Source: Sphagnum compactum (Eukaryota). Taken from it: a stretch of 64,000 nt of DNA. Location of the stretch: assembly GCA_965153455.1 (NCBI GenBank), contig OZ234494.1:1302001-1366000 (forward strand), given 5' to 3'. Positions within the stretch are counted from its first letter, which is position 1, and each line of letters starts with the position of its first letter. A model generated the notes under the pieces. It was not told where the DNA came from and ran no database searches. It was given only the letters and a program-made list of their open reading frames with translations. Of this stretch, positions 1-64,000 are shown one piece after another. The position numbers were made by a program, and so were the translations under genes.

Positions 1-959
1 CATTTGACATATGCACATAATTCAAACCACATCTTTGCAATTGAAATATGTAACATATGTAAAAAAGTTTCGTTTTTTTTCCAACATGGTTTTTAACTTG
101 TTTGATTGTGATTTAACCTTGATAGATCCATCCAAGATTGACAATTTAAGTTGTTTTAATTATTATACATAATTTTTTAATTTTAAACCAATTAATTATA
201 AATTTCACATTATATATATCTTATTAACATATATGTTGGGGTTGTTAAATGTGGTCCATGACACGCATGCCACACATGAGTGAATGCAAGGCCAAATGTG
301 TAAAGTGTAAATTTTAATGTTCATAATTTACATATTTCAACATGTTACAACAATGAAGGTCAATGGCATAAAAAATGAAAAGCCCTAAGGCTCACCATTA
401 CATTGTAGAATTGGCTTTACTAGACTATTCTCTAATTCATTCCATTTAATAGGAGAAATCGTAGAGGCTTGCAAAGCATAACTAGTCCATTGGGCTCGAT
501 TTTTAATCCTTTCTTTTCTTGTGCCTCCATGATAGAATTATGGGACCTAGCATCCATCATTGAACCATCCATCAACAACCACAAGAAGAAATCCCCCAAA
601 AATTAACCAATGCATTTGCAACTATTTCACACCCTTGAAAATTTTGCAACTATACTATAATTACATTTGCAACTAATAACATTTTCATCCTACACTTTAT
701 GATTGTTTTCATCCATGATCATGCCCATATGTCACAATTTTAATTGCAAATAAAACAAACTTAATCACACCGTTAGGGTGTTAGCATAGCCCATAATGGG
801 GTGCAATCATAGTCAAATGAACTAATAATGACAAAGGACTCAACCACAAATGGGCCCTTTTTGAAACTTTTTGACTTTTTCATAAAAAAGATTTTTTTTG
901 CAATGTGTTCTTAAAAATATTGACAAGTCCAATAATAAATTACATTATTTGTGTTAATT

Positions 960-3350
960 TTTTTTGAATAAATATGAATTCTCTAAAAGTGTACAAATTT
1001 TGCCAGATTTTATGTTTCATTTTGAAAAATGATCATAATTTCAAATCATGCTAAAATATGATAACTATTTTAAGCTTTAGTTTTTTGTATCATAAGCCAA
1101 AACTTTGTTCATATGTCATACACATTATGGACCCATTTACATCTAGCAAATGATTTTAAAAATTAAAAAAATTTGAAATGATATTTTGAATTTCTCAAAA
1201 TTTCAAGTACCACAATTTTTAAATTATGAGTGCTTTTCATATGTGGATGATATGTTATTATCATTTCAAATTTTTTCCCATCAAAATTTCTTTATTGAAA
1301 GAGTCCTTAGCCTAGTGCTTTGTAAAACTGATTTTGGGGTGTTCAAGTTCAAAAGTCTTAAATATTAGAACCAAAACTCAATTTATTAAATTAAATGATT
1401 TTTTTTGAATTTTTCAACACTCATATAAAAATTTTAGCACATATTTCCTTGATCAACATGAAATTAAATTGGCATTAAATAAATATGTTTGAAAAAATTG
1501 ACGATTTTTTGATTGTTTGACATGGTTTTTGGTTCATTTGATTATGATTACACCCAATGGTATGCATAGGTGTATTAAATTTTTTAAAAAAAATGCACTC
1601 CTGCGAAGTTCTATTAAGGGTATATTGGCGGGTATATTTCCATTGGTGTATTTATAAAGTTGTGTTTAATTTATATTTAGGTAAATTAACTACCTACTTA
1701 CCAATATATGCTTGTTTACCTACCTATTTAACCTAGGTTACCTACACACCTAACATAGCTACCTACTTGTTAATTAATTGATAATCAACTAGTTACATTA
1801 ATTATTAATTAATTGATAACTAATAGTTAATATTCAATATTTATAATAAATAAATAATTATTAATTAATATTTTATTTATTTATTGATTATTTAAGAACC
1901 ATTAATGAGAATTTATAATTAATAAGTTAGTTAATTAATTATCTACTTAGTTATATCATATAGAATTTATAAAATGAAAACATAAGACAAAGGATATGAC
2001 AAAAAATTAGTTATAACCTAGTTTGTAACTAAGTTGCAATTTTAATTTTTATCCCATTTTGTCTTTTGCTTCCATTTTGATAACTATATAATGAGGACGC
2101 TTTGTCGTACATTTTCACATTAAAAAACACATGTCAATTGGGATGAGCCAATCAAAAGAATTTAACCCTAAGGTTAAACCTAAAAAAAATATTTACTCAC
2201 TTCCCTAGTTTATTTACCTACCTACCTATCCACATAATCCTATTTACGTACTTACCTAGTTCGACCTATCAACCTACTTAGTCCAGCTTACCCAACTAAA
2301 TATTGATTTTAATTCATTTTGATTGGAAAATTCAAAAAATGTCACATGACATATTTATATTAATATGTCATGTATCATAATCTAAAACCATCTAAAATAA
2401 ACAATGAAGATGCACTAGTTTAGAGAGGCTAGTCATAATACATTTAAGGTAAGGTTTCTCGCCATTTTTGCAAGAAGGCCTCATTATTTATGGTGCCCAA
2501 AAAGTAGAGGAGGGTGCAAATGGGATAACACAAGCTACACCCACTTTTTGAGCTTTTGGAAAAATATTTTAAGAACATTCTTGGAATATTAAAAAAAAGC
2601 CTTCAAAAAAAGATTTAAAATTTTTAAAAAAATTCATACTATTTGGCAGAAAATGTCATTTTCAAAAAAAATTGAAATCCATTTACAAGTTTTTTCACTT
2701 CTTAAAAGCAAGCGTTACACTGCTTAATGAGTGCCTTTGTTTATTTTTATTCATTGGATTAATTTCAAATAATTCACATGATATATTAAAAATACAATTA
2801 TATAAACAAATCTTATAATTTCAACATCAAATTAAATTACGACTTTAAAACATGAAAAATCAAGCAAACATTACATTTGCTATGGTACGTGTTATTGTGA
2901 TTGCACCCATGGAGCCTTTTTTTTTGCGCATCTATTGCACAAAAAATCAACGAAAGTGAACTAAAGGCGGGTCAAAATGAGATCAAAGGAGCCACAAATG
3001 TTATTTTACATTAATCCTACATGTCTTTTTTCCCCAAAATAATTTTTTTGTACGAATGAATTTTTGAATGGTTTTTTTTGCAACTTATTATGAAAAATGA
3101 TTAAAATTTCCCTCTTAAGTCAAAAAAAATTTCTAATCATTTTCGAATAAATATGAATTTGTAAACATGTATAGATTCTTTGCAGATGTTATGTTTCATC
3201 TTGAAAAATGATGATAATTTGAAATCATACAAAAAATGTTAATTTTTTAAAATTTTAATTTAATATAATATAAACTACAATTTTTTTATAATACATCATG
3301 TATATTATACCTGGTAAAACTTTTTTGAAGTTGTGAAATTGTGAATTTAA
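960..3350 (+). repeat. AT-rich repeat complex; segments ~965-1130 and ~3143-3310 are diverged direct copies
   Basis: gaataaatatgaatt...aga.(t/g)ttatgtttcat.ttgaaaaatgat.ataattt.aaatcat occurs at both positions. Probably non-autonomous TE debris. Confidence 0.6.
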
Positions 3351-4500
3351 AATGTGTATATACTTTGAATTTCAATGTTTCAGAATTCCACATTTTATGA
3401 CAGAATAACATTCGACACCCTTTGTGACTCCTTGGATTGTTTTTTGACCCAGGCGAGAAAGTTATGGCCCTTCAAAGTAGGGAGGGGTCATTTTTATAAA
3501 AAATTCTTGATTGAACAGCTCATAGCCTATTTTCGAACCCTTCAAAAAATCTTTAAATATTATTTTGTTGCATTTAGAGTTAAAAGATGATTTGTAGATA
3601 TTAAGATGGTAATTTTAGAGCAGTTGGAATGGTTCAATTTGAACAAAAAATGAGAAAGTAATGCATTGATGAAGAAAAATGAAAAAAATCGCGTTTTGGA
3701 ATTCAAAAAAATGTATTTTTTTGTTGTTTTTTTTAGCTACTTCATTGGATTTGCATTTCAAAGATGATTTATAAAGCTTGAAAAGGCACTCATATAACAC
3801 TTTAAATCACTCAAAATGGAGAAGAATTGAAAAAGGGGTGCAAATTTTTTTAAGGTGTTTCAAAATCTTGTCACACTGTCACCTTTTTTTGTCTTTTTTA
3901 CCTAGTTCTTTTTTACTATGTAAATTACACATTTATGGATGATTATGATGGAATCTTATGTGATACACCTTAAGGATTTTCACCCATGGATAAAAATATA
4001 GGGTGAAAAAATACTGCAGTAAGGACTAGGCCTTTTTTCGTCTTGTGTGGTACAACTTAAAAGATTTTCACCCAAAGATTTGTCGAAATGTTCCATGATA
4101 GGCTAGTGTTTGATGATTGGACCAATTTACCCTATCTATTTTTAAACAAAATTATGTAATTAATTGTTTTTTTGCCACACGTCATAATTTAACTTGCTGA
4201 TTTTTATGATAATATATTAATGGCATACAACAATATACATATGATGAAATATTTGTTAACCATTGACTTCATTCACACTTATAACTAATGTTTTATGCAA
4301 CTTGTCTAATACAATTAAACAATTTTTAATAATCTTTTATAACTAAAATATAGTAACAAATGACAGTTATTGTTTTTTCCAGTTCCCCTCTATTGAACCC
4401 ATTAGAACTCAGTTATGGATGAAACATTTGACTGAGGTACCAAGGTTCCAGCCTATCCAGTAAACTGTCCTACTTCCGCCTAGTGCACTGCCAAGGTTAC

Positions 4501-5153
4501 TATCTATGTAAGTGGGTAGTTATCAAAGGTCAACTTAGCCAGGGAATGTCAGTGGAGCTAGTCTGTAGCTAGGAAAGTAGGTAAGGCACTTGGTGGGTAT
4601 TAAGTAGGTGGATGGATGTAGTTAGCCTGGACATGGCTAATTACCACCCTCGTTAGCTATGGGACAGGAATTTGCAATGAAAAAGTGTTTCCTATCCACA
4701 TACTATCATCCATCCCGCATGGTGAGCTTGTGGGTGGTGGTCCACTCTAGGGGTAGAATTAATCATGTGAGCCAAAACCCACCAGTGCACCATCCTGAAT
4801 ACAACTCAGTTGTGGTTCACCCTTGCTTGGTAGCTTATTGTGTGATTAAAATCCTCACACTACCTCACACTAGATAGACTAAGGTTAGTCATAAATACAA
4901 TATATGTAAGTGGGTAAGTATCAAAAGATGACTAGCTAGGCAGAGAATGTAAGTGGTTACCATGTAGGTAGGAGGAGGGCACTTGGTGCTCACTGGGTAG
5001 CTGGATGCACTGTGGATAGTTCTAGTCTATTGCCAACCATTGTGGTTAAAGCTCTGGGATGCCAGGACTTTGAGCAAATGAACAAAAGAAGGTGTTAAAT
5101 CCTGTAAACAGTCCATCCTGCATGGTGTGGCTAATGGGTTCGTTTTCACTCTA
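4501..5153 (+). repeat. Two diverged direct copies of a ~250 bp sequence (4501-4750 and 4901-5153)
   Basis: tatgtaagtgggta..tatcaaa ... gaatgt ... ggcacttggtg ... tccatcc.gcatggtg ... cactcta shared in the same order. Confidence 0.65.
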
Positions 5154-8100
5154 TTCTGGGGTTTGTTTTTCTTTTCTTACAAGAAATCCCCCCCTTCCTA
5201 ACAGGTGCCAATTTTGAGTACCCTATGTGGCCTAGGCTAGAACTTGCAGGTCATTCCAACCTTGAGAGGTCTGGTTGTGTTACCTTTTCCCTGAGCTACC
5301 TATTCCAGAGGCCATGGATGTGGCCCCAATCTGAAGCTCTGGCCCCAATAACAAGTTACTTTGGTGGCACACCTCCAGAGGCTGCACACACGCCCCTATC
5401 CCTCTTCCTTCTCCCATGCATCCATTGCCTGCACCCGTTCCCATCCACACAGCCAGACAGAGCTGCCTTCTTCCAAGCTTCTCAACACACAGTGGAAAGC
5501 AGCCAACATCACAGCCAGCTTTGGGACACACACATCCACAACAAAAGATCCAACTGCTTTGAACTCGGACCTTCCGTGATCTTCTGCTGGTGGCCATCTT
5601 GTGTCTCATCAATTCTCGTCAAATCTCTTCAGACCAGAGACTAATGTTGTAAGTACTGCATGAAAGTTGAAGCTGGGTGGAAACTCCAGCACTCAACCTG
5701 CCGTAGTAATTTGGAAGATTCTCTGAAGGCAGCAGCTGGGATGATCATAAAAAAAAATTTAGGGGTACTGAATAGTAAGTCTATTGGCATTTTGCTCAAG
5801 TGATCAATATGAAGATCTGATCAAAACTACTCCATATAGTAGAGTTAGGTTTGTAGCTTGGATGGCTGCCTTCATGTACAATGCTTGGGTATATCTGGTA
5901 AAGTACTGGGGGTCTTTGGTACTGAACTACCATAATATTAAGTCATCAGCAATAGAACTGAATTGGCAAGTTTAGTAAGTTGCATACTTAAGTACTGCAG
6001 GATTAACTCTAGATGACTTAATCAACTCAAGGCAGATGATCATGGGTAACTTGCAGAACTTCAATCAAATTATAAGTCCCAGCAACAGATGAATACTACA
6101 CTCTAAAAAATTATGTAAGTTACTGTAAGATACCAAGAGATGTGCAGAGCTTTCCCAGACTTCATTTGAAACTGATCAAAACCTAATTTGAACAATAAAT
6201 TAACTATGCAACATTTTGGAGAGAGATAATTCTGAGCTGGAGTTACCTACAGGGTGTTCGAAATTCTTGTACCTACCACTACCACCTTGTCTCTGATCAC
6301 TTTGCTTTCCTGGACAAAACAATTTACCCACAAGAAAGTACATTTTATTTTTTGCACGTCAATCTACATATATAATATATTCTACATGCATGATGAAACA
6401 GGGTGTATAAGTTACCATGCTTAGATGGCTTTATTTACTAGTTTTATCATCATTTCAAAGAGGTTTTGCTCAACCTTGAATTTGCAGAAGTATATATCTC
6501 TACAACCCATGATCTTCTCATTTGTTCTTGCAACAACTTTGGGTGATTGCAATTTAGTTGTAAAGCCACTGAATTTGAGTATTCATGAAGCACAGGATTT
6601 TGCTTAAAAGTCAGTTAAAATATTTGGTATGTATTTCATTTAAGAAAAACTCTTGCATGATTATCCAGGCCCAGTGTCAGTGAGATATGAGCAGCAGCTG
6701 TAGTGCAAGTGTGATCTCTTTACCTTGGCCTTGAGCCTTTGGACATTAATAACTAATTGCTCATGGTTAGTGGTTACCTGCACGTGTGTATGCATAAACA
6801 AGTTGGAGATCAATTTTCTTCCAAATTATTCAATACAAAACTAAAAAAGTCTACCACAATTTTGCCCAAGCTCCTACATGTACATAATACTAGTTATGTG
6901 GAGGAACTTGGGGCAAAATATCGACAGTATATTGAGTTATATAAGTTATTTATAATGGATCCCCTTATTTATGCAATTATTTGTTTATGAAGTTGAGTTA
7001 AATGCTACCTTAATTTACTCAATATATTGTTGACCCTGATATTTTTGTACAATTTTAACTAATCTAAAATGCAGGTGGCAAGTCATGAGAGCGGCCAAAT
7101 GGATGTGAATTGTCTATGAAAACAATAGATGGACATCCAACATTGATAATTTAAACCTAGTTTAATAAATCTGGCCCCATAGTTTTATACTTTGAAACTA
7201 TCTGGGTTTTATTATCATTGAATTCCAGCTATCATGCCCAGGCAAGCTTCACAGAGTCCACAAGACAAGATTATTAGATATGTATTAAAACTACTTAGAC
7301 ATTCCCTGGTCCTATTATCTAGCTCCCAGCTTTGGAAGTGGTCTCAAGGTCTTTCACCACCTTGAATTAGGACATGACATATTAAGTATATACTATTTAG
7401 GAGATGCAAATTTTTTGATGTCACATCAGTGTATTTAATAATAAACCAAATTTTTAGTTTGTGGTGGGTATAGAAAGCCATGTTCACTTCAATGCGGCAA
7501 GTTGGGCAACTCAGGTGTTACATCCTTAAAATTTATTGGGACCCACGTGTTCACACAAATGTAAAATATTTTGGAAAGTTGAAGTGCACTTGGAAATATT
7601 TCCCTATTACATATAGAGAGATCTAATTATATTATCTGAAGGTCCCTAATTATAATGTAACCCCAACAACTTATTAGATATGAAAAGACATCACTATCAA
7701 ACAATTGGGGATGCCATCATGGGATAGTGGCTACCATAATTGCTGTAATTATGATTTGGACTGTAGGGAAGGGTCTTCCTTAAACGCCAAGGAGAGCCCA
7801 GGCCCCAACCCTAAACCGAAAAACAATCTCATTTGCAACAACCCTTTTGTCATGTCTTTCCTTTTTGTGACCCAACCACTCAATAGGAATTGAAGGGCAA
7901 ATAATACAAAAGAGACGATCTATAGCAAAATTATCACAGTTTCAACAAGTTGCACAGTACAAACGTGTTAACCATAATCCGTTAACGAAAGACTTTGTGC
8001 AAGCCTAATATGGATAGGAGATTAGAGAGTTTCATTTGCCACAAACGTTAGGTTCTTAAACTACGAATTTGAAATATTCACTATTATGAAATGATTTAAT

Positions 8101-9959
8101 TATCTTGATGATAATGTGTTTAACATCATCCCTCAAATAACATTGAAAAGAAATTCAATAGTTAAAATCCACTCAGACAATATATAATTTAGTATAACTA
8201 AGTGGATGGATATATTATTAAGAAATCTATCATCCATATTAAATTATATACATATCATATTCTCATAAAACCCAAGTGTGATTAGTATAGGTTGGAGGTA
8301 CAATTAAGCAACGCCATCAATATTTAATCATAATTTCATCCCATCATATTCTCACCAGCACCTTGAGATTAGTACGTGTGGATGTATGGTTGTTACGCAA
8401 CATCAGCCATATTTAAACTACACATAACACCCCATTATGTATTCCCACCAACATCCAAGTAGTGATTAGTACATATAAACACCTTGAAGCTGCCGCAGTT
8501 ATTGAACTAGGGTAATTCATGGAGCGAAAGCTTTAACCCTGTCAACAACACCGCCCATTTGATCCATAGGTCCCACTGTTCAGCTGGGCGTACTTGCTTG
8601 TAGATTGAAAAAATAAAATAAAATCACAAGTGCATTTGTTATGGACAAAACATGCTATCATGACTTAGACAGCTTCTATGAATTAGTTCAATTTGTCTAC
8701 AACTCTTAATAATCCGTCCTGTACTACTACGACTACTAGACTACTACATTTACATTTACGTCGTCCTCCAGGTCCATTGTGAATGAGTGAAGGTTGCGAG
8801 CATCGCACGCAAGCCCAGGCCTGATTGTAAGTCGCTATTCCAACTTTTGGAAAACCTTGCATGCAAGCCCAGGCCCTAGGTGTCATCACTATTCAACCTT
8901 TGGAAAAAAACCTGGCCCCAGCAGATGTCTCTCTCTGGGTACGCACCAAATTGAAGCTATTCAGTGGTTGCCTCCATCCATTTGAAAACGGGGAGAATAT
9001 GTATTCTGAGGAAGTGCTAAATTGGGCTGGTGTGACCCAGCACCCATGAAGGCACCATTCCAGCTTTCCCATTTTGAGGCGATCTAGTTGGATGAACCCA
9101 CAATTTTACAACCCTTGGCACTCTTTTAGAACCCCTAGTTATGGAAGCCTCTAGTTATGGAAACCTCGTTAGCTAGCTAAGGAACAAGAACCCAATGAAA
9201 AAGAAAAAGTGTACTGTCCATCCAACATCCATCCATGGTGCTGCGTTAGTTAGTGGGTGCTGGTTCACTATGGCCGCTAAATTGCCAGTCAGTGGCAGTT
9301 GATCGACTATTCCATCCATCCAAGCAAACGCCAAATTGGAAGCAGTCAATAATCATCATCCATCCATCCATTTATCCATCCATTTGGAACCCGGTAGCTG
9401 CTCTGCAGTCCAGGCAAGGGCCGAATTTGGAACAAGTCAATGGCCCATCCTTGTAGAACAGGAACGGGTCGAATTAAAGCCAAGCCACCAGGGCAAACGG
9501 AACCAGTTGGTGGCTGGCCGCTGGGTTCGTGGATTTGTTTGGGCGGTGTGAATGAGGGTAAATTACAACGATGGATGGCAGCTAAACGCACTAACTACCA
9601 CCATGTGAGTACCCGGCGGGTCAGTGGTCACTATCGGCCCCCTTTTAAAAAGCCGGCCGGGGGATGATCATTTCCCGGTGATCCCGGGTTGGTCAGTAGT
9701 CGCCATCCGTTGGAAACCTAGAGCCAGCTGGGGTCCGGAATGGATGGATGGATGGATGGATGGATTGGATTGGATTGGATTGGATGTCCGGGCAAGCGCC
9801 TAGCGAAGGAAGGTAGACACAAGGCAGCAGGCCGGTCTCGAGAAGCTTTAAGAACTTTCCAACAGGTGCGGTGCGGGTTGTTCTATTGGTTGCAGTGCGC
9901 TTAGTACAGTACGTGTATGGAACGACCACAGAGGAGGGAGGGAGGGAGGGAGGGAGCGA

Positions 9960-11093
9960 GTAATTAGAGAGGTCGTTTAAGCAAGCTCACTTTCTCTATC
10001 GCCTGCTCTGCAACAGATGATCTCCAAGTGCCTAATCACGATATTAAGCTTTGTAAGTTGTTTTTTTTTTTCCTCGGCATTTCATGCAAACAAGCGACGT
10101 CTGTGATTTTTTTTGGGGTGTCGTCTCATATGTATGAGCACTGATCACGTTGTTCTCTGTATTTTTTGTTGTTTGTTGTTGTTGTTGTTGTTGTAACTCC
10201 GGAGCTGTGCATAGTTTTTTTTGTGACTTCTTCTCATATACATGTATGAGCACTGACCATGTTGTTCCATGTATTGTTTCCTCTTGTTGTAACTGCGGCG
10301 GCAGAGTCGACGAGTTTTGTACTTACAGTAAGCCTTTGAGCAGTTAACAGTTTATGTCCTGTGGTTGCAGCTCCAGGCAGACTGCGTAGGCATAGCGCGC
10401 AGGGGAGCTCTGGAGGGCCGTGGGTTGCATTCAATTTGTGCTCTCTGAGATCTCATGCGCCGCACGCAAGCAGAAATACATTGGTATATGAGTATTGTCA
10501 ATCAACGTATTCCTCTTGTTGATGTTATTCATGTCTTTTGGACTTGTAATTAGCTTTCGAGCAGATGTCTTTTGGTCTTGTAATCTTTCGAGCAGTGAAA
10601 ACCTGATTAATCAATCTGGTTGCAACTGCAGGAAGAGTTTAGGACACGCGGGAGTGAGTAATACTAGGGACGACGGGCATTTTGGGTTGCAGTCATGCTC
10701 TAGCCTTTTACAAGCCAGCAGCGAGAAGATTGCAAGAGTAGCCGAAGTCGAGCTTCCTCAAGTCATATTCGTCAGCCGCCTAGGACTGACCGTTGCGAAG
10801 TAATCTCAGATCTCTTCAGGTATGGGGTAGTAGGTAGTTAGTCTCATGCTGCACGTCCGGCAGGTGTGCCAGAGCGTATAATTAGTGTTTGCAGGAGTAG
10901 TAGCAGCAGCAGCATATCGATGATGGAGAACAAATCGCTCAAAAGTGTTCAAAGCAGCCGCGGCGATGCAGGGCCTTCGCAATCGGCCTCCACTTCTTCT
11001 TCGCGACGACCAGGAGTAAGACTTTCTGCCATGCATGCTGCTGAACTGATCTGCCTTGTGGATGATGTGCTGATGATGAGATATGTAAACTAG
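9960..11093 (+). other. Spliced transcription unit of unknown function. Exons ~9960-10052, 10371-10483, 10632-10819, 10895-11015+; holds a spliced 66-aa ORF (10455-10483 + 10632-10803) and a downstream ORF from 10920 (MMENKSLKSVQSSRGDAGPSQSASTSSSRRPG)
   Basis: GC-rich island after (GAGG)n. Alternating donors (tt|gtaagt 10053, tg|gtatat 10484, cag|gtatgg 10820, gga|gtaaga 11016) and acceptors (ttgcag 10370, ctgcag 10631, ttgcag 10894) with T-rich introns. No recognisable protein domain. Confidence 0.5.
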
Positions 11094-11100
11094 TCACGTT

Positions 11101-11611
11101 TCATGTCTCTCTGAAATCTGTACTCCGAATGGTGTTGTGTTTGATCATTTTCCACAATAATTTTTGGTTCTTGGCATGTTTGCAATCTATGGAATAAAAC
11201 ATTCCTTTTTTCACATTAATCCCAATATTCTTGTCAACTTCCTTGCAACTTGGATGTTGAAAAGAAAAGTCCCAATTAGGAGTAATCAACTTATCTTTCC
11301 TTTTCATCTCATTACAAATTATCATGTATTTGACAAAGTGCAAGTTTCCATTTGACCTTACAAACAATTGTGCCCATGGAAGTTTTGTAACCCAATAGGA
11401 TTGTTTTGGTGACATGATCGTAGTTATGTTTTTTGATTGATGGTTTGGATTGGATAGTGGATAGAATGGATTTAGGAAAGGGATCACTCATAACATTTTC
11501 ATAGTCTACAAGAGCAAAAGTGTGTGAAGAAAATAAAGGACCTGAAGATGGCATAGGATCACAAGATGAATATGTAACAATTTGATGAGGAATTATAAAA
11601 GGCCCACCCAC
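11101..11611 (-). pseudogene. Fragment of a hAT (ZNF862-like) transposase N-terminal zinc-finger region
   Basis: WVTKLPWAQLF...VKYMIICNE...KDKLITPNWD...QH...CKHAKN resembles the W-x3-PW / C-x2-C / H zinc-finger N-terminus of ZNF862-type transposases. It is degenerate and sits in AT-rich DNA. Confidence 0.6.
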
Positions 11612-13034
11612 AAATGGGTTCCTACTAAAATAGAAGTACTTGAATTTTTAAGACTCAAGGAGTTGTTAAAGCATTGTGAAAGACAATAAATACACTAAAG
11701 AAAACATATTCATAGCAGGAGATTGTATTTAGGAAACTAGAAACTTCACATGACACATGAACTTTGAAATGTCTAATCTATAACAAGTCAATTGTGCACA
11801 TTTGTTTTATACATGAGAGGTCAAGAAGGACAAATGAAGGAGGTTGCATACTCAATTCCCACATCACATATGAACAATTTTAGGAAAAAAACATTGTACC
11901 ATCATTTTAATAATCAAATTGATTAATTATTCCAAAATTATTATATCAAAACACCATATGACTTAATATTTAGTAAACCAAGCCAAAAAAAAGAAAAAAA
12001 AAGGTGTGATATTTTTTATCAAATTTTCAAGGATGTAAAGGTAAAGCATTGAAGAATCAAATTACCCTCAATTAGTTAATTAGAGGTTTTTTTTCTTTTT
12101 TCTTTTGTGATTTTCATATTTCTTCAATTATAGGTTTATCAGTAAGAAAATCATAATAGGAAAGTTCCATGTGTAAATTTAATTTTCTATTAAAAATGAA
12201 CTCTAACCAAAACAATATGGTTCATTTTGACTTGGTATGCAAAGGAACATGTAGATATTGCAAAAAAATTGATTGTCAAATTTCCAAAATGTTTAAGCAA
12301 AAACTATAGGGAAAATTAACGTTTTTTCCATGGAAATTCCATCGACAACTAAATAATATAACAAGTAAATTTTGTTGATGTCCATAACATTACTTGTTTC
12401 TTGAAATACACAAAATATTAATATGTAATGATCAAAGGGTACATGACCCGTCAAAATGGGATATGTGAGTTCAAAAAGGAAGTAATGATTTTAAGTATTC
12501 AAATACCCAAAGAGATCCAATGTATTTATTATTTAATGGCATTAGTGGCTCTCTCTTTTTCAAAGAAATAACTAGCAAGTAAAGGTTGGATATAAGGTAA
12601 GTGGCCTTGTTTCAACTTTAGGGCAACCTATCATGCTATTTAGTAATTTATAATTAATTAAAAGTAATAATAATGTGAGTCCACTTGGATTGAATTTTGA
12701 AATAGTTTTTAGAAGAAAAATGAAAGCATGAGAAGTTAAACCTTGTTCATGATGTTCATTGAAGAGCTTTGAAGCTCTCCCATTAGCAAAAGCGAGTACT
12801 TATTTGCAAAGCCTAATATATTTAATTCTTGTTTGTAATGGATGTTGAAACTTCAAGGCATGCTTGTGTTTCATTGCAATGTAGAGGACGATGGTCTCAA
12901 GTTGTAAGCATTGTTCATTATGTGATGGATTTGTTCAAATTGAAGTGGTCAAAATTTGTTGAGGAATATCATTGCATTTTAATGCAACAAAATCCCAAGA
13001 ACATCCAACATTATTTACTTAGATATCCAACAAA

Positions 13035-13600
13035 TTTCAACAAAAGGCATCATGTAAACAATTGCCTTTTGTCTTAAGTTTTTTGTCTTTTTTAAATCTT
13101 CAAACAATCAAACAGTTGAAGCTTTCCTTGCATGTATAGTCATAGGTTTAAGATGTTTGAACCAATTTCGATGTTGTGCAATTCCAAATAAGAATTTTTT
13201 AGTATCATTCTTTTTATCTTATGCATTCTAAAAAACAATCAAAATTTGATGATGTGCTTGTGGAACGATACTTTATGTATATGTCAAATTTAAGGTTTAG
13301 CCGTTGATTTTCCACAAAAGGCATGAGGTAAGCAACGACCCTTTGTTTCGAATTTATTATCCTTTTAAACAATCGTCAATGATAAAATGATTGAAGCTTT
13401 CATTGTGGGTATGTAGTTATAGGTTGGGTTGTGTTAAACTAATTTCTATTGTTGGGTAGTTCGAGAGAGAGGTGTTATGTGATTATAGAGAAGAAAAGTT
13501 TTGATATGGTTTTTTTTGCTTTTTTCTTTTGTGCATTCTAAAAAGCAATTAGAAATTGATAACATGCCCATGAAACAATATTTTTTGTGTATAGTAAGTT
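13035..13600. repeat. Diverged tandem duplication (~280 bp unit)
   Basis: caaaaggcat...ttgaagcttt...ataggtt...tgcattctaaaaa.caat occurs colinearly twice. Confidence 0.7.
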
Positions 13601-13825
13601 GTTGCTATCTATTATTTGTAATGATTTTTAGACTCAAAATATGTGGATCACAATACAAATCAAGAAGGTAGAATGCTCCCTACAATGATGATATTTCTCT
13701 TATGTGTTGTTTTTTGATTCTTTGTAGCATCCATCACATTTGCATAAATTTTTCATGATTTGTTAATCTTTTGTGACAAGGTAATTTTTTTTTTGTGTGA
13801 TTGATATTTGCATAAATACACCTTC

Positions 13826-16080
13826 GGAAACCCTAGCCCTGATCACACATGCTTCCGAACCCTCTCGCCATGTCGGTTGCTGCGACAAAGCGACGAGAAG
13901 AAGCGAGAGAGACAAAGAGCGAGAGGGAGAGAGACACAGAGGGAAATGCAAGAGTGTTCGGCTCCATGGCATCGGTTCTTTCTTCACTCCTGCTGTGGTC
14001 TTTGCCCGCGTTTCTTCCCTCCAGGTATTCTTTTTCCGCAAATCCTGTGCAAAACCCTTTTTTTTTTTTTTTAATTTACCTATCTATAGTCTCCTCCGTT
14101 AGGAACTAATGGCAGCTAATCAAACTGCCAGTCATGATCAAGGTAATAGTCTGATGATGCTTTCTTTGCAAGTGCCACTGACAATGTTTTGACTGCTTCA
14201 ACTCATTCTTGTTGTGTTGGTTTAGGGTTTGGCCGGAACAATCACAACATAATAATACTTAAACTTCAAAATGTTTTTGGTGTTATTTTTCTTTGCAAAT
14301 TTGATAGAGGAAAAAAATTCTATCAAATTTGCAGAGAAAACTCCAAACTTGATATATTTGTATGTTGTTGACATGGTCTTTAAGTAGATTGTTGAGTGCA
14401 GGATAAACCTAAATGCCATGAGTGAGTGTGCTTGCAGATGTGAATTAGATCAACAACTGTGAAAAGAGTTGGGATTATGTGGAAAGATCTCTTCATCTAA
14501 AGTGAATGTTTATGCTCTTGCAGAGTGACTCATACAGGTGAATGTCAAATGCTATGATGATTGGGTAATGAGATTGATGACAAGAGATAGGTTAAAATAT
14601 TGGAAATGAATTCGAAGATTTTTGGCAGGTAGTGGAGATCTTTCATTTTGGCAGTCTGCAAGATATATATTACTGAATTGAGGGAAAAGAGTTTGAGGTT
14701 AGACTAGGTTTTTCATTAGCTCCTTGTTTGATAGTGTATTCCTGGTTTCCCAAAGCACACAATTTTGCATAAATATTCCTTCTACAAGTCAGTCGTGCCC
14801 ATCTGAGATTTGTACCTCCTGTGAAAACACTTCCTGAATATGATGTTGAATGTGTGAGGATGACGATGATGATACTTTCTTAGCAGAGCTGTCTGGAAGG
14901 CATTTGAAAGGTTTCACTGTTTCTGTTACATAGACATAGAGAAGCTTGCAAGATAGACTGAGTCCAAATTTAGGAAATTGAGGCAGATTGTTTGGAAATG
15001 GTATTGTGGTGTAGTCAGTGGAGAGAAAGAAAACAAGCAAAAGAGGGCATAAATTCAAAGTTTTGACACTAACTGGGAGCCAATATTGCTAAGAGCCTAC
15101 TTCCTTTGCTACTGCTATTGCCGCTTTCTATGTAATTGTAGAACCAAATAGGTAGACTCTTTTCAGTTGTGGCACCCACCTTGCTAGGAGGTCATCAATC
15201 ATCCTGGCACCATTTGATCACCAACTATGCATCATACTCTTCAAGCTCTTCTGAACATGTAGGTCCTTCATGCTTGTCTTCTTCACCCTTTTTATACTGT
15301 CTTGGTCTATTTTTAGGTTCTCTAGTCTTTATCAAGTCTTTAGTCCTTACTACATGAGTTCCAGTCTTTGCATCTGCACACTTTGAGAAACCAGATGACA
15401 TGACTCTCAAATGTGCAGGGTGTAGGAGCTTTCAGAGGCCAATGTTTCTTCTTGTTTTCAAAGGTTGGGGGCTAAAAGGCAGCTGTGAAACAAAATCAGT
15501 TTGTTTAACTGATGCATAATTAACATTCTTGGTGTGTGTTTCGCAGGTTTAGGGTTTAGGGTTTACACAGGAAGGCCAGTGCTTGGAAATGAGCTAACTG
15601 ACAAATTTGAACACTTGGGAGGGAGGCCTGGAAAACTGTTCTCTAACAAAAAGGTGATATGCTGTAGTCACAGTGTTCTCAGTTGGTATGGTTTTATTTT
15701 TCCTGATACAAATTCTTTTCCACTGTTAAATTTTCTCAATTTGGGTTCCTACTTTGTGAAAATGTTATAGACCGATGTTTTGGTAGAAGAATATATATGG
15801 TCCTAAAGACAGTTTTTCCTTGTCTTCATACGGAAAGGGTATATCATTATACCAGGGAGCCTGTCACTACAACATACCTAAATCATGGTCAACCACCAGT
15901 ATGTTGAAGTTTTTGTGTTTGAGTAGCTCTTACCATGAAAAGGGCATGTTGATTTTTCTTTTGTAAATGGAGACACTATGGTCAATATTATCAAGCAAAA
16001 ACCCCATTTTTCTTTCGCTTCTGTTGATTGCATTTGTATGTGAAATTCAGGTACATATGTGCAGGGTATAAATAGTGCAT
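13826..16080 (+). other. Putative small spliced gene or lncRNA. Exons ~13830-14024, 14103-14142, 15571-15653 (alternative acceptor 15547), and 16051 or 16065 onward; small ORF MAANQTASHDQGRPVLGNELTDKFEHLGGRPGKLFSNKK...
   Basis: Telobox AAACCCTA at 13828, GA-rich leader, donors cag|gtattc (14025), aag|gtaata (14143), aag|gtgata (15654), acceptors ccgttag (14102), ttacacag (15570), aattcag (16050). Junction phases are consistent, but no homology was recognised. Confidence 0.4.
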
Positions 16081-16636
16081 AGGAATGCTACTAAGAGCAT
16101 GAGGGAAAATTGGAGGTTGTTATATAGTGCAAGAGACAATAGCAAGGCTGATTAATTACAACAATATGAAGCAACCGCTGTGGAATGTGCTCTTCAATGG
16201 CTCTTTTCAGCCAGTGTCAATCCTCTAGAAAGAAGGTTTTGATGTTATCTGAGTTTTGCAAGCCTAAACCAATCTGGTTGAAGTCGGCTGTTAGATTGAC
16301 ATAATAGGTTGAACACGATGGTTGTGAGTTTTTATTCAAGTCTTGCAGCAGGTTCTGTTTTGTTATTTGCTGCATCTTTGTTTATAGAGGATTCCTGCTG
16401 AAAAGAACAAAGGAGCAGAACATGGATTTGTGTTCTCTTTTTGTCAGGCTTGGACCAGCTGCTCAGTATCTTCCTGAGTGCAAAGATGCAGATTGTTTTG
16501 GACATTTGAAATTGTTGCAATTCATTGTGCCGGTAGTAAATGCTGTCACAGTCTTACTACTGGCACAGAAGAGTTTGGAGAAGAGCTTGGATGATGGAGT
16601 CAATTGAGGTAGGAGAGCATGTGAAAGTTGAGGGAT

Positions 16637-16640
<4 letters not shown>

Positions 16641-16677
<37 letters not shown>
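16641..16677. repeat. (GA)n microsatellite
   Basis: Directly visible. Confidence 0.95.
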
Positions 16678-16680
<3 letters not shown>

Positions 16681-17834
16681 ACAGGTTTGTCAGTTTTCAT
16701 CCAGGTTTGCAATGTCACATGAATGGACACAAAAGGGGAGAGACTTATGACAGCAACGAAAATGGTAATGAGTAGCTACTCAAAATCTATCCCTCCCTAC
16801 AAATCTATGCATAGATATGGTAGGGAGCTACCACTTTTTGCCACCCAAATCACACACATGCCATGCAAGATATGCTACATTGTGATTGAACTAAGAAACA
16901 GGTGCATGCATGATTTGCATATTGTGGTTGTTGTCTTGGTGATATTGTCATGGACAATAACACCGTCTTTGACACAGCCTTTGTATGTACGGTGTGGTAT
17001 GTTTTTAGTTTTTACCACTAAGCTTTTTGTATGTCTTTTTCAACATGATACACTAATGGGACTTCACAGCTTTGTGTCAACAGATCATGCTCCTCTAAAG
17101 TATGCGCATTGGGAAGAAGGGAACTGTGAGCCGCATGGGTGCAGTGGGTTCTTCTTCTTCCCCCTCTTTGGAAAATTTGGGGCTTATGTTCTCTTTGCTC
17201 CAAAACCACAAGTTAGTGAACCCAACTCAACCCATGCATAATGTGGGTTTAGGGTTTAGCAAGGTGAGTATTTAAAAGTGTTCAAACTCCACACCTAACA
17301 TAGTGGCCACGTAAATCCTTGGAGAAGGATTAGATGCCTTGAGTTTTGCCATTTAATTATTTCAAGTATGCCCATTCCCATTAGGTTTGTTTTTTGGGTG
17401 GTGATATTGAAAAATTGGTGAATCTTTCCTCCCAAATTTTAAAAAAAAATCATGTCCATCAAAGGCCACACATTTAATCGAAATCCTAAACCCTAAACTC
17501 AAAGTTTTCTCTTAGCTCCCACTCATATTTTCACAAAGAAGGGGAAAAAAGAACCCAAGATGTCCTTCATCAACACCCCAACATTTTCCATATAGAAGTT
17601 CCCCCATATTCCTTTCCTCAAAGGAAAAGAAAAATTAAGCTATGTGTGTTCACATACTACTTACACCCCGCGAGAATCAATGCCCACAAACAACAACAAA
17701 ATGTGTCAAATATAAAGTTGTGGGGGGAACAAACTAACTAAGGTGTGTTTCAATGTACTACTTATGTCCTTCATCAATGCCCCCTACAAGCAAATGACAC
17801 AATGTGTCCTATGGTTTATTGAATTTGAAGGCTT

Positions 17835-17838
<4 letters not shown>

Positions 17839-17870
<32 letters not shown>

Positions 17871-17891
17871 TGTGTGTGTGTGTGTGTGTGT
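17839..17891. repeat. Compound (AG)n(TG)n microsatellite
   Basis: Directly visible. Confidence 0.95.
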
Positions 17892-19310
17892 AATGTACAC
17901 ATGATCTCAACAAAGAGTTTCCATATACCTACTTTTGTATGCTTCACCACCATGGCCATACCGGGCATACCATCTCACTACATACTTAACACATCATCCA
18001 TGTACAAGGTTTCATGTTCTTGGCCATACCGTGAGGCTTGAAGAACTTCAACCGTTGCATTCGCTTAACACCACTTCAAAAGACTTATTGCTCGAATAAC
18101 CTCGGGGTATCATTACCATAGGATCTATTATGGAGAGGGGATTCGGAGTGATGGAAAGTGAGACTACATAGATTTGGCTTTCCATAGGGACTTCAGGAAT
18201 TTTGGCCTTTTGAATTGTTGAAAAAAAAATTTAAGATTATTATGTTAGGGAAAACTTGGGGTTGTCATGCTTTTTTGATTGCTTCGGACTCATCATAAAT
18301 TATATATAATTCAAATATGCCCACCACCTTTTGGCCCCTCAAGAAACCCCTCCCCACAAGTACACAAATGGGTGTTACTAACCCTAACCAACCCCGCTCA
18401 AAACATGATTCCCATGGCTAGAAATGGGTGAAGAAAAAATCATTGAAGTAGGTAAACCATACAGAGCTAGAGTTAGGGTTTCTGGTAAAAAAAGCTGTTA
18501 CAAAGCTAGGGTTTTCCGCTAGGTTAGGCATGGCTTGATAGATAGTTGCAAAGGAGGAAAGAGTGAGCAAATCTTGCTTGGGTGGGGACCTATAACTAGT
18601 TGTTTGTTTTAGGGTGGAATAATGAAGAGTAGTTATAGATCTTTTATGAATCACGCGATTTGCATTCACCATTCATGGTTTGCATCGTCATCACCAATCG
18701 CACGTATGAGTAGTAGGGTTGTTATACAACCCATTGCATTTACGTTCGAGAGAACCTATACAAATACGATATACACCATGGCTCTCCGATGAGCTTTGGA
18801 TGAGAACCCAAGATAGGGGGGGTGCGGATGAGTTAGAGGTACCACAATTTGCATTTCATCAGCTAGTTTTGGAGCTACCCCCCTAAAGCTTAGGTGTTGT
18901 TGGTACATACCGTGGGATTGTGCATAGTCCAACAACATGTAAGTACACACCAAAGGGTCTTTCACCACCTACCGACTTAGTATTTTACTTTGACATGAGG
19001 TGATTTCCGTGATCATGAAGCGGCAAGGTGCATAACACAAACCATTGAGGAGGGCTTCTTAACTACAATGTTTTTTGGAAAAGGACATAAGGTAATAATA
19101 TTATGTTGTATCTTTGGTAAGGAATAATTCATTGGCAAACCGCCATACCATACGAAAGAATTCTTTCACCAATTATGATGATAAATGGTGTCAGATTAGA
19201 AATCCCTAGAGTCAAGTCCCCTAATGAAGTTAGGCCTTCTTCTACAGCTAAAATTTCATCCAAGATACTTGAATAAATAAATGGGCTATTGAACATTTTA
19301 GTTTGATAAC

Positions 19311-19788
19311 CAAAGGGTTATCTTTGGTTATGGTTATTGAACAAAAAAAAAAGTTTAATGGGCACTTGACATTTTTTTAACCCATCAACTATTTGTTCCA
19401 AATGAGTTAAATTAAACCCAATAACCTATTAAATGTTAATTGAGTTCAATTAACCCATTAACTTTATATGGGTTAGTTAATGGGTTTAGTTTTAAAAATA
19501 GGTAAAAAATTTGAAGATGAATTTATTATACTTTTTCCCAACTTTGCAAAACTCTGTGCTTATACACCGTCCAAATGGGTTATCTTTGGTTATGGAACAA
19601 AAGAAGATAATAATAGGTAATTGAAAATTTTAACCCATCAACTATTTGTCCAAATAAGTTAAATTAAACCCAATAACCCATTAAGTTTATATGGATTAAT
19701 TAGTGGGTTTAACTAAGATATAGGTAAAATTTGACGATTAATTTATACTTTTTTTCCAACTTCCCAAAACTCCACGCTTACACCGTCC
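19311..19788. repeat. Head-to-tail duplication (~260 + ~215 bp)
   Basis: Both units start gggttatctttggttatgg, contain taacccatcaactatttgt and aattaaacccaataacc, and end tacaccgtcc (19572 and 19788). Confidence 0.9.
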
Positions 19789-21368
19789 ATTCTTTCACAA
19801 CTAGAAAGGATATCATGATCATGAATTCCTTTATGGTCATGTAGGAACTTGATGTCCTATATATGATTGGCAACACGGTATGGTGTGTACATACGGTATG
19901 AATTGAGAAATTAAGGGGATTGTTTTTGCCACCAGATGAAATGAATGTTATGTTGTAATCAAAACCACTTTGAGTACTCGAGGAGGTAGCCCTCATGTCA
20001 GCTCAGTTCAGTGAATGAGAGAGCAGCTATCCAAATCATCGCTTCGCTTTGCCCCAATTTAATCAACAATCATATGAATCATGGAGCTGCAAATGCACCA
20101 GGAGGAGCAAGCCCTAAATAAATAAACAATAAATAAATAAATAAATAGGTTTTAATAATTTTCTTTTTGCACTTCACACAAAACATGCACTTCACTCGGT
20201 CATTAAATTAAATTGTGCGTTTTTCAGGTTCATTTGTCTCCTCCAAATCAAAAAAACGAGCTTTAGCAATTTGTGCTTATGTAGTGTACAACATCCCCAC
20301 GGTAGGTTCATTCCCAAAATAAAAGGGCCCTAAGGCTATGTGATAAGTGTTTTTCAAAATGGGAAGCACTAATTTGGGCACGGACTAAAAAACTTAATAC
20401 CAAGTGCTTGCTTGCTTGTACATAGAGAGCATTGAAGACAAGTGGTAAAATTTTCCCAAACCCTAAAATAACCCACCCACCACAATCCATTGAATGATTA
20501 TTAAGGATGGAATTTATATTTGAAGAAATAGGTTTTTTTAAAAAAAATAAAAAATAAAAATTGGGGGGCAACATGGAGACCATGTGAATGACCTCATGGG
20601 TCAAGGCATTCATGATTACATCACCGAGCATGTGTTCCCATGAGATTTGCTTATCATTGTCTTTATTGACATGGGGACATGTAGGAAAATGGGACATGGG
20701 ACATATGGGAGAGAAGTAAAAAGCCAATGATAAGAATCTTATTCCTCTAACCTAAAAGAGGGTTTTTGTACCCTTTTTATGTATGTACTTAGCCCACTTG
20801 AACAATTTGGGTGTTGTTTCAAAAAAGGGTTTAGGGTTTAGGGTTTGCACTTTCCATAGCTCAAAGTGGTTTGTTCTTCATACCCGGAAAAGGAGATGGA
20901 AAAAAGACTCGAGTTGAAAAGCTTCAAAAAATTAATACATATTGAACGAATTTTGTAGGGCATTGTAAACCCTAAAAAAGCATTGAGTCATTTATCCTCT
21001 TATTTTAGAACTTGTCCAATGCAACTAAAAATATCATTAACAAATATAATGTAATAATACTCTTGCAAGGAATTGTGTTATAATTTTTTTTTTAAAACAT
21101 TTGGTGGAAAATCTTTTGTGAAAGATTGTCATATGATTGTTTTGAGTTAGATTGGAGGAAATTTCACCCAATTTATGCTAAAATTTCAATATGCTAGAAA
21201 GAGTTGAATTATTTTAATTTTATTTGAAGGTAGCCAAAAATATAGAATTTTTTAAAATAATTAATTAATTATTTTACTTTCATACCTTTTTTTTAAAACA
21301 GTCATACTTTTTGGCTAAATCTTAATATATGGAGGATATATATATATATGTATATATTGCATGGTCAA

Positions 21369-21996
21369 ATCTGCCGGATATAACCTGATGCATATCCTGT
21401 GGGTTTCTGTATGCACTTGAGAGCAATGCAGCCTAATCAGTGTTTCCTTTTCAAAAGGATTCTGACAAGGGGCCCCCCTCATCCGGATATCTATCTATCT
21501 ATCTATCCACCCCGCGTGTCATGCGGTTATTTAATTTATACCGAACCGTTAGCTACTTCTGGATTTTTTTTAACGATTTCAACACGGGCTTTGCTTGAAA
21601 GAACCGGCGGTTCAATATAAAAAAGAAGCAGCAATGATGTACCCTACCTGGCGGTTTTGTGGCCAATTATTTCGATTTTTTCAAAATTTTGAAAATTGTG
21701 ATTGTGCACCAAATAACCGGGGTCTACGATTTGTCAAGAGAACCGTGGTTACGAATCCTGACAACCTGCCTGACAACCTCCGGGTGTCTGCTCCTGTTTT
21801 CAAATAACTGGCCCGACACTGGGCGGGTATATCACATTGCATATATCACCCGAGTAAGCGCTAACATTAATAAATTGTCAATATATTTAAATGTGTGGGT
21901 GTGTGTGTGTGTGTATATATACCCGCTGGGTAAAGGTAATGCACTCAGAGGTATTTGGTGGTTTATATACTCACGGTTATATCAGGGTAACAGACT
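21369..21996. mobile_element. Possible non-autonomous DNA transposon, GC-richer than its flanks
   Basis: Ends tctgccggatataacc and ggttatatcagggtaacaga are imperfect inverted repeats. Repeated internal aaccg/cggtt motifs; lies next to a TA microsatellite. Confidence 0.35.
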
Positions 21997-22089
21997 TCCC
22001 CACCCAACATGGGTTGCTAAGTAAGTCCTGCCACTCCCTCTTCTCATGAGATAAATTTTAGTGACATTAGTTTGTCACTGAGAACAAGG

Positions 22090-22382
22090 GATATGTGTGT
22101 CAATTACACTATGGCCTTGCCATTTTACATTAAAAAGGGATCTTAAGGCAAAAGAAAGAAGAATGATGGAAACTCAAATATTTCACCATGAAAAAAACCT
22201 GGACTTAGGGTTTAGGGTTTAGGGTTTAAACCCTAAATCCCTCTAAAAGAAACCAAAATCCTTCAAGATATTATATAACTCTATAATAACTAATCTCAAG
22301 TTTCAACACAATAGCCAAAAAAGATCATCTTTCAAAGAAATCCTCATATAAAAATAGACCTATTATTACCTAGGGGTCAAAA
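22090..22382 (+). repeat. Dispersed ~300-450 bp repeat family, copy 1
   Basis: Shares ...aaggcaaaagaagaatgatg.aa.tcaaatatttcaccatg...ctctaaaagaaaccaaaatccttcaagata...taatctcaagtttcaacaca...atataaaaatagacc with copies at 24.3, 28.0 and (inverted) 50.2 kb. Confidence 0.85.
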
Positions 22383-22542
22383 TTAGTTGTCTATTGGCCT
22401 CCCCTACTTGGTTCAATTTGATGCACATTTGTTTTTATAACACTTCAGTCCCTTTCTTTAAAACTTATTTATAATTATAAGAAATTTATAATTTTTTTTT
22501 TTAAAATTATTAAAAAAAAACAAAAAAAACATAACATATACC

Positions 22543-22964
22543 TAAGAAGGACATCCTCACCACAAGTGCTCAGTATGTGACCCCCCCCCCTTGCAAAAAA
22601 TATTTCTCACATCCAAGTTCAGTTATTGACCTTTTTGCAACCCCCACCCATAAAACTGAAACTAGGAACTGCAAATTGGTGGGAACTAACTACCAATAGC
22701 AAACCACCTGGACCAATCATTATGTTTGACCAATCAATCAAGACAAGACAGGGAGAAGCAGTCAGTCAGATCCTATTTATTACGCTCTTCTCTAGCAGGT
22801 GCACAGGTTTTGCTTTGCTGCGCCTTTTAACAGCTCAGCAAACCAAGCACATGAGAGAGAGCGTAATAAACCATTTCCCTGAGCTAAACCGGCACGTTTT
22901 GACTTTTCTTCATCTGAATTCAATGTTCAGGGTCACATATGGAGCACCAGTGGGGATGTTCTTA
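22543..22964. mobile_element. Tourist/PIF-Harbinger-like MITE (~420 bp)
   Basis: Imperfect terminal inverted repeats: ctaagaaggacatcctcaccacaagtgctcagtatgtgaccc vs gggtcacatatggagcaccagtggggatgttcttag. Flanked by TAA/TTA; no credible coding capacity. Confidence 0.65.
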
Positions 22965-23640
22965 GACCCATCTCCACCCAAGAGGGATTTTAGCATTAAA
23001 TCACACAACAGGTTTTTAGAACTTGTCTAAATAGTTTTTAAAACTAATGACAAAATGCTACCAAACTATAATAATCAGAGTCAAAATGTGGTGAATTTTT
23101 TTTTTCCCCCCCAAAAAAAAAATCCCAAAAGTTGGCAATTTTTTCAGGAAAAAAAAAAGGAAATATCGTGACAAAACATTCCTTTTGTATTTGTATTTTT
23201 CTTATTTTGGCAAAATTTTCGGCTCAAAAAAAAATTAAACACTATTCCTCACCCAAAAACATGAAAAAGTGGACAAAAATAATAAGTGAGAGAGACTATT
23301 TAAATATCACCACCTGGGCCAATCATTATAGTCGACCATAGCAAAACAACCACTCCGTTTAAGGTTTAGGGTTTAGGGTTTAGGTCATGATACCCCTAAA
23401 CGTCACGGTAAACCCTAACCCCGTATTTACAAATGGAGTTTCACACTATTTGGGTACCACCCTTCATCCAAGTAGAGTGTACAGGCCATTATTTTACAAA
23501 TAATATGTGTGTGTAAACCCTAAATACCCCAAAACTCAAAAAGCCAAATACACAAAATGCACAATGCAATGGCAAGAAAAAAAACACTGCAATGAATTTT
23601 CAAGTGTAATTTTGAGTAGCATTTTCTAATAACACTTTCA

Positions 23641-23869
23641 AAGGTCCATTCAATTCACACTTGGTGTTAAGGACTAACTCTAGTATTAAGTCCCTTAACA
23701 CGAAGCTAGTCATTTAGGACCTAAACCTATTTACCATGAAGATTTTCTGTTAAGTTAACAATTCAATTTAATGTTAAACAATCACCCATTTAACACTGAC
23801 TGGGTGCCACCTAAGATGCCACCTAGATTTTCACTTAACACTCTTAAACACTAGGTGTGAATGCACCTT
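23641..23869. mobile_element. MITE (~230 bp) with terminal inverted repeats
   Basis: Left end aaggtccattc(aattc)acacttggtgtt; the right end aacactaggtgtgaatgcacctt reverse-complements to aaggtgcattcacacctagtgtt. Confidence 0.6.
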
Positions 23870-24330
23870 GAATCTTAAAAGGAGGTGTTTATGAATGAAT
23901 GTACCATTAACTCTTTTAAAGTCTGCCAACAACTACTGCAAAACACTTACTTGGAGATGAAAAAAATAACATCCAAATTGAGATTCAGAATTTCTCTTGG
24001 TTTGCAGAGACACTGGTTCTTGTCTGTCCAGTGCAAAACATTCCCACAACTTATTAGTAAGATTTGCTGCACAATTGTTTTATTGTTAATAATGAATATA
24101 AAATAATAATAATAATCAGTCCATCAACAGACTCTATAGAGTCTAGGCCATCCTTTCTATTGTAGTCTTAATAAGCAGCAGCAGCAGCAAAACTTGGCTT
24201 CCATAACCAGCAGAACACACACACTTGTTGGCACCTTCTTTTTAATAATAGTACAATTGGTCAGAGTGTGCAAATTTCTCCAATGCTTTCTTGACCCATC
24301 ATAGAGAGATAGATCATTCAGCCATCATAA

Positions 24331-24780
24331 CAAGGGGGTGTGTCACACTAACTGTGGCCTTGCAATTCACAGTTAAAAAGTATCTATCTCACAAGGCAAA
24401 AGAAGAATGATGAAAATTCAAATATTTCACCATGCCAACAAAATATAATCTTCAAAAAAACCCTCTAAACGAAACCAAAATCCTTGAAGATATTGTAACT
24501 CTCTAACTAATCTCAAGTTTCATCACAAGCCAAAATATCAGATTCTTTCAAATTAGAAAATTCAACATATTCTATTCTATGGGTTGTTTTTGAATCAATA
24601 ATTGTCTCATCATACAAATGTTTTGTGCTTTCTTTTCTTTGCAAACCATGAAAAATTTTGTGTTCTTTTCATATAAAAAATAGACTTACTACTTAAACTT
24701 AGGGCCAAAATCCCTTAAGCTACTATATTCTATAATAAATCTAAACACAATAGTCTTGCCTTGATAGGCAAGGCCAATAA
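24331..24780 (+). repeat. Dispersed repeat family, copy 2 (with a ~120 bp internal insertion near 24553-24670)
   Basis: Colinear with copies 1 and 3, extending to atcccttaagctactat.ctat...tctaaacacaa...cttgccttg.taggc. Confidence 0.85.
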
Positions 24781-26519
24781 AGGGGGTTCAATTTCTTGTG
24801 ACTTGGACTTGAATTGAGATTCAAATGGTGGAACTAACTTTTTGCTAAAACTAGAATTGAAGTTAGAATTTTGAAAAAAATTATAACAAACATAAGTTTA
24901 AATTCTTTAGGTAAAGCAACAAGTTTAACTTTTTTGAAAAGTTGACAAGTAGGTGAAATTTTATAGATAATTGATTGGTTTTTATTTAATTGTAAAACTT
25001 TGTATCCAGGCATCCTCAATTTGAATTTGGTTTTATTTATTTTTACATATATAATATAAAGTTCTTGAAGAGTGTGTAATGTGTACATGAAATTAGAGTT
25101 AATTTTCAAAATCAAGCTTGAAGATTCTTGAATTTGAAAAAATGCGTTGAAATTAGAATCACAAGTTTTAGAAATATGCAAAACCAAGCTCAAACCCACA
25201 ACCAAAAAAACCTAGCCAAAAAAATGGTATCATATTTTTCTTTTAAGGAAGAACCAACCAATGCTAAAAAGAACTTGGTATTTTACACAATTTGTCATAA
25301 CTTAGTGGTACCCAATGTCAAGCATGTTAAAATTGATAATAAACCCATAATTTAAATTATTAACCACATTTTGGAGAGGAAATGCCACCATTTCATTGCA
25401 AATTATGATTATAATGATTTCATTTATGATTTGTATATGTATTGTCACACTACAAATTGTCTATGTTAAAAGGTCCCCCATTTAATGTAAAATGTTAGAT
25501 CTCAAATAATTTCAAGATTGCATCACATAATCATCTTCTTTCTTGCAATAGCCATCAAGCCTTCAACTAAAATTTTTAAACCCAAATAAATATATGACAG
25601 CAAAATTAAATACAAATGTAAAATTTTAATTAAATTTATGGTGATTTAAATATGCAAATATTTAAATTCTAGAAAATAATAGGGTGGGAAAAATAAAACT
25701 CTTTCACATCATGCCCCCAAAAAATACTCTCTTTGACACACATAGTGACCAAACCCCCTCCCCCTTATTTTTAATTTTTATAAAACATATTGTTTATGTC
25801 TTTACATAAATATTTATTATTGCAATGAATTAAAGATGTATTAGGGTGGCAAGAGGAAAGACATGATGAATATAAATATAATAAAATAAATGAAATGTCA
25901 ATTGCAAATTTTTAAAAAAAATACAAAATGACTTAGTATATCACTATTCAATGATCATATACACTCAAACAACAATATGTTTTTATACATTATGTTTCGG
26001 AAGTCCATAAGTTTGTGAATTTCTCCAAAACTCATTTAATGAAATTGATGAAACATTATTTTTTTTCATCCACAATGGACTAATATCATGCATCATTATT
26101 CATTTTTTTCATCCATAGTAGGTTCTTAGAAAGGTGTTCAAAAAAGGTTCTTCAGAAGGTGGGCCATATAAAAGTTTATATAAAAATTACATTAAGTTAA
26201 GTCCACAAATGGATATAACAAAATGTTATTCCCCCAATTACATTGAAAATGTTCAATTGCTCATATTTCATGTATGACTTATGTTTTAAGCTTGATCCTT
26301 TTCATTTGCTTTGATATGCTTTGCAACCAACATGTGCTAACAATATGGTTATTGTTACATGTGATTGTATCTATGGAGTTAAGGGTATGATGTTGTTGTG
26401 GTTTGTGACATTTTTACATTTATTGTTTAGCAAGTTGGTTACCTTGTTTAAAAAGTTGGTTTTCATGTAACCGTGTATAAGAACACACGTATTGTTGTCC
26501 TTTTAAAGCTCGTATCATT

Positions 26520-26960
26520 ATTTGAACACATTCCCATCATCCTTTCCAAGGATGAAAGATGAGGTGGTGCACATTTTGATACTCCTTTCATTGTTGACAA
26601 TAACACATACTATTCTTCTTTCTTTGAAGTCTCTACATATGGAGTGGCATCCATCTTTGAGATTATTAATCCATGTCAAGAAAAATAAACTACAAGAATT
26701 AACAACTTGAAAATAAATTTCCTCTTTTGGCGGGTAATATATGGCTATTTACACAACACATAATTTTTTAATTTTTTTTCAACCTACTCACTAACAAAGT
26801 CCAAAACTCCAAAGCTCCACCATGGTGTTCTTTCTTTTACCCATTTTTACTTACTTTCTTTCAAGCAATGGGTTTTTCCTAAATTACCAAATCTTCAAGG
26901 ATCCTCCATTCTAAGTCGAATAGTACTTAGTTGTGTTTGGTTCCACTTGTTGGGAGCCCC
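26520..26960 (+). pseudogene. Highly decayed restriction-like endonuclease / C-terminal region of a CRE-like LINE
   Basis: Fragments across frames: YGVASI, IYGYLH and FKQWVFPKLPNLQGSSILSRIV. Their order parallels the RLE motifs (K..KY, P.A.E.FG.LH, QRVS..LQR..A..IL.R). Confidence 0.4.
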
Positions 26961-27679
26961 GCCCTCTCACCCCCAACCCTACCTAGTGATTTTGTCCATT
27001 TGTGAAAGTTTTTCACTTTTTGCAAATTTTAAAAACAAAAATGATTGAAAGTCAAAAAGATTTTGTGGCTTTTTAGCACGGATTTTTTTTCAATTTTTAA
27101 ATTCGACATTTTTCCATTTTCATCATTAGGTAGTCAAAAAAGAATTTGTGAATTATTATGGATGAAAAAACCATATTTTCCCTATTTTGTTATTCATGAA
27201 GCCATTTTTGGCTCCATCTTGTTTGGATGATTCCACATTTTTGGGCTAGAATAAAAAAAAAGCATTTGGAAAAAACCATGAACCCTAATTATGTATTAAA
27301 AAAGGTTGAAGAAATTTTCCATTTATGCCCAAACATTTTGGGCCCTCTGGAAAAATCTTGATGCCTGATAAAAATTTGGGCATTTTGAGAAGTTTTATGC
27401 TGCCCTTTAGTTTTGGGCAAATTGTAAAGGTTAAATTTTTTAATTTTTAATTTTTTTTGTTACTGCCCACCCTTCCGAATGCTCTCTCACATGAAAGAGA
27501 GTATGTTGGCCAAAACAACATTAGAAACCCTTTTGCACATGAGGGGGGGTATTTTAACCTTTTGAAATCAAGGGGTCAAATTAACCTCCTGAGTTCACCC
27601 TAACTTGATCCCAAATCTAGAAAAAATTAAGATATTTATTCTTGAGGTTAAGATATCCCAACACATTTATCCCGCCTCT

Positions 27680-27754
27680 TAACCCTAATGCCATGTCATT
27701 TGCCAAGTCCAAAATTTTCCCCCTTTTGTGTGAATGAGATGACATTAGGGTTAA
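27680..27754. repeat. Inverted repeat, possibly internal to a small MITE
   Basis: taaccctaatgccatgtcatt vs aatgagatgacattagggtta; two mismatches. Confidence 0.7.
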
Positions 27755-27978
27755 TTTATTCTTTTAGTTTATCCCTTAATACTATTTGGGTGTGAATGTA
27801 GCACTATGAAATCTAGAACTTCTTTTCTAGTTCTAGACCACATGCATGTCTATGGAACATGCCCATTCATCATATGCACACATATACATACTATTTCAAA
27901 CATCACTCACAAATTGAATCAAATTTTGAGACAAAAATATATGGCCAAAAGTGTGCAATCTTTTCCATATGAGCATAT

Positions 27979-28244
27979 AAACTCAAATATTTCACCACAC
28001 AAAAAATATATATATAATCTTCGAAAAATCCTCTAAAAGAAACCAAAATCCTTCGAGAGATCATAACTCTATAACTAATCTCAAGTTTCAACACAAGCCC
28101 AAAATATCATCTTTCAAAAATCCTCATATAAAAATAGACCTATTTATTATTTATTACCTAGGGGGCCGAAATCCCTTAAGCTACTATACTCTATGAGGAA
28201 TCTAAACACAATATCCTTGCCTTGGTAGGCCAAGACCGACAAAC
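27979..28244 (+). repeat. Dispersed repeat family, copy 3
   Basis: actcaaatatttcacc...ctctaaaagaaaccaaaatccttc...ctaatctcaagtttcaacacaagc...atcccttaagctactatactctat. Confidence 0.85.
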
Positions 28245-30477
28245 CTCTTGAGAGGACTTTGGGTTTGGGGAAGGTCCTCATAACAAACCACTTATTAGGG
28301 ACTTTGGGTGAATGGGCTTTTTTCATAGTTGAAACTTGACTTAGTTTGGCACTTACTTATTTAGCCAAAGTATTCTCTTTTCTCCTTTTAATTTAGAGGA
28401 ACAAAGAGAGTTGCAATCTTGTCTTGGGTTGTGTGTTAACAAAGCATTTGTGACTTTGAGAAAGTTGAGGGAACCCATGTCTACTACCTCCATTCCCAAC
28501 CCACCCACCCACTCACTCACTCACTCACTCACCCGAAAAACACTTGTTCAACTTTAAACCTTTTTCATGTTCTTCTTGTTCGACTTTAAAACCTTTTTCA
28601 TGTTGTTTTTGGGTGTTTGTCTTCTTTCTTTTGTCCCTTTTTTTTCCCTTTTGGTGTCAATAAAGTCTCCATATTGAGTTATCTTCCTCTTTCTTCCTTC
28701 CTTCTATCCAAGTCAAGTCCCATCCATCCCTTGATGCTACAAAAGGAAACTCGTGTGTTCAAATCTCAAGACAAGAGCTCACCTACAATTTTACTTATTT
28801 AGGGTTGGTTGGTTGGTTTCCTATGCATCAAAACCCCCCCTCCCCCCCCACCTCAAAACAAGTAACCTAAAAGCAAAAGTTTTGGGCTGTACATCCGAAT
28901 CATCTAAACATGTGGGGTTTCATCCAACTCAACCATTTGGTAGTCGACATAACTCACCTACCGATCACATATGGTATAACTAACACACCACCCATGGTAT
29001 TTGTCTTTGGACATGAACATAGTTGTTATTTTTGCATTGAAGAATTATAGTGCGAATGTGTTATAATATTAGTATTCGAATTAAGAACCTACGACTATGG
29101 TATCCGTCTTTGGATATGAACAAAGTTGTTGTTATACTTGAATACAAGAATTATGGTGGGAATGTATTGTAATTTGCATTAGCATTAAGAAGGAAGGGAG
29201 TACGACAATTGTCAAAAAAGAAAAAGAGAAAGAAACAAATGAATGTTGACATCCAACATAGTTTGAGACACAATGGTTTATGGTATTGTTTGGACAATTT
29301 GATCTTAACCCTAAACCCTAAACCCTCAACATTGGTTGATACTTTTCGACAAGTGATAAAAAAGCAAGAACAAGATGCCACTCACCACACCATCTAGAGA
29401 ATGAAATAGATCCTATGACATGATCATTGCATGAAACAAAATTTCATACATATTATATATCCTTTTTTTTTCCCCCTTTCAAACTTTGATGATATCATAC
29501 TTTTTAAACACGTTACCATGCTACTTAACTTACAAACACACTTTTTTCAACAGTTTGATGAAAGAAAGCACACACACATGAGGATGCCACGGTTGACAAC
29601 ATTTGGTTGCAACAACACCCTTTCGGATTATCCACATGAAAGGCATCAAATTTCATCAAGTTGCATAAAGGGAAAGGAGAGTCTTTGCCAAGTTTTTCAT
29701 TGTAAAAAAAACACAATTCTTGTAGGATATAGTTGTGCCAAACTAAAACCAAAAATTCCTTTGTTTTTTGGCAAATGTTTTGTAAAAAGCCAAGCATCTA
29801 CGACAAAACCTTTAAACTTTTTTTGGGGGGGTTGTTGTGGTGTGAAAATTTCAAAGCCAAATTTAATCTAAATTTGGGGAGACTGAAAATGTCACTATAA
29901 TTTCTGACAAATACTCATTTAAAATAAAAATAAAATCTTTTTACACTCACAATATTTACAAATGAGAAAAAGGTATTGGTAAAAATGATATCTACATTGT
30001 GATACTAAATATTTGCACACAATGCCTTTTTCCATATATCTTTGTGAGAAAAAAAGTGAAAATTAATTTGAGAAATTAGGTCTTATAAGTGTGTGACATA
30101 CCTATTTATACTTTTGCTTTCAATCTTGCTTTAGTGACATACCATAACAACAACATTGCTAAATAGGTAACATGTTTGTCACACCCTTGTCTTTAGGGTT
30201 TGACATAGGTACCAACCGAATTAAAATTGAATTATTTAATTTAATTTAAATTAGCCACCTAGTTTAATTTTGGGTGATAAGTTGACTTGGTGTTTTTTTT
30301 TTTTTTTCCCAAATTGGGTTGGGCACACTAAGGTAAGTGATTAAGTTAGAGTTTGACCTTGGGTTAGTTACATTAGGTGAAGTAAAGTTAGGGTTTGACC
30401 TTGTAAATGGACCTTATAAAAAGGGTAACTGAAAAAATTGTGCCATTATTATAATAGTGCTTCCTTTCTCAAAAAGG

Positions 30478-30589
30478 AATGCAATTAGGGCATTAGGGCA
30501 AAACAATTGCCACTAATTGTTTCCACTTAATATGCCCCCTAATGCACTAATTGTTTGCCCTAATGGCCTAATAATGCCCTAATTGCATT
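30478..30589. repeat. Short foldback / inverted repeat
   Basis: Perfect 18-bp inverted repeat AATGCAATTAGGGCATTA / TAATGCCCTAATTGCATT, plus an inner ttagggcaaaacaatt / aattgtttgccctaa arm. Confidence 0.85.
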
Positions 30590-30649
30590 TTAGTGAACCA
30601 GCATAAGCTAACCATGGTGCTTGGTTAGCTATATACTAACCATCCACAT

Positions 30650-30760
30650 GCATCTACCTACCTACTTACCTAGTAGCCATCAACTACCATACCTACTTAC
30701 CTACCTGCGTAGACCCACTTGCATTACCTACCTACCTACCTACCTACCTACCTACTTACT
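30650..30760. repeat. (CCTA)n-type microsatellite; related tracts at ~1690-1770 and ~2215-2290
   Basis: acctacctacttacct repeats are directly visible. Confidence 0.85.
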
Positions 30761-31430
30761 CTCTTACATAGGTAGTTAGTTAGCCAAGTAGTGCAAGGGG
30801 CTGGGACAAATAGGAGGGGATACAGGATAGGATGGAAGCTTGGTAACTGGGGTTGTGGTTTCATCCAAAACCGAGTTTGTACTAGCCCACTATTAGGGTT
30901 TCTTTTTCCAATTTGTGAAAAACAATTTCAATTTTTTTGCAAAAATTAGTAAAATTTAAACTAGAAAATTAAATTTGGAAATTTTCCAGATTTTATGTAA
31001 TTACATAATTTGTAATTTGGTAAACTCAGTATTATTATTATTTTTTTCCCGATAGTAATTAAAAAGCTTGAACTTCATCCAAATTTATTGTTTATGGAAG
31101 GACTATTATATTGCTATGGATGAATGGATGGATGGATGGATGGATGGACAATAGAAAAGTTTGAGAGAATGAAGAAAGGCATCATGAGGGGATGGGGAAG
31201 GGGATTAGGATACACACTTTTGAACCAATGGGAACTCTACTACTGTGATCCCTAACAAACTGCCCCCTGCCCTACTTGATGGATTTGCTTGTGGCCCCCA
31301 TCATCCTCACATCATAATCAGGTTTTTTCCCCCCCTGCCCCTGCCCTACTTTGGGGGGGGTGTTTTTTTTCTCACTCAAATTTGTGATATTAAAAAAAAT
31401 TGGAAAAATTTTCCGAGAAAAAAGATAACA

Positions 31431-31797
31431 AAATTGAGTTTACACTAGGATTTTTTTTTAGTTTTCCAAATTAAAAAAAAAACTTGAGTTTACACAAGGA
31501 TTTTATTTATTTATTTATTTATTTACAATTTTCCAAAAGGAGAGGAAAAAATTGAGTGAACAACACTAGGAATTTTTTTAATTTTCTGAAAAAGAGAAAA
31601 AATTTGAGTTCATACTAGGAATTTTTATTTTTTATTTCTAATTTTCCAGAAAACAGAATAAAATTGAGCTCACACTAGGATTTCTTTTTTTTAATTTTCC
31701 AAAAAAGAGAAAGAAATTGAGTTTACACTAGTATTTTTTATTTAATTTTTAATTTCCGGAAAAAAAACAGAAAAAAATTTGAGTTTACACTAGGATT
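31431..31797. repeat. Tandem minisatellite, 7 units of ~50-70 bp
   Basis: Core ttgagtttacactagga, then a T-run, attttcc and an A-run; cores near 31434, 31484, 31552, 31604, 31664, 31717, 31779. Confidence 0.9.
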
Positions 31798-34700
31798 TGA
31801 GAAAAAAAATTCCAAAAAACAAAACTCCAAAAAATCAGTTTCCAACTGATTTTTTATTTTCGAAGAAAGAGAAAGAATTGATTTTAAATCCGGGAATTTT
31901 GAAATTTTGGAATTTGGGGTTTTTATTTACCAAAATTTGGGTAAAAAACTACAAAAATTTGGGGGGCAAGGAAATCACTGATTATAATAATAATAATAAT
32001 ATTTAGGGGGGTCTTCTTCTCAGGCCCTTTTTCTGCAACGGTCGTCAAATGGATCTCTCTGGTCCGCGTATTGACGTTAAATTAAAAGAAAGAAAGAAAG
32101 ATAGTTACAGCCAATCAAGTGGCCTGGATTTGTCATTTGCGGCTGCAATCTGACAAAAGGGCCAATACTCGGCAAAGTCTTATCTACCATGTGCCGAACA
32201 CAAAAAAAGAAATCATGGGAACGACAACGACCGCAAAAAAAAAAAGAAAAGCTGACATTCTTCACTATCCGATCAAAATAATTTCATCCGGCTGAAGAGA
32301 AGAATAATTTTTTTCAAACGGAGAGTGTAATGCAACCCCCCCCCCCCCCCCAAAACTGTCGACTTCATTGGGTGCAAACTCTGTACGCACTTACACACAT
32401 ACGGACATTGGTCCACCATCCTTTGTAATGATCTCAAATGTGAGCAAACGAACGAACGAACGAATGGACGAACGAATCGAACGAACAACCAAAAGTCCCC
32501 AGTCCAAGTTTTAGTAATAATTTATTATCTGGAAGTCCTTGGTCGGGTGGGCAAATGTCTTCCTTCCCTGAATACTTGAACACCCCCAGAATCGAGAGTT
32601 CAGATATCTCCGGATTAACGGCTGACAAAATCAATTGGATCCCCCTTTCGACCATCTTAGTCATAAGATCCCCGAATTCTCCCCCCCAGTGGGGGGGCCT
32701 TATTATTATTATACTCGGTACCAAGTTCTTGGTGGTCCGCAATTTTGCCTCTTAAGTTCCCCCCCTCCCCCCTCCCCCCAAAAAAAATACAAAGCCCCAA
32801 CATAATTATCAGGATTTTATTATGAATAGGGGTTTTTTTTTTTTCTTCAAATTTTTGTTTCCCAAATTCAATTTCCTTTTATTTCACAAAGAAATTTTCT
32901 GAAATTTTCCCACTTTTTATATATATAAAAAAGGCTCAATTTCCTTATAATTTGTTATTTGAATAATTCCCAAAGATATCGAAATTTCGGTACACCAAAA
33001 CAAGAACAAAATTACTTATAATTTGCACATGTGGCAAAATTACTAACTTGGAATTGGAATTACGCAATTGGAACACAAGTGCCTCTTTGACACCTATTCT
33101 AGTTTCCTATTGGTGCACTTCTGTATATTTTATTTTTTATTTTATTTTACACCCCACTCCTAGGCCCTGAGTTTTTCCCAAGAAAATTAAAAACATTTGT
33201 TGACAAAAAAAAATTGGAAAAGTTCTTGAAAAAACAAAGAATTTTCCTAGTGAAAAAGAAAATTCCAATAAAATTGTGAAAATTTCTACAAATTTTTCCA
33301 TTATTACAAATTTGGGGAAAAAAAAAAGCAAAACCCTGCATTGTAGAAGCAAAGAAATTGGTAAGTCTCTCTCTTTCTTTTGTTTTCTTTTTTTCTTTTT
33401 TTTCCCAACAAATTTTGACATATATTTCTGGGGAAAAAATTGGGAGAATTTTGAAAAGCTTTTTTTTTTAAAAAAAAATTGGGAAAGTATAAATTTTCGA
33501 TTTTTTGTGGGGAAAAAAATTCGCCAAAATGTTTTCTATATCAAAAAATTGAGGAAAAACCCTACCCGAGTGATCTTAACTCAAAAAAGCAAAAATGAAA
33601 AAAGGAAAAAAATTCCCCTCTGAAAAAGGCAAGGAAAATAAAAGAAAAGAAAAGCTGCTTACCTGTTTGATCCATCCGCTGTTGGAAAGAACGAAAATAC
33701 AAACGGGGAAAAAAAAACTCAAGTCTTTCTTTCTTTTCTTTTCTTTTCTTTCCGTAAAAAGACAACTTTTTCGTCCTCCTCTTTTTCTTTCCGTATTCGT
33801 CTTGTCCGCATCCCCTGCAACTGTCCGTGTGGCCACGGATGTACCATACGACCACCGAACCTCACATTACCGCACCTCGCCTTAGGTTCGGAGAATCCCG
33901 ATGCTCGGAATCAGGTACAGTGACCACTGCCCGAGCCTTTGATAGGTGCAGGTTTGGAAACCGTGGAGAGCGAATACGCCGAAAGAAGATAGACCGCGCA
34001 GTATCACTTCCTTGTGCCCATAGTAGGTTCGGATGCCGCGGAGAGCGAATAGGCAGCTAGCGGAGCGACCTCGCGGTTTGGATGGTGAGTTGTGACTGCC
34101 TGCGCGGTGCGACTGCGCGGTTGGGTGCGGTTGTGTTCCTCGCCTTCGTCGGGTTCTTCCTTCTTCCTTGTTTCCTGGAGCTCGTCGTCATCGCCCTACC
34201 ACACGCTCGCTCGCGCGCGAGAGCAGCTGAACTCGTCAGAGCTTCTGTGCTCTTGTGTGTCCAGACAACGCACGAGGAGCCGCGCACTCGCTTAGACGAG
34301 CTGCAGTCAGCTGTACATGAGCTCTGGAAACTTGTTGGAGTTTTGGAACAGGCCAATTCGCCGCTCTTGTTCTGAAGCTGAAGCTGCCTGAGCATTGAGC
34401 ATTCTGCTTTGGACTTTCGACGACGACAACTCCTTTTTTCTGTTTTTTTTTTTTTTTTTGTTGGGTTTGCTCCTGCTGCAGTTGGTGGTTCTCCCTTTGG
34501 GGTTAATGAAAGCTTTTGTGTTTTGGAGTGGGTGAGTGAGCGAGTGAGTGAGCGAGGAGATTGTGGGTTCTGCATTCGGTTGTCAGTTGGGGATTCATTG
34601 CTGTCGCACACTTTGGTATTGTGGGTGGTGGAGTTGTTGTCAGGATTTTTTTTCTTCTGTGGGATTCCGAGGGTTTTAGAAGCAGTTTTGGGAGAGTGTG

Positions 34701-34880
34701 TGTGTGTGTGTGGTGTTGCTTTTTAAGGGGAGGAGGAGCAGGGGAAGGGAGAAAGGGAGGAGCAAGAGGAGGAGGAAGAGAGAGAGAGACACACACACAG
34801 AGACGAATCATCATACTCAAGGAGGAAAAAGAGAAGGGAGGGTGCAGCAGCCGGGACAGAGATAGAGAATCTGTCTCTAG

Positions 34881-36535
34881 CGGATTGATTGCGGGGAAGG
34901 GGGGAAGGTGGAGACAACTAGGAGAGGCATTGTGGCGCGGGCTGGGGTGACAGAAGGGGGGGGAGGAGGAGGAAGAGGAGGAGGCGACCCCAGCAGAGAC
35001 GACCCCACATCGTTGAAAGACGGGGATCTGTCGTTGGGCTACGCGTACGCGCGCAACCTCCCTTCCACTGCTGCTGCTGCTCTCACCAACAACCCCATAC
35101 CCTGGGGTCGGCCCCCCCCAGTGTATGGCACGCACCACCACCATCACCGCGAAGTCTACCAGAGCCTATTGAGCCGAGGTGAGGAAGATCAGTATGGAGG
35201 AGGAGCGCATGGAGGAGCAGCTCCTCCTCCTCATGCTGCTTCTCCTCATGTAGTTCTTCACCATGGAGCACTGCATGGAGGAGCTCTTCAAGGGTACGAA
35301 GCCAGCTTGAAAAGAGAGAGTCATCAAAGAAGTGAAGACACAGCAGCAGGCCTTGCGGCCAACAATTTTGACGAGGAGGAAGAAGCGGAGCAGGAAGGTA
35401 GTAGCAATAGCAGCAGCGTGGGAAAGACCACTGCTGCAGACAGAGACAGAGACATCAACAACAACAACCCATCAGCTGCACAGAGCTGGGCACTGGCCGT
35501 GAGGGAGGGAGACGAAGAAGACGCAGCAGCAGCAGCAACGCAGGGCATGAATGTACAAAGCCTGCAACAGCACAATCCCGCACACGCGGGCCCATCTGAT
35601 CCCGACAACCATCTACACCTTCATGGTATCTATTCATCTATTTATGCACTCCCCGCCTCTTGAGAGGATTGATTCTGCTACCTTACAGTTGTTCTCGTCT
35701 GCAGCTTCTCTGTGTGCCGGATTCCTGCTGCTTTGGGTAGCAGCGGGCTTGGTTTAGGTCTGAGATTTTATTATTGTTATTATTATTTTCTTCTGTTGTG
35801 GGTTTTGTGCAAATTCCTTCTTTCTTTCACAAATGGATTCACGTCTGATGCTTCTCTTTCTGTCCGATGTTTCTCTTTCTCTCTTTCACAAATGGGTTCA
35901 CGTCTGATGGGTCTGATGCTTTTCTTTCTTTCTTTCTTTATTTGACAAATGGGTTCACGTCTGATCGGTCTGGTGTTTGTCTTTCTTTCTGTCTTTTACA
36001 AATGGGTTCACGTCTGGTGTTTGTGTTTCTTGATTGGGGGGCGGGGGGGATGAAGAACCACGTGCGGAAGAGCTGTGGGGAGCAACAGTAGGAGGAGGAG
36101 GAGGAGGGAAGGTGAAGGAGGGAGTGGTTGGGCAGGGGCAGGGACAGCAAGTAGTAGGAGGAGGAGCAAGTAGTACGGGAACAACAACAGGATCATCAGC
36201 GTGTCAAGAATGCGGAAACCAAGCGAAGAAAGATTGCTCGTACCAGCGATGTCGAACGTGTTGTAAGAGTCGAGGGTTTGAGTGTACCACGCATCTCAAG
36301 AGTACTTGGGTTCCTGCAGCTAAGCGGCGAGAACGACAGGCGGCTGAATCTGCTGCTGCCGCTGCCGCCTCCGCTGGCCTTCTTCTTCGTCCCAAGTCCA
36401 AGCGCGCTCGATCCCTCGTCGTTGCCAATTCTCTCACCTATACTTCTGCAACGTCTCCCAGAGGAGGCTCTGCTGATCTCAACTCCGCTCATCTCTCTGC
36501 TGCTCCTCATCCTTCTCAACCAAGTAAACTCTCTG

Positions 36536-36587
<52 letters not shown>

Positions 36588-39500
36588 CATTGCATTGCAT
36601 TGCATTGAATTGACTTTCATCTGTCTCAACCAAGTAAAAAAAATGGCTATTATTCCCATCTTTCTCTCATCACACATTGAATTTCTTCATCTCCAATTTC
36701 ATATCTTTCATGTCTCCAATTTCTTGTGTTCCAAAAGGGGTTTCAAACAGCGTAACAATTCCATCATGCATCAAAATTCATCTCCAATTTCATATGTTCC
36801 AATAGGGGTTTCAAATACGGTAAATGTTCTATCCAACTTCAGTGTTCAATTTTGATTTGTGCAATTTTTTTTATGTGTTGGACACGACTATGTGTGATTA
36901 TCCTTTAAAGTGACGCATCTCACTGCATGTCATCCATCTCAATGAAGTAAAATCACTATCTCCATCTCTGGTGATGCATTGAATTTCATCTCCAGTTTCA
37001 TATGTCCCAAAAGGGTTTCAAATAGGTTAAAAGTTTCATCCAACTTTTGTGTTCAATTTTGATTTCTTCAATTTTATCAATGTTTTATGTTTCGGACAAG
37101 ACTGTGTGTGATCATCCTTCTCAGCTTATTCCTTTCTTTTGCCACATGCTGGTTTTCACAATTGGGTCTTTTTTTCATAATTGCATCTTGATCGTGGCAT
37201 GGTAGGTTGGTAATCCAAGTATCTGTGTTCCCAAAGGGGTTCAATGGGGTCAAGGTTCCATCCATCTTTTGTGTTCATTCTGACTTTTGCATTTTCTTTG
37301 ATGCTTTTATGTTTTGGACAAGACTCTGTGATCATCCTTCTCAGCCTATTCCTTTCACTATCGAGTCTTTGTTCATAATTGGATCTTTGGCTTGGCATGC
37401 TAGGTTGATTGCTCTCTCAGCCAGCTTCTGACTTTGTGAGATTGATGTGGCATTATTTTTGGGGAGGTTTAGAAGTTCCCCACACAGATATGTTCTGGGG
37501 GTGCTGGTGTATTTTGATCAGGTGTTTAGTTTAAGGTTTTTCAGAGCTGCTTGCCTGTGGACTTTGGAAGCTATGGATGGGAAATTATTTTACCAATATA
37601 AGAAAAAAGATGGAAAGGCAACCTAAGGGTATCTCACCATGCATGGATAAACACTGCTATATATCTCAATGAGTATCTTCCGTTACTAGGAATTTTTTTC
37701 CCTGTTTTCTCTGGTGCAGTGGTTTTGTTATTATGGTTCATATTTTGTTTTTCCTTCCAGTCAAGTTGTCCCTGGGTGTTTGTTCTCATTGAGTGATGTG
37801 TTATGGAGTGTGCTGCTATAGTGGTTCATGTCATGCACTGCCTTGAGATGACAACAGTGTTTGTGCTCTTTTATGGAAGGAGATTTCTTGATACTTGTAA
37901 AGAACTCAGAGAAATTTCCTAGTGTATGTGGAGGGCACTTATAGGTGTAAGATCCCTTCCACTCTGAAGGACAAGGTGTAACAACCCTCCCCCTCCTCCT
38001 ACACTTCATGTCTTTGCATGTTTAAGTTCATGATAACATTCGCCTTGCAATCTATGATGGGTGAAGCCCACAGGTGAGGTACATTGCCAACATGCAGGCT
38101 GAACTTGCCTACTACCTCATCCTAGGCCCCTTCTTTTGGGAATGCCCCCATCCCGGGTCCTTTAGCCTACACATGAAACTTATGCTCTTTGTGAAGGAAA
38201 TCAAGTTGCCTGATGTGAGTTGTGGGAAAAAAAACCAAAGTAACCCTTTTGATCCCTGTCTTGATTATGGTTTAAGGGTTTTAAGCCTTGTTTTGCTGCT
38301 CTACCAGGTTAGTGGTTACACTGGATTATACCCACTGTAGTAGGGAGCTGATGAAGTCAGTGTGGAAGTTGTGATAGATAAGTTGCTGTCATACATGTTA
38401 CTGTTGATGGTTCCTGAACAAGTGAGAGACTGTTGTTTTTGTTCATCTTGAAAGTGTTTTTGTGTCTTTTGCTTTTTTGGTTCTGTGTTCTTCTGTTTTC
38501 TTCCCAGTTCTGTAAGTCCTTATCTGGAGTCTTTCTTTGACTTAAAAGGAAAAGTTTCAACCTTGTTCTGGCATTCTTAATTGTGAATATGGAGATTTTT
38601 TGATGCTCATGAGAATTATCATTATTTTTACTGCTCTAACTGCAAACCTTATGTTCTAAAAATTGCCCAGCATCAGCAAAGGGTGGACTTCCTCCAGAAG
38701 TGAGAGCGCAGGCACTCTTTAAGTGTGTGAGATTAATGGGTGTGGAGGATGGGGAGAATGAGTTTGCATACCAGGCAACTGTCAAAATTGGGGGCCACAT
38801 TTTCAAAGGTGTGTTGTACGATCAAGGTCTCGACAGTGGCCAAGTCGCTGCTGCACCATCATCATCACTGGGCGACTTACAGCTTGGTGGCAGCCGAGGT
38901 GGCATGCCATCATCTTCTGCCCTGATTGACCCCGCATCTTTGTATGTCTCTGGAAGTGCACTCTTGGGAGGTCAGCCCCTTGACTTAACAGTTCAAACAC
39001 GTCTTTATTCGTCATCTTCTCATTTTCTGTGTGTGTGTGAGAAAACCCAATTATATGACAGCAATTTCTGAATGAATGATGTTTCTGGAGATTCACAAAG
39101 GGTGGGTGTTTTCTGTTTCTGGGTGGTTGGGATGAATGCAGCTTTGCGATAAGTAAAAAGTACATCGGGGGTGGCAGCAGATGAAGGGATTTTTTTGGGT
39201 GAAACATTTTCCGAATCAGTCCTGGTTCCTTTGTGCAGGGAAGTAGTTTTGTTTGCACCAAAAATTTGTAGAGGAGCAGTTGTTATGCTAGGTTTTGTTT
39301 CTGCAGACCAAGAAACTGGAATTTTTTTTGTTTGGGGGGTCAACTTTGTGCCAAATTGTGTCCATCAAATTTTGAAAACTTTTTGTTCATTTTTCTCACT
39401 CAACCCTGAAAATGATTGCCCATGGGTTGAGTGAACGAAATGAATGACTACTGAGAGTTTGCTTTGTTGCCTTTGGGGGTTGATTCAGGGTAATGTAATC

Positions 39501-39594
39501 ATATCTCCTCTCACTTGCAGATGGCCTGACTCACGTATACACTCTCAACCAGCAGTCCTGGCCATCATTCTTGAGCAATGCCACAAAATGCTAA
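34881..39594 (+). CDS. SHI: SHI/STY/SRS (SHORT INTERNODES / STYLISH / LRP1) family transcription factor. Proposed exons 34881-35625, 36056-36523, 38671-38970, 39521-39594, plus a possible ATG-only exon end at 34082-34084; ~529 aa
   Basis: Exon 36056-36523 encodes the diagnostic RING-like zinc finger [46 protein letters not shown] (from 36202). Exon 38671-38970 encodes the IGGH domain [15 protein letters not shown]...[21 protein letters not shown]. The junction CCA A|gtaaac (36524) ... ttgcccag|CA (38670) keeps frame. All proposed junctions are GT-AG and phase-consistent. The family call is firm; the N-terminal exons and the last exon are less certain (read-through to the stop at 39071 is an alternative). 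Confidence 0.93.
35815..36020 (+). repeat. Four tandem copies of acaaatgg(g/a)ttcacgtctg separated by pyrimidine tracts (SHI intron)
   Basis: Copies at ~35829, 35888, 35945 and 35998. Confidence 0.9.
36541..36607. repeat. (CT)n plus (TGCAT)n microsatellites at the 5' end of the large SHI intron
   Basis: Directly visible; explains the SLSLSL tail of ORF 36034..36855. Confidence 0.95.
36690..37420 (+). repeat. Degenerate ~210-235 bp tandem triplication in the large SHI intron
   Basis: ccaa(a/t)ggggtttcaa...tccaac/tccatc...gtgttca.tt.tga.tt...ggacaagact.tgtgatcatcc recurs near 36780, 36990 and 37225. Confidence 0.7.
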
Positions 39595-42500
39595 AAGTAA
39601 AGTAGTAGATCATCGTACTTCCTAACCTTATTACTGCTCAACACGGAACAGGTCTTCATTTTCATTCCATTTTCATTTCTTTTTTGTTCAACATTTCATC
39701 AGTTTTAATGGTGGTATATGCTGTTGTATGTCAGTGCGGTGTGGCTCTTAAGCGTACACTTCTCCAAATTAGCTGTTCATTAGATAGCATTGTTACTCAA
39801 GACATATGTGGGCACCCCGAACCTACAAGTAAGTTCTTCAATTCATCTAACAACATGGAATGTAGGATGATCCTGACTATTTGTAGTCTTTACCCATTTT
39901 GAGTAATGGTAGAAGATGTGCCACTATAACACACCTATTTCCATTTCTTGATTATGGTAAGAAATGTGCAATATTGAAATCAAAATATCTTCAACTCAAT
40001 TGAATTTGACAATTCCTCGACTTGTAACCTTGAATTGCAAACCTTCCTAAACACTTTCTTATGTCTTGTTTCACCGTGTGAATCTTGTCATGTCATAAGT
40101 AGCTCCTACTAATATATCTTTTCACTAAAATGTCCATTTCCTTGACATGTCAAAACATTTGGTATCATCCGGGAAATCGATTTTCTTACAAGAATCCTAA
40201 TTGCTAGTCTTTCCATTTTTGACATTTTTGAACATCATAACAATTTAGTACTTCATCACCTATTGAACAACTATGATCATTGACACCCACCACAACAAAC
40301 TTTAGTACTATCTTCTCCTTTCATTTTTTATCCTAAGAAGGTCTTGCAAAATTAATAAATTAATCGCTTTTCATCATCTTTCCATGGTTCCAATCCTTCA
40401 CCAACTTACATATCCATATTGTGAATGGTTTTTTGGATCAAAATTGTCTAAAGGTTGCCTATTGTGGTGCATTACACTACAATGCTTAATTTCCAAGCAC
40501 TTCAATTACAATCCTTGAGGCTTCGTATTTGTCTCTTGGAATTCTAGATCTTCATTTGTAATGCACATGTTGCCAATGGGTCCTGTTAGTTCTTTGTTTT
40601 AGAGTGAGTCTCTATCCCCAAACCCTAAACCCTTTATAGCTATTCAGTCACCAACCAAAAGCCTTAACTTGCAATTTCAAATTGTGAAATTTCACTTAGA
40701 AGATCCTTCCTTGGAGATTATGATCATAATAAATAAATGCTCAACTTTGCTTGTAATTGGAATTTCTTTAAAATTTACTTATGGAGGTTGGACACCCATT
40801 TTTATGCATCAAACATGATACTTATATTTAATTTACAACACATAGTTTGGACATTTTTTCAAATATTTAATCATAAAGTGGGCAATCCAATTATAAATTG
40901 AACTTGCAAGGGGCTTCAACATGTGAAAACATTGTACAGAATATCATGGAAATAACTCATGTATGACATAAAATATAAATGTATTTTTAACATAAAAATA
41001 TGTATTAAGGTTAGGATTCTTGATCAATTTTTTTTCTTTAAAAAAAATAAAAAATCTTTGAGCATTTACATGTTAGGTATGTATTTAATTTTTTTTTTAA
41101 AAAAGGTATCACATGGAAAATGAATGGTAGCTTGAACTCCAAGAAAAATTCCTCAATTTAACCAATCTCCACCTCTTATGACAATTATTTCTCAAAACCT
41201 CAACATGATCAAAAAAAGAAAAATATCAATAACACAATGTCAATTTCATTGAATTCATTGCAAACACCAACTATGAAATTCAAATATGAATAATTAAAAA
41301 CTTGTTGCAAGCTCTACAGTCACAAAATAAAAGAGCACAAAATACTAAAAGCTCCAAAAAAATCAGAGAGCTCAAAATGCTAAAACTCAAAAAACAAACT
41401 AAACCCTAAAATTGAGTAATTTTGTAAATAAAAAAAGAATTTAGAAATTTAAAATAAAATTTTAGAAAAAAAAACCCTAATATGATAAAATTGGGTTTTA
41501 ATAGTTACCCCTTAGGGGGGCTTAGATATGCATTGTGCCAAGGCCATATGGCTTTCTTCAAGACCCCTTATTTTGGGAATGCCCCGACCCTTGTGTTTTA
41601 ATTTGCTTTGATGACTACTTTAAGGTCCCCATTTGCAACTCAACAAGTCTCGATTTGAGGCCATTAGCTCGATCCTATAGTGAGCACATAATAACATTAT
41701 AATACAAGACATAATCTCATAACCCCAACAAAGAAAAAGAAAGGTAAGTTATAAAATCCTTTTCAGTCTTCTAGACCGAATGTCACAACCCATTAGGTTA
41801 TATCTAAGTGCAAGTCTATGCACTAACAACTCTCACCAAATGGCAACAATCATAAGTTAAAGCATACTCATCGATGATCTTTCCAATACAAATGATATCT
41901 TTGAAAAACACATGGGGAGAGTCTTTGGAGCAAACAAAAGGAGCTTACTATCGAAACTATGTGTTGTTATGTTCTAACTACTAACAAAACATCTCCATGG
42001 GTAGTGGTAATATGGTCTCATGTACACAATAGTTTGGATGAAATACACTTACTTATTGTGAAACTGAGTTTCAATTTCAATTTTCTCCAGTTCCTTTTTT
42101 TTAAAAGCAAACCTTTTGGTCTCGGTTTTGACACTTAAAAAAATAATTTAACATGTGAATTTCATTTTGGCAATTTTTTTCAAATTCAAAAAAATTTCAA
42201 GTCTAGTTCAAAAATTGGGTTCAATCTCATGTACACACTACACATTCCCCAACAAGGCTGAAAATTTTCTAATTATAACAAGTTTGTGAAGGTATTGAGT
42301 TTTATGACAACTTAAAATTGAAATTTGTGAAAATATTAAGTTTTACTATAAGAATTTAAAAATATTTTTAAAAAAAAAACCCAACCACCTATCAAAAAAA
42401 TTTAACCTACTTACTTTTTCAAAATATTTCAATGTCTTTATTTTAAGAACTTTGAACTCGCTTTCAAGAGTTTATTTTCAAAGTTCTAATTTTGATTCTA

Positions 42501-43241
42501 TCAAAAGGCTAGTTACACAATCCAATCCTTGTATCGGTTTCACACCCAAAAAAAACAAAACAAAAAGAATGTTGAATCAGGTTGAGATCATAAAAACCTA
42601 AACCCTTGAGTTTAATACTCCAAAAATCAAAGAACTTGCCAACATCGATTCGGACCCATAAATATGCAAAAGATACAACGAACTTCAAAAGGGCTAATAC
42701 AAGGAAACAATTGGTTTTTCATTTGAGAGTAATGGTTGGCCGAGGTGATGGCATTTACATAAATATCACATTTCTATATTGTCTATAGTGATTTCTGCTA
42801 AGCTTAATTAATTGTGATGATCAACCTACTTGTATCTTAACAATCTCAATTTACATCGAATTGGCTTTTTCAAGGTATGGTGGAAATTACTCCTCTAATT
42901 GGAATTCTACTTCACAATGTTACAACTCTTGGAAAGGAGCGAGAGACCTTTTTCGCACACTAGATTTGAATTTACTTCCATAGAGCTATGGGTACTAAAA
43001 CTACAAACATAAGCCAAAAAGCCTCTTCCTTGTTGATGGAAGAGAGCATCCAAATTTGCCTCCAGGTGGTTCTTAGGGTTTAGGGTTACATTTGAGTTGA
43101 GGGGGGTGGTTTAAATTGAAGCCTTGACATTTGCAGAGGGTTTGGTGCCACAGAAAGTTACTCTCATCATCAACAAGTGACAAGAAAGGTCCCAAATTAA
43201 GAAACTAAGGTCCCAAAGAAGCTCAGTGGTCCCAGCTTAGT

Positions 43242-43267
43242 AACCCTAAACCCTAAACCCTAAACCC
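43242..43267 (-). repeat. Interstitial plant telomere-type repeat (CCCTAAA)n; other short tracts near 15547, 17245, 17485, 20827, 22205, 23362, 29307, 40620 and 43073
   Basis: aaccctaaaccctaaaccctaaaccc is directly visible; each tract has 2-4 units. Confidence 0.85.
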
Positions 43268-43343
43268 ATTCTTTCTTTTGGTATGGTGATGATCATCTAT
43301 AGACATTGCACAAGAGGTAGAAATTGAAGCCTTGGATAATTCT

Positions 43344-44956
43344 CTAATTACTTTTAGGTGGATGGGTTTCGGGGTCTCTATAGTCATCAAAGAAACCATC
43401 ACTAGAAGAAGAAGAAGAAGAAGAAGAAGAGTGGGAGAATTTTGTACTGGAGGAGTTGGAATCTTGAGTGCCTTTGATTGATAGTAGTTTTCGCCTGACC
43501 CTCACTACTTGTCTTTGAGCAGTTACAACCACAGCTGGCTGAGATGAACTCAGCCTTGTCTTATGATGATGATGATGATCTCTAACCATAATATTCCACA
43601 TTGCACTCTTCCAGATCTCGGTGATGAACTCTAGTAGCAGATTTGATGTGGTTATAACATGAGTCTCCAACATGTTAAATTTGTGATTCAGTGCAGTTAT
43701 ATTATGCGGTGGTCCAAGCACTCGACCAGGTTGATGCAGAAGTATGTCATGTGATGGCTGCCGCCTCCATTTTGATCTATGTCTGAAAGTCCTCCATCCG
43801 TGTGCAGCTTCTTTTTTGAAACTCAATGAGTAACTTGATGAACTAGTGGAGTGTAATTTGGGATGATTAGCTCCTGGCTGCATGGCATGATGATTTGCCA
43901 GGTCCTTAGACTGCTGCAACTGTGTTGTAATTGATTGTTGTTCTATGTGATGTGTCTGCCATAGTCACCAAGAAAAAAAATTGAGAAGAAAATTGCGAAA
44001 TTTTTGGTTAGTTTGCACAAATTTGGTCCAAGATTTGAACCAGTGCAGCAGATCTCTTGAAGGTGGTTAACACAGCTTGAGGGATTGAGCTTATAGAGAT
44101 CTAGATCCACTCCTTCAGCTCCAGGCTAAAATTCAACAATACTAATCCCAGAGCTCTGCGGGTGTTATGATTTGCATCATGGAAGCAAGAAGATTGCACC
44201 CAGTCTGATCCCCCAGAGAAGAGTGCAACTCAGTATGATCCGCAGAGCTGCCTAGCTAAAATTTAGATGATTACAGCCTCTTTGCATCAATTGCAAGTGA
44301 ATCTAGAATCAAATCACAATTAGAAGAGCTTGAAGCTTGAAATTTCTTGGAGCTTGAAAACTTTTCTTACATTCAATTTTCTTGTTGAAGTTGATGCATC
44401 CAGGTGGCTGAGATCTTGCACTACTGCAACCTGGACCTTGATCGCCACATTTTCCTCTATAACATTGATGAATCTTTCATGCTGCTGTTGATCTAGTCCT
44501 GTAAAAAACCATGGAAACAAAAATCACGGAAAACCTTCAGCTGCAAGATTAATTATAAAAGCATAGATTGCGAAAAAGCTCGACCTGCAAAGCTTCGTAG
44601 ATCAAAACACAGCAGCTAAGCGATCTTAGAAAATTGATTGCAGCACTTATATAAACATGCACATGATCGACGAGTCCGTCCATATATGCAAAGCCCGTGA
44701 TTGACACGACCACCAGCTGCTGCAAGACAGCGGCCCCGAGATTAGTACCAGTACTAGGACGTCGATCGACATGGCTGCACGCGGAACTGAATGAAGAAGT
44801 GCAGCTGCTGATGATCAACAACACGGTGTGGATCAAGACATGAAGAGCTACACTAGTGCAGGTACTGGTACACCACGAGAATGCAATAGTGGCGGCTATT
44901 GGAGTACCACCATCACGCCAGCTTCGTATTCTCCTAGTCCCAGCAGAGTCGACCAT
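43344..44956 (-). CDS. RGF/GLV/CLEL-type tyrosine-sulfated peptide precursor. Exons 44956-44749, 44498-44371, 43955-43344; 315 aa; predicted mature peptide DYRDPETHPPKSN (43385-43347)
   Basis: The last 13 residues before the stop fit the RGF/GLV pattern DY-x-x-P-x-x-HPP-x-x-N (Arabidopsis RGF1: DYSNPGHHPPRHN). A basic RVRRKLL motif precedes it. Exon 1 has a hydrophobic segment (VALHVLIHTVLLIISS). Junctions ACT G|gtacta...ttttttacag|GA CTA (phase 1) and AAT|gtaaga...ggcag|ACA (phase 0) join three ORF-track ORFs in frame (208+128+612 = 948 nt). Confidence 0.82.
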
Positions 44957-45164
44957 TCTGATCTCACAGCTGCTTTTGCATAGTAGCTGCTGCACGTTGG
45001 TTGATTCTCCTTAGACTCCTCGCACGGCCTACTTGTCCGGCCGGCTACTAGACTTGCATATTCGATCTGTTATGGCGGCGTTCTAAAGGACCATGAAACT
45101 AGCTAGATACTAAAGTTCGACAGGTAGCTGCCACTCATATTAGCCTCATCATCAATATTCTCAG

Positions 45165-45940
45165 GTGCAGCAGCAGCAGCAACAACAAATGGGTTTCTTT
45201 CTTGAATCTTTTGTTTTGCACCTCCTTAGAATCAAAAGAGCAGAAGCAGTAGCAGCAACAAGAGGGCTTCTGCTTTCTTCTTTCTTTTTGTCTCCTTAGA
45301 AATCAAAAGAGCATTAATTTGGGATCCAGCAGAAGCAACACCAACAACGGAAAGGACTTCTTCTTTCTTTCTCTCTCTTGCACCTCCTTAGAATCAAGTG
45401 AGCACTGGGATCCACCAGCAGCAGCAGCAACAACAACAACAAAAGGACTTAGCCTTTAAGTTCTTTCTTTCTTTTGCACCTCCTTTGAAATCAAAAGAGC
45501 ATTGGGATCCAGCAAAAACAACAACAACAACAACAACAAAAGGACTTCTTTCTTTCTTTCTTTCTTTCTTTCTTTTGCACCAGCTTCTTAGAAATCAAAA
45601 GAGCATTGGGATCCAGCAATAAGTTGAAAGCACTTTCTTTCTTTCTTTCTTTTGCACCAGCTTCTTAGAAATCAAAAGAGCATTGGGATTCAACAACAAC
45701 AACAACAACAACAACAACAGGACTTTCTTAGTTCTTTCTTTCTTTCTTTCTTTCTTTGTTGTTTCTTTGCTTTTGCTGCAGCTTCTGAGAATGAAAAGGG
45801 CATTGGGATCTGCAGCAGCAACAACAAAAGCACTGATCAACAACTTGTTTCTTAATGCATGTGTTGAACTTTGGTTTGCAGCTGAATGTGATGAGAATGC
45901 AAAAGCAAGGCTGCTGCTTGCATTGGGATCCAGCGACAAT
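45165..45940. repeat. Compound minisatellite, ~7-8 units of ~75-120 bp, immediately upstream of the RGF-like gene
   Basis: Recurring core tttgcacc(tc/agct)tcttagaaatcaaaagagcattgggatccagca, followed by variable (CAG/CAA)n, aaggact and (TTTC)n. Confidence 0.9.
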
Positions 45941-48900
45941 TTGGAAGTCAGTGGTGGGGGGATGAAGAAGGCTGCTGCTGCATCTTGGGAGTGGCACCAG
46001 CGCCATACATACATTACCTACATACATACATACATACATATGCATTCATGTCTGACATGCTTTTCTTACATGCATATACATACATGTCTGACATGCTTTT
46101 CTGACACCACCAACCATACTTACATGTAACCCTAATGCATCAAATTTATTATTACTGTGTAGTTAGTACCCTCCCGAACACATTTGGGCAACAAACAAAC
46201 TGTCGAATAATTAATTTAATTGAATTTCAAATCTTAACTTCGGCAGTTGGGTTTTTTTTACTCTGAAATTTTTGGCAGGTAATAAATAAATAATAAATAA
46301 TGTTTATAAAAATAATAAAAATCAACATGACTTTTTTAGGGTTTAGTCTATTATGTGTGTCTAAATTGTCATCATCTTATTAAATTCAAGGATTGGCTGA
46401 TCTAAAGTTCCAAAAAAACCCAACCGTCTGAATAATTTCAGAATTTAATTTTATAAAAAAAATTGTTAAAATTTCAACACAAGTAATAAAATAATAATAA
46501 TTTTTCAAAAATTCGACAAAATAAAAAATAATTTAACTTATGTCGAAACTGTTCATGTACTATTGTATTTCTTTTCGACACAAATTTCACACTTCCCCAG
46601 CAATTCGAGAGACTTCATTTCTACCAGTATCAGCTGCAGCTCTTCTTCTGTAACATGCTAAACCATCAAAAGCCATAAATAAAATAGCCACTAATAGAAT
46701 AACCACCAATAACCATTAATAAAATAATCACTAGTACCTAACTTATAAACGAGTTTTACACAAAATAACTTATCTATTAAAATAATGTGGAATTTGAAAA
46801 ATGAATGGACATTAGTGAAAAAACATCTTCAATTGCAATCACAATAATAAGAACCATAGCATGTGTAATTAATGTTTGGTTTTCATGTTTTAATGTCAAA
46901 AATTGTACCAAGGTTACAAAATTTTAAAATATTTTTACATGAACATGCTTTTTTAATACATTATAGAAACATGTGGAATAAATTGAATTAAATCTAATAA
47001 TATAAAATACTCAAAAGCACACACAAAACACTAATATAACATGTATGAGCAAATAGCGCATGGTGTCATTAGTCTTTTTTACTTTGTTCCACACTCACTC
47101 ACAAAATGTGAAGGCTGAGTGAGCTACAATCTCACTCCTGCTGAGTTCTAACTTGTTTGCACACTCCTTCCTCTACCATCAAGTACTACTGCATTGTACA
47201 AAAAGCATGACACAATGGATGGATGCTTTCAACAAATTTCATTGACGAGTAATCGAAAATGGTATATTGGGAATTTTTTGGAATCCTTCGTATGGTAGTC
47301 CATGGACCATTCCAAAAACAATTTCATAAATAACTACCTCATTTTCGAGCCTAACAATATTTCATTTATTTCTTAATAACTACTTCTTTTTCTTATTAAC
47401 TTTTTTAATAACTATCTCCCACTATATAATAATTGGGTTATGTGACGAAGGTAGTATATGATCTATGGTGGGAATGCACTTGGAGATCTTAACAGCCCCA
47501 GATCACTATATTTCAAAGGCCCTTTCTTAAGATCCTTTAGTATTCCACACAACTTAAAGGAGCCCTCTTTAAAAGTTAGCCCAATTGGGTCATCTTTATT
47601 TTGGGGGAAAGGGCCAAAGCTGATCAATTCTAGATATCTTCTTCCAAAAGTTGTTGCTTAACTGTAGTTTGTCGTCAAGCAAACTTATTAGCTTACCATA
47701 GTCAACAACATCCAGCAGCTCTAGCATCTTGCTTTCTGACATTGGGTTGATTGTTAAAATTGCCATCCTCTCTTCTTGCACCAAGCTAGCTAGGGAGGAG
47801 GAAGCTTGCAGGATGGCAGTTTGGGTAGAAGAAAAATTCCCCATCCTTTAAAATATGGCCAGGGGGAGAACACCAGGAGAACCTAGGGACAGTTATGCCA
47901 ATTTTGAGATGGGCAGTTGCAGACATAACATTGTTGTAAACCCTAATGTTAATTATAAACTTGGGTTAGCAGATTTGGTTGTAAGTTTGGGTGAGAATGA
48001 ATCCTACACCACAATCCATATCTTGGAGCCCTTGATTATTTTGTTTTTTTAATTGCCCAAATTTCCCAAAGGTCTAGTGATTATTATTATTATACACATG
48101 ACAGAATTTGGAAAACAAAAAAAAATCACACTTTGTTTGTTAAGGATTAGAGTATGATCTCCATCCACACCCTCTCTTTTTTTTTCTGGGTCTCTACCAT
48201 TGTTTCCCACATCTCACATTGAGTCTTAATTATTTCCCCATCCTCACCCATAAAACATGAAAGATTGGACAATATAAAGTGAATGCCTATTTAAATGCTA
48301 ACAACACTTAAGCCAATTAAAAAACATCATTCTCTTTTCTAGGTCCTTTCGATGACATCAAAAATATCATAAGCATATTTTACTTACGGGTACAAACTCA
48401 AAGTTCACATTATTAAAATAATGTGCCAAAGGCGATTGTATTTTATCAACCCTTGGTTTAAACTTTACAATGATAAATACCCCAATTTACAACGGAGCAT
48501 TATAATTAGTACAAGTTGCCCCCTCACTAATTAATAGAAGCACAACTAAATGTGCATTCTTTTGATGTAAAAATCCATTGTTGGGAAGGTTCTCACTTTT
48601 TGGAACAACCTTTGGAACTGGCTGATAATGGCAGGGTATGTATATATGTGTATGTATGTATGTATGTATGTATACCCTTGGCAGACGGTTCTCAAAACCA
48701 ACTATTGGTGAACACTAAAAGCCTGCCCATTTTTTTCACATGAAAGTGCTACTACAAGGAAGAAGAACTACTAATGGCCATGGAGAAACAAAAGTACAAA
48801 AGTTGTATTTGATTTGTGGATCATTAAAATTGTGATATTATTATAAGAGATCATAATTCAATTGTCAAGAGAGCTAGTAACAATTTGTTTTTGTTGCACA

Positions 48901-50220
48901 TCATTCATTCAATTATGACATTACCCATGAACCGAGCATGAAGCACACACAATTTAGGGGACAAAAGAGAGGTTGAAACAGGGTAATGTTTTGAAGGATA
49001 ACTTAGTTTAATATCTGACATCCATCCCTGGCAGGATGTGCAGGGCTTTCTTGCTTAGTAACATTGAAACTGGGTGTGGGTTGGTGTCACACATGGTAGC
49101 CATTCGAACATGAAGTTAAGCAAAGCCAGCTCATAAGCATTAAGTTAGTAGTAGCAAAGACTCTCTTCCAGCACGACTAGACTAGCCTTGCTGTGGAAGG
49201 ATGGGCTTGATTATAGCTTCCCCACCCATGCTTGCCACGGGTATGCCTCACTTGTCTACCATGTACCATATGTGCCAAGTTTGCCTGCTGGTTTCAGCAG
49301 GTTTAAGGGAGTCGACTTACTTACTGTCTGTCTGTCTGTCTGTCTTTTTGACTTGTTTGTTGCTTGTGGGAGATGCCATTGCTTGTGGGAAATGCGGTTG
49401 CTTGCTTGTTTCTCATGCATGCACACCATACGTGCGGAAGCTGGACTTTTTGCCTGCTAGTTCCAGCAAGCGTTTGCCAGAGTTATGGTCTTTCATAATT
49501 TGTTTGGCTTTTTTTGGTGTGTACAGAGATCAAAACACTGGAGGAGAGGTGAGGCACCATGTCTCTCTCGTTACGTAACTTAGTCCCCACACCAATTCTC
49601 TCACACACACTTCACCTGCAAGCTTTTTTGACTTTGGGACGGACCCTACATTCAACTGAGAATCTACAGAAGAGAACTCACTCCAGTTCTCAAAACAATC
49701 AAGGCTCCTCCTCCCCCACCATTCTAACAATGTCATTGATTGGCCACATTATTCGCCTTTTTCTTCACCCCTGGGGCACAAGCCTATTCCTGCACATATG
49801 TACCCTGTATGTTTCAGTATCTTTTGTACACTAGTAATATTATAACCCTTTTCTATGTTCATTGATTCAACAACAATTTCTGTCCCCAAGTGTCTGACCA
49901 TAGAAGAACAAAAGATCAAGTTGCCAGAGACAAAGGGTGATGGAAGTACTGGGGGCAAGCAAGCAATTTGTGTCTGCAAAGCACTGGACCTTTGCTTTGT
50001 GGATATCACTTGTAAAATGCTCTACTCCACCTTGCAAGCCTTGAATTTGGTGAATGCTCTCTAATCCACCTTCCATGCCAATTTGTCCCCTACAATTTGT
50101 GGTTGGGTGTGTTCATCACAAACCACTAAGTAAGTTGCATCTGTGATTCTACCCAAGACACAAAAACCATTTTGTAAGGAAGGGTGCATAGTGTTGTGGG
50201 GAACCCCAAGTTTTGTGTTT

Positions 50221-50516
50221 TTGGATTCATTATAGAGTATAGTAGCTTAAGGGATTTTGCGCCCTCGGTAACATAGGTCTATTTATTTTTTTTATATGAG
50301 GATTTTTGAAAGATAATATTTTGGCTTGTGTTGAAACTTGAGTTTAGTTGTAAGAGTTATAATATCTTGAAGGATTTATTTTGGTTTCTTTTAGAGGATT
50401 TTCGGAAGATTATATTTTTGCATGGTGAGTTATTTGAGTTTCCATAACTTCTTTTGCCTTAAGATACTTTTTAATGTAAATGGCAAGGCTAGAGTTATTG
50501 TGACACGCCCCTTGTT
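50221..50516 (-). repeat. Dispersed repeat family, copy 4 (inverted)
   Basis: atagagtatagtagcttaagggat...gcttgtgttgaaacttgag...ttttggtttcttttagagga...cttttgccttaagat...tggcaaggc is the reverse complement of copies 1-3. Confidence 0.85.
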
Positions 50517-53500
50517 TCCTTTTGTAATGGGCATCATTGATTGGTTGGTCCATCACAAACAAATTTAATCAAACTTTGGACAATCCCAAAATAGATAGGT
50601 GCTTTGTAGTCTCCTCCTTTTGGGCTTGTTACATATGTTACAAGAACATAACTTAGGGCAAAGGATATGGGATAAAGTGAGGTTCTATTGCGAAAATGTT
50701 GAGGAACACACTGAGAACTTGGGAAAACATGTTGGGAACACATTGGTGGGAACACATTGGTGGGGACACTACTATCCCCACTTTTGTCATTCTTAAGTGA
50801 GTCTTTAAGGCTGATTGGTAGATTGGGATTACTTACATTGCTTAAACATTATATTTTTAAATCGATTATAATATTTTGAAAGTGTTTTCAAGTATTTTGT
50901 ATTCAAATTTACTAGATTTATTTCAAAAATATTATAATGTTATAATCGCATAATAAGAATATTGTTACATAAAAACAACATACAATGTCAACACGAACTT
51001 AGTTTGCACTCAAGAGTGTATAAATGAATAGTGATTACACCTGTTGTGGAGTTGTCTTATTGGGAATGCATGTAACATATGATTTCATGTTATGAAATCT
51101 AGAAAATTTACCATAATGTTCACTTTGTGTATAGAAGGATGTCTAATCATTCTGAAAATATCAATGGAAATTGTCAAGTGTACAATCTTGTCCTACCCTC
51201 AACATCAACCTTGAATGTACCAATTTCGTATGATCTATAATTTTAAAGCACCCATATTATCAGATTTTTTATTATTTGCCATTTGCATGAAAGCACAATA
51301 TCCATTTTAACCCCAACTATGTGTTCGAGTACCTTGAGACTTTCTATCTATTTAATGGCAAGATTTGAAGGCCATTGGATATGTGAAACTACACCATCAA
51401 ACAAAACATCTCCACAAATCTTCAAAAGATGCATCTTGGATACAAACTAATTGGGTTTTTATTTCAAAAGGAACCTTTGATCTTTTGTTTTTATGGATTT
51501 TCTAGTCCAATCTTGAGATTGGTTATTTGGATTTTTAAAACCTATAATTCCAGTCATTTTCATAAAGAGTTTGGAATTGGTCCAGTTTAAAACCAAGTCT
51601 AGTTCCATCTCCATTGCACCAACCAAATTATTATATTTTATTTTTGTTGTAATATTAATATGTTCAACATGTGCACATTATTCAAGATTGAGATTATGTA
51701 TTATTAATTATGTACAACCAACCAAATGCAATAACTTGTTTAAAATGTAAAGTCAAATTTTTAAAAATTTGTAATTCTAGTGGCAATGTTTCATTGGAAT
51801 TAGTTTATGTAGGATGGGATTTTGGTGATCATCACTTTGACAATTCCAGAACCATTCTAGATTATAATTCGTCATAGTTCAAATTTCATTTTAGAATCAT
51901 TTCTTGTTGTTTGTTTTGCACCCTTTCAATGTTTTTGTCTATTTGTATCTTGTTGCTTTTCTTACACCCTTTCAATGTTTTTTTTTTTGGGTGTGAACTT
52001 ATTTAATGAATCAAACTTTCATTAACAAGAATGAAAAAAATATTAATGAAATATAGTGACATATATACAAAATGACATATAGTAAATTATAGAATTTTAT
52101 CTTTTGAAAAGACAAAATTGATACAAAAAAATTATTATGTCCACAAAAAATAATTTAATCATTGTCACTAGTAGTGTGAAGCAACATGGAACCCAAATAA
52201 AATTATATTTATCTACCTTGGGAACATGTTCAAAATGAGACAAGGCCATTAGTTTAGGATATGATTTGATTTTGAAAAGAAAATTGATTGCCCAAGGCCA
52301 ATTCCAACAAAACTTGAAACCTCTAATTTGAAGACCTTAGAACTTGACCCATAACATGGACTTAAATTTGTTTAAATCCCAGAACTTACCAACACCAATT
52401 TCAACTAGTTTGAAACCACTTAATTCTTTATCACTAGTAATAATATTAAGGGTATAAAATGGACAAAATTGTTTAGCACTTCTTTTGAATGAATTGCAAT
52501 AGGTCACTTATAAGGGTATGTCTAAAATCAAAGAATGATTTTATGAACTTGAGGATAGAAACTAGTTAGTCATATCTTTTTTTTTGGGTGCTATGGTGGC
52601 TCATGTAGACATGAATTATTTTACGAACCATGAAGATGTATGGTTAATCCTAGGGTTCATATGTTCTAAAAACGGTGATCAAGCTTATTTGAATAGTTTT
52701 GACATCTTCAAACCTCTTACATAAATAAAAAAGATTCTAGGACTAAAGGATTTTATAATGTTTCAAATTTATATTTTAAAGTGTCAATAGATTATTTTTA
52801 AAATCAAATAATGATTAGTATATCATATGCACATGCTTAACTTCCTACCCAAATTTTGAAATAAGTCAAAGATTTTAAGAAATTAATAAAAATTTCCTTT
52901 TCTTGCAACCTCAAAATTAAAAACTTTCAACCTATGCCATCATTTCCATGAATTATTCCAATTATGTTCTCTGGATTTATCTAGAATCTATGATTTTAAG
53001 TTTTGTATATTTGTGCACCCTAATTTTTGAAAAGACACATTTGGACTTAATTACATGTCAAAAGACACATTGTTTGACTTTCATTTGTTTCAAAACGTCA
53101 TTTGCACAACTTTCTTCCCTCATCATCACAATCATCAATTGCTTCTCCCTAGAGCTCTGGTGCCATTGGAATGTTGCTAGAGCGTTGAAGGCTTGAAACT
53201 TGAAGAGGAAGAAAAAGAAGATGAAATTATCCAGTTTTGGAGAGGTATCAAAGCAGGTTTGTTATGCTTCCTGTGGGACTTGTGTAAGGCAACAATAGTC
53301 TTTCTTCTTTTGTTTTAACAAATGAAAAGAAACCTTTGAAAGCTTCAAAATTTGTTCAATGTTTTTGTCTCTGATATGTGCTTTGATGGAGGTTTTGATC
53401 TTAGGATGTCAAGGGGAAATGAGTACAAAAGGAGTCCATTTTGGGAATATAGAATTAGGGTCATCAAGGGGGAAATGAAAGATGAGCCACAAAACTCTCA

Positions 53501-56500
53501 AAGATGACTTCTCACTTTCATGGTGAATGAATCTCTTCAGATGATGTATGCCAACTACATCTCACCATGACACCAATTATCTTGTTTTGTTTGTTATTTC
53601 AACATATTTATAGAAGAAGACTATGCAAACCCCACATGGTAGAATGAAAACAATCCACCTTCACAATCTCAAATTCTTTTATATTTTTGTAATAATGATG
53701 ATTACACACTATTATTTTTGTTATCAACCTCGACATGCTTGTTGGTTATGTTTTCTATTACCAACAGACCAACCCATGCATGTTTGTTAGTTTTATTTTC
53801 TATTACCAACAAACCAACCTTGCCACCGGCCACAAAATCATATGGTCAAGCATGTACAACTCTATTTTTAGAAGGATATATGACTGCAGCTACACAACCA
53901 TGGTAACACATGTTCATGCTGCACAATAACCCTCTAAATGTGGATCAAATATTGTACATTAGATGAGATGACTAACAATGATAAAGTTGCCGTGGTTGCA
54001 CCTGAACAGCCCAAGATTGCATTTGAAACCCATTACAATTGAAGAAAGAGGTATGGGTCCTTAGAACTCCCACAAAAAATCCATGATTCTTGTCCATCCA
54101 TGTCAAATGAGGTTTGGCTGCATAAATGTATTACCTGATTGCAACAACATAACTTGCAATTACCCTTACAGCCATAAGCAATGGGATTCCAATTATGTAA
54201 TTCAATGGTTGTTGAATTATGTTTCAAGGAGTCCATATGACCTGATAGTTCAATGTAGTAGCATAGAGAAGCGGTGAAGTATTTCACCCTATAAGTATCT
54301 ACCAAATTGTGGTACTATGTTCAAGGAATCTTGTCAATGTCACAACCACCAATGACAAGTAGTTTGTTTGTACCACAACTAATGCAAATGTATCTTTTGT
54401 GTTTCTCTCATATTTGCAAACCCTCCTTTTATTATGTTAAAGGATGTAGACTAGAACTGCATTGATATGTGGGTTGCATGCATGTGGTGTTTGTTGACAC
54501 AAACTCCCCTACTACATAGGTTCATACAAGCAAATCCATCTTGAAGTTGTTGCATGATAGCACCTCCGATGAATTGTTGGTATTGGAATTATAGACAGAC
54601 ACATGTGGTGACATCAAGGAAACACCTGCAAAACCAACCACCATATAAAGGTAAGCTCTTCATCACCATAATTGAAGAATGTGGTGGATAGCAAGGCTGG
54701 TATTAAGTGTGATCTTTGTTTGTGGTTCATTTCTTTGAACCCTAAAAGTTTCTTCATTCAAACTACACTTGAAATACAAGGAAACTATAGGAAAGGGTTG
54801 AGAGAGCACACATGGACATTACTAACCATAGATAACCAGGGTTCCATTTAGGCCCTCTTGCTCATGATGTTCAAGAATAATCTTGGGTGGGAAGGTGCGG
54901 GAATTACAATTTGGCATGTTGGTAGCATGACAATCCTCTAAAACAAAAAACCAACAAATTGTTAGACAATATCTCAAGCATTCTTCATTTATGTACACGT
55001 GTGAAAAAGAATCCTTGTTGTAAAGTCCATGTGATGGCACTAATCTAAACCATGATCTTGGGCACATGCGGGAATGTGGTGAGAAAATAGCGTGTGCATC
55101 TTTGTGAAGGTTGATCAATAATCTAAGTTCTCAATTGAATGCTGGAAGTAGCAGCTTGTTATGGTATTGCGAGTTTGTGAAGAAAGAATGGCCATCGGCA
55201 AGCTTGCAAAGAATTGCTTAAGGGCAAGAGAGGATGGAAAATAACAAATTTACAAAACTGTTAAAATGGACGTGCAAGCATGGCAATCTAGTCTTGAAAC
55301 ATTTTGTCACAAGAAACTCATCTTCACTTAGGATGCTTGGATTAAAGATGCAACAAGAATTCCATTTAGCAAAACATGTCTGATTCATTGGTTATTTGGG
55401 TGCAATCAAACACTCCATGAAGCATCGTTCAACATATGATTGGTTCATAGAAGTAACAATTATACATAATCAAATTTACAACTAAAAATGATGATGGAAA
55501 CTAATGCATACCTCTAGACTTATCAAACCATGTATTTTTCTTCCAAAGCTCATGAAACTAGTGCATTTTCCAACCCTCTATCCTAAGTACAAATGTCAAA
55601 CACCAATAGGAATTTGACACAAACCCTGACATAATGTATGTTGGGAAGAACTATGTTCAACAGCCATGAAATACAATTACTGAAGTTTGATTGCATGATC
55701 TCACCACCACAAAGCTAATGCTCTTTTTGCATACCTGATTGCCTCTCCAATGTCTTCCTTTGCCATACTCATAATCTACCACCAATAGATAGAACAGCAG
55801 ATAGAACAAATCAACAAAACTAAAGGCTTCTTGTGTGTTTATGCAATTAATGGTAAATTGTGACAAGGCAATGTTCTCCAATGGTTTTCGAACTCCTAGA
55901 GACAACTTATGCATAATTGCCATCACTAGTGCTAGCCTCATCCAAGAAGTCTTAATAAATTAGATTTGTGGGCATCCAGCAAAGATACTTGACGGCCCAA
56001 CATTGACAATGCAAAGTAGGGGTTTGCCAAGACATCAATGAGTCACCAACCACTTCCATATCTATGCTGCTTATATCATAGAGGCAAATGTCACATTCTA
56101 ACCTTAGATATTCAATTTTGCAAGTCAAAGTTCTCACACCTTGTTTAAGCTTTCCAACAATGGGAGTATTGTTAGGCACAAAACGTTCTACAGTGTACTA
56201 ATGAAACTGGCTGACTAAATCAACTTTTTCCCCCCTTCAAAAATTTTTAAGCATGCAAGTGATAAAAAATGATCAAATGTATCCATGCCACACATACTTT
56301 GCCGAATGTCTTCAAGATGAAATCCACCACCTTAAATGCAAAAGTAGAAAAAATGATTTGTGTCAATAGTTGTTTCTACAACTATTTTCTCCAATACATA
56401 TTTGGATGGTTGTTTTCTCCATCTTGCAAAAGGATATGATGAATAAATTAAAAATAATATATGAGATTGTTTTCAATTTAAAAAAGAGTGTTATTTATAG

Positions 56501-57339
56501 CACCATGCTCAAAACCATATCTTTTGCTCAAAGTTGCACATCAAAAGTTTATATATATGACCTAATGGGATAGGAAATTTAAGTTGTATCTTGAAAATCT
56601 TGACTAAAAACTTTGATAACTTATTTAATGATGGGCCAATCAAAAAGGCTCATTGCTAAGATGTTTAATTGTGATATATGCTTACACTTTGAATTGAAAT
56701 ACTTGCATGCAAAAGTATTTCAATTCAAATGACATGGCCCTTCTATATTTTTAATTTTTTATAAGTATGATTTTTTTCCAACCCAGAGTTTTTTCCCTGA
56801 TCACGGGGTTCTAGTCATCATATAGGTTTTTAAATTTTTGATTAAAATATAAAATGATTGGAGGAAATATATTTTTATATTTTTTTCAATGAAACTAAAC
56901 ATTTAAAGCCAAGGTTCCAAAAACACTATAAGATTTATTTTTGAAATTGTGTTTTAAAATATTAACATTTCAGCAATGTGTGTTGACATTTCAAATTACT
57001 CACAACTAAAAGAAAATATTTTTTCTAAAGATGTCAATAATATGTTGCAAATTTCATTGATATCATCCCACTAATTACAAGATCACTTAATTTGAATATG
57101 TTTTGCCATTTTGAACATCATTATAAACATTAGAGATGGATTTTTTATGAATCGTAATTCTCAACATGAGAATGCATATTGACATTTTAAAAGTGTTTCC
57201 CTTGTTTTGCCCCAACTTTGGTTACAAGCTAAAGGCTAAGGTCACAAAATATAAAAAGGAATGTTCGTGGAACAACATTTATAATGATGATAACAAGGAA
57301 AGGTTTCAAAAATTGTAAAAGCTTCAATATGCTTCAACA

Positions 57340-59006
57340 AACATTTTCATATGGTAGAAACAATGCATGACATTATTTTACAAGCCATAATGATGGTTGT
57401 GTAAAAAAGTCAGTTCCTTGTTGTAAGTTGTGATGAGGTCACTACTGTAGACAACCAAAGCTAGTTGTCTATTCATGTATATGTATTTGAAGAATGGAAG
57501 ATAATCCCCATACTCTTTAACTTGCATAAAATTGTGGATGGAGAGATTTTCAAAACAACTAGACCTTCATCAATATAGTTTGGTGAAAATTGGAGATGTG
57601 ATTAAAACAAACATGGCCAACAAGCTCATGTATTTTGGAACAAATGGAGTGATAATATTTTAAGGTGTCAAAATGGGAGTTACCACATAGCTGGTGCAAA
57701 AACATGTTCCATTTGTGAATGATGTGTGTTGCATAACACACCACATAAACAGAGCCATTCAAACTTTGGATGGTTTGAGGTTGTTGGGCAAGATTGAAAT
57801 TCCACTTGCATTAATGTATAACTACTTCGCTCACAACCTTAAACACCATTTGGAAATATATAAGTTTGTTGAGTGCAATAGCAACAAGATCTTAAAGAAC
57901 ATCAAGACCCAATGGATGTCTATGTTGTCACCTTCCAAGAGAGTGTTGAATGAGTATCAAATGTTGGTTGTGAAAATGGTTGAAGACAATGTAAGCATTG
58001 TCATTATTAAAGCTAACTATGAACTTCTTTATGATGTGGAAAGATTGTTGGGTCTAGCTTGTGTCCTTCCCTTGTTGGAGTTGGTGCAAGGATTAATCAA
58101 ATTTGCATAAAGGTGTGACAGTTTCATATGTGACTTTATGTTGTTCTTAAGGTTTGTGAAGTAGACCTATATAATTTATATTATGATCTTAAAAAAAAGT
58201 ATCCATCTTCACACTTTGGTGCTTTCATTGATCTTGTTAAGCACATCCATGACCAATTGTGCTTATGCCGGTGGAAGGAACCTACCACCTAGATTGAATA
58301 CATTGTTTTTTTTTTGGAGGTAAACTTTATAATATGCTACATTTCACCAACGCAACCACAATGGAGGTGGGCCTTGTAACTAGGGAAATTAGGGCTAGAA
58401 TTGTGGATTCTATGAAGCAACAATGTTTTATAATAACTGCAAGTTTGATAATTAAATTGAAATGGTGATTTTTAACATGGAAGTTGTTGAATGCAATTGG
58501 GGTGATCTACCTTCAATATTGGCTTGTAGAGGTTGAAATTACGTTTCAGGAATACATAAGGCTTATTCAAATACATTTTGGGCACAACCAAGGCATGGGG
58601 TACTTTCGGTACATTTAGTGGGCCAATGATCAACCTTATTTTGCTTGATCAACAATCATTTTTTTTCAAACTAACAATGTAAAATCATTGCCAAAATGCC
58701 ATGTTGCTTTTCCATGATTGCAACCTAACCACTTGATTGTGAGAAAAACTTGGGTCTAGGGGGGTTCTAAATCAACATCTTTTAGAGCGATTGAAGTTGG
58801 TCAAATTATGCATGATTATGGTGTTGGGCAACATGGAGGACAGACACATTTTCTTGGATATAACATTCATCAAAACAAAGTTAAGGAATCACCTAATTAT
58901 GCATCTAAACCTTGTCGTACAAATGTATGCACAATTTTTTTGCAAACTTGAAACCTTTCCTCTTTACACAACAATGTGCAAGTGGAATGAAAACCAAGTG
59001 TGGTAA
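57340..59006 (+). pseudogene. Decayed hAT-superfamily (ZNF862-like) transposase: catalytic core and C-terminal dimerisation region
   Basis: Translation across stops and frameshifts gives FLVVSCDEVTTVDNQS*LSIHVY (first catalytic D), C-x2-HH-x-N (CITHHINRA), KILKNIKTQWMSML (T-R-W-like motif) and MIMVLGNMEDRHIF...IKTKLRNHL (hAT dimerisation-like). Confidence 0.85.
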
Positions 59007-59430
59007 ACCATGGACGCCTATCTTTATAATTTGGGATTATGTTGTTGCCAATCTATTCACAAGTTGAACATCGATAACTAAATGCATTGAAGGCCAAATT
59101 TTGTTAGTGCAAGTGCAAGTTGTTGGTTTAATACCAATAAATATTTAGCTATCCAAAATATTGCAATGAAATCTCCCCACAACCTCCCATACTAGCACTT
59201 AATGCCATCAAACTATTTAAATATAATTTTTTGTATTTGATTAGGTTTCTTGTTTGCCCCAATGAGCTTCTAAATCTATCTTTATGTGCCCATATTCACA
59301 ATCAACAATCCTCTTTTTATTTCTCCATTTGAATGTTTGTGTATTCATATTTTAAATTTTTTTTCTATATGATTGTCTTTGTATTCAAATGGGAATACTC
59401 CTAAATACCTTGGACAATCTATTGTTCATG

Positions 59431-59730
59431 CAGCATGTTACTATTGTTTTTTAGCATGTTTTAGCTGCTGTTATAGAGAGGAAAATTGCATTGGTGGGTG
59501 ATGCTTGTTCTAAACCTCCTATTACTATTAGATCTCACGATTTGCATGTAGGCAACATTAGAAGGGCCGTGGGTGAGATAACTTCCTACCACGAAAGAGA
59601 CTAGCTCTCTCCCTTTTTTTGGTTCCTACGAGCTATGCGTCTTTTGGCCTTTCTTTGGCCTTCCCTTTTTGTCTCCCCTATGATGGTTCCAGCCATTGTT
59701 CTTTTATTGGATTTTTGTGAGTGTTTTTCC
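59431..59730 (+). mobile_element. 5'-truncated 3' end of a non-LTR retrotransposon (CRE/RLE-type-like ORF C-terminus plus pyrimidine-rich 3' UTR)
   Basis: QHVTIVF*HVLAAVIERKIALVGDACSKPPITIRSHDLHVGNIRRAVGEITSYHERD* begins with a decayed version of the QRVSIALQR-x-x-A terminal motif of CRE-clade elements, followed by a T/C-rich tail. Confidence 0.55.
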
Positions 59731-62690
59731 TATTAAGCAACAAGTTCCTACCAAGGATGCTTCCACTAGAATTACTTCAATCTAAGACCCTACAATCATC
59801 AACAATGCATTTGTCATGATTCTTTTCCTAACCAACCAACAAGAGTGTCAAGATGCAACACATCACAAATGATGGGCTAGGTACATCCCTACACAATTGT
59901 TTGTTTATGAAAGGATTTGACCTTCCATTCTACCAATGAAGTGACCATTTGAGCAAATCCAAAGAAGCTATTATTCTAGTGGTAGAGAGGACAATGTAAA
60001 CAGCTAGAAGTAGAGAGCTTTGCTATGGTTGATGACTTGTAGAACAATAATCAAAAATTGATGAAACAAACTAAGATCTACCAAGTTAGATGAAATAACT
60101 TTGCAATCTTGGTCAAGGGTTTGTTCCAAGTATCTTATGCTTTTATGCCTACTCTTCACGTTATTCAGTAGCCACAAAAGTTATTGTGTTCTAGCTCCTG
60201 TCACCCCCTCTCTTGCCTTACCTCATTTGTACCTCATTTGTAGTAACCCCACATATAGAAGCATGAAATTTTCTATAGCCACATGAACCTAAAACATTCA
60301 TATAGTTCTCACCACCACGTTATGAACAAAGACTAATACACCTATTTACTTCTAAAACTAATTAATCTTTGTGTAGCCACTTGGATTCACCAGCCCTAAA
60401 ACAAATATGCACATTGGCAACTCAATATGAACGCCAACACCAGTTGATAAGTTACCCATCCTTGACTGAACAACAATCATACTGCTAAAGCACTGTCTAC
60501 AAATGCATTGATACCACCTGAAACCCCATGCTCACTCCCATTTTGCCACACAACAAACCCCCAAAGTACCACTTCACAAAATCATCTTCACAACTTAATT
60601 AGTTACAGCGTCTCCTGAAAATGCAACCAATGATAGAATGTAGCAGAAGCATGAACACAAAACACATCAACTACCCCAAGATAGAAACACAAAAACTCAA
60701 TGCACACTCACAATTGCAGATACTAAACCCATAGCAAGGATTCACATTTTCTTATTGCCCTATCTGCTCTCCTCATTGAAGTAATGTGGACAAAAGCAAG
60801 TTTTACACAAGCATTATAATGCACCTCTTATGTTTTTATTCTTCATACTAACATTTCTGCAGCCAGAACTCCTAAACAGGTGCTACATGCATTTTCTAAA
60901 CTGCAAGTTCCACCTTAAGAAACTTCTCCCACATCCCCAACACTAGAATCAATGTTACAAAACCTTATCAACAATCAACAAACATAACAGCATAACCTGG
61001 TTATGTACAAACAACAGATCTTTGAAGACCTTATAACAACACTTGCAACCCATCCAAACTTCATCCTGCACACGAAACATGGCACAGCCACAAGGTACCA
61101 ATCACTCCAAACAACACCCCAAGTTGTTGAGCACACCACAAAGCACCAAAAAATGTTACTGTCAGTCAATTCAAACCTCTGCATAATGGATGTCATCACA
61201 ATCAACAGTGTCTTCTGCACAAGCACCAAAACCCTGAAAACAGACAGGAAATCCTGTGGCATTCTCACTTCAGTCAATTCCTTCATCCTTCCCCATTCAT
61301 CACATTTCCTTTCACGTCACACTGGTGATATGTTGAAAGATTGTTCTGGCTATACTGGACTTGGGAGAAAAGCAATATTTTATGAAGATCGCATTCAGAG
61401 ATGAAAGTGCTAGGTGACACTTGTTAAGCACAAAGATGGTAGGTGCTTGCTGTGGGGAGGACTGCAGATCAAGGCCTGTTTGGATGCTCAAGTCAATTCC
61501 CACTTATTTTTCTTCAATGTGCTTACAACAATGGGGAGTGAACAACCCATGTCCCAACCTCGTCTGAAGACCATTTGGGCTTGCAAATCTTTCCAAGCCC
61601 ACATAACTCAATGGCAGTTGTATCACCTAGAACCTGCATGAACATTCCAAGCTGTTTTGCTGCTGGTTTTGACATGATACTGGATCTAAGCTCAATGTAA
61701 CAGAACCTGTTCCTTCTTTAGAATCTTGAAGAAGCTTGTCCGTCACATGATAAACTGCACATCAACTATCAGTTGAACAATGATCGTGAGAAGGAAAGCC
61801 TCAGCCACTCTAAAAACAAATTGCCAGAAAGCTAGCAAACTTGAAAATGCAAGATGAATCAAGATCCCAGGAAAGCATGACCTCTTATGATGTCATTTGC
61901 AGCAACCTTTCTCCTTTCCCATGGAGAATTGGGTCAGGAGCCTGAACAAACATTGCAACAAAAAGGAAAACTCATCCTCTGAAAGTTTGTTCCTTTGCAT
62001 ATTCCAACCACAACAGAGAATGCAAACACATACTCAGACAAGGAAGATTGTGTGATATCTCCAGGCTACATGGATTGTAGAGAACATCCTTAAGAGACTC
62101 CAAAAGGAACTTCATGTTTGTGAAGTATGCATTTTAGGGTTGAAGGGTTTGCTGGTAAAAGAAGTCACAAATCCAAAATTCTGATCCTCTGGAATGGAAT
62201 GGCAGCAGAAGAGCCCAAGCTGGGGGATAGTTGCATCTGCCTCCTTCCATGTTTCATTTTGATTGTCAGAGTTTGGGGACCAATTTCTTCCTCAAACGCT
62301 TGCAAAAATGACAAAAGATGTAGCTAGCTACCTGAGCGACAAGACAGGAGCTGAAGGTCCAATTTCCAGTCCTTAAAGAGCTTCTTCAGAATCAAGAACA
62401 CCAGACACTAAGGACATGTCTGAAGATGTGAAAAGCAACAACTCCTTAAATAATGCAAAAATTCCTTACACAATGCGTGTGCAACAAACGAAGAAGTCAT
62501 AACAGAATCACAAGAGAAAAGAAGACGGGACAGCATAGAAATGTTCATTCTAAGACCACAAACACTACAAGAAGATAACACATTGCCAAAAAAAAACCCT
62601 TACCCTACAACATGCACATTCCTTCAAGAATTGAAGAAAGCCGAAGAAGCAGGACTTGTACTGAAAGTATCTGAGACAGAGAGCAGCTAG

Positions 62691-63977
62691 TTATCGCCAA
62701 CGTCCTACTCTCTCGCGCTCATGCGCAGACTCGCTATACTTGCTCCAGCAGTAATCTTTGTTAAGAGGCACCTTGCCAATTTTATTGCCAGAAAACGGAA
62801 AGTCGCCAAAGCTGCTCCTCAACACTCCCCTCAGCTGTGTCTTGCTCAGAAAGGTAAGGACGCCTGTGTTGACGTTGCCTTCATAATCAAGCTGGATCTC
62901 ACCCTCTCCAGTTTCTCGGCCTCGCCATGAGAACTCAACGTCCTCGGCCGGAAATTTGGATGATGATAATGGAGGTTCCGTGGTGGAGCGAAGAATGCCT
63001 TTCAGAATCCCCATCCGGAAGTTTGCACACAGCAGGCGAGAGGTAGTCATCACAGCTGAGGGGTTCTGTTTTTTCTTCTGGTTGCTTTGATCATCGTCAG
63101 AATGACAACCCGAGCTGTAATCCGAGCAGCCTTCTTCTTCTTCTTCTTCCTCTGGTAGAGGCCTGTGGAAAAAAATGGACATCCTTCTATCGGCTTTTCG
63201 GTACTCCTTGTCCATTTTGCTGCAATCAATCGACCACTCACCCTCTACATCCACAAACTTTCCCTTCCCACCTGCTTCACATTCCTTGCGCATCGCTTCC
63301 GTCTTCTTCCTCTTGGCATTTGTCTCCTCATCTTCCCACAGCTTGCGCTTCTTCTCAATCTCACTCTTGCGGTCCCAGACAGCTGCTCGGTTCTTACCAA
63401 CCACAATCCAACGGGCACCAGCGTCACCAGGAGCATCAGCACTAATTGTGTGCAAACCCAACTCTTCAGCAGCTTCATGTACTCGTTGTCTTTGTTGGAT
63501 CTGAAGCACCAACACCTCTTCCTTCCCCGTTTCACCAAACTTCTCGCGAAGAAATCGATGGCTATCGAATTCAGCCTTCGCATTGTCGTCCAACCTAAGG
63601 TACTGCTTATCCCTCGCCTTCGCATTCTCTAGTAAGAACCGCCGATTAAGCTCCAGTTCAAGCTGAACCAGATGCTCCGGAGGACCTTGCAAGCCATTGG
63701 AGAGGGCAGTTTTGAGGCTATCACTCAGAGTGGCGATGGTGCTCGCAGATTTGATCTTGCACCCATACAGTTGCAGTTGAGCGAGCCACCAATCTTTCGA
63801 TCGCTTCAATGGGGTTGCCGTCGTGCTTTTCCGCTTAGGAAAAAGCCAGGCATTCAGGTTGTCGATTGTCTCTCGACATTGGCCCTTGTACGTAAGACCT
63901 GCACCAGAGCACTCAAAGGGAGGCGAAGAAAGGGGTTTGATAACAATAGGTTCAAGCATGGGAAGGCTCAAATCCAT
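62691..63977 (-). CDS. Intronless 428-aa hypothetical protein with a central R3H-like segment and an acidic low-complexity linker; motifs resemble uncharacterised fungal proteins
   Basis: Longest ORF in the window, clearly GC-richer than its flanks, with a strong gccATGG start context. Contains QRQRVHEAAEELGLHTIS...RWIVVGK (R-x3-H), N-terminal WWLAQLQLYG, and C-terminal FSWRGRETGEGEIQ...N.G.L.F...WSKYSESAHERERVGRWR. Confidence 0.85.
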   Translation of the reverse strand: MDLSLPMLEPIVIKPLSSPPFECSGAGLTYKGQCRETIDNLNAWLFPKRKSTTATPLKRSKDWWLAQLQLYGCKIKSASTIATLSDSLKTALSNGLQGPPEHLVQLELELNRRFLLENAKARDKQYLRLDDNAKAEFDSHRFLREKFGETGKEEVLVLQIQQRQRVHEAAEELGLHTISADAPGDAGARWIVVGKNRAAVWDRKSEIEKKRKLWEDEETNAKRKKTEAMRKECEAGGKGKFVDVEGEWSIDCSKMDKEYRKADRRMSIFFHRPLPEEEEEEEGCSDYSSGCHSDDDQSNQKKKQNPSAVMTTSRLLCANFRMGILKGILRSTTEPPLSSSKFPAEDVEFSWRGRETGEGEIQLDYEGNVNTGVLTFLSKTQLRGVLRSSFGDFPFSGNKIGKVPLNKDYCWSKYSESAHERERVGRWR

Positions 63978-64000
63978 GGCTAGTACTCACAGTCGCACGC

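Follow-up and report, generated by a model that had tools for sequence, protein, structure and literature searches.

The mature forms of RGF/GLV/CLEL peptides have been established for Arabidopsis RGFs only, and these act in roots. According to PMC7162652, the signal peptide of Arabidopsis CLEL6 and CLEL9 is removed in the ER, SBT6.1 cuts the precursors at RRLR/RRAL-type sites in the cis-Golgi, TPST then sulfates a Tyr that needs an Asp before it, and Asp-dependent subtilases such as SBT3.8 release the peptide after the Golgi. RGI receptors are described in PMC8462819 as recognising the Asp-sulfoTyr via an RxGG motif. The residues that define RGFs in PMC8329595 are D1, Y2, P5, H8, P9, P10, and N13, with His8 marking group H, and the same source does not treat a signal peptide as a requirement outside angiosperms. 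RGF precursors are usually 79-182 aa long with a survey maximum of 277 aa according to PMC8708909, and PMC13503966, in which precursors were filtered by length, gives 39-277 aa as typical.

RGF-like genes of rootless bryophytes are already in print. MpRGF of the rootless liverwort Marchantia polymorpha (Mp6g09180; DYAEPDTHPPESN) belongs to group H, is encoded by a gene that is single copy in liverworts, and has been tested in plants: it causes RGF-like root phenotypes in Arabidopsis, and its overexpression dwarfs Marchantia. A signal peptide is predicted for MpRGF1 in PMC8708909. From 1KP transcriptomes, Furumizu & Sawa (2021; PMC8329595) reported RGF-like sequences ending in R/K-G/S-N in early-diverging mosses and none in Bryophytina or hornworts. 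Their moss alignment holds 22 sequences, 17 of them from Sphagnum; entry lengths are 116-192 aa for Andreaea and 197 aa for the longer one from Takakia, and among the 24 liverwort entries MpRGF has 198 aa and the longest 250. P. patens is described as being without both RGF and RGI (PMC8708909, PMC8462819), whose TPST, like that of M. polymorpha, is reported in PMC8462819. The five bryophytes sampled in PMC13503966 do not include Sphagnum, and RGFs with a complete signal peptide are placed there first in ferns.

Gene structure and RNA support

We analyzed a 64,000-nucleotide stretch of Sphagnum compactum DNA (the window). As the initial annotation had proposed, three minus-strand exons, 44956-44749, 44498-44371, and 43955-43344 (208 nt, 128 nt, and 612 nt), join through GT-AG junctions into an in-frame 948 nt that encodes 315 aa and a stop, the protein ending in DYRDPETHPPKSN; the splice model proved exact. 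The features of the locus are as follows.

44957..45240, minus strand: probable 5' leader, covered by an X8 contig (44888-45240) and an X1 contig (44937-45132), which give neither start nor strand
44749..44956, minus strand: coding exon 1 (aa 1-69 and 1 nt), with its ATG in AGAATGG; donor seen in X1 and X8 contigs, N-terminus shared by homologues
44780..44956, minus strand: putative signal peptide or signal anchor (aa 1-59; core aa 36-49, 44810-44851), from hydropathy and paralogue alignment
44499..44748, minus strand: intron 1, 250 nt, GT-AG (GTACTA...TTACAG), phase 1, absent from X1 and X8 contigs
44371..44498, minus strand: coding exon 2 (aa 70-112), from the splice model and RNA contigs
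43956..44370, minus strand: intron 2, 415 nt, GT-AG (GTAAGA...GGCAG), phase 0, absent from X1 and X8 contigs
43344..43955, minus strand: coding exon 3, aa 113-315 followed by the TAG stop, from the splice model and RNA contigs
43581..43646, minus strand: predicted amphipathic helical segment (aa 216-237), from hydrophobic moment, paralogue alignment, and a low-confidence AlphaFold helix
43482..43496, minus strand: candidate site for SBT6.1/S1P-type pre-processing, RRKL(L) at aa 266-270, from its motif, 34 aa before the peptide
43347..43385, minus strand: predicted mature 13-aa group-H RGF-like peptide DYRDPETHPPKSN, from conservation and identity to the published Sppa RCBT-2026026
42902..43343, minus strand: 3' UTR, reaching at least 42902, into which X1 and X8 contigs continue out of exon 3

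Both junctions, 44749/44498 and 44371/43955, were found base-exact in contigs from two of four runs, X1 (a plant metatranscriptome) and X8 (RNA by guess only). Contigs of both carry the joint 43955/44371 with 415 nt skipped and the joint 44498/44749 with 250 nt skipped, each bounded by CT..AC. A single 1199-nt X1 contig carries exon 1 from 44896 onward together with exons 2 and 3, the stop codon, and 3' UTR. These contigs come from relatives a few percent divergent and not from the source genome itself. The 17 runs that are recorded or guessed as RNA and contain the stretch have word shares of only 0.15-0.21, and those among them outside the four runs were given no weight as evidence. The gene had no coverage in runs X24 and X12, which gave short-repeat matches only; in runs of unspecified organism and tissue, with about 12% of X24 read, this is not evidence against expression. 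Among the 40 of 81 substitutions listed for the RNA contigs, 28 are coding, with 11 synonymous, 17 non-synonymous, and no stops, against a synonymous share of 0.23 over all possible changes; the coding constraint in these substitutions is only loose. The sole listed change within the peptide is silent, in the third base of Pro10. The three exon 3 indels among the 12 of 53 listed sum to multiples of three; frame retention of the contigs is seen incompletely in this way, but the intact homologous proteins described below cover the frame question.

Orthologues in other Sphagnum species

A search with exon 3 found eight proteins among 323 candidates at 86-94% identity, and the exon joins of the spliced protein recur in 11 near-full-length database proteins of 306-326 aa, which match it at 93-95% identity. 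Six of the gene models are named by species: BDL97_02G001700 (KAH8968823.1; S. fallax), CY35_02G002300 (KAH9569661.1; S. magellanicum), CAK9216240.1 and CAK9870350.1 (both S. jensenii), CAM6067279.1 (S. tenellum), and CAM6006787.1 (S. balticum). All six are 93-95% identical to the protein here, have 306-315 aa, and keep its start and 13-mer; they bear no RGF label, being entered as hypothetical or unnamed. The gene had been called hidden, a description that does not hold, since its orthologue is already annotated as a gene model in these five species. The last 13 residues are the same in 11/11 near-full-length homologues and in 28/29 of all homologues fetched, so that the DY...HPP..N end is conserved in relatives; the exception, homologue P0007, is changed at position 6 of the 13-mer.

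The gene and its peptide have also been known in print since 2021, and they are ordinary for Sphagnum. The moss table of PMC8329595 (Data Sheet 2, Supplementary Fig. 2) contains Sppa RCBT-2026026 from S. palustre, a 97-aa C-terminal fragment, where here the full three-exon gene is seen. By-eye comparison of this fragment with aa 219-315 gave seven substitutions, two small indels, and an identical 13-mer; judged by sequence, Sppa RCBT-2026026 is the orthologue of the gene described here. Reading the locus as a discovery therefore fails, because PMC8329595 already contains the last 97 aa of its orthologue, ending in the identical peptide, and the models are in public genomes. The gene is real but ordinary, because it was reported in 2021 and a long precursor is normal for peat moss. 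A literature search on Sphagnum with RGI or GOLVEN returned nothing relevant, a weak blank, as names present only in supplements (e.g. those of PMC8329595) escape such a search. The discovery value is thus little, given that the gene's peptide is already published, and the annotation use is modest: hypothetical proteins of full length from five Sphagnum species can be linked to the published 97-aa fragment.

The C-terminal peptide

The gene very probably encodes a group-H prepropeptide of the RGF/GLV/CLEL family. Compared with the definition in PMC8329595, Asp1, Tyr2, Pro5, His8, Pro9, Pro10, and Asn13 are all present in the 13-mer, and the host is Sphagnum, which bears out the proposal of an RGF/GLV/CLEL-type gene in a rootless bryophyte. 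The stop codon directly follows Asn13, placing the peptide at the precursor C-terminus, and its last three residues agree with the R/K-G/S-N ending of moss sequences (PMC8329595). Asp303-Tyr304 is the only DY, the Asp-Tyr substrate motif, of the precursor. The loose pattern DY-x7-P-xx-N-stop has one match in the six frames of the 64-kb window, where 0.007 were expected; for the strict seven-residue pattern, which is taken from the family definition, 5e-7 are expected by chance. No column varies within the peptide (0/13) versus 68/302 elsewhere, with a chance of ~0.04, among 12 near-full-length sequences that are all close kin; taken alone, this invariance among close kin is modest evidence for the family.

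MpRGF is identical to the peptide here at 9/13 residues, and Arabidopsis RGF1/GLV11/CLEL8 has 7/13 in common (D1, Y2, P5, H8, P9, P10, N13), the defining positions among them. Position 12 is H or N in Arabidopsis RGFs versus S here, and the Arabidopsis peptides act in roots, which Sphagnum does not have. Closer relatives are the Sphagnum RGF-like paralogues, comprising the RCBT-2021437 and UHLI-2092094 type (P0033), the RCBT-2025055 type (P0034), and RCBT-2030149. They resemble the gene here in length (276-355 aa), putative signal region, amphipathic segment, RRKL, and the DYxDP..HPPxSN end, whereas overall identity is only ~33-37% and peptide positions 6, 7, and 11 differ. A profile search over 1.84 billion representatives gave five matches, of which two are paralogues (281 and 355 aa), two are unspliced read-throughs of exons, and one is a piece of an orthologue; liverwort and vascular RGFs are out of alignment reach of this search. 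Similarity of the prodomain to MpRGF was not found in the exon 3 and profile searches.

Pfam assigned no families to 5/5 precursors scanned, in a copy that may not include the RGF3 model. In the five nearest ESM Atlas clusters (score 0.87-0.89), 11-67% of the members are assigned to the Pfam families RGF3 or GLV1-2; with such low recognition they are a lead only, pointing to the family. Two other sulfopeptide memberships were considered and rejected. PSY1 is ~18 aa long (DYGDPSANPKHDPGV...) and has only D-Y-x-D-P in common with the peptide, which is followed by a stop after 13 residues. CIF/TWS1 peptides have ~20 aa and a DYxxxxPxPPLxxPxPF pattern, and the 13-aa peptide here is without the PPL core.

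Precursor length, signal region, and prodomain

The precursor had been called unusually long. This holds relative to angiosperms, to the usual 79-182 aa (PMC8708909), which are also the usual lengths of Arabidopsis RGFs, and to the survey maximum of 277 aa, but not within the Sphagnum clade, where 315 aa lies mid-range between 276 and 355 aa; liverwort precursors, too, extend to ~200-250 aa. In PMC8329595, five of the 17 Sphagnum entries have a Met and a signal-like start (276, 283, 322, 344, and 355 aa), and the other 12 are of 63-224 aa and mostly fragments. Short precursors are a tendency of the family and not a criterion, and the accepted Sphagnum members of 276-355 aa depart from it as the gene here does. 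Since Sphagnum precursors lie at or beyond the range cited in PMC13503966, surveys that screen for short precursors would miss Sphagnum RGFs.

At the N-terminus, aa 1-34 are basic and polar, hydropathy peaks at 2.35 over aa 36-50, and a small-residue region runs to Ala59 (...SFSSA59), in which C52, S55, F56, S58, and A59 align in two distant paralogues. The N-terminus is a putative signal peptide with a long N-region, which may be cleaved after Ala59. The hydrophobic core begins unusually late, at aa 36, and this was counted against the family reading. The signal-like N-terminus here, along with the signal peptide predicted for MpRGF1, would argue against the fern origin put forward in PMC13503966. 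An S. fallax isoform of 259 aa, KAH8968822.1 (P0017), is without aa 17-69 and hence without the putative signal region. An alternative GT donor at 44907-44906 (minus strand) inside exon 1 would remove the putative signal region in frame, matching KAH8968822.1; its joint was looked for in the RNA contigs and was not seen.

The prodomain is of low complexity, with His and Ser runs, and the AlphaFold model of the S. fallax orthologue contains no folded domain (mean pLDDT 39.6). Of the prodomain windows that passed a mean-hydrophobicity filter, the segment aa 216-237 has the highest hydrophobic moment, and it is the top amphipathic window in P0033 and P0034 as well. RRKL (266-269) recurs in both paralogues and resembles the RRLR/RRAL sites of Arabidopsis CLEL6 (PMC7162652); an RRxL-type site likewise lies upstream of the peptide in Arabidopsis CLEL6/9. 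Alignment of aa 210-240 scored 48 against P0033, which 0/500 shuffles reached, and 37 against P0034, which 5/500 reached. These scores suggest, weakly, that the segment at aa 216-237 is shared with the Sphagnum paralogues. We hold with considerable confidence to the explanation as a whole, in which the long prodomain would be mostly a low-complexity spacer typical for this Sphagnum clade.

The long prodomain may alternatively be functional in itself: the helix at aa 216-237, freed at basic sites, would be a second product or a sorting or retention element, and the precursor would be anchored in the membrane instead of being simply secreted, the long N-region being able to form a signal anchor. 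That the segment alignment beats 500/500 shuffles with P0033 and 495/500 with P0034, and that none of the three proteins has a more amphipathic window, is in keeping with such a function. However, the score of the whole prodomain was reached by 0/500 shuffles against P0033 but by 20/500 against P0034, which is not clearly above shuffles, and the helix has 4/22 variable columns among orthologues, a proportion close to that of the remaining columns (68/302). The excess of 17 non-synonymous over 11 synonymous changes among the listed substitutions likewise points to loose constraint, and shared ancestry alone suffices for the remnant. We therefore regard a functional prodomain as unlikely. The same low probability attaches to the fuller form of this idea, in which the ~240-aa prodomain is more than spacer, its helix ahead of the RRKL site acting as a second product or Golgi sorting or retention element, and the signal-less isoform from the 44907-44906 donor limits ligand output. 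If true, the helix and the isoform would amount to a moss-specific control layer over a pre-root peptide hormone.

Proposed pathway and receptor

We infer every step after transcription by analogy with CLEL6/9 of Arabidopsis and MpRGF of Marchantia. The hydrophobic N-terminus would direct the precursor into the ER and would be cut near Ala59. In the early Golgi, an SBT6.1/S1P-like subtilase would cleave the RRKL site of the disordered prodomain. Tyr304, beside Asp303, would be sulfated by TPST, and one Pro would probably be hydroxylated. An Asp-dependent subtilase would then release the peptide after the Golgi, and the sulfated peptide would bind an RGI-type LRR-XI receptor kinase. The receptor would in turn adjust cell division and growth of the rootless gametophyte, most likely in the shoot apex and branches, the tissue being a guess. 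The weakest link of this pathway is the presumed RGI receptor in Sphagnum. A literature search for a Sphagnum RGI found nothing on topic, a weak blank in that names confined to figures or supplements are missed.

The peptide could instead be a sulfopeptide of RGF ancestry that signals through another LRR-XI receptor or is an orphan ligand, Sphagnum perhaps having lost RGI like P. patens. RGIs are reported to be absent from P. patens and Anthoceros in PMC8462819, and the first five residues, D-Y-x-D-P, match PSY1 too. On the other hand, RGF and RGI are described in PMC8708909 as sharing their gains and losses and having correlated copy numbers, Sphagnum has kept several RGF paralogues with conserved peptides, and the C-terminal HPP-x-x-N is RGF-like and unlike PSY1. 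We consider another receptor or an orphan ligand very unlikely. A chance ORF or pseudogene, for which the low-complexity sequence, the lack of a Pfam match, and two of four runs without coverage could be cited, is refuted and has next to no probability given that the RNA contigs are spliced exactly, the frame is intact in the five named species, the 28 listed coding substitutions include no stop, and the strict pattern has a minute chance expectation.

The gene, read as a group-H RGF precursor, is one ready candidate ligand for an RGF role in peat moss, where several paralogues persist and later mosses lost theirs.

Neighbouring sequence in the window

An imperfect tandem array of at least seven copies of ~70-120-bp units, mixed with CAA/CTTT microsatellites, lies at ~45170-45950, directly upstream of the RGF gene and overlapping its probable 5' leader, and a 36-bp direct repeat is present at 46031-46102. 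A 294-nt probable leader (44957-45250, minus strand) contains six short upstream ORFs of 3-11 aa; the number of upstream ATGs is about the random expectation, and they were set aside. On the other side, a plus-strand gene at ~34881-39071 converges on the RGF gene from ~4.3 kb away. Two exons, 36034-36855 and 38640-39071, each encode part of its DUF702/PF05142 domain, which marks SHI/STY transcription factors. A 139-aa open frame at 57691-58110 (plus strand), with no Pfam match, gives the impression only of a decayed transposase fragment.

An uninterrupted 431-aa ORF without a Pfam match occupies 62691-63986 (minus strand). Eight of its 20 homologues are organism-named, one being from Ceratodon purpureus (45%), one from the fern Adiantum capillus-veneris (33%), and six from ascomycetes (23-40%), namely Hypocenomyce, Xylona, Chrysothrix, Elasticomyces (twice), and Trichoderma (21% of the query covered). 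No seed plant occurs among these eight named of 20 homologues, which come from a length-limited search. On these matches the ORF is a candidate for gene transfer between fungi and mosses or ferns, and it is possibly more interesting than the RGF gene.

Follow-up and report, generated by a model that had tools for sequence, protein, structure and literature searches.

The window, by which we mean the whole 64,000-nucleotide stretch of Sphagnum compactum DNA analysed here, carries close to one edge a 428-codon open reading frame (ORF) that is a genuine Sphagnum gene, transcribed and conserved. Taking origin and function together, we lean modestly towards the explanation that this gene came from a fungus, was acquired once by the land-plant ancestor, and encodes a putative nuclear adaptor that binds nucleic acids. 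The features on which the analysis turns, with domains as predicted from the model and from relatives, are as follows:

62691..63977, minus strand: single-exon coding sequence P0001, 428 aa (ORF, RNA contigs, dN/dS)
63687..63884, minus strand: SAP-like domain (helix-extended-helix), residues ~32-97, with the WWxAQ motif (Pfam in relatives and fold)
63828..63839, minus strand: PKRK basic cluster, residues 47-50, candidate nuclear localisation signal (NLS; conservation in plant rows)
63348..63593, minus strand: R3H-like domain, residues ~129-210, with R163-x3-H167 (Pfam in relatives and fold)
63276..63389, minus strand: long charged helix, residues 197-234 (38 residues), linking the R3H-like domain to the barrel (DSSP on the model)
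62769..63266, minus strand: eight-stranded up-and-down beta-barrel, residues ~238-403 (model, Z scores, conservation)
63042..63161, minus strand: acidic loop of variable length between barrel strands 2 and 3, residues 273-312 (pLDDT ~50, charge -8)
62697..62747, minus strand: C-terminal helices, residues 411-427, ending in the conserved R426-W427 (model, conservation)
34,881-39,071: SHI/STY-family gene, the plant marker of the window (DUF702 in two exons)

A transcribed and conserved gene of Sphagnum

The ORF runs from an ATG at 63977 to a TAA at 62691 on the minus strand with 428 codons and no internal stops, and among the window's 25 stop-to-stop frames with at least 130 aa none comes near it in length (431 aa versus 273 aa for the runner-up). 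Its ATG lies 23 nt inside the window edge, with an in-frame stop three codons upstream that is also found in the metagenome contig L003, and the moss orthologues begin at the same position as the Sphagnum ORF; the upstream stop and the shared start indicate that the ORF is whole and not cut by the edge. RNA contigs cross it unspliced, confirming the intact single-exon ORF of a preliminary description made from the sequence, and all motifs quoted there are present in the translation: WWLAQLQLYG (residues 63-72), PEHLVQLELEL, WRGRETGEGE (residues 351-360) and the C-terminal YSESAHERERVGRW. Upstream of the ATG, past the window edge, L003:5066-5162 has both a GTATGT donor and a tract rich in pyrimidines that ends in CAG, which suggests a 97-nt intron in the 5' UTR; if real, the transcript would not be entirely intronless. 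On the 3' side of the stop, positions 61,262-62,390 are richer in GC (42-44%) and covered by RNA contigs from the runs X8/X9 and X12; the six frames of this segment are full of stops and give no Pfam matches, and the segment could represent an extended 3' UTR or the remains of a gene.

The suspicion that the ORF is a fungal contaminant or the product of a chimeric assembly could draw on its single exon, its position at the window edge and a GC content above that of its flanks, but we regard this as next to impossible. The gene is present on chromosome-size Sphagnum contigs of four species (24-36 Mb, orthologues 96-98% identical), and it clusters with plants in the trees described below, not with fungi. 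Contig L003 is collinear with positions 57,350-64,000 of the window (~6.7 kb) in four blocks of 86-96% identity, and one contig from the run X19, which covers all 30 bins, spans 60,194-63,121; both join the gene to its downstream flank, and both carry other alleles than the window. The nearest 90% cluster has 37 members, and among the 15 listed the seven with a species name are all Sphagnum (jensenii, troendelagicum, balticum and magellanicum). The GC content of the ORF (50.2%, GC3 53.6%) exceeds that of the flank at 57-61 kb (33-38%) and comes close to the 51-54% found at 34-36 kb in the plant SHI/STY region, so that it gives no hint of foreign origin.

The stretch is present in 22 runs from 10 studies, seven of which are recorded as RNA. 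Contigs were mapped from three RNA runs (X8, X9 and X12) and from X19, whose type is not on record. X8 and X9 come from different studies and years yet show the same contigs and depths over the stretch; they are probably a single data set deposited twice, and because their contigs are identical we counted them as one. An X8 RNA contig runs continuously over 62,390-63,826 with no joint, most of the ORF is covered by X12 contigs, and no splice joint across the ORF occurs in any of the three RNA runs. Fifteen bins (57.0-59.1 and 59.8-61.2 kb) have no RNA contigs in these runs, yet are covered in X19. The ORF is thus transcribed, on the evidence of assembled contigs, from which strand and level are not readable. 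Compared with three Sphagnum-type loci (L001-L003), it shows 12-15 synonymous and 9-10 non-synonymous differences over ~290 and ~990 sites, a dN/dS of 0.19-0.22 from small counts and without a significance test. The gene is under purifying selection, small as the number of differences is.

Elsewhere in the window, DUF702 was found in two exons of the SHI/STY gene, at 36.0 and 38.6 kb (E 1e-30 and 1e-21); the statement that the ORF sits among intron-rich genes holds for this gene, the one for which it was checked. Frames tested within 7 kb of the ORF yielded no identifiable protein family. Broken frames at 57,691-58,110 and on to ~58,900 have no Pfam match and read, we presume, like a decayed hAT-type transposase, and positions 59,340-59,807 form a high-copy repeat in which the summed contig depth of X19 rises to 5,866 (against ~30 nearby), with many loose ends. 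Carriage of the gene by a mobile element was considered and rejected, as there are no terminal or long repeats at 56-64 kb and the fungal-type loci of the family have no shared neighbourhood.

Relatives, phylogeny and origin

A word-indexed search returned 24 proteins. An exhaustive one found 315 clusters at E ≤0.001; 150 of these were listed, and 30 clusters were looked up for organism. In mosses, Ceratodon purpureus encodes two paralogues, on chromosomes 3 and 11 (45% and 40% identity, E 1e-108 and 5e-86), and among the matches listed there is a liverwort orthologue from Riccia sorocarpa (E 9.7e-72) and a fern orthologue from Adiantum capillus-veneris (E 1.4e-53, on a 170 Mb contig), the evidence for vascular plants being this one named protein and one sister, P0071. 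Physcomitrium and Marchantia proteins are absent from the named matches of the search lists. Outside plants, all 11 of the 11 relatives with a species name are Dikarya; in alignment A2 (defined below), 94 rows are not from plants, and just 10 of them have an organism name. They come from Icmadophila, Trapelia, Xylona, Glonium, Vermiconidia and Discina/Maublancomyces, which are Ascomycota, and from Gloeophyllum (two), Neolentinus, Ceratobasidium and Vararia, which are Basidiomycota; the best named fungal match among those listed is that of Trapelia (E 8.6e-33). The likeness to an uncharacterised family of fungal proteins that the preliminary description proposed is thereby upheld. The three nearest Atlas clusters shown are 100% eukaryotic with Ascomycota commonest, and family copies in L018, L019 and L024 adjoin fungal-type genes, for example, those for Zn2Cys6 factors and Afi1. 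The nine fungal-type loci scanned are flanked by ordinary genes, with no neighbourhood common to them.

Neither the 30 clusters looked up nor the named rows include a named alga, animal, protist, seed plant or prokaryote; for algae and seed plants this absence was read from hit lists, not from a taxon-by-taxon search. Motif scans gave 76 pattern matches in GTDB genomes and 40 in viral contigs, none of which was confirmed in either set. No relatives turned up in the plasmids searched, and the phages yielded a single piece at 25% identity and E 0.6. When bacterial genomes were searched by profile in sets of 5, 401, 301 and 251, without a positive-control genome and with the last set overlapping another, there were 0, 0, 1 and 0 matches, and the sole match (L120, E 0.0012) was discarded as a 59-column piece of an unrelated frame at about chance level. 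Small bacterial beta-barrel proteins with a W-x-G-x-D-E-like strand exist; a search for shorter proteins carrying the barrel of the family member P0064 found none, leaving this bacterial lead without support.

Several members of the family are unusual in themselves. In P0070 from Gloeophyllum trabeum (667 aa), a species with at least two paralogues, the R3H-like module apparently occurs twice in tandem. An intact single-exon fungal-type copy at L015:7980-9365 lies alone in 17 kb of AT-rich DNA (30-39% GC) in which no other long frames were found. Judged by eye, the frame breaks in L004, L006 and L018 resemble single-base errors more than introns. Two full-length members, P0194 and P0107, are divergent, and P0194 has weak Pfam matches to SAP and R3H; the two could be protists and, if so, would bear on the origin of the family.

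Alignment A2 comprises 107 of 202 proteins; short fragments, nearly identical sequences and a number of overlong or gap-rich rows were omitted. In a FastTree analysis of A2, 13 rows including all named plants fall into one clade (support 89). A more careful, unrooted tree was computed under the site-mixture model LG+C20+F+G4 from 43 rows (10 from the plant clade and 33 others spread over the clades, omitting P0194 and P0107 as long branches and P0062 as partial), and here the plant clade is supported at 98/95. Within it the order is (Adiantum + P0071), (Riccia, ((Sphagnum query + P0003), other mosses)), with all four nodes starred, which matches the expected order of plants. The preliminary description had proposed a transfer from a fungus to bryophytes; this must be corrected, as the Adiantum orthologue sits inside the plant clade and the gene is therefore not specific to bryophytes. 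The fern orthologue, together with a single plant clade of species-like branching, indicates that the gain most likely predates the split between bryophytes and vascular plants. What stands of the earlier reading is an intact, plant-resident gene of fungal type, and what changes is its timing, which moves back to the land-plant ancestor.

We consider it probable that a single fungus-to-plant transfer was followed by vertical descent and patchy loss. The donor would have been a fungus of the Ascomycota or Basidiomycota, the home of the uncharacterised family; one transfer would have reached the common ancestor of bryophytes and vascular plants, and the gene would then have passed down by vertical descent in mosses, liverworts and ferns, while many lineages, seed plants apparently among them, would have lost it. 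Since the unrooted tree has a weak backbone and does not place the plants inside any fungal group, the direction of transfer is argued from the distribution of the family and from its greater depth and spread in fungi. Constraining the 21 ascomycete-clade rows to one group improves on the free tree by 0.36 lnL and is not rejected (p-AU 0.50), and the seven basidiomycete-clade rows already lie on one side of a weak branch (32/46).

Two other histories have to be weighed against a single Dikarya-to-plant transfer. That the tree shows no nesting within fungi speaks for a gene that is ancient in eukaryotes, retained by fungi and seedless plants but lost from other lineages, or for one from a third, unsampled donor such as a protist, an early-diverging fungus or a virus; most relatives have no species name, and the divergent P0194 and P0107 leave room for such a source. 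Strict vertical descent, however, would require very many losses, and neither in the clusters looked up nor in the named rows does an alga, animal, protist or seed plant appear by name, which also speaks against these alternatives; we judge them unlikely. Somewhat more doubtful still are two or more transfers from related fungi, one to bryophytes (or setaphytes) and one to ferns. Repeated acquisition by plants is reported for a metallophore gene (PMC12454661), the branch uniting the plants is short (0.18), and the AU test tolerates the fern pair with the 15-row ascomycete clade (p-AU 0.16), but this arrangement is 12.4 lnL worse, the plant clade is well supported under the site-mixture model and ordered like the plant tree, and the motif WLFPKRKNA is common to Adiantum and mosses. 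A single origin of the plant copies, as judged from these sequences, is thus favoured though not proven.

Predicted architecture and putative function

The AlphaFold model (mean pLDDT 90.3, pTM 0.69; 95.4 and 0.83 for the N-terminal 220 residues alone) predicts that the protein consists of a SAP-like domain, an R3H domain, a long helix and an eight-stranded calycin-type beta-barrel. The preliminary description had recognised the R3H-like module, which is borne out, and had missed the SAP-like domain and the barrel. At the level of primary structure, Pfam assigned no family to the query alone, NCBIfam gave two lone weak matches among the 107 members, which we attribute to chance, PADLOC gave none on 21 barrel rows, and the best match in a sequence search of solved structures was unrelated (E 0.038). 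Foldseek returned no match at E ≤0.001.

The two N-terminal domains are detected through relatives and fold, with structural scores (Z 5-7) in a range that the tool calls possibly commonplace. Pfam finds SAP in 8 of the 107 members (best E 2.3e-5), P0088 passing the curated cut-off (24.3 versus 23.9), and such matches map to query residues 65-92; the modelled region aligns with the SAP domain of Ku70 (Z 5.1, rmsd 2.2 over 51 residues) and with 8fn4_2 (Z 6.5, rmsd 2.6 over 59). R3H is found by Pfam in 14 of the 107 (E ≤0.05, best E 3.2e-8) and not in the query itself. The R163/H167 signature and a three-stranded sheet with two helices match solved R3H domains with moderate scores: SPAG7 (Z 6.2) and SMUBP-2 (Z 6.0), below a top row that is an uncharacterised Porphyromonas protein (Z 7.1), and, in Foldseek, 2lrr (prob 0.97, rmsd 2.7, E 0.17). 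The arginine of the signature is kept in 4 of the 13 plant rows and 54 of the 94 others, the histidine in 9 of 13 and 41 of 94. FPKRK occurs in 7 of the 13 plant-clade rows, including Adiantum, and a K-[RK]-[RQ]-K cluster in 11.

The barrel opens with a calycin-type G-x-W strand and contains the WRGRETGEGE hairpin (62898-62927), and it holds the most conserved positions of the family (G246, G327, W351, G353, F376, G384 and G397, each in at least 90% of the 107 members); W351, R352, G353, E355, E358, K399 and R426 are kept in plants and non-plants alike. In its acidic loop, Sphagnum copies differ by in-frame indels. Many eight-stranded barrels match it at Z 8.5-10.6, and outer-membrane, designed, avidin-like, Cap15 and GID4 barrels at Z 7-10.6, none of which stands out.

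Two putative nucleic-acid-binding modules, NLS-like basic clusters and the lack of a recognisable catalytic domain point to a nuclear, non-enzymatic adaptor that binds nucleic acids, a putative role that we hold to be fairly probable. The SAP-like domain would tether the protein to DNA or RNA, the R3H domain would add affinity for single-stranded nucleic acid, and the long helix would act as a spacer between R3H and the barrel, whose conserved WRGxETGEGE hairpin and terminal R-W may bind a partner peptide or a small ligand. The R3H domain of IGHMBP2 is described as raising RNA affinity about tenfold while being insufficient alone (PMC3505976), and a booster of affinity beside another domain is in keeping with R3H and the SAP-like unit acting together. 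As the barrel stays conserved in copies whose R3H decays, the essential function probably lies in the ligand or partner site of the barrel, the core job that selection would have retained.

The main functional rival is a catalytic barrel, for example, a lyase or nuclease, which would act on nucleic acid or on a bound small molecule, with SAP and R3H delivering the substrate. Some enzymes have calycin-type barrels, the weaker structural matches (Z 6.0-6.4) include phenolic acid decarboxylase and Cyc15, and the barrel has conserved charged residues (R330, R352, E355, E358 and K399) as well as a conserved C252. None of these charged residues is invariant, however, the top natural structure matches include no enzyme, and no solved structure matches in sequence below E 0.03, so that we think catalysis improbable. 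It is far less likely that the barrel is a remote Cap15-type receptor for cyclic nucleotides and the protein a sensor in fungal or plant immunity, in which SAP and R3H would recognise nucleic acid that is foreign or aberrant, and the barrel a nucleotide second messenger; on this long shot, a fungal immune module would have been borrowed by the first land plants and dropped by seed plants. The top fold match in a viral library is a SMODS-associating 2TM beta-strand-rich effector (E 6.5e-3, prob 0.98), and the Cap15 structure 7n34 is the best soluble natural protein in the list (Z 9.2, rmsd 3.4, 102 aligned), but Cap15 ranks ninth, level with outer-membrane and designed barrels. A profile comparison with nine Cap15 domains aligns 26 columns at the G-x-W strand (hhalign probability 1.4%) with a score of 16.1 versus 15.7 for the best of 30 shuffles, PF18153 is absent from the Pfam matches of the 107 members, PADLOC finds none in the 21 rows, and no transmembrane segment is evident in sequence or model. 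We retain the non-enzymatic adaptor as the preferred role.

Known systems and significance

Each module has known counterparts from which the Sphagnum protein departs. It shares with R3H proteins (PF01424; IGHMBP2/SMUBP-2, SPAG7, PARN and KhpB) the small alpha/beta fold and R-x3-H, but it falls below Pfam thresholds and lacks a helicase, nuclease or KH partner domain, and most plant copies have lost the arginine. The helix-extended-helix of SAP proteins (PF02037; Ku70, PIAS1 and Hcc-1) lies at query residues 61-93, whereas here the plant copies of the unit are divergent, an extra helix and beta-hairpins come before it, and it is joined to R3H and the barrel. With calycin- and avidin-type barrels (Cap15 PF18153, streptavidin, GID4 and lipocalins) it has in common the up-and-down fold and the G-x-W strand (Z 7-9); the WRGxETGEGE hairpin, the acidic insert and the terminal R-W helix are its own, and no sequence homology was detected to these barrels.

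Transfer from fungi to plants is a well-known kind of event; the domain architecture found here is undescribed. Fungal fruit-body lectins (PF07367) are reported from liverworts, mosses and ferns and not from seed plants, and on these accounts the land-plant ancestor acquired them by transfer and losses followed (PMC11906373, PMC12513842). Their distribution and the transfer reading are the same as for the Sphagnum gene, but they are defence lectins with tested activity, unlike a putative nuclear nucleic-acid binder, and we found no relation in sequence or fold. The moss gene macro2, traced to Mucoromycota (PMC7181705), and the KP4 genes of bryophytes, traced to ascomycetes (as cited in PMC11228847), are likewise fungal genes kept by bryophytes, macro2 being the nearest precedent for a regulatory rather than a metabolic gain; they differ in having other domains and a traced donor group, whereas the Sphagnum family has a fern copy. 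One survey counts ~20 well-supported fungus-to-plant transfers (PMC12448838) and another 1,809 transferred families with 90 events at the land-plant ancestor, many of them with unknown function (PMC12513842); the family may already be listed among these 1,809. We found no publications on it via the six locus tags of family members or in titles and the openings of abstracts, subscription papers being outside the scope of this search.

The present analysis provides a first domain map (SAP-like, R3H and barrel) for a family of at least 315 clusters without a Pfam model of its own. If the transfer holds, a probable nucleic-acid-binding regulator joins a short list of transferred genes made up mostly of enzymes, lectins and toxins, and its acquisition would date gene exchange between plants and fungi to before the split of bryophytes and vascular plants.
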